Source: an uncultured Hyphomonadaceae bacterium
GTDB lineage: Bacteria > Pseudomonadota > Alphaproteobacteria > Caulobacterales > Hyphomonadaceae
NCBI GenBank assembly: GCA_964467505.1
Contig: CAYXQV010000005.1
Coordinates: 1-27,457 of the forward strand
DNA: 27,457 nucleotides
Direction: 5' to 3'
The position numbers were made by a program, and so were the translations under genes. This document shows, in pieces, positions 1 through 27,457 of the stretch. The notes beneath the pieces are model-generated. The model was not told the DNA's origin. It did no database searches and saw nothing but the letters and a program-made list of their open reading frames with translations. Position 1 is the first letter of the stretch; every line of letters begins with the position of its first letter.

Positions 1-580
1 GGGCATCGGCGTTCACAGGTAACTCGCGACCAAGCTCGGCCTCGGCGCGCACCAGCAGGGCCTCCAGAGCCTCATCCTCCAGCCGGCGAAGCGTGAAAAC
101 CGAACAGCGCGAAAGCAGCGCCCCATTGATCTCGAAGCTCGGATTTTCCGTCGTCGCGCCGACCAGTGTCACCGTCCCGGCCTCGACATAGGGCAGGAAG
201 CCGTCCTGCTGAGCGCGGTTGAAGCGGTGGATCTCGTCAACGAAAAGCAGCGTGCCCTGTCCGGTCGCGCGCCGCGCCTGCGCCGCATCGAAGGCGGCGC
301 GAAGGTCTTTCACGCCGGAGAAGACCGCGCTGATCGAGGTGAAATGCAGGTCCGTCTCGTCGGCCAGAAGCCGGGCAATGGTCGTCTTGCCAACACCGGG
401 CGGACCCCAGAGGATTAGCGAAGTCAGCCCGCCCGCCACCAGCATCCGGCTAAGTGCGCCTTTTGGACCAAGCAGATGGTCCTGGGCGACAACATCGCCA
501 AGTGTTTGCGGACGCAGCCGGTCTGCCAGCGGGCGCGGCGCACTGTCGGCAAGGCCGGCGGATGCAAACAGGTCGGTCAT
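1..580 (-). CDS. rarA: Replication-associated recombination protein A (AAA+ ATPase); N-terminal part only, runs off the window start
   Basis: Not in the ORF track; translated by hand from ATG at 580: MTDLFASAGLADSAPRPLADRLRPQTLGDVVAQDHLL..., Walker A LILWGPPGVGKTT, Walker B LLFVDEIHRFNRAQQD, GATTENPSF, all RarA/MgsA signatures. Confidence 0.95.
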   Translation of the reverse strand, partial: MTDLFASAGLADSAPRPLADRLRPQTLGDVVAQDHLLGPKGALSRMLVAGGLTSLILWGPPGVGKTTIARLLADETDLHFTSISAVFSGVKDLRAAFDAAQARRATGQGTLLFVDEIHRFNRAQQDGFLPYVEAGTVTLVGATTENPSFEINGALLSRCSVFTLRRLEDEALEALLVRAEAELGRELPVNADA

Positions 581-640
581 GTCAGTCACGAGGATAGGCC
601 AGCCGGGCAGCGGTTGAAACCGCCCTTGTCCAGCCGCCCG

Positions 641-1597
641 TCACGACGAGCACGAGCCCCCGCCGAGCACGCAGAAACTCGCGCACCATGGGTGATTGAG
701 CTTTACCGGCTCTCGCGTTGCCTCGGCCAGTGTCGTGCCAAGCTCGAATTCGCGCTCATAGGCCAGCAATGTGCAGGCCGTCAGCGTGGCCCGGCCCGCG
801 CCCTTGCGGCGAACGACCATGCGCTGGCTGGCGCACATGATATCGGCCGGATCCTTGCCCAGTATCTGCCAGCAGGCCGTGGTGATTTCCGGGGGATCAT
901 CACCCGGGATCATTTCCGGGAACAGCACGAGTTGCCGGTCATCGGCGGGATCAATGTCAAGACCCGTCTGAGCGATGAGTTCGCCATAGCCCCGGCGGGC
1001 CGTGGCATCATCTTCCGCCATGGCCTGGCGGCCGGCAAGGCTGACCGCTAACCCGTTTGCGCCCAGCCAGCTGAGCCCCTTGCACGCAATGTCGAAACTG
1101 CCCGCCCCGCGCTCACGATCGTGAAGCTCCCGGGTGAAATGGTCCAGCGACACGCGCAGCACCATCTGCCCCCCGAAGCGCTGGTGCAGCGCCAGCAGCC
1201 CGTCGCGAATATGCGGGCGCATCATCGGGCGCATCGCATTGGTCAGCACCAGAAGGCTGTGCCCGCGCTCCATGCAGGTGCGCATGATGCCCAGGATATC
1301 GGGACACATGAAGGGCTCACCGCCGGTGATGCCAACCTCGACCGGCCCGTGACCCATCTCATCGATCTCGTCGAGAAACGGCGTCACATCCGACAGGGCG
1401 AGATAGACCAGCCGGTCGTTTGTCGGCGAGCTCTCGATATAGCAATTGACGCATTCCAGATTGCACAGCGTGCCGGTGTTCAGCCAGAGCGTCTTCAGGC
1501 CTCGCCAGTCGACGCTGGCGCGCGGCTCACCAGTCGCAGTCAGGTCGGGGTGGCGAAACTTGTCAAGGGGAAAATCAATACCGTCCATGGAGTCCAT
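641..1597 (-). CDS. Radical SAM protein of unknown function with Cys-rich C-terminus
   Basis: CxxxCxxC motif (LCNLECVNCYIES), ITGGEPF, LTN and VSLD motifs. Start placed at ATG 1597 (1588 also possible) rather than the ORF-track start 1651. Confidence 0.85.
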   Translation of the reverse strand: MDSMDGIDFPLDKFRHPDLTATGEPRASVDWRGLKTLWLNTGTLCNLECVNCYIESSPTNDRLVYLALSDVTPFLDEIDEMGHGPVEVGITGGEPFMCPDILGIMRTCMERGHSLLVLTNAMRPMMRPHIRDGLLALHQRFGGQMVLRVSLDHFTRELHDRERGAGSFDIACKGLSWLGANGLAVSLAGRQAMAEDDATARRGYGELIAQTGLDIDPADDRQLVLFPEMIPGDDPPEITTACWQILGKDPADIMCASQRMVVRRKGAGRATLTACTLLAYEREFELGTTLAEATREPVKLNHPWCASFCVLGGGSCSS

Positions 1598-1678
1598 ACT
1601 AAACAGCCCGGCGCGCCATTGAAGCCCCCAAAACCGTTTTGGCGCATTCACGCTTTCGTGGGTGCCGGCCAGGATGCG

Positions 1679-2509
1679 TCAGCTTTCGTCCAGTTCGTCG
1701 GGGCGCCGGAAGGCCTTAGACTTGCGCAAACGGTCGATCAATTGGGGATGGAGCTGCTCATTGCCGGCAACGATATTGCCTGTCGCCAGCAGGTTGCCGC
1801 CATCGATCTCGTCGACAAAGCCACCGGCCTCTCGCACCAGGACCGTGCCTGCCGCGATATCCCACGCTTTCAGGCCCCGCTCCCAGAAACCATCGAATCG
1901 CCCCGCCGCGACATAGGCCAGGTCGAGCGCCGCCGATCCGTAGCGACGAATCCCGGCGGTGACCGGCGTCATGGCGGCAAGCTCGCCCCAGAAGGCTTCG
2001 TGCGCCTCCTCCGACTTGCCATGCCAGGGTGTGCCGGTCGCAATCACGGCCTCACGCAGCTTGCGACGGGCCGCAACGACCAGCTTGCGCTGGTCCAGCC
2101 AGGCGCCCCGGCCCCGTTCGGCCCAGAAAATCTCGTTCTTTGCCACGTCATAGACGACACCGCTGAACAGCTCGCCCTCGCGCTCCAGCGCGATGGAGAC
2201 CGCATAATGGGGCTGGCCGTGCAGGAAGTTCAGCGTGCCGTCGAGCGGGTCGACAATGAACCGGTTGGTCTTGTCGGTGCCCTCGACGACCCCGCGCTCT
2301 TCCATCAGGAAGCCATAACCCGGACGTGCCCTGGACAGGGCCGCATAGATGATGTCCTCGGCGCGGTGGTCGGCATTGGAGACGAAATCGGCCGGCCCCT
2401 TGCGCGACACCTGCAGATTCTCGACTTCCCCGAAATCACGGGCAAGCTGGCGACCGGCATCACGCGCGGCCTTGATCATGACGGAACCAACGGCGGAGGG
2501 TTTGGACAT
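1679..2509 (-). CDS. suhB: Inositol monophosphatase family protein
   Basis: DFVSNAD, GFLMEE, IVDPLDGTLNF, RRYGSAALDLAYVAAGRFDGFWE, WDIAAG motifs. Confidence 0.95.
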   Translation of the reverse strand: MSKPSAVGSVMIKAARDAGRQLARDFGEVENLQVSRKGPADFVSNADHRAEDIIYAALSRARPGYGFLMEERGVVEGTDKTNRFIVDPLDGTLNFLHGQPHYAVSIALEREGELFSGVVYDVAKNEIFWAERGRGAWLDQRKLVVAARRKLREAVIATGTPWHGKSEEAHEAFWGELAAMTPVTAGIRRYGSAALDLAYVAAGRFDGFWERGLKAWDIAAGTVLVREAGGFVDEIDGGNLLATGNIVAGNEQLHPQLIDRLRKSKAFRRPDELDES

Positions 2510-2556
2510 TGAATGTCCCCTGAAATGAATTTTCCTGAAATCAAGAGGCCTGCCGG

Positions 2557-2676
2557 TCAGTCGCGGCTGGACCTCGGCGAGGGGTCAAGAACGGATACAA
2601 GCCACATGACGCCCCACATCCCGGCAGCCAGAATGGGCGCCATGAGAACAGCCTGTGCCAGAGGATCAAGTGTCAT
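2557..2676 (-). CDS. Tiny (39 aa) predicted single-pass membrane protein
   Basis: MTLDPLAQAVLMAPILAAGMWGVMWLVSVLDPSPRSSRD; ATG overlaps the 3' end of the upstream small ORF; purine-rich AGGACGAAGAGAA upstream. Confidence 0.5.
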   Translation of the reverse strand: MTLDPLAQAVLMAPILAAGMWGVMWLVSVLDPSPRSSRD

Positions 2677-2905
2677 TTCTCTTCGTCCTGTCTTCAACAA
2701 GTATATAGTGCGCAACGCCATGAAACGCGAGTCCGGCGAAGAATGCCCCGATCGCTGAAATCCACGAAATGTCGACCTGGTTGAGGAACGGCCCGACGAG
2801 CCCGCCACCAACAAAAAGTTTCGCAACTGTATTCCAGAGATCTGCGGCGAGTTTCCTGCGCTCCGGATTGAGGCGATGTCGGAAATCACCGTCACGCCAT
2901 GCCAT
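2666..2905 (-). CDS. Small (79 aa) predicted two-helix membrane protein
   Basis: MAWRDGDFRHRLNPERRKLAADLWNTVAKLFVGGGLVGPFLNQVDISWISAIGAFFAGLAFHGVAHYILVEDRTKRNDT; ATG 5 nt after the efp stop; two hydrophobic segments. Confidence 0.6.
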   Translation of the reverse strand: MAWRDGDFRHRLNPERRKLAADLWNTVAKLFVGGGLVGPFLNQVDISWISAIGAFFAGLAFHGVAHYILVEDRTKRNDT

Positions 2906-2909
2906 TGGC

Positions 2910-3476
2910 TCAGTCAGCCCGGCGCAGATAGGTGCTGTCGGCGGTCTGCACCACGATCCGCTCGCCGGTTCCCACGAAAGGCGGCACCAGTATCCGCAAG
3001 CCATTGTCGCAAGTCGCCGGCTTGAAGGAATTGGCCGCTGTCTGGCCTTTGACGACAGGTTCGGTTTCTTCCACCGTCAGGATGACCTGTTCAGGCAGCG
3101 AGACCCCGATCGGAGTGGTTTCGTAATATTCGATCTCCACGACCATGCCATCCTGCAGATAGGCGCCCTGATCGCCGAGAAAAACATGCTGCAGCTCGAT
3201 CTGCTCGAAATTTTCCTGATCCATGAAGGCGTAGGCTTCGCCGGTATCATAGAGGAACTGAAATTCCTTCTGCTCGAGGCGCACCTTCTCAACCGTTTCG
3301 CTGGAACGGAAACGCTCATTGAGCTTCGATCCATTGAACAGGTTGCGCAGTTCGACCTGGTTGAACGCGCCGCCCTTGCCCGGCTTGACCGAATTGGTCT
3401 TCATCGCGCGCCAGACCTCGCCCTTGTGCTCGATCACATTGCCGGGCTTGATTTCGTTGCCATTGATCTTGGCCAT
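2910..3476 (-). CDS. efp: Elongation factor P
   Basis: VKPGKGGAF tip loop, 188 aa, C-terminal KPATCDNG...VPPFV...GERI motif. Confidence 0.97.
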
Positions 3477-3601
3477 GTCATTGTCCTCATCTCAGTCGCG
3501 GCCAGAATTTCACGCATGCACGTGCTTTCGAGGCCGGATATGCAGCAATTGCCGAGCAGTTATCCTGTTTATGCGCCGGCGACCAGTGGTCGGCTGATCG
3601 C

Positions 3602-4267
3602 TCAGGGCTGGCCCGCCACGTCCGGTGCATCGAACACCGCATTGAACGCGGCGACCGCTGCAGCCGGCCCGCCGGAATGGTCCCAGACGCCTGAACTCAC
3701 GGCGAGGAAGTCTGCGCCCGCGCGCACCAGCGCCGGCGCGTGGTCAACCGTGATGCCGCCGATCGCCACACAGGGCAGCTCCATTGTCTCCTGCCACCAG
3801 GTGAGGATATCCGGGTCTGCCGGGGTTGCATCCGTCTTGGTCGTGGTCGGGTGGAAACTTCCGAACGCGACATAGTCGGCGCCATCCTCCCCGGCGAGCA
3901 TCGCATGGTGGCGGCTGGCCTTGCAGGTGGCCCCGACAATCGCGTCAGGCCCCAGCATCGCGCGCGCTTCGCCCACCGGCATGTCATCAAGGCCGACATG
4001 GACCCCGTCGGCGCCGAGTTCCAGCGCCAGTTGCGGGCTGTCATTGATAATCACCGCCACATCGCGCGCCTGTACCGGCGCCATGATCGCTAAGGCGAGC
4101 GCGCGCGTCGCAGCGTCATCGACCTGCTCGCCCGCCTTCAGCCGGATCTGCAGGCAGGCCACGTCGCCCGCGTCAAGCGCGGCGAAAAGCGCGCCGGAAA
4201 ACGCGTCAATGTCCGCAATGGCAGGAGGTGTAATGAGATACAGCCGGGTGCGCGGACGGTCTTTCAT
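3602..4267 (-). CDS. thiE: Thiamine phosphate synthase
   Basis: [52 protein letters not shown]. Confidence 0.9.
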
Positions 4268-4273
4268 CCGTGA

Positions 4274-5176
4274 TCAGCAGGCCTTCGAGGCGTCGCAGAT
4301 CTTGTCGATGGCTTCGGCCAGCGCCGCGTTGAATTCGGCATCGCTTTGCCGGGCTGAAAGGCCTTGCGTCAATGCGCGCGAAAAGCTGGCGATCATTGCG
4401 TCATTCTGCGCCAGTTTCTCGCAGGCTTCGTCGCGCGTATAGCCGCCCGAAAGCGCCACGACGCGCATCACACGCGGATGGTCGATCAGCGTTTTGTACT
4501 GGTTTGCCCGGGTCGGCAGGCTCAGCTTCAGCATCACCTGCTGGTGCGCCGGCACACTGTCGAGCCCCCTGGAGATCTCGGCAAGAAGCAGGTCCTCTGC
4601 CTCGGCCTTGTCCGGGATCGAAATATTCACTTCCGGCTCGAGAATCGGCACCAGCCCGTGCGCGAGAATCTGGTGACCGACCTCAAATTGCTGGGCGACA
4701 TTCGCGGCGATGCCCTTCGCATTTGCCGCAAGGATGTTCGAGCGCATCTTGGTGCCAAAAATCCCCTTGGCCACCGCGCGCTTACACAGTTCATCGAGCT
4801 GCGCCATCGGCTTCATCAACTGGGCACCGTCCTGCTCATCGGCCAGGCCCTTGTCGACCTTCAGGAAGGGAACGACGCTGCATTCCTTCCAGAGATATTG
4901 CGCTGTCGGCACGCCGTCGATGTCGCCATCCATGGTCCGCTCGAACAGGATCGCACCGATCACCTTGTCGCCTGTAAAGGCGGGCGACCGGATGATGCGC
5001 GCACGCATTTCGTGAATCAGGCCGAACATCTCTTCGTCATTGGCCCAGCTGCCCTCCTCGATGCCATAAAGGCGCAGCGCCTTCGGCGTCGAACCACCCG
5101 ACTGGTCGAGCGCCGCTATGAAGCCATCCTTGTGCGCCATCTGCTCGGCCATTGTCGTCTTCATCGTGTCGATCAT
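4274..5176 (-). CDS. fba: Class I fructose-bisphosphate aldolase
   Basis: GFIAALDQSGGSTPKAL, ILFE, PFLKVDKG, GTKMRS, PILEPEV, VVALSGGY, ASFSRAL; start at ATG 5176 with upstream GGGGATATCAGG. Confidence 0.93.
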   Translation of the reverse strand: MIDTMKTTMAEQMAHKDGFIAALDQSGGSTPKALRLYGIEEGSWANDEEMFGLIHEMRARIIRSPAFTGDKVIGAILFERTMDGDIDGVPTAQYLWKECSVVPFLKVDKGLADEQDGAQLMKPMAQLDELCKRAVAKGIFGTKMRSNILAANAKGIAANVAQQFEVGHQILAHGLVPILEPEVNISIPDKAEAEDLLLAEISRGLDSVPAHQQVMLKLSLPTRANQYKTLIDHPRVMRVVALSGGYTRDEACEKLAQNDAMIASFSRALTQGLSARQSDAEFNAALAEAIDKICDASKAC

Positions 5177-5210
5177 CCTGATATCCCCGAAAGTGAAAGT
5201 CCTGCCCGTC

Positions 5211-5864
5211 TCAGCCCTTGCCGGGCCGGACGCCCTGATAGATCTCTGACACAGCAAGATCGGTGCCGAGCGCGGGAAGCGCCAGCGCCTCGCCCGGCCG
5301 GGTCAGAACGCTCGCCGCGTCGCTCCAGATGCCGCGCGCACCGGGCGAAAACGCCTCGACGCGACACTCGTCAGGATAGACGAGGATTATCTGCTGCAGG
5401 CTGGCGAGCGATTTGTAGCGGTTGAACTTGATGCCGCGATCGCGCGACAGTGTTGGAGGGGAGAGCACTTCGAAGACAATGCAGGGATCGTTGATGCTGC
5501 GCTCAAGATCGCTGGTCACGGGGCCCCAGCGCACAAGCACGTCCGGATCCATGAAATTCACGCTGCCATCGGGATTGATGGCGCGAACGAAGAAATCCCG
5601 AAGCACTTCGCAGTCGTTCTTTTGAGCAAGAGGCGTCACGGCGGCTGCAATATTTTGCGACAGTCGGGCATGGCGAAGGGTGGCCCCGCCCATGGCCTGC
5701 GGGCGAGCGGGCAGTTCAGGATCGGCCGGGGTCTCACGCTTGATGAGTTCCGGGTATCCGTCGATCAGTTCCCATTTCTCACATGGTCGCGCGTCAATGA
5801 AGGCGAAAAATTCCTCCGCGCTCATCGCGCTTGTGGGGATTTCAGCGGGCACAGACATCAGCAA
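5211..5864 (-). CDS. Uma2 (DUF820) family PD-(D/E)XK putative endonuclease
   Basis: MSAEEFF...WELIDG...M...H, PDVLV, PCIVFEVLSP, D-x3-K-x3-Y pattern. Confidence 0.85.
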   Translation of the reverse strand: MLMSVPAEIPTSAMSAEEFFAFIDARPCEKWELIDGYPELIKRETPADPELPARPQAMGGATLRHARLSQNIAAAVTPLAQKNDCEVLRDFFVRAINPDGSVNFMDPDVLVRWGPVTSDLERSINDPCIVFEVLSPPTLSRDRGIKFNRYKSLASLQQIILVYPDECRVEAFSPGARGIWSDAASVLTRPGEALALPALGTDLAVSEIYQGVRPGKG

Positions 5865-5885
5865 AACCTTATCATATGTCGCCGG

Positions 5886-7082
5886 TCAGGTCTTGAGGGC
5901 TTCAACGCCGGGCAGGGGCTTGCCCTCCATCCATTCAAGGAAGGCACCGCCAGCCGTCGAGACGAAGGTGAAATCGCCCGCCACGCCGGCATGGTTGAGG
6001 GCTGCAACCGTGTCTCCGCCGCCCGCCACAGCGATGAGCTTGCCGACCTTTGCCCGCGCGCCAGCCGCCTGCGCCGCCGCCACGGTCGCTGTGTCGAAGG
6101 GGGCGATCTCGAACGCACCCAGCGGGCCGTTCCAGACCAGCGTTTTCGCCGCATCCATGGCCGCCGCCAGGATCGCCACGCTCTGCTCGCCGGCATCAAG
6201 GATCATGTCATCCTCGCCGACCTCATCGAGCCTGCAGGTGCGGCTGCGCGCATTTGCGGCAAATTCCTGCGCAACCACCACATCGCGCGGCAGGATGATA
6301 TCGCAGCCCGCAGCCTTAGCATTGGCTTCGATCTGCCGGGCGGTATCGGCCAGGTCATGCTCGCAAAGCGACTTGCCGACACTGTGTCCGCGCGCAGCCA
6401 GGAAGGTGTTGGCCATGCCGCCGCCGATCGCCAGGGCGTCCACTTTTGAGACAAGGTTTTTCAGCAGGTCGATCTTGGAGGAGACTTTTGCCCCGCCAAC
6501 CACCGCCAGCACCGGACGCTGAGGCTTGCCAAGCGCGGCCTGCAGGGCGAGGAGCTCCGCTTCCATCTGCTTGCCCGCATAGGCCGGCAGACGCTCTGCG
6601 AGACCGACGGTCGAGACATGCGCGCGATGGGCTGCAGAAAAGGCATCATTCACGAAGATATCGCCGAGCTTTGCCATCTCGTCTGCCAGCGCGGGATCAT
6701 TGGCCTCCTCGCCGGCATGGAATCGCGTGTTTTCCAGAAGGATCACGCCGGCGGGCAGCAGGTCGGCGATTGCCCCGGCTGTCGCCGCGCCGACGCAGTC
6801 GCCGACAAAGCTGACCGGGCTGCCAAGCGCTTCGGAAAAGGCCATGGCCACCGGCGCAAGGCTCATATCGGGGTTGCGCTCACCTTTCGGGCGACCGAAA
6901 TGCGCCAGCAGGGCGACTTTCGCTCCCGCCGTGCGCAGGCTCTGCACGGTTTCAACCGCCGCTGTCAGCCGGGTCGCGTCGCTTACCCGTCCGCCCTCCA
7001 TCGGCACATTGAAATCGACACGGACCAGCGCGGTCTTGCCCGTCAGGTCGCCGGCATCCTCGATGCGCCTGAAATCACTCAT
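5886..7082 (-). CDS. pgk: Phosphoglycerate kinase
   Basis: [71 protein letters not shown]. Confidence 0.98.
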
Positions 7083-7085
7083 TTC

Positions 7086-7715
7086 TTACTCCGGTTTGCG
7101 CCAGACCGCGCGCAGCAGGGCTGCCGGGCCTGTATGATAGGGTCCTTCGGTGAGGTGTTCGACGCCGGTCCAGAAGGCCAGCGTCTCTGCGCTGGCAAAG
7201 TCGGCACGGATCTCATCGGGCGCAAAAAGCATCGACTCGACGGGTGGACCACCAGAATTGTGACTTTGCTGAAAAGCGCGCTGGTGTTTCGTGAAGCCTT
7301 CCAGAAAGACGTGCCCGCCCGGCTTCAGTGCACCGAGCATCCTTGCATGCAGGCCGGCGCGACCGGCTTCAGGCACGTGCAGGAACATCGCCGCGACGAT
7401 ATCGAACCCGCCATCTGGCCAGCTCCATTCGGCAAGGTCAGCCTCCACGCAGGTGATCGACACGCCGCGGGCCTGCGCCAGCGCCCTCGCTTTATCAAGG
7501 CCGACCGGCGAGATGTCGACAGCCGTCACGTCCAGCCCGCACTGGGCCAGGAAAACCGCATCGCGCCCTTCCCCTGCCGCCGGCACAAGGGCGCGCAGGC
7601 CGGCGCGCAGCTTGTCGGCAAATCCCATCAGCAGCCGGCTTGCACGCTCGCCATAGGCAAAGCCGTCCTCGCCAAAACGGGCATTCCAGAATTCGGCCGG
7701 GATCGGCTGGCTCAT
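7086..7715 (-). CDS. Class I SAM-dependent methyltransferase
   Basis: FWNARF...YG N-terminus, LVPAAGEGRDAVFLA motif I, VTAVDIS, EADL, FDIV, LKPGG. Confidence 0.85.
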   Translation of the reverse strand: MSQPIPAEFWNARFGEDGFAYGERASRLLMGFADKLRAGLRALVPAAGEGRDAVFLAQCGLDVTAVDISPVGLDKARALAQARGVSITCVEADLAEWSWPDGGFDIVAAMFLHVPEAGRAGLHARMLGALKPGGHVFLEGFTKHQRAFQQSHNSGGPPVESMLFAPDEIRADFASAETLAFWTGVEHLTEGPYHTGPAALLRAVWRKPE

Positions 7716-7739
7716 GATTTCCTCGCTCCCGCCCTGGCC

Positions 7740-8324
7740 TCAGCGCGTTTTCAACATTGACAGCGACACGCTGATATCAGGAAAGGCGAGCGGGGAGATT
7801 TCGGTGCCGGCATCGACCACCCGCTCGCTGGAATAGCCGCGCGCATCGGGTTCGCGCAGCACGGTGATCTCGCCAGCATCAAGATCGATCAGCCACAGTT
7901 CCGGCACGCCGGCCTCGGCATAGACAGGCAGCTTGAGCAGGCGGTCGCGATGGTGGCTGGAGCTCATGATTTCGGCAACCAGGAAGATGTCCCCGCCCGA
8001 CATCTGATTGGTGCCGACATCGGCGCGGTAGATCACAAGGTCGGGACGCAGCTCGGTGTCTTCCGACAGGAAAATGCTGCCCTCGCTGTTGACCCGGCAG
8101 GGGCTTGGATAACCCAGCTTGGCGCTGAACAGCTGGCTGAGCGCCCCTCGCACATCCATGTCCGCATAGCCTTCGCTCGGCATGTCGAACCACTCCCCCC
8201 GAATGAGTTCCCAACGGTCATCGGGATCGATCAGCCCCTGCTCCACCATGCGGGCCATGTCCGCATTGGTGAAATAGCGCTGGCCATCCTCGCGCTGGTG
8301 GTAGGGAAGCAGGTTTCCGTCCAT
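7740..8324 (-). CDS. Second Uma2 (DUF820) family putative endonuclease
   Basis: FT...M...G...RWELIRGEWFDM, LRPDLVIY, LVAEIMSSS, D-x3-K-x3-YAEAGVPELWLIDL. Start is ATG 8324 or 8339; the longer ORF overlapping gap is unlikely. Confidence 0.88.
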   Translation of the reverse strand: MDGNLLPYHQREDGQRYFTNADMARMVEQGLIDPDDRWELIRGEWFDMPSEGYADMDVRGALSQLFSAKLGYPSPCRVNSEGSIFLSEDTELRPDLVIYRADVGTNQMSGGDIFLVAEIMSSSHHRDRLLKLPVYAEAGVPELWLIDLDAGEITVLREPDARGYSSERVVDAGTEISPLAFPDISVSLSMLKTR

Positions 8325-8356
8325 TCCCAACCCTAACATGCCTGTCGCGCCTGCTG

Positions 8357-9364
8357 CTAGAGCAGCTTTCCCATATGCACGGCGGTGTCGCTCATCCGGG
8401 TCGCAAAGCCCCACTCATTGTCATACCAGGACAGGACACGGACCATTGTGCCTTCGATCACCTGGGTCTGGTCGAGCGCGAAGGTAGAACTGGCCGGATT
8501 GTGATTGAAATCCGACGACACCAGCGGCGCATCGGTATATTCAAGCACGCCCTTCATCGGGCCATCGGCAGCCGCAACAATCGCTGCGTTGATTTCCTCG
8601 GCGCTGGTCGCCTTGCCGGCATCGAACACCAGATCGATCATCGAGACATTCGGAGTTGGCACGCGCACAGCCGAACCATCCAGCTTGCCGACCAGTTCCG
8701 GAAGGACCAGACCAACCGCCTTGGCCGCACCGGTCGAAGTTGGAATGATCGAATTGGCGGCAGCGCGCGCGCGATAGAGATCCTTGTGCATCCGGTCGAG
8801 CGTCGGCTGGTCGCCGGTATAGGAATGCACCGTGGTCATGTATCCGCGCGTGATGCCGACAGTGTCATTGAGCACCTTGGCCACCGGCGCGAGACAATTG
8901 GTCGTGCATGAGGCGTTGGACACCACCGTGTCTTCAGGCGTGAGCGCTGAATGATTGACGCCAAAAACAATCGTCTTGTCGGCGCCGGTTGCAGGCGCCG
9001 ACACCAGGGCGCGCCGTGCGCCGGCTTCAAGGTGTTTTGCCGCGTCCTCGCGCTTGGTGAAAATGCCGGTGCATTCAAGGGCGATATCGACATCCATTTC
9101 CTTGTGCGGCAGCTCTTTCGGGTCACGTACCGACGTGCACAGGAACGACCGCTCGCCGACCCTGATCTGGTCGCCATCCACCTCGACATTGTGGCCCAGC
9201 CGGCCATGGACCGAGTCATATTGGAGCAGGTGCGCGTTGGTGGCGACCGGGCCGAGATCGTTGATCGCGACGACCTCTATATCCTTGCGGTCATGTTCGA
9301 TGATCGAACGCAGAACCAGCCGGCCGATCCGGCCAAATCCATTAATCGCGACACGAATGGCCAT
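8357..9364 (-). CDS. gap: Type I glyceraldehyde-3-phosphate dehydrogenase
   Basis: INGFGRIGR, SNASCTTNCLAP catalytic motif, RVPTPNVS, WYDNEWG. Confidence 0.98.
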   Translation of the reverse strand: MAIRVAINGFGRIGRLVLRSIIEHDRKDIEVVAINDLGPVATNAHLLQYDSVHGRLGHNVEVDGDQIRVGERSFLCTSVRDPKELPHKEMDVDIALECTGIFTKREDAAKHLEAGARRALVSAPATGADKTIVFGVNHSALTPEDTVVSNASCTTNCLAPVAKVLNDTVGITRGYMTTVHSYTGDQPTLDRMHKDLYRARAAANSIIPTSTGAAKAVGLVLPELVGKLDGSAVRVPTPNVSMIDLVFDAGKATSAEEINAAIVAAADGPMKGVLEYTDAPLVSSDFNHNPASSTFALDQTQVIEGTMVRVLSWYDNEWGFATRMSDTAVHMGKLL

Positions 9365-9408
9365 GGGAAGCCCTCTCCTGACAATGCTTGCAACCAGTTT
9401 TCCAGCGC

Positions 9409-9437
9409 GGTTTAAACCCGCTTGTCACCCGCGTCCA
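9409..9437 (-). promoter_or_regulatory. Possible sigma70-type promoter for the gap operon
   Basis: Minus strand TGGACG-N17-TAAACC, ending 45 nt upstream of the gap ATG; imperfect consensus match. Confidence 0.35.
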
Positions 9438-9481
9438 GACAGGCCGCGTGCTTTACCGGCGTCCATGCAAGAGCCGCGCCG

Positions 9482-9943
9482 TCAGCTGGCGCCAGGCGTA
9501 TCATCAAGCAGGAAGCCGCCCCTGCCGGTCAGCCAGCGCCCGAGCAGATAGATCAGCAGTCCGACCGGCCCGAAGACGAAACTGCCAAGCTGGCCAGGAA
9601 CGCGGATGAAATGCGAGACCTTGCGAGCCAGCGCATCACGCCCGATCCACGCACCGACAAACAGGTCGAACACCAGATAATGGGTCCATCCGGTCAGCAG
9701 ACCCGCAGGTGTGTCGAACACTTTCATGACGGCCTCAAGCGAGCCAAAGCCTGCGCCATCGGTGCCTTCGCCAAATATGAGCGCGCGCGAAATGAACGCG
9801 ACATAGACCAGCCCGAAAACGATCGGATAAAGACCTGAATGAACCAGCCGGCGCGTCAGGCCCGAGGCGGGCAGGAACACCAGCAACACCCATCCCGGAA
9901 TGACCAGTGCGTTGATGAGGAGATAAAGCTGCGCATCAGACAT
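9482..9943 (-). CDS. ABA4-like / DUF4281 membrane protein
   Basis: Four hydrophobic segments with GWTHYLVFDLFVGAWI and FVFGPVGLLIY motifs; start MSDAQLY at 9943. Confidence 0.8.
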   Translation of the reverse strand: MSDAQLYLLINALVIPGWVLLVFLPASGLTRRLVHSGLYPIVFGLVYVAFISRALIFGEGTDGAGFGSLEAVMKVFDTPAGLLTGWTHYLVFDLFVGAWIGRDALARKVSHFIRVPGQLGSFVFGPVGLLIYLLGRWLTGRGGFLLDDTPGAS

Positions 9944-10088
9944 GCGGGGAGGTTTAGACTGATCGCACGCAAGAGCAAGCTGCACGTGTTCGCACCGCAA
10001 CTGGCGGCGGGACCAGGCGACGGGTGACGCACTTCAGGCCGCCGGTAGCTTTAACACTCGATCCATCCTGGCCATGATGACGCCAGCG

Positions 10089-10117
10089 CTTGCACCCCGG
10101 CGCCAATCGCCCCATTT
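10089..10117 (+). promoter_or_regulatory. RpoH (sigma32) type promoter
   Basis: CTTGCA-N15-CCCCATTT, close to the sigma32 consensus CTTGAA-N13-17-CCCCATNT, upstream of a CnoX-like chaperedoxin gene. Confidence 0.7.
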
Positions 10118-10150
10118 GTCCGCCAAAGTGCAAAACAAGGAGCCAAGCCG

Positions 10151-11062
10151 ATGAAATTTGCCATGAGCGGTGTCGGCGCCGGCGATGCGGGCCAGCATGT
10201 CAAGGACAGTACGGACCAGGAATTCGTCGCCGATGTGATCGAGGCCTCCCGGGATGTCCCTGTCCTTGTCGATTTCTGGGCACCCTGGTGCGGGCCCTGC
10301 AAGACCTTGGGGCCGATCATCGAAAAACTGGTCGGCGAAAAGGCTGGCAAGGTAAAACTGGTCAAGGTCAATATTGACGAGAACCCGCAAATCGCCGGCC
10401 AGCTCGGCGTGCGCTCCATCCCAGCCGTGTTCGCATTTGACAAGGGGCGCCCGGTCGACGGTTTCATGGGCGCACTGCCCGAAAGCCAGATCAGGGAGTT
10501 CATGGACAAGATCCTGGCTGGCACCGATGAGGGCCAGCAGATCGGCGAAGCGCTTGATGGGGCCGATGAGGCGCTCCAGTCCGGCGATATTGGCGGTGCG
10601 GCGCAGATTTATGCTGCCGTGATCAGTGCCGAGCCCGAAAACGTGCGTGCCATTGCCGGCCTCGCCCGGTGCTACCTGCAGAATGGCGACCGTGAGCGCG
10701 CGAGCGACACACTGCAGATGACCCCCGCCGACAAGCGGGACGATCCCGACTACAAGAGCGTCGAGACGGCTCTCCAGCTCATGGAAGACGCGCCCGATGA
10801 AAGCGAATTCGCAGAGGCTGCGCGCCGGCTTGAGGCAAATCCGGGAGATAACGAAGCCCGCTTCGAGCTTGCGGAAAAATATGCGGCAGCCGGGCGTCAC
10901 GGCCCGGCCTGTGACCTGCTTCTCGACATCCTCGCAGCCGACATGAACTGGGGCGACGGCAAGGCGAAGGAAAAACTGTTGACGGTTTTCGAGGCGGCCG
11001 GTCCGAAGGCGACGGCCACGATCGAAGGCCGGCGCCGGCTCTCCTCACTGATGTTCGCCTGA
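10151..11062 (+). CDS. cnoX: Thioredoxin-TPR chaperedoxin (CnoX/YbbN-like)
   Basis: N-terminal Trx domain VDFWAPWCGPCK, SIPAV, followed by helical TPR-like region ending GRRRLSSLMF. Confidence 0.88.
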   Translation: MKFAMSGVGAGDAGQHVKDSTDQEFVADVIEASRDVPVLVDFWAPWCGPCKTLGPIIEKLVGEKAGKVKLVKVNIDENPQIAGQLGVRSIPAVFAFDKGRPVDGFMGALPESQIREFMDKILAGTDEGQQIGEALDGADEALQSGDIGGAAQIYAAVISAEPENVRAIAGLARCYLQNGDRERASDTLQMTPADKRDDPDYKSVETALQLMEDAPDESEFAEAARRLEANPGDNEARFELAEKYAAAGRHGPACDLLLDILAADMNWGDGKAKEKLLTVFEAAGPKATATIEGRRRLSSLMFA

Positions 11063-11159
11063 ACCCGCGCGCGATGCGCAAAGGGGGTCGACGTGAGCGC
11101 CGCGCGCGCCATCTCATGCTTCCTCAAGGCAAGCGCCATCGGAAAGGGAAAGGCTTATC

Positions 11160-11810
11160 ATGACCGTCGAGACCTATCGCCAGATTTCCGACCTGCCGGC
11201 AACACTCCCTCTCTTCCCTCTGCCCGGCGCCATGCTGTTTCCGCGATGGACGCTGTCGCTGAACATATTCGAGCCGCGCTATCTCAACATGATCGATGAT
11301 GCGATGGCCGGCGACCGGCTGATTGGCATGGTCCAGACCACTGGCGGGCCGAAATCATGTCCCGATCTCGCCAGCATCGGCTGTGCGGGGCGCATCACCT
11401 CCTATTCCGAAACCGAAGACGGGCGCTACATGATTGTCCTCACCGGCATCTGCCGGTTCGAGGTCGACGAGTTGCACGATGTCGCGACACCCTATCGCCA
11501 GGCCGAGGCCGGCTGGATTCCTTTTGCCGGCGATCTTGGCGGTCCGGATATTGCCGACCTGCCGGGCCGCGAGCGCCTGGTCGGTGCGCTCAAGGCCTAT
11601 GTTGCGCGCAACGAGATGAGTGCTGACTGGTCCGCCGTCGAAGAGGCGCCGATCGAGACACTGGTCAATGCGCTGTGCGCTGGTTGCCCGTTTTCCGTTC
11701 CGGAAAAACAGGCCCTGCTTGAAGCAACAGGCTTGCGCGAGCGCGCCGACACGCTGATCGCACTGCTCGAAATGGATATGCCCGGCCCGGATGGAGGACG
11801 AATGCAATGA
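11160..11810 (+). CDS. Lon protease N-terminal (substrate-binding) domain protein, no ATPase or protease domain
   Basis: [13 protein letters not shown]...[39 protein letters not shown]. Confidence 0.9.
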
Positions 11811-12046
11811 GCCAGACAGGCAACACACCCGGCGATGAAGCTGCAGGAGACCCCCCGCGCGCTTGGGGCGTTGACCCGCGGCTGCTGGAAATCCTGGTCT
11901 GCCCGGTCACGCGCGCACCGCTCGAATATGACCGCGAGGCCGGCGAGCTTGTCTCGAAGAAGGCCGGGCTGGCCTATCCGATCCGCGACGGACTGCCGAT
12001 CCTGCTTGAGGAAGAGGCAAGGGTGCTGGACGAACCGGCCCGATGA
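11807..12046 (+). CDS. Trm112/YcaR (UPF0434) family protein
   Basis: [14 protein letters not shown]...[18 protein letters not shown]; ATGA overlap with the upstream gene. Confidence 0.9.
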
Positions 12047-12360
12047 GCGCGCCGCGCGAGGCATCCTGGCCCCGGCGCCTGCGGTTCCAGAAGGGGGCGG
12101 GAAGGCTGGTCGTCGAATTTGACGATGGCGTGGACGTGGAAGTCGCCTACAAGCGCCTGCGCGAGGAGAGCCCCTCGGCCGAGGTGCGCGGCCATGGCGC
12201 CGGGCCGCGTCCGCCGCAGCCCGATGTGCCGGATGATATCACGGTGACGGGCGCCGAGCCTGTGGGCCGCTATGGTGTGCGCATCCGCTTTTCCGATGGC
12301 CATGATACGGGGCTATACACATGGAGCCTGCTTCGCAGCCTCGCCCAATCGCAAGCCTGA
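12043..12360 (+). CDS. DUF971 / gamma-butyrobetaine hydroxylase-like N-terminal domain protein
   Basis: [37 protein letters not shown]; ATGA overlap with the Trm112 gene. Confidence 0.88.
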
Positions 12361-12411
12361 ACCAAACAGACAGGCGACAGGCGCGAAATTCTGGTCTAGA
12401 TCGCATCCCAA

Positions 12412-14424
12412 ATGGACGTGCTTGACCGGATCTCTCGCGGCTGGACCGCTTTCATCCTCCTCTTCGCCATAACCTTCGGGGCGGCAGCGCCGGGCGTGTT
12501 CACCCTGCCAAGCCTCGACCGCGACGAAAGCCGGTTCGCCCAGGCTTCGAAACAGATGCTGGAGACCGGGGATTATATCCGCATCCGCTACCAGGACCAG
12601 CTTCGCAACAAGAAGCCGGCCGGCATACACTGGCTGCAGGCGGGATCGACAGCCCTGCTCTCATCGGCCGATGCCGGGCAGATCTGGAGCTACCGCGTGC
12701 CGAACTGGGTGGCGGTCGGGCTTGCGAGCATGGCCTGTTTCTGGACCGGACTTGTCCTGATCGGCAGGCGTGCAGCCTTTGTCGGATCGGCCCTTTATGC
12801 GGCCACGCTCCTGCTCACCAGCGAAGGGCATATCTCAAAGACCGACGGCGTCCTGATCTTCCTGACAACGCTCGGAATCGGCGCGCTTGCCCGGCTCTAC
12901 ATACGCGGGGACCGCGACAAGAGACTGGCCATGCTGTTCTGGCTTGCCATGGGGCTGGGCTTCCTTGTCAAGGGACCGGTCAGCCTGCTCGTCGCCGGGC
13001 TCGCAGGGCTCGGAGCCTGGGTCTGGTCAAAAGCAGCCGACGGCCGGGGCGGCGACTGGTGGCGCGTGCTGGCCTGGTGGCCGGGCCCGGCCCTGTTCGT
13101 CGCGCTGGTCCTGCCCTGGTTCATCTGGATCCAGATCGCCACGGACGGTGCCTATGTGCAGGGCGCGGTGGGCAAGGACCTCAAGGACAAGTTCGCCGGC
13201 GCCTCGGAGGGCCATGCCGGCTGGCCGTTCTATCACGTCTCTCACATACCGGTCTGGTATTTCCCGGCCACGCTCGCGCTGATCCCCGGCGCTGCACTGG
13301 CCTGGAACACGCTGCGCGGTGAAACCGTGAACGCGCGCAGGCGCGGCATGGACGCGATGGTCATCATGCTTGCGCTTGCCGGGCTGTTGGCGATCGCAGC
13401 CTGGGTGTTCGGACCAACCGTGCTGCCCGCCTTCCCCTTCGCGATCCTTGCCGCGTTCGCCTGGCTTGGCATGCGCCGGGACTGGTTTGCGCGCTGGCCC
13501 CAACCGGCGACCGACGAGCCGGCGCACGCCATGCGTTTCCTCGTTGCCTGGGCGCTGCTGACCTTGTTTTTCTTCGAGCTGATGCCGACCCGGCTCAGCC
13601 ATTATATCCTGCCGGCCTATCCGGCTTTCGCGCTGATTGGCGGGGCGGGCCTGGTGAAGCTGATGGATGGTGCGTCCATGCCGGTCTCACGCATCGCCTC
13701 GGTGGTGTTGTTCCTGCTCGGCATTTTCGTCATGGCACTGGTCAGCGTTCCGGGGGTCGATGCGATCCTGATGCGTGAAGCTGCCGCTGATTTCACGACA
13801 GCGCCCGGTGAGGAGGTCCTCGCCAGCTGGACATCAGGACTGGATTATTCGCTGTTATGGTGGGGTGTGGGCCTGGCGACCGGCCTTGGCGCGGCGATAT
13901 TGTTCGTGGCCCGCCGCATGGGGCTTGCCGTGACGCTCGCCATTGCGTCAGCGGTGGGTTTTGGCTGGCATTTGCGGATCGACTTCCTGCCGGCCCAGGA
14001 GTGGATACAGGCCACACTGCAGGCGCGCCACGCGCTTGAGGATGTCTGCGCCATGCCTGATCCCGCTCGCAATCGCGAGGGCTGCGGCGATGCGCCCGCG
14101 CGTGTGCAGGCGGTTGGCTATTCCGAGCCGTCATATGTGATGGTGATCGGAACGCAGAACCTGCATCCCCCCAATACAGTGGTCGCCCTGCCCGCCGGCC
14201 CGACCAGCTATCCCGCCGCCTTCGTCATCAACCTGGAAGACCCGGCAGGCCCCCCGGCGCGCGACAAGCTGCTTTCCGAGGCGGATTCGCGGGGCCTTTG
14301 TGTCAGCCAGTCCGATCCGCACTATGCGCTCAACTATTCCAATAGCGACCCGGTCCACTTCATCGCGCTGCGCTTCGACCGCCCGCCCTGCGCGCGCGTG
14401 CTGCGCCCTATTCCGCCCGCCTGA
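12412..14424 (+). CDS. ArnT/PMT-like membrane glycosyltransferase
   Basis: DRDESRFAQASKQMLETGD, KKPAGIHWLQA, YRVP, KTD, LVKGP, HYILPAYPAFA; many transmembrane segments. Confidence 0.85.
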   Translation: MDVLDRISRGWTAFILLFAITFGAAAPGVFTLPSLDRDESRFAQASKQMLETGDYIRIRYQDQLRNKKPAGIHWLQAGSTALLSSADAGQIWSYRVPNWVAVGLASMACFWTGLVLIGRRAAFVGSALYAATLLLTSEGHISKTDGVLIFLTTLGIGALARLYIRGDRDKRLAMLFWLAMGLGFLVKGPVSLLVAGLAGLGAWVWSKAADGRGGDWWRVLAWWPGPALFVALVLPWFIWIQIATDGAYVQGAVGKDLKDKFAGASEGHAGWPFYHVSHIPVWYFPATLALIPGAALAWNTLRGETVNARRRGMDAMVIMLALAGLLAIAAWVFGPTVLPAFPFAILAAFAWLGMRRDWFARWPQPATDEPAHAMRFLVAWALLTLFFFELMPTRLSHYILPAYPAFALIGGAGLVKLMDGASMPVSRIASVVLFLLGIFVMALVSVPGVDAILMREAAADFTTAPGEEVLASWTSGLDYSLLWWGVGLATGLGAAILFVARRMGLAVTLAIASAVGFGWHLRIDFLPAQEWIQATLQARHALEDVCAMPDPARNREGCGDAPARVQAVGYSEPSYVMVIGTQNLHPPNTVVALPAGPTSYPAAFVINLEDPAGPPARDKLLSEADSRGLCVSQSDPHYALNYSNSDPVHFIALRFDRPPCARVLRPIPPA

Positions 14425-15361
14425 CCATGAAGCCGGCGCGCGGGAAATGGACGTGGATGCTTTCGACACGCTCATCAAAACGCTGCAATATGATGCACTG
14501 ATCATCGGCATGAACGAGATGACCGCTGACCCAGTCGCGGCCATAATCATCCGGCGCGACCGAGACGGCGTCGCCTGCGACAAGGCCCTGTGCCTCGATC
14601 GCATCGACCGTGGCCGCTTTCAGCCGCGGGCCGGCATCCTGCGCGATTTGCAGCGCGGCGGCGGCGTCCAGGACCTCGCCAGCCTGACCCTCGGCCTCGT
14701 TCAGCCGGTTGTACCAGTCACGCGTCAGCGGGGCACCGGACAGGCACGTCTCGACGAAATCGGGGACATTGCGCTGCGTAAACCAGATATTCATGTGTGC
14801 ATGGACGTCGGCGAGGCCGGGCCGCGACGAGACCAGCCAGCTTCCGCCGCCTGCCCCACGCCCGCCGCGCAGGCAATCCTCGATATGCATCAGGTGGGCC
14901 CGCCACTGGTCGCGCAGCATCGGGGCGGCGGCTTTCATGGCATCTGTGTCGAAGGAGCGCCCCGACAGTTTTTCCCGGTCGGCCTTGAACGTGTCATCCA
15001 CCTTGTCGCCAATGGCGCCGAAAATGACCCCCACCGAGACCTGGAACCAGACCCGGTCGGCCCAGGCCCCGACCATCCTCGAAATCCCCTCATGGCCGGG
15101 AAGCTCAAGCTGCGGCATCGGATAGCGCCGCTCCAGTTCCGACAATATCATCGCGGTGTCACAATAGATGTCAGCGCCGATCTGCATCACCGGGATGCGC
15201 CGATAGCCGCCGGTCAGCGCCACGAGATCGGGCTTGGGCATGATCACCGGGGCATCGACCGCAGCCCAGGCGAGGTTCTTCAGCTTCAGCGCAAGGCGTA
15301 TCTTCTCGGAAAAGGGCGAGGCGTCATACTGGTGAAGGATAATGCTGCGCGCGTCGGCCAT
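14408..15361 (-). CDS. Glutathione S-transferase family protein
   Basis: SPFSEKIRL, GGYRRIPVMQIGADIYCDT, PGLADVH. Start at ATG 15361, or TTG 15382 which has AAGGAGG 9 nt upstream. Confidence 0.85.
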   Translation of the reverse strand: MADARSIILHQYDASPFSEKIRLALKLKNLAWAAVDAPVIMPKPDLVALTGGYRRIPVMQIGADIYCDTAMILSELERRYPMPQLELPGHEGISRMVGAWADRVWFQVSVGVIFGAIGDKVDDTFKADREKLSGRSFDTDAMKAAAPMLRDQWRAHLMHIEDCLRGGRGAGGGSWLVSSRPGLADVHAHMNIWFTQRNVPDFVETCLSGAPLTRDWYNRLNEAEGQAGEVLDAAAALQIAQDAGPRLKAATVDAIEAQGLVAGDAVSVAPDDYGRDWVSGHLVHADDQCIILQRFDERVESIHVHFPRAGFMVRRAE

Positions 15362-15513
15362 GTCGATCCTGCTCCCCGTCAAATGCTCCAGCCTCCTTAT
15401 TGCGCAGCTTTCGCGCGCGGGGAAACCCCTATCGGCAACCGCAGCCTGGGGGCTTGCCCGATTTCACCTGGCGGTGAATGCTCGCGCCGGTCAATCAGAG
15501 AGGAATGACAAGC

Positions 15514-15942
15514 ATGATCCGTTCGCTGATGAGCGCGCCGCTGTGCGGCCTGCTGGTGGGCCTTGGCGCCTGTGCCAGCGTTGAGCCTGAACCGTGCACC
15601 CCGCAATGGGTGGACTGGCAAAAGGAGAGAATCTTCGATCCGTTCGTGTCGGAATATCGCCGCGAGATTTCCTCCCTGCGCGATCTTCAGGGCAATCTCG
15701 ACCAGCCGGGCATGATGACAGCCTTCCAGATGGCCGGGCTGATCGAGAAACTGCCCCGCATGGCCGAGGACTTCCGCAGCAATGTCGTGCCGAGCATACA
15801 GGCGGCGGTCGCCACATGCTCACAGCCCGAAAAGGCCAGCACGCTGCTTGCGGACATGCTGCGCCGCGAAGGCGTCGGGGATGACGTGCTGGTCTGGGTC
15901 GAGACGCTCGGTCTGCTTGTCGAGCGCCAGCGCCAGACCTGA
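15514..15942 (+). CDS. Predicted lipoprotein of unknown function
   Basis: Signal peptide MIRSLMSAPLCGLLVGLGAC with LGAC lipobox; AGAGGA RBS upstream. Confidence 0.7.
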   Translation: MIRSLMSAPLCGLLVGLGACASVEPEPCTPQWVDWQKERIFDPFVSEYRREISSLRDLQGNLDQPGMMTAFQMAGLIEKLPRMAEDFRSNVVPSIQAAVATCSQPEKASTLLADMLRREGVGDDVLVWVETLGLLVERQRQT

Positions 15943-15955
15943 CTGGCTCACCACA

Positions 15956-17263
15956 TCAAAGCGCGGCCAGAGCCTGATCGAGATCGGCAATGATGTCGGC
16001 AAGATCCTCGATCCCGATTGACACGCGCACCGTCTCCGGCGCCGCTCCGGCCGCGGTTTTCTGGGCATCCGTAAGCTGGCTGTGCGTCGTTGATGCCGGG
16101 TGGATGATCAGGGAGCGTGTGTCGCCGATGTTGGCGAGGTGGCTGAAGAGTTTCGTGCCCTCGACGAGCTTGACGCCGGCTTCATGGCCGCCCTTGAGGC
16201 CGAATGTGAACACCGCGCCAGCTCCCTTTGGCATGTATTTTTGTGCCCGTTCATGATGAGGATCGCTGCCGAGCCCCGCATAGCGCACCCATGCGACTTT
16301 CTCATGGGCTTCCAGCCAGCGCGCGACACCCAGAGCGTTCTCGCAATGCCGGTCCATGCGCAGCGGAAGTGTCTCGCATCCGGTCAGCAGCAGGAATGCG
16401 TTGAAGGGTGACAGTGCCGGGCCGATGTCGCGCAGGGAAAATGTCTTTGCCGCAATGGCAAAGGCGATATCGACATTTCCGCCGCCCGGCCCCATCGGCA
16501 TCGCACCGAATGTCTCGGCGAAGACAATGTCGTTGTAATAAGCCTGCGGCGTGGTCAGCGTCGGAAACTTGTCCTTGTGCGCCATCCAGTCAAAACGGCC
16601 ACCATCGACCAGCACCCCGCCGACCGAATTTCCATGCCCGCCGATGAACTTGGTCAGGCTCTCCACGACGATGTGGGCCCCGTGCTCCAGCGGACGGCAC
16701 AAGGCTGGCGAGGCCATTGTGTTGTCAACGATATAGGGCACGCCTGCTTTCTGCGCGATGGCCGCCACACCCGAAATATCGGTCACAAGCCCGCCGGGAT
16801 TGGCAAGGCTTTCCGTGAAGATCAGCCGGGTCTTGTCATCAACCGCAGCCTCGAAGCTCGAAAGATCGTCGATGTCGGCCCATCGCACCTGCCAGCCAAA
16901 CTTGGCGATGGCATGGTTGAACTGGTTGATCGAACCACCATAGAGCTGCTTGGCGGCCACCAGGTTGGTGCCGGGCTCCATGAGCAGGTGCAGGGCCGCG
17001 ATCTGCGCGGCATGGCCCGAAGCCACGCCAAGCGCCATCGTCCCGCCCTCAAGGTCTGCGATCCGCGCTTCCAGGGCGCTGACCGTCGGATTGCCAATCC
17101 TTGTATAGATGTCGCCGAATTCCTTCAGGGCGAACAGGTTGGCGGCATGGTCAGCATCACGGAAGACGAAGCTTGTGGTCTGGTAGATCGGCTGTACGCG
17201 CGCACCTGTCGACGGGTCGGGTGTGGCACCGGCGTGCACCGCGCGTGTGGAAAATCCTGTCAT
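15956..17263 (-). CDS. metY: O-acetylhomoserine aminocarboxypropyltransferase / cysteine synthase (PLP-dependent)
   Basis: PIYQTTSF, YTRIGNPT, ASGHAAQ, LYGG, VDNT, SLTKFIGGHG (PLP Lys), HLANIGDTRSLIIHPASTTHSQL. Confidence 0.92.
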   Translation of the reverse strand: MTGFSTRAVHAGATPDPSTGARVQPIYQTTSFVFRDADHAANLFALKEFGDIYTRIGNPTVSALEARIADLEGGTMALGVASGHAAQIAALHLLMEPGTNLVAAKQLYGGSINQFNHAIAKFGWQVRWADIDDLSSFEAAVDDKTRLIFTESLANPGGLVTDISGVAAIAQKAGVPYIVDNTMASPALCRPLEHGAHIVVESLTKFIGGHGNSVGGVLVDGGRFDWMAHKDKFPTLTTPQAYYNDIVFAETFGAMPMGPGGGNVDIAFAIAAKTFSLRDIGPALSPFNAFLLLTGCETLPLRMDRHCENALGVARWLEAHEKVAWVRYAGLGSDPHHERAQKYMPKGAGAVFTFGLKGGHEAGVKLVEGTKLFSHLANIGDTRSLIIHPASTTHSQLTDAQKTAAGAAPETVRVSIGIEDLADIIADLDQALAAL

Positions 17264-17422
17264 TGTCTGATCCTCTTGCTGTGGCCTCTGGATTTGTCAT
17301 GTTCCTGACTAAATGCTGTCAGGCACAAAGCCAGTCTTGATTGCTGAAGCCATGGGCGAGATAAGCTCAAGACGAACAGGGCGCAGCCAATGGCGCACCC
17401 AACGGGACGGGAGTGGAATAAC

Positions 17423-18994
17423 ATGATCGATCTTGAGCCGATCGCGAATATCGCGGACATAACGCGCGTGCAGGCCGCCCGCCGCCCTGACCAGGTGGCA
17501 CTCTGGTTCGAGGGGCGTGAGACCTCCTTTGCCGCTCTCGACGCGCGCGCATCCCAGGTTGCAAATGGTCTGATCCGGGCCGGCAGCCATGCCGGGGCCC
17601 GTGTCGCATGGATCGGCAAGAACATGGATGTCTATTACGAGATCATGTTCGGCGCCGCGAAAGCGCGCATGGCCATGTGCGGGATCAACTGGCGCCTTGC
17701 CCCACCAGAGATCCGGTTCATCCTGTCGGACGCGCGTGCAAGCACACTTTTCGTCACCGCCGATTTCTACGATGTCGTGGAGCAGGTGAAGAATGAGTGC
17801 CCCGATCTGAGCCTGATTGTTGCGGTCGATGGCGGCCACCCGGAATGGCCCGATTATGCGACCTGGCGCGATGCGCAATCTGCCGTCGATCCGAAACTGA
17901 AGATCGATCCCGAGACCGAGGACGTCATCCAGCTCTACACGTCCGGCACGACAGGCCTGCCCAAGGGTGTCCAGCTTACCCACCGCAATTACCTCGCCTT
18001 TTTCGAGCAGGCGGGCATGCTGGAATGGTCGAGCTATGGCGCTGGCGATGCGGTGATGAATGCGATGCCGCTGTTCCATGTGGCCGGTGTGAATGTCGGC
18101 GTGCTCGCCACGCTGCAAGGCGCAAAAACCGTCATCCTGCGTGATATCGACCCCCAGGCGATCCTCTCCCTGATCGAGAGCCAGAACATCGCCCATGCCT
18201 TCTGGGTTCCCGCGGTGATCCTGCTCCTCACCCAGCAGCCGAACATCCGCGAGGTGGATTTTTCCAGCCTGCAGCAGGTGTTCTATGGCGCATCCCCGAT
18301 TGCCGAAGACCTGCTGAAGGAAGCCGTCGACATCATGGATGCGCGCTTCACCCAGCTTTACGGCCTGACCGAGACCGTGGGCGCGGGCACCTTCTTGCCA
18401 CCGCAGGCCCATGATCCGGCCTGGGGAAAGCTGCGCTCATGCGGTGTGCCCTGGCCGGGCGCGGTGGTGCGCTGCGTCGATGCAGACGGGCGCGCGGTGC
18501 CTCAAGGCGAGGTTGGCGAGATCGTGATCGCGTCCGATTTCGTGATGAAAGGCTACTGGAACCGCCCCGAGGCAACCGCCGATTCCATTCGCAACGGCTT
18601 CTTCCACACCGGAGACGCCGGTTATTTCGACGAAGACGGCTTCCTGTTCATCTATGACAGGGTGAAGGACATGATCGTGTCCGGCGGCGAGAATGTCTAT
18701 CCAGCCGAGGTCGAGAATGCGATTTTCGGGCATCCGGAAGTCGCTGACGTCGCAGTTATCGGCGTGCCGGACGAGAAATGGGGTGAGGCGGTCAAGGCCA
18801 TCATCGTCCCGAAGGAAGGCACCCAGCCCACAGCTGACAGCATCATGGCATGGGCGCGCGAGCGCATTGCCGCCTACAAGGTGCCCAAATCGGTCGATGT
18901 GATTGGCGCCCTGCCGCGCAATCCGTCAGGCAAGATCCTTCGCAAGGACCTGCGCGAACCATACTGGCAAGGCCAGGAGCGACGTGTCGGTTAG
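17423..18994 (+). CDS. Long-chain fatty acid-CoA ligase (AMP-binding superfamily)
   Basis: LYTSGTTGLPKGV P-loop, YGLTET, FHTGDAG, DRVKDMIVSGGENVYPAEVE, PRNPSGKILR; GGGAG upstream of ATG 17423. Confidence 0.92.
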   Translation: MIDLEPIANIADITRVQAARRPDQVALWFEGRETSFAALDARASQVANGLIRAGSHAGARVAWIGKNMDVYYEIMFGAAKARMAMCGINWRLAPPEIRFILSDARASTLFVTADFYDVVEQVKNECPDLSLIVAVDGGHPEWPDYATWRDAQSAVDPKLKIDPETEDVIQLYTSGTTGLPKGVQLTHRNYLAFFEQAGMLEWSSYGAGDAVMNAMPLFHVAGVNVGVLATLQGAKTVILRDIDPQAILSLIESQNIAHAFWVPAVILLLTQQPNIREVDFSSLQQVFYGASPIAEDLLKEAVDIMDARFTQLYGLTETVGAGTFLPPQAHDPAWGKLRSCGVPWPGAVVRCVDADGRAVPQGEVGEIVIASDFVMKGYWNRPEATADSIRNGFFHTGDAGYFDEDGFLFIYDRVKDMIVSGGENVYPAEVENAIFGHPEVADVAVIGVPDEKWGEAVKAIIVPKEGTQPTADSIMAWARERIAAYKVPKSVDVIGALPRNPSGKILRKDLREPYWQGQERRVG

Positions 18995-19190
18995 CAGGCT
19001 GGCGAAAACCAGGTCAAGTTTTCATCACCTGTCTGAAGACAGTCCTTCCCATCCCGACCACCCCGGACCTGATCCGGGGTCTTTTACCTGCGGGCCGGAA
19101 ACAGGCAGATCCCGGGTCAAGCCCGGGACGGTCGGATGTCCGGGGTCGTTTCAGAAACAGTCCCTTTGGGTTTTTCAGAAAGCCTGCTGA
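18991..19190 (+). mobile_element. 200-bp non-autonomous MITE-like nested palindromic element, copy 1
   Basis: Terminal IRs TTAGCAGGCT / AGCCTGCTGA; core CCCCGGACCTGATCCGGGG...CCCGGGTCAAGCCCGGG; 139/160 ungapped identity with copy 2 (hand count, 19021-19180 vs 22968-23127). Confidence 0.75.
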
Positions 19191-19358
19191 GCATTTTCCG
19201 ACCAAATTGCATCACTTGGTGGGGTGTATTTCGTGGTCTGGTCAGGGGCATACCGGAGCAGCATGCAGGCATGCTGGGAGGATTGCGACGCCGCCAGAGC
19301 GCAAAGGCCCCCACGTGGCTTGACGCTGCCGGAGCGATCAGCGAGACACCGACGCGTC

Positions 19359-20030
19359 ATGATTGTCTCTCACAGCCACAAATTCATTTTCCTGCGCACC
19401 GAAAAGACCGCAGGCTCCTCGCTTGGCGAGGCGCTTGCGCATGCTGGCCGCGAAAACGACTTCGTTGCCGATATGCGCCGGCCCGCCTGGGCGAAATATT
19501 CCCCGGTCCATCATGGCGCGCTGAAACGCAAACTGCCCGGGATTTTCGGGCTTCATACCCATGCAACGGCTGCGCAGGCCCGCCAGGTTCTCGGCCCGGA
19601 AGTGTTCGACACTTATTTCAAGTTCGCTGTCGAGCGGAACCCCTGGGACCGGCAGGTGAGCCTGTATATGCATCGCTGCTGGAAAACCGGCCGGACACCC
19701 GATTTCGACCGCGACATCCGCTCCCTCGCCTATCGCTCCACCGAGCATGTCAGACTCCAGAACTGGAAGGTCTACGCCATTGACGGGCAGGTCGTGGTCG
19801 ACAAGGTGCTGCGCTATGAGACCTTCGGCGATGATCTTGCCCAGCTCTGGCCGGCAATCGGGATGGCGCCGCTGGAACTGCCCCGGCGCCGCTCGGAATA
19901 CCGCGATGAGCGCCCGCACTATTCGACCTTTTACACGCCGGCCAGCCGCGATCTTGTCGGATCATGGTACAGGCGCGAGATCGCGGCGCTTGGCTACACA
20001 TTCGATGCGGCTGTCACGACCGACACCTGA
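19359..20030 (+). CDS. Sulfotransferase family protein
   Basis: KFIFLRTEKTAGSS (5'-PAPS-binding loop-like) and VERNPWDRQVSLY (3'-phosphate site-like); start MIVSHSHK. Confidence 0.8.
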   Translation: MIVSHSHKFIFLRTEKTAGSSLGEALAHAGRENDFVADMRRPAWAKYSPVHHGALKRKLPGIFGLHTHATAAQARQVLGPEVFDTYFKFAVERNPWDRQVSLYMHRCWKTGRTPDFDRDIRSLAYRSTEHVRLQNWKVYAIDGQVVVDKVLRYETFGDDLAQLWPAIGMAPLELPRRRSEYRDERPHYSTFYTPASRDLVGSWYRREIAALGYTFDAAVTTDT

Positions 20031-20087
20031 AGCCGCCCGTGGCCATGGCTGATGGCGCTTGCTCCGGGATTTTCGTCAGTATTCGCT

Positions 20088-20786
20088 TCAGTATTCGAAC
20101 ACGGCCGCGCCATTCTCATTCCCGATAATCACCGTGCGGGCGAGAGAGATAAAAAGCCCGTGCTCGACAAGGCCGGGAACGCCCGAAAGGCGCGCGGCAA
20201 GCGCTTCGGCATCCGGAATGCGCCCGCAATGGCAATCAAGTATATGATTGCCGCCATCAGTCACGAGCGGTTCGCGCCCGCCATAGGTGCGCAACTCGAC
20301 CTTGGGCTTGTCGATACCCGAAGCCCGCAACGCTTCGAAGACGCGCCGCGCGGTCAGGGTAAATCCGAATGGCGTCACCTCGACCGGCAGGGGCAAGGCG
20401 CCGAGCCGGACGACCTGTTTTGAAGGATCGGCAATGACCACCATATGCTCGCTGGCATCGGCAATGATCTTTTCGCGCAGCAATGCCGCGCCACCACCCT
20501 TGATCAGCGTGCCGTGCTCATCGATCTCATCGGCACCGTCGACAACCAGGTGGATGCGTTCAACCTCATCGACAGGAATGAGCGGCACACCATGACTTTC
20601 GGCGAGCCGGCGCGTCTCCTCGCTCGTCGGCACGGCGCGCACCAGCAGCCCGTCGGCCACCTCGTCAGCCAGCATTTCGACAAAGAATTTTGCTGTCGAG
20701 CCGGTTCCCAGACCCAGCGTCATGCCGTCTTCGACAAACTCCAGCGCAGCGGCGGCGGCGTTCTGCTTCTCTCGCTCATTTGCCAT
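20088..20786 (-). CDS. rpiA: Ribose-5-phosphate isomerase A
   Basis: GLGTGST, DGADE, KGGGAALLREK, LPVEV, TDGGNHILD, PGLVEHGLF; start ATG 20786 overlapping the glmU end, preceded by AAGGAG. Confidence 0.96.
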   Translation of the reverse strand: MANEREKQNAAAAALEFVEDGMTLGLGTGSTAKFFVEMLADEVADGLLVRAVPTSEETRRLAESHGVPLIPVDEVERIHLVVDGADEIDEHGTLIKGGGAALLREKIIADASEHMVVIADPSKQVVRLGALPLPVEVTPFGFTLTARRVFEALRASGIDKPKVELRTYGGREPLVTDGGNHILDCHCGRIPDAEALAARLSGVPGLVEHGLFISLARTVIIGNENGAAVFEY

Positions 20787-22134
20787 CGGTGCTCTCCTTG
20801 CGCCCACTCATCAGCTTGCGATAGGACACCGCCCAGCCTTCCCGGTTCACCTGCTGGCTGCGGGCAAGCGCGAGAGCGTCGCCCGGCACCGCCTTGGTGA
20901 CGACACTGCCAGACCCGACAAAGGCGCCGGCCCCGATGCTGACCGGCGCGACAAGGGAGGAATTCGACCCAATGAAAGCGCCTTCGCCGATTTCGGTGCG
21001 CAGCTTGCGATAGCCATCATAATTGCAGAAGATCGTGCCGGCGCCGATATTCGCATTTGCACCGACCTCGCCGTCACCGAGATAGGCGAGATGGTTGGCC
21101 TTGGCGCCTGCGCCCATCCGCGTCTTCTTGACCTCGACAAAATTGCCGACGCGCGCGCCTTGCCCGATCTGCGCTCCGGGGCGAAGGCGCGCATAGGGCC
21201 CGATCACCGCGCCGCGGCTGACCTCGGCGCCCTCCAGATGGCTGAAGGCGCGGATCTGCGCACCGCTCTCAACCGTCACGCCGGGGCCGAAAACAACATG
21301 CGGCTCGATGATCACATCATTGCCAACCTGCGTGTCCCAGGAAAAGAAGACTGTCTCGGGCGCCGTCAGGGTCACACCTGCGGCGAGCAGCTCTGAGCGC
21401 CGGCGCGCCTGGAAGGCAGCCTCGGCGCGGGCCAGTTCGCTGCGGGAATTCACACCCAGCACATCGGCCTCGGCGCATTCGACAGCCAGGCAGCGCTGAG
21501 CGTCCTTGCGGGCGAGCGCAATGATGTCTGTCAGGTAATACTCGCCCTTGGAATTGTCATTCGTCACACGCGAGAGAAGCGTGAACATGTCGCCTGCGCG
21601 CGCCGCCATGACGCCGGAATTGCACAGCCTGATCTCAAGTTGCTCAGGGCTCGCATCGCGCGCTTCGACAATCGCTTCGATTTCGCCATGACCATGCGTG
21701 ATCAACCGGCCATAGGCGCCCGGATCAGCGGCCTTGAAGCCCAGCACGCCGACGCCTGCGCCCGCCTCCAGCCGCGCAAACAACTCCTCGACCGCCGACG
21801 CAGGGATCAGCGGCGTGTCGCCATACAGGACCGCCAGCGCGCCCTCGAAACCGGAAAGATTGGCCTTGCCGGCCAGCACCGCGTGGCCCGTGCCGAGAGG
21901 CGTTTCCTGGATCGCGACCGCATCATCGCCCAGCCGGTCGGCAACATGCGCCCGAAGCGCCGTCTGGGAGGGTGAACACACGACAATGATGCGCCCACAC
22001 CCGCATGCCTGCGCGAGCGCAATCGACCAGTCGATCATGGCCCGGCCACCGACCTGGTGCATGACCTTCGGCAGTTCCGATTTCATCCGCGTTCCCTGAC
22101 CCGCGGCCAGGATAATCGCTGCGCGCTGCGACAT
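20776..22134 (-). CDS. glmU: Bifunctional UDP-GlcNAc pyrophosphorylase / glucosamine-1-phosphate N-acetyltransferase
   Basis: IILAAGQGTRMKSELPKV, LGTGHAV, YGDTPL, GEYYLTD, hexapeptide region GPYARLRPG, GNFVEVK, HLAYLGD, GAGTIFCNYDG; start MSQRAA at 22134. Confidence 0.97.
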   Translation of the reverse strand: MSQRAAIILAAGQGTRMKSELPKVMHQVGGRAMIDWSIALAQACGCGRIIVVCSPSQTALRAHVADRLGDDAVAIQETPLGTGHAVLAGKANLSGFEGALAVLYGDTPLIPASAVEELFARLEAGAGVGVLGFKAADPGAYGRLITHGHGEIEAIVEARDASPEQLEIRLCNSGVMAARAGDMFTLLSRVTNDNSKGEYYLTDIIALARKDAQRCLAVECAEADVLGVNSRSELARAEAAFQARRRSELLAAGVTLTAPETVFFSWDTQVGNDVIIEPHVVFGPGVTVESGAQIRAFSHLEGAEVSRGAVIGPYARLRPGAQIGQGARVGNFVEVKKTRMGAGAKANHLAYLGDGEVGANANIGAGTIFCNYDGYRKLRTEIGEGAFIGSNSSLVAPVSIGAGAFVGSGSVVTKAVPGDALALARSQQVNREGWAVSYRKLMSGRKESTDGK

Positions 22135-22224
22135 ACCCGTTTCTCCTCGCACAAATCTCAGCAGGCAGTAGATCAAATGCCCCCACGAGGCTAGAGCTTG
22201 GCCAGGCAGACGGGAGTGAATTTC

Positions 22225-22938
22225 ATGTCCGAGGCGGCAGGTGCGGCGCGTTTTGATGGATGGGCCATCGTGTTCGACCTCGACGGGACGCTGATCGACA
22301 GCGCGCCAGACCTCCTGCGCGCACTCAACCACTCGCTGGCGCAGGTCGATGTCGCGCCCGTGCGGCTTGCTGACATCCGGACCATGATCGGACATGGCGC
22401 GAAAGCGATGATCCGGGCCGCTTTCAGCCGCGCCGGCAGGCATGCCCCTGACGCGCAGATTGACGATCTGTGGCGCCAGCTCATTGCCTATTATCAACGC
22501 AATATTGCTGTGGAAACCCGCCCATTTGACGGCGCATGCGAGGCGTTGGAGCAGCTGGTCGCGGGCGGCGCACGCCTTGGCGTATGCACCAACAAGACAC
22601 AGGCCCTGTCAGAACAGGTGATCGGCGCGCTGGGTCTGGACCACTATTTTGAAGCGGTTGTCGGCGCCGATCGCGTCCCCCTCAGGAAACCCGATGGGGA
22701 CCACATCCTGCGCACGCTTTCAGCCATGCAGGGCCAGCCATCGCGCGCCATCATGATCGGCGACAGCCGCACGGACGAAAGGGCAGCCCGCAATGCAGGG
22801 CTGCCCTTTGTGTTCGTTCCCTTCGGCTATGAGACCGAGACGGCAGAGCAGATTGCCGCTGACGCGACCGTCTCGCACTATTCGGAGCTTGCGGCGGTCT
22901 TGACTGGCCTGACGGCTTCAGATCGAAACCTGACCTGA
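22225..22938 (+). CDS. gph: HAD-family hydrolase, probable phosphoglycolate phosphatase
   Basis: VFDLDGTLIDSAPDL, CTNK, RKPDG, MIGDS motifs; divergent from glmU. Confidence 0.85.
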   Translation: MSEAAGAARFDGWAIVFDLDGTLIDSAPDLLRALNHSLAQVDVAPVRLADIRTMIGHGAKAMIRAAFSRAGRHAPDAQIDDLWRQLIAYYQRNIAVETRPFDGACEALEQLVAGGARLGVCTNKTQALSEQVIGALGLDHYFEAVVGADRVPLRKPDGDHILRTLSAMQGQPSRAIMIGDSRTDERAARNAGLPFVFVPFGYETETAEQIAADATVSHYSELAAVLTGLTASDRNLT

Positions 22939-23135
22939 GCCGTTGCTGAAAAACGCGTATTCAGGTTTTCCTCATCTGTTTCAAGACAGCCTCTCCCATC
23001 CCGACCGCCCCGGACCTGATCCGGGGTCTCTCGCGTCCGGGCCGGAAACAGGCAGATCCCGGGTCAGGCCCGGGACAGTCGGATGTCCGGAGGCGTTTCA
23101 GAAACAGTCCTTTTGCGTTTCTCAGCAGCCTCTCA
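22936..23135 (+). mobile_element. 200-bp MITE-like nested palindromic element, copy 2
   Basis: Terminal IRs TGAGCCGTTGCTGAAAAAC / GTTTCTCAGCAGCCTCTCA (15/19 complementary); same core as copy 1. Confidence 0.75.
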
Positions 23136-23378
23136 AGCCGCCGCTTCGTTGAAATTCGGGCGGTAGGACTTGCGTTTGCCGTCGCCCTCGCCACTCTTGC
23201 GCCGGCACGGCATGCCATTGACCATGTTGGAGCGAACGTCGGTCCGCGCACTTCTCATGGCTGCAACAAATCCCGAATCCACCAGGTCGACATCAACTTC
23301 ATAGCCGCGTTCGGCCCAATATTCGCGAATTTTGTCTTTCAGGCGACGAGCGCCGTCAGCGTCACACCAGTCTCTCAT
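23133..23378 (-). CDS. Small (81 aa) hypothetical protein
   Basis: MRDWCDADGARRLKDKIREYWAERGYEVDVDLVDSGFVAAMRSARTDVRSNMVNGMP...; GGAGAGAG RBS upstream of ATG 23378. Confidence 0.7.
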   Translation of the reverse strand: MRDWCDADGARRLKDKIREYWAERGYEVDVDLVDSGFVAAMRSARTDVRSNMVNGMPCRRKSGEGDGKRKSYRPNFNEAAA

Positions 23379-23860
23379 ATACTCTCTCCAGGCTCTATCA
23401 GTGCTGTAGATAACAAGGGCCACGACTGACCCCTGCGGCCTGTCCTTCTCATAAGGCAACGCGGGTTCTACCCGTCTGTTGGCTAACGAGATGACGCCAA
23501 TTGCATCCGAAAGCAAGCAGCGGCGGAGATGACTTTTTTGCAAAGGTTTATGAATGAACGGATATTCAGCATGAACGGGAGTACAGCATGTGCTGAAATA
23601 TCAGTTCAACTGTACGGAAAGGATTGATTAACGGAATATAAGCGTAAACCTACCCAATTGTTGCCACAAAGCGCCGTATAGCGCCCTCCGGCGAGTGATC
23701 GCACACATTTATTAATGCATAATTTCATATCTGCCATGTTAATATGCATATTCCTGAGAGCTTTTCTGCGGTCAGGAGAACATCCGGCAAGCTGCCTGCC
23801 GATTGGCTTGCGTCCGCGATGTGGCTGCGCCTGAGTCGCAGTCCTCGGCCAGCAACAGCC

Positions 23861-23889
23861 TTGACGAGCGGTAAGCTGGCGCATAACCA
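23861..23889 (+). promoter_or_regulatory. Sigma70-type promoter for tRNA-Val
   Basis: TTGACG-N17-TAACCA ending 18 nt before the mature tRNA. Confidence 0.65.
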
Positions 23890-23907
23890 CCAAGGCCCGG
23901 CTTGACG

Positions 23908-23982
23908 GGGCGATTAGCTCAGCGGGAGAGCACTGCCTTCACACGGCAGGGGTCACTGGTTCGATCCCAGTATCGCCCACCA
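23908..23982 (+). tRNA. tRNA-Val(CAC)
   Basis: Acceptor GGGCGAT/ATCGCCC + A-CCA, D arm AGCTCAG..GGGAGAGC, anticodon stem CTGCC/GGCAG with loop TTCACAC, T loop GGTTCGATCC. Confidence 0.96.
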
Positions 23983-24082
23983 TACCGACTTGGTTGGTAG
24001 CCTGGTTGTTGCGCAACACCGCAACGATCAGGCAAGACCCGCCATATTGTGCATGTGCCCGGTCGCGCGTTAGCATGGCGCG

Positions 24083-25501
24083 ATGCCCGATGATGCCAGC
24101 CCTGCCCCATCGAATACACTGATGCGCAAGCTGCCGCAATTGCAGTCGCTGCTGGAGACGCCTGCGCTTGCCCGCGTGATTGCGGGCAATGGCCAGGCCG
24201 CCGTGACGCATGCCGCGCGCGCCGTGCTCGATGCGCTTCGCCAGGACCTGCTGGCTGGACGCACGCAAACCCTGCCAGACTTTTCGGGTGAGGAATTTGC
24301 CGCGCAGGTCGAGGCCCGGATCGCGCGCGAGGGCCAGTCCAGCCTGAAACCCCTGATCAATGCGACCGGGGTCATCATCCATACCAATCTCGGCCGCGCG
24401 CCGCTCGCCCCGCAAGCGCTCGAGGCGATGCGCCGGATCGCCGAGGGCTATTCCAATCTCGAACTGGACCTGGAAACCGGCCGGCGTGGCTCGCGCCATG
24501 AGCATGTTGCCGGGCTTGTCCGTGAGCTGACGGGCGCGGGCGATGCACTCATCGTCAACAATTGCGCTTCGGCCGTGCTGGTCAGCCTCGCCGCGCTCGC
24601 CATGGGGCGCGGTGTCATTGTCTCACGCGGGGAGCTTGTGGAGATCGGCGGTGCGTTCCGGCTGCCCGACATCATTGCCGCAAGCGGCGCGCACCTGGCG
24701 GAAGTGGGCACCACCAACCGCACGCACCTGTCGGACTATGAAAAGGCCATTACCGATGACACCGCGCTCTTTCTGAAAAGCCATACGAGCAATTATCGCA
24801 TTGTCGGGTTTACCGCTGCGCCGGAACGCGCACAATTGTGCGCTCTGGCGGCCCGCCATTCCATCCCCGTCATGGAGGACCTCGGCAGCGGCGTGCTGGT
24901 CGATCTGTCGCCTTTCGGGCTGGTCGACGAGCCAAGCGTCGCAGACGTGCTCGCCTCGCGCACAGACCTCGTCACCTTTTCCGGCGACAAGCTGCTTGGC
25001 GGCCCGCAATGCGGCATCATTGCCGGGCGCGCCGACCTGATTGCGCAGATCAGGTCTCACCCAATGATGCGCGCGGTACGGATCGACAAGCTTTGCCTCG
25101 CGGCGCTGGAGGCGACGCTGCAGCTCTACAGGCCACCCTTCGACCCGCTGCGCGATATCCCGGTCCTTGCGCGTCTGGCCACAGATCCCCGCAAGCTGCA
25201 GGCGCGCGCAGCACTGCTGGCCGACTGGCTCCGCGCCGATGGCGTGGCGGGTGTCAGCGTCTCGGCAACGCCGGCTCAGGCTGGCGGCGGGAGCCTGCCC
25301 GGCCAGGACCTGGAGAGTTTTGCCGTGACCCTTGATGCTCGGCCGCTTTCTGTCGACACGCTGAGCGCGCGGCTGCGCCAGGCTGACCCGCCGGTGATCG
25401 GCCGCGTGCGCCATGACCGGCTCCATCTCGACATGCGAACTTTGGCTGAGAGCGATCTGCCTGCCATTCGTGCAAGTATCGCATGGGCGCTCAAGCCATG
25501 A
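24083..25501 (+). CDS. selA: L-seryl-tRNA(Sec) selenium transferase (selenocysteine synthase)
   Basis: [82 protein letters not shown] (PLP Lys), RAVRIDK. Confidence 0.96.
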
Positions 25502-27384
25502 AGTCGCTGGCGCTGGCTGTTATCGGCCATGTCGACCATGGCAAGACATCGCTGGTGCGCGCGCTGACAGGAATGGACACTGACCGCCTGCCCGAGGAGA
25601 AAGCGCGCGGATTGTCCATCCTGCCCGGCTTTGCCTATCGTGACTTTCCTTCCGGAACCGTCGATTTTATCGACACGCCCGGCCATGAGGACTTTATCGC
25701 CGCCATGGTGTCCGGCACGGCGGGTGCGCGCGCTTTCCTGCTGGTGGTCTCGGCGGTGGAGGGCATTGCCCGCCAGAGCGCCGAGCATCTGGAAATCGCC
25801 GCCAGTCTCGCCATTGGCCAGGGCCTTGTCGCCATCAGCCAGTGCGACCGGCCAGATGCTCGCGCGCTCGGTGAACTGACAGGCGAGGTGGAGGCACTGC
25901 TGCGAGCACATGGCGCTGACGGCACGGAAATCGTGGCGTGTTCGGCAGGCGCCGATCCGTCAACCGGCGCCCTGGAAGCCGCGATTGACCGGCTGATCAC
26001 CGCCTCCCCGCCAGCTGCCAGCCTGCCAGCCTCCTTCCTGCCCATCGACCGTGTGTTCAGCATTGACGGGCACGGCCTCGTCGTCACCGGCACGCTTTGC
26101 GGTTCGCCGCTGCATGTTGGCGCGCAAGCAGAATTGCGCCCCTCGGGACACAGCGCCGTGATCCGGGCCCTGCAGTCACGCGGCGAGGCGTGCGCGAGCG
26201 CAGAGCCGGGCACACGCGTTGCGGTCAACCTTCGCGGTGTCTCTCGAAGCGAGGTGGCGCGCGGGGGCGTTCTTGTCACTCCGGGATGTTTTCCCGCCTC
26301 ACACCAGATCGACCTGCATGTCAGCATGGCTGCAAGCGCGCGCGCGGGCCTTGGGCACATGGACATGGTGCGCGCACTGTTTGGGGCATGCGCGCTGACG
26401 GCATCGGCGCGCCCGCTCGAGACCGAATGGATCGCCCCGGGCAAGAGCGGGCTTGTGCAATTGCGGTTCGAGCGCGAGGTGACGGCCTTTGCCGGCCAGA
26501 GATGCCTGCTTCGCCAGCTTTCACCGCCGGCCACGCTCGGCGGCGGCGTGATCCTCGACCCGTGCGCACGCGCCTTCCGGAGACGCGGCCGCGCAGTGAC
26601 CCGCGCCCTGCATGGCGCACGCCTCGGCGACGTCTCAGCGATTGCCCGGGCCCTTGCCGAGGGTTCGCGCGGCGCTGGCGCCATTGATGATATTGCCCGC
26701 CTTGCCCGCACTCATCCCGCGCAGATAGAGCAGGCGCTCCCTGCTGGTTTCATTGCCCTTGGTGGGGGATACATCGCGCCGGGCGACGCCATCGACGCGC
26801 TCGAGCCTGAGTTCATCGACGCTGTCGAGACCGCGCATTCCACAGCTCCAGCCCGTCCTGGCGCGTTGGCAGGTGAACTGCGCAACGGTCTGCAGCGCAA
26901 CTGGTCGCCCGCTCTCGTCGCCTTCGCCCAGCAAAGACTGGTCGGCCAGGGCAGGCTGGTCGCGCGCGGCGGTTTCCTCGCAGACCCGGCACATGACCCG
27001 GAAGCTGCATTGTCGCCGCGCGACAAGGCGCGTCTTGTGGAACTGGAACACACGCTGCGCGAAGGCGGCGCCTGCCCGCCCGAACCGGGGCAACCAGGCG
27101 CGGAAGGCAGCGAACCGCTGCTCGACCTGCTGGTCGCTGCGGGCCGCGCTGTCAGGCTGTACAATACGTCCCTGAAGCGCTCGATCGTCTTTCATGCAGA
27201 CGCGATCGAAGCGGCACGCGCACGGCTCGCGGAGAAGTTTCCGCAGGGCCATTGCTTCACCACAGGCGAGGCGCGTGAAGCCCTGTCGACGACGCGAAAA
27301 TATATCGTGCCGCTGCTGGAACATCTCGACACGCTGGGACACACGGTCCGTGAAGGTGACGCGCGCCGCCTGAATGCGGTTTGA
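25498..27384 (+). CDS. selB: Selenocysteine-specific translation elongation factor
   Basis: [59 protein letters not shown]-terminal winged helix [13 protein letters not shown]; ATGA overlap with selA. Confidence 0.95.
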
Positions 27385-27408
27385 CGCGTTGGTGTGCGCG
27401 GTTAAGCT
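27381..27408 (+). promoter_or_regulatory. Possible sigma70-type promoter for selC, overlapping the selB stop
   Basis: TTGACG-N16-TAAGCT, 12 nt upstream of the tRNA-Sec 5' end. Confidence 0.5.
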
Positions 27409-27420
27409 TGATTGCAGGCT

Positions 27421-27457
27421 GGAGGTGACTGGAGTCTGGTGGCTTCCCTGGTCTTCA
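27421..27457 (+). tRNA. selC: tRNA-Sec (UCA), 5' part, truncated by the window end
   Basis: GGAGGTGA (8-nt acceptor strand) - CT - GGAGTC TGGT GGCTTC (6-bp D stem with 4-nt loop) - C - CTGGT - CT TCA (UCA anticodon). Same layout as bacterial tRNA-Sec, directly after selAB. Confidence 0.9.

Follow-up and report, generated by a model that had tools for sequence, protein, structure and literature searches.

The window, meaning the whole 27,457-nucleotide stretch of DNA that was analysed, is the entire contig C5 of a metagenome-assembled Hyphomonadaceae genome (490 contigs, 90% complete, 2% contamination; here G000). An exact 55-bp overlap (window 27403-27457), unique within the assembly, joins it to contig C21. 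The features at the junction are as follows.

23908..23982, forward strand: tRNA-Val(CAC), identified by ARAGORN and Rfam; conserved left anchor of the insertion
23983..24082, forward strand: spacer between tRNA-Val and selA, 100 nt; holds the left junction of the insertion
24083..25501, forward strand: selA, L-seryl-tRNA(Sec) selenium transferase, 472 aa, identified by Pfam and NCBIfam
25498..27384, forward strand: selB, Sec-specific elongation factor; ATGA overlap with the selA stop; identified by Pfam domains
27421..27457, forward strand: 5' half of selC (tRNA-Sec), with the UCA anticodon as the last three bases of the window; remainder on C21
C21, locus L006, 18334-18240, minus strand: selC, identified by ARAGORN (tRNA-SeC) and Rfam RF01852

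The coordinates bear out the original observation, made from the window alone, that selA begins 100 nt past tRNA-Val(CAC) and that selB is coupled to it by ATGA. Two in-frame ATGs are available to selB (25483 and 25498), the second of which overlaps the selA stop; the alignment of SelB relatives begins at residue 6, so the start at 25498 is favoured. SelA matches TIGR00474 at 575.9 bits (cut-off 267.9) and the Pfam SelA family at 4e-141. The SelB domains GTP_EFTU, Beta-barrel_SelB, SelB-wing_2 and SelB-wing_3 each exceed their Pfam cut-offs, and on the NCBIfam equivalog TIGR00475 the protein falls 1.4 bits under the cut-off (240.8 versus 242.25 bits). The UCA-anticodon tRNA with a 6-bp D stem noticed at the window's end was read correctly: with the rest of selC supplied by C21, the complete tRNA-Sec also has a long acceptor, is called tRNA-SeC by ARAGORN, and matches Rfam RF01852 over its full length (1-91) at 76.7 bits (cut-off 47). 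Profile searches of C5 gave no match for selD, for molybdopterin/formate dehydrogenase proteins or for tyrosine integrases, in agreement with their noted absence from the window.

The lack of a client gene, in contrast, is a contig-end artefact: C5 stops inside selC, so the client appeared to be missing, and it lies just beyond on C21, where selC is followed by a gene for a 529-aa protein (X529) and then by a 173-codon gene of the UGSC family. The selA-selB-selC-X529-UGSC cassette is co-directional, measures about 5.67 kb between the start of selA and the stop of UGSC, and contains all of the genes found between tRNA-Val and dinB. In the UGSC gene, codon 93 is an in-frame TGA and forms the U of the UGSC motif (...ALAD-U-GSC-TTCS...), and ordinary ORF calling breaks the gene in two at this position; a downstream client mis-annotated at UGA had been foreseen. 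The accompanying suggestion of new client families did not hold, since the protein belongs to a catalogued one (NF041046, 165.4 bits, cut-off 125; PF24696, 162.1 bits, cut-off 25, 1.8e-47, profile positions 1-170 of 172), and in Cys-type fusions the position of its U is taken by the first Cys of CGSC. The UGSC-containing selenoprotein family (Zhang and Gladyshev) and its abundance are listed in passages of PMC2398784, PMC5029168 and PMC13188914; the protein on C21 matches this family, which is typical of aquatic bacteria, over its full length and with U at U-G-S-C. The family is already known, and a cassette containing it is mostly an ordinary case. A sequence search of the PDB returned nothing for UGSC or X529.

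A hairpin with a 6-bp stem (CGUGCA-GUN-UGCACG) begins 13 nt past the UGA and spans positions +16 to +33. Among 75 distinct sequences, third-position entropy is zero in five consecutive codons (+15 to +27) that coincide with this SECIS hairpin, and 1.0-1.8 bits at the invariant residues flanking it. The G000 hairpin is identical to the invariant consensus.

The selD gene, to be looked for downstream according to the original proposal, is not in the island and lies beside selU on contig C13, as an Ndh-SelD fusion. Its N-terminal piece carries a C-A-G-C-G-A-K site (CxxC) and is separated from the remainder by a 100-N assembly gap; the SelD part after the gap matches TIGR00476 at 129.4 bits (cut-off 125). 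Ndh-SelD fusion proteins are reported in passages of PMC2398784, and the G000 protein shares with those described there an N-terminal pyridine-nucleotide-disulfide-oxidoreductase-like part joined to SelD and the CxxC (C-A-G-C) site; it differs in that its gene adjoins selU, away from the cassette, whereas in G014, G019 and G021, which are without selU, selD adjoins the sel genes. Within the genus, the genomes with an unlinked Ndh-SelD are exactly those with selU, a hint that cassettes lacking selD may settle in hosts already making selenophosphate for selenouridine.

By homology to E. coli, SelA would convert Ser-tRNA(Sec) to Sec-tRNA(Sec), with selenophosphate provided by the resident Ndh-SelD fusion. 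SelB, steered by the SECIS hairpin, would then bring Sec-tRNA(Sec) to the one UGA within the UGSC reading frame, and the product, of ~19 kDa, would bear a U-G-S-C (UxxC) redox motif; Sec incorporation at this codon is thus predicted from sequence. In common with the E. coli Sec system (selAB operon, selC and selD) are SelA, a SelB carrying the winged-helix domains for SECIS binding, a UCA-anticodon tRNA-Sec whose D stem has 6 bp, a selenophosphate synthetase of the SelD type and, soon after the UGA, a hairpin with G-U in its apical loop (as in the fdhF-type bacterial SECIS). The Hyphomonadaceae system differs in that selA, selB and selC form one run with the client gene, which does not encode a formate dehydrogenase, and in that selD is an Ndh fusion with an active-site Cys.

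UGSC is the only selenoprotein found in this fragmented, 90% complete genome. A genome-wide scan for in-frame UGA, covering Cys-adjacent motifs, was recalibrated to allow for the low codon scores that the SECIS causes 3' of the UGA, and then recovered the positive control; its ten best Cys-adjacent candidates all proved to be neighbouring genes in the same frame. Whole-genome read-through searches with PF00384, PF00578, PF02627, PF00085 and PF10262 found no internal stops, and the genome yielded no Sec-type molybdoenzyme. The UGA/Cys-pair search that had been proposed thus gave no further client among Cys-adjacent motifs.

The partner protein X529 has a confidently predicted structure (pLDDT 95). 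Residues 1-136 adopt the thioredoxin (Trx) fold of ResA, TlpA, CcmG and DsbE (VIA Z 15-18, rmsd about 2 A, ~130 residues aligned; 3gl3, Z 18.0, rmsd 1.8 A, 133 residues; Foldseek E 8e-10 to ResA) and carry a CxxC as C-E-T-C. The match to Pfam Redoxin is below the cut-off (13.0 versus 26.6 bits); a homologue, P0122 (54% identical), passes AhpC-TSA (28.5 versus 26 bits). Neither a signal peptide nor a membrane anchor is visible, so X529 is probably cytoplasmic; in this respect, and in the fusion of its Trx-fold part to a 370-residue domain, it differs from ResA, TlpA, CcmG and DsbE. That C-terminal part (~370 residues) has an uncatalogued fold and one nearly invariant Cys, Cys249. Fold searches with full-length X529 gave Trx-fold matches to residues 1-136 only, and the C-terminal domain folded alone had no convincing solved relative in Foldseek (best E 6e-3, TM 0.25, class-I fumarate hydratase) or VIA (Z at most 5.6, over 94 residues). 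Weak matches of this domain to fumarase, PrpD/IRG1 and cyanuric acid hydrolase fall below chance level and were set aside.

A *GSC gene lies directly 3' of X529 at all 80 X529 loci, 62 of which also have selA, selB and selC, and the selA-selB-selC-X529-UGSC arrangement occurs in hundreds of genomes; X529 itself is borne by about 460 species. Among the cultured bacteria with this cassette are Sulfitobacter brevis DSM 11443 (locus L078) and S. undariae DSM 102234 (locus L077). In the passages of open literature searched, we found no description of a fixed linkage of UGSC to selABC or to a Trx-fused partner; a 'UGSC/Unknown_1' fusion is reported in passages of PMC2398784. Natural fusions of UGSC with the C-terminal domain of X529 occur in other organisms, in both orders. 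Unknown_1 is probably, we assume, this same domain. Linkage, fusions and motifs together suggest that X529 and UGSC form a complex and are most likely one enzyme. A thiol/selenol relay would probably run from the CxxC of X529 to the UxxC of UGSC and on to a substrate held by the large X529 domain with its nearly invariant Cys. GrdB and PrdB are the UxxC selenoproteins of glycine and proline reductase. Their combination of a UxxC selenoprotein, a partner subunit and a thioredoxin-type reductant offers a plausible working model by analogy and not by membership, no sequence or fold relation to X529 or UGSC having been found.

The Sec trait is patchy, as anticipated: selA was found in 4 of 18 congeners and, elsewhere in the family, in 2 of 6 genera; 16 genomes representing other families of the order yielded none. 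Within the genus, the genomes with UGSC are exactly those with selA. The cassette occupies other sites in other genus members; the ordinary situation that had been considered, selABC syntenic at tRNA-Val across the family with only fdhA/fdoG as client, is not what the genus shows. The order glmU-like gene, HAD gene, orf136 and tRNA-Val is common to all 18 congeners. In the two closest, G004 and G009, the genes dinB-GGDEF-metW-metX-hisC-tyrA lie within 56-75 nt of tRNA-Val, in the order seen on C21 but without the five-gene block, which is consequently recognized as an insertion of ~5.8 kb between tRNA-Val(CAC) and the dinB 3' end. The empty site of these closest relatives makes the insertion well defined. 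The 100-nt spacer of G000 is not alignable to the 56-75-nt spacers of G004 and G009; the spacers are too diverged for junction alignment to give a usable insertion boundary.

The proposal of an acquired island at this tRNA stands in part: the window does contain the left border of a selenium block, inserted at a site that is empty in G004 and G009, but an integrase and an attR repeat are absent. PF00589 had no match on C5 or C21, no transposase or direct repeat accounting for the insertion was found, and tRNA-Val segments of 14-25 nt with 0-4 mismatches had no match in the 7.2 kb downstream. The cassette thus resembles a classical tRNA-targeted island in having an empty site in relatives and differs from one in lacking integrase and attR; the acquisition route would have left neither. 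Its GC content is barely deviant (65.5% versus 62.4 +/- 2.2%, 96th percentile) and its tetranucleotide distance is at the 81st percentile, values too weak for base composition to serve as a sign of foreign origin. Passages of PMC5029168 cite horizontal transfer of the whole Sec trait with its client, as in the Photobacterium profundum/Treponema case. Common to that case and this one are machinery and a selenoprotein gene moving as one block and a patchy presence among close relatives; the G000 block is much smaller, has UGSC as its client, and is without selD, so that it needs a resident SelD. In the subclade of G000 this would be the SelD of a vertically inherited selenouridine (selD-selU) trait.

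Taken as a whole, the likely explanation, in which we have good confidence, is an inserted five-gene cassette in which UGSC is decoded as a Sec protein, UGSC and X529 act as one enzyme, and the G000 copy was acquired separately from those of its congeners. That the genes are a relic, present with a UGA no longer read as Sec, is very improbable. The marginal SelB score, the assembly gap in selD and the long branch of the G000 cassette proteins would fit such decay, but all five genes are intact and reach the full length of their models, and the SECIS retains the invariant consensus. A relic had been envisaged as a genome with neither selD nor selenoproteins; here selD is present along with selU, and the UGSC gene has its SECIS. 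Still less credible is an assembly or binning artefact in which sel genes of another organism were misjoined to this genome. The MAG is fragmented and slightly contaminated, a contig break falls inside selC, and some cassette loci in public MAGs have implausible taxon labels; against this, tRNA-Val, host genes and selA/selB lie together within C5, selC-X529-UGSC and dinB onward lie together within C21, and both host flanks are syntenic with congeners.

A more substantial rival, though an unlikely one, is that the genus inherited the cassette vertically from its ancestor, with a move to the tRNA-Val/dinB site in G000 (or a loss from it in G004 and G009) and fast evolution of SelA and SelB in G000. 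A quick SelB tree grouped G000 with two Caulobacteraceae MAGs (95 SH-aLRT), but a clade joining SelB of G000 with that of its congeners was not rejected by an AU test (p 0.715), the constrained tree being better by 7.8 log-likelihood units; a foreign origin based on SelB topology was accordingly dropped, and the case for separate acquisition rests on the empty site and on identity incongruence. Vertical descent would also accord with the near-native composition, the absence of a mobility gene, and a concatenated cassette tree in which G000, on a long branch (93/93 support), falls within the same 99/97 clade as the congeners' cassettes. Against it, neither of the closest relatives has a cassette at this site, that of G004 sitting on another contig, and 13-14 of 18 congeners have no cassette. 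All three cassette proteins compared (SelA/SelB/X529) are closer between G004 and the more distant G014 (71/61/83% identity) than between G000 and G004 (57/40/72%), the reverse of housekeeping flank proteins (61/58/68% and 75/69/77%, respectively), and the Hyphomonadaceae cassettes need at least three changes on the starred branches of the cassette tree. This pattern of sites and identities suggests that the G000 cassette was most likely acquired separately from those of its congeners.

A broader reading we put forward tentatively and at rather less than even odds: the cassette may be a self-contained, horizontally exchanged unit with a full set of decoding genes for one client, with or without selD according to whether a selenouridine-trait SelD is already present in the recipient, and X529 with UGSC may constitute a new cytoplasmic selenium-dependent reductase. 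If so, the catalytic domain would represent a fold and family not yet described. The contig break in selC hides the client, so that the MAG would seem to have a Sec trait with no client; with C21 joined, the locus offers a clean natural example of a whole Sec trait kept and moved for a single selenoprotein. UGSC has for about 20 years ranked among the most abundant aquatic selenoproteins with no known function. X529, as its constant partner with an uncatalogued domain, is an obvious handle on that function, and the all-in-one cassette, at 5.7 kb, is of a convenient size for expression in another host.

The right end of the window encodes part of a selenocysteine (Sec) cassette that continues on a second contig of the same genome (G000), contig C21, read here as locus L006:

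Window 23908-23982, plus strand: tRNA-Val(CAC) (ARAGORN and Rfam)
Window 24083-25501, plus strand: selA (Pfam SelA, 4e-141; NCBIfam TIGR00474, 575.9 bits, cut-off 267.9)
Window 25483 or 25498 (both in-frame ATG) to 27384, plus strand: selB (Pfam domains)
L006 18150-16561, minus strand of C21: X529, a 529-aa ORF after selC
L006 16526-16005, minus strand of C21: UGSC gene, 173 codons, only one of them an in-frame TGA (16250-16248)

The arrangement described in the original prediction, with selB coupled to selA and a UCA tRNA behind them, is correct in all details checked: selA lies exactly 100 nt from tRNA-Val, and the ATG at 25498 of selB forms ATGA with the selA stop. EF-Tu GTPase, SelB beta-barrel, and SelB winged-helix 2 and 3 domains of selB score above Pfam cut-offs; its NCBIfam equivalog score is marginally low (240.8 versus a cut-off of 242.25 bits).

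The assembly comprises 490 contigs (2.93 Mb, 62% GC, 90% complete), and the window is one entire contig (C5), the final 37 bases of which resemble the start of tRNA-Sec and end exactly at TCA. Its last 55 bases (window 27403-27457) match the C21 end (L006 18298-18352) exactly in reverse complement and occur in no third contig of the assembly. The tRNA-Sec is complete on C21 (ARAGORN; Rfam RF01852, 76.7 bits versus a cut-off of 47, full length) and has a 6-bp D stem. The contig break thus falls inside selC; strain heterogeneity for the cassette and a drop in coverage are candidate causes.

No client gene had been in view in the window; one is found two genes beyond the contig break. With TGA read as U, the UGSC gene matches Pfam PF24696 'UGSC' (1.8e-47, positions 1-170 of 172) and NCBIfam NF041046 'UGSC family (seleno)protein' (165.4 bits, cut-off 125), and the TGA is the U of the U-G-S-C motif. 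In an alignment of 75 distinct UGSC sequences anchored at the UGA, five codons at +15 to +27 (ACG UGC AGU NUG CAC) have a third-position entropy of zero, against 1.0-1.8 bits in flanking codons whose amino acids are just as invariant. These bases form a hairpin (CGUGCA-GUN-UGCACG) that starts 13 nt past the UGA, carries G-U in its loop, and fits the form of a bacterial SECIS of the fdhF paradigm. No covariation is seen in the hairpin across the 75 sequences, since no base varies; the constraint on synonymous sites fits a predicted SECIS.

The order glmU-like gene, HAD gene, 136-aa ORF, and tRNA-Val(CAC) is common to 18/18 other species genomes of the genus. In G004 and G009, the two whose flank most resembles that of G000 (69-80% identity of the flank proteins), tRNA-Val lies 75 and 56 nt, respectively, from the 3′ end of dinB, and dinB is followed by a GGDEF response regulator, metW, metX, hisC, and tyrA. 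This is the gene order on C21 past UGSC, which independently validates the C5-C21 join. In G000, 5,842 nt from tRNA-Val to the dinB stop replace the 56-75-nt spacer, and the five-gene block is an insertion between the two. It holds selA, selB, selC, X529, and UGSC only, all on the same strand; apart from the ATGA overlap, the genes are separated by 36, 89, and 34 nt (the last between X529 and UGSC). It is a genuine Sec cassette, intact and compact, adjoining tRNA-Val. Its composition deviates mildly from the genome (GC 65.5% versus 62.4 ± 2.2%, 96th percentile; tetranucleotides, 81st percentile).

The idea of an acquired island at the tRNA-Val gene is thus borne out by comparison with the empty G004 and G009 sites as far as insertion is concerned; the expected signs of integration at a tRNA are missing, with no tyrosine integrase on C5 or C21 and no second copy of the tRNA-Val 3′ end found in the 7.2 kb downstream. 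The right-hand neighbor of tRNA-Val in other congeners is secF/secD, MerR-fabH-plsX, or an RTX gene, all chromosomal and with no integrase among them; the location therefore marks a break in synteny and not a classical att site.

Several other features lie to the left of tRNA-Val. The 136-aa ORF (window 23133-23543, minus strand, between the HAD gene and tRNA-Val) has no Pfam match; its conservation in all examined congeners (64-80% protein identity) makes it a probable small gene. A MITE-like dispersed repeat of about 189 bp (window 22943-23131 and 19014-19178) is strongly self-complementary (MFE about -94 kcal/mol) and has at least 30 copies in G000 (77-93% identity), with others in G001 and G016; it lies away from the cassette boundary and is missing from the equivalent G004 spot. 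GC is low (48-54%) at 23400-23900.

The Sec trait is patchy in the lineage. selA was found in 4/18 congeners: above cut-off in G004 and G014, and as fragments at contig ends in G005 and G018. It was also present in 2 of 6 further genera within the family and in none of 16 genomes from other families of the order. A UGSC gene with one internal TGA is present in exactly the same four congeners, as well as in G021, a Henriciella MAG. G004, G014, and G021 bear the same five-gene block away from tRNA-Val and dinB, with flanks mostly lacking a counterpart in G000; in G004 it is on contig C2, and the tRNA-Val site on C5 is empty.

A quick SelB tree that set G000 apart from its congeners was dropped, as a single G000-plus-congener clade is not rejected by an AU test (p 0.715). 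In a more careful tree of concatenated SelA, SelB, and X529 (26 rows), G000 is on a long branch, sister to the G004/G014 clade plus Hyphomonas and roseobacter cassettes; support for this placement is 93/93, not decisive, within a 99/97 clade. Flanking housekeeping proteins are 75/69/77% identical between G000 and G004 and 61/58/68% between G004 and G014; SelA/SelB/X529 run the opposite way, at 57/40/72% and 71/61/83%. Vertical descent of one cassette, followed by relocation and acceleration, is unlikely in view of this reversal and of the different sites the cassette occupies among congeners. Because of the same two observations, separate acquisition of the cassettes of G000 and its congeners appears favored.

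Beyond the family, X529 has more than 7,800 homologs in a 90%-identity database, annotated as members of the TlpA, peroxiredoxin, or redoxin families. Scanning species genomes identified 458 stretches encoding an X529 relative; in the best 80 of these, a *GSC gene is at the expected place directly after X529, and selA, selB, and selC are upstream in 62; most of the remainder are on contigs that end too soon for this to be judged. The cassette is carried mainly by Sulfitobacter and other roseobacters, by Hyphomonadaceae, and by Phenylobacterium/Caulobacteraceae, the last with a divergent selA. In a few MAGs labeled Chitinophagaceae or Acidobacteria (L079, L106, and L126), the cassettes are very close, by short tree branches, to the Hyphomonadaceae cassettes L072/L083 and L117; these could be cross-phylum transfers, perhaps very recent, or mis-binned contigs.

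The cassette has no selD. G000 encodes an Ndh-SelD fusion, a type already noted in PMC2398784, on contig C13 (active site C-A-G-C-G-A-K; the gene, at L007 5188-7255, is broken by a 100-N gap), directly adjoining selU, a tRNA 2-selenouridine synthase gene (C13:15358-16266; 341.7 bits). The genomes of the genus that have selU (G000, G004, G009, G012, and G016) are exactly those with Ndh-SelD unlinked to any cassette, and G009, G012, and G016 have the selD-selU pair and no selA; G014, G019, and G021 lack selU, and their selD adjoins the sel genes. Because of this match, the cassette of G000 appears to use the resident SelD of the selenouridine trait. In G019, of another genus, selA-selB-selC has an adjacent Ndh-selD (L019), and X529 and UGSC are found nowhere in the genome; its selenoprotein client is something other than UGSC.

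The original prediction also hoped for new client families. The predicted client belongs to a known one: UGSC is described in PMC2398784 and PMC13188914 as a catalogued selenoprotein family, abundant in aquatic metagenomes and thought to be Trx-like. A search of G000 (90% complete) covering the molybdopterin, AhpC-TSA, CMD, thioredoxin, and Rdx families revealed no further selenoprotein: the single molybdopterin enzyme and the AhpC-TSA, CMD, and thioredoxin matches have no internal stops, and Rdx has no match. Ten candidates with a Cys-adjacent in-frame UGA are adjacent genes, not selenoproteins.

X529 is modeled with a pLDDT of 95 and has no visible signal peptide. Residues 1-136 have a C-E-T-C motif and a fold of the ResA/TlpA/DsbE/CcmG type (VIA Z 18.0, rmsd 1.8 Å over 133 residues; Foldseek E 8e-10). 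Residues ~170-529 define a family that is very large, with 5,459 representatives when clustered at 50% identity, and that has a nearly invariant cysteine (C249, motif AINAVMAGC). Folded alone, this domain has a pLDDT of 91; it has no convincing solved relative (best Foldseek E 6e-3, TM 0.25; VIA Z 5.6 over 94 residues), and in the AlphaFold DB clusters it matches its own unnamed family only. Five proteins of about 710-740 aa without Pfam annotation (P0146, P0166, P0173, P0188, and P0261) have two stretches of the domain each, apparently tandem duplications.

The domain is found alone, fused to Trx, and joined to UGSC in either order: a full-length Cys-type UGSC precedes it in P0213 and P0254, and in P0212, P0215, and P0230 it is followed by a UGSC part ending at about profile position 75-92, the place where the UGA falls. 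Linkage, fusions, and motifs suggest that the pair most likely acts as a relay, in which the CxxC of X529 would pass to the UxxC of UGSC and onto a substrate held by the large X529 domain. What UGSC and its partner domain do is a general question, not one of the G000 locus alone.
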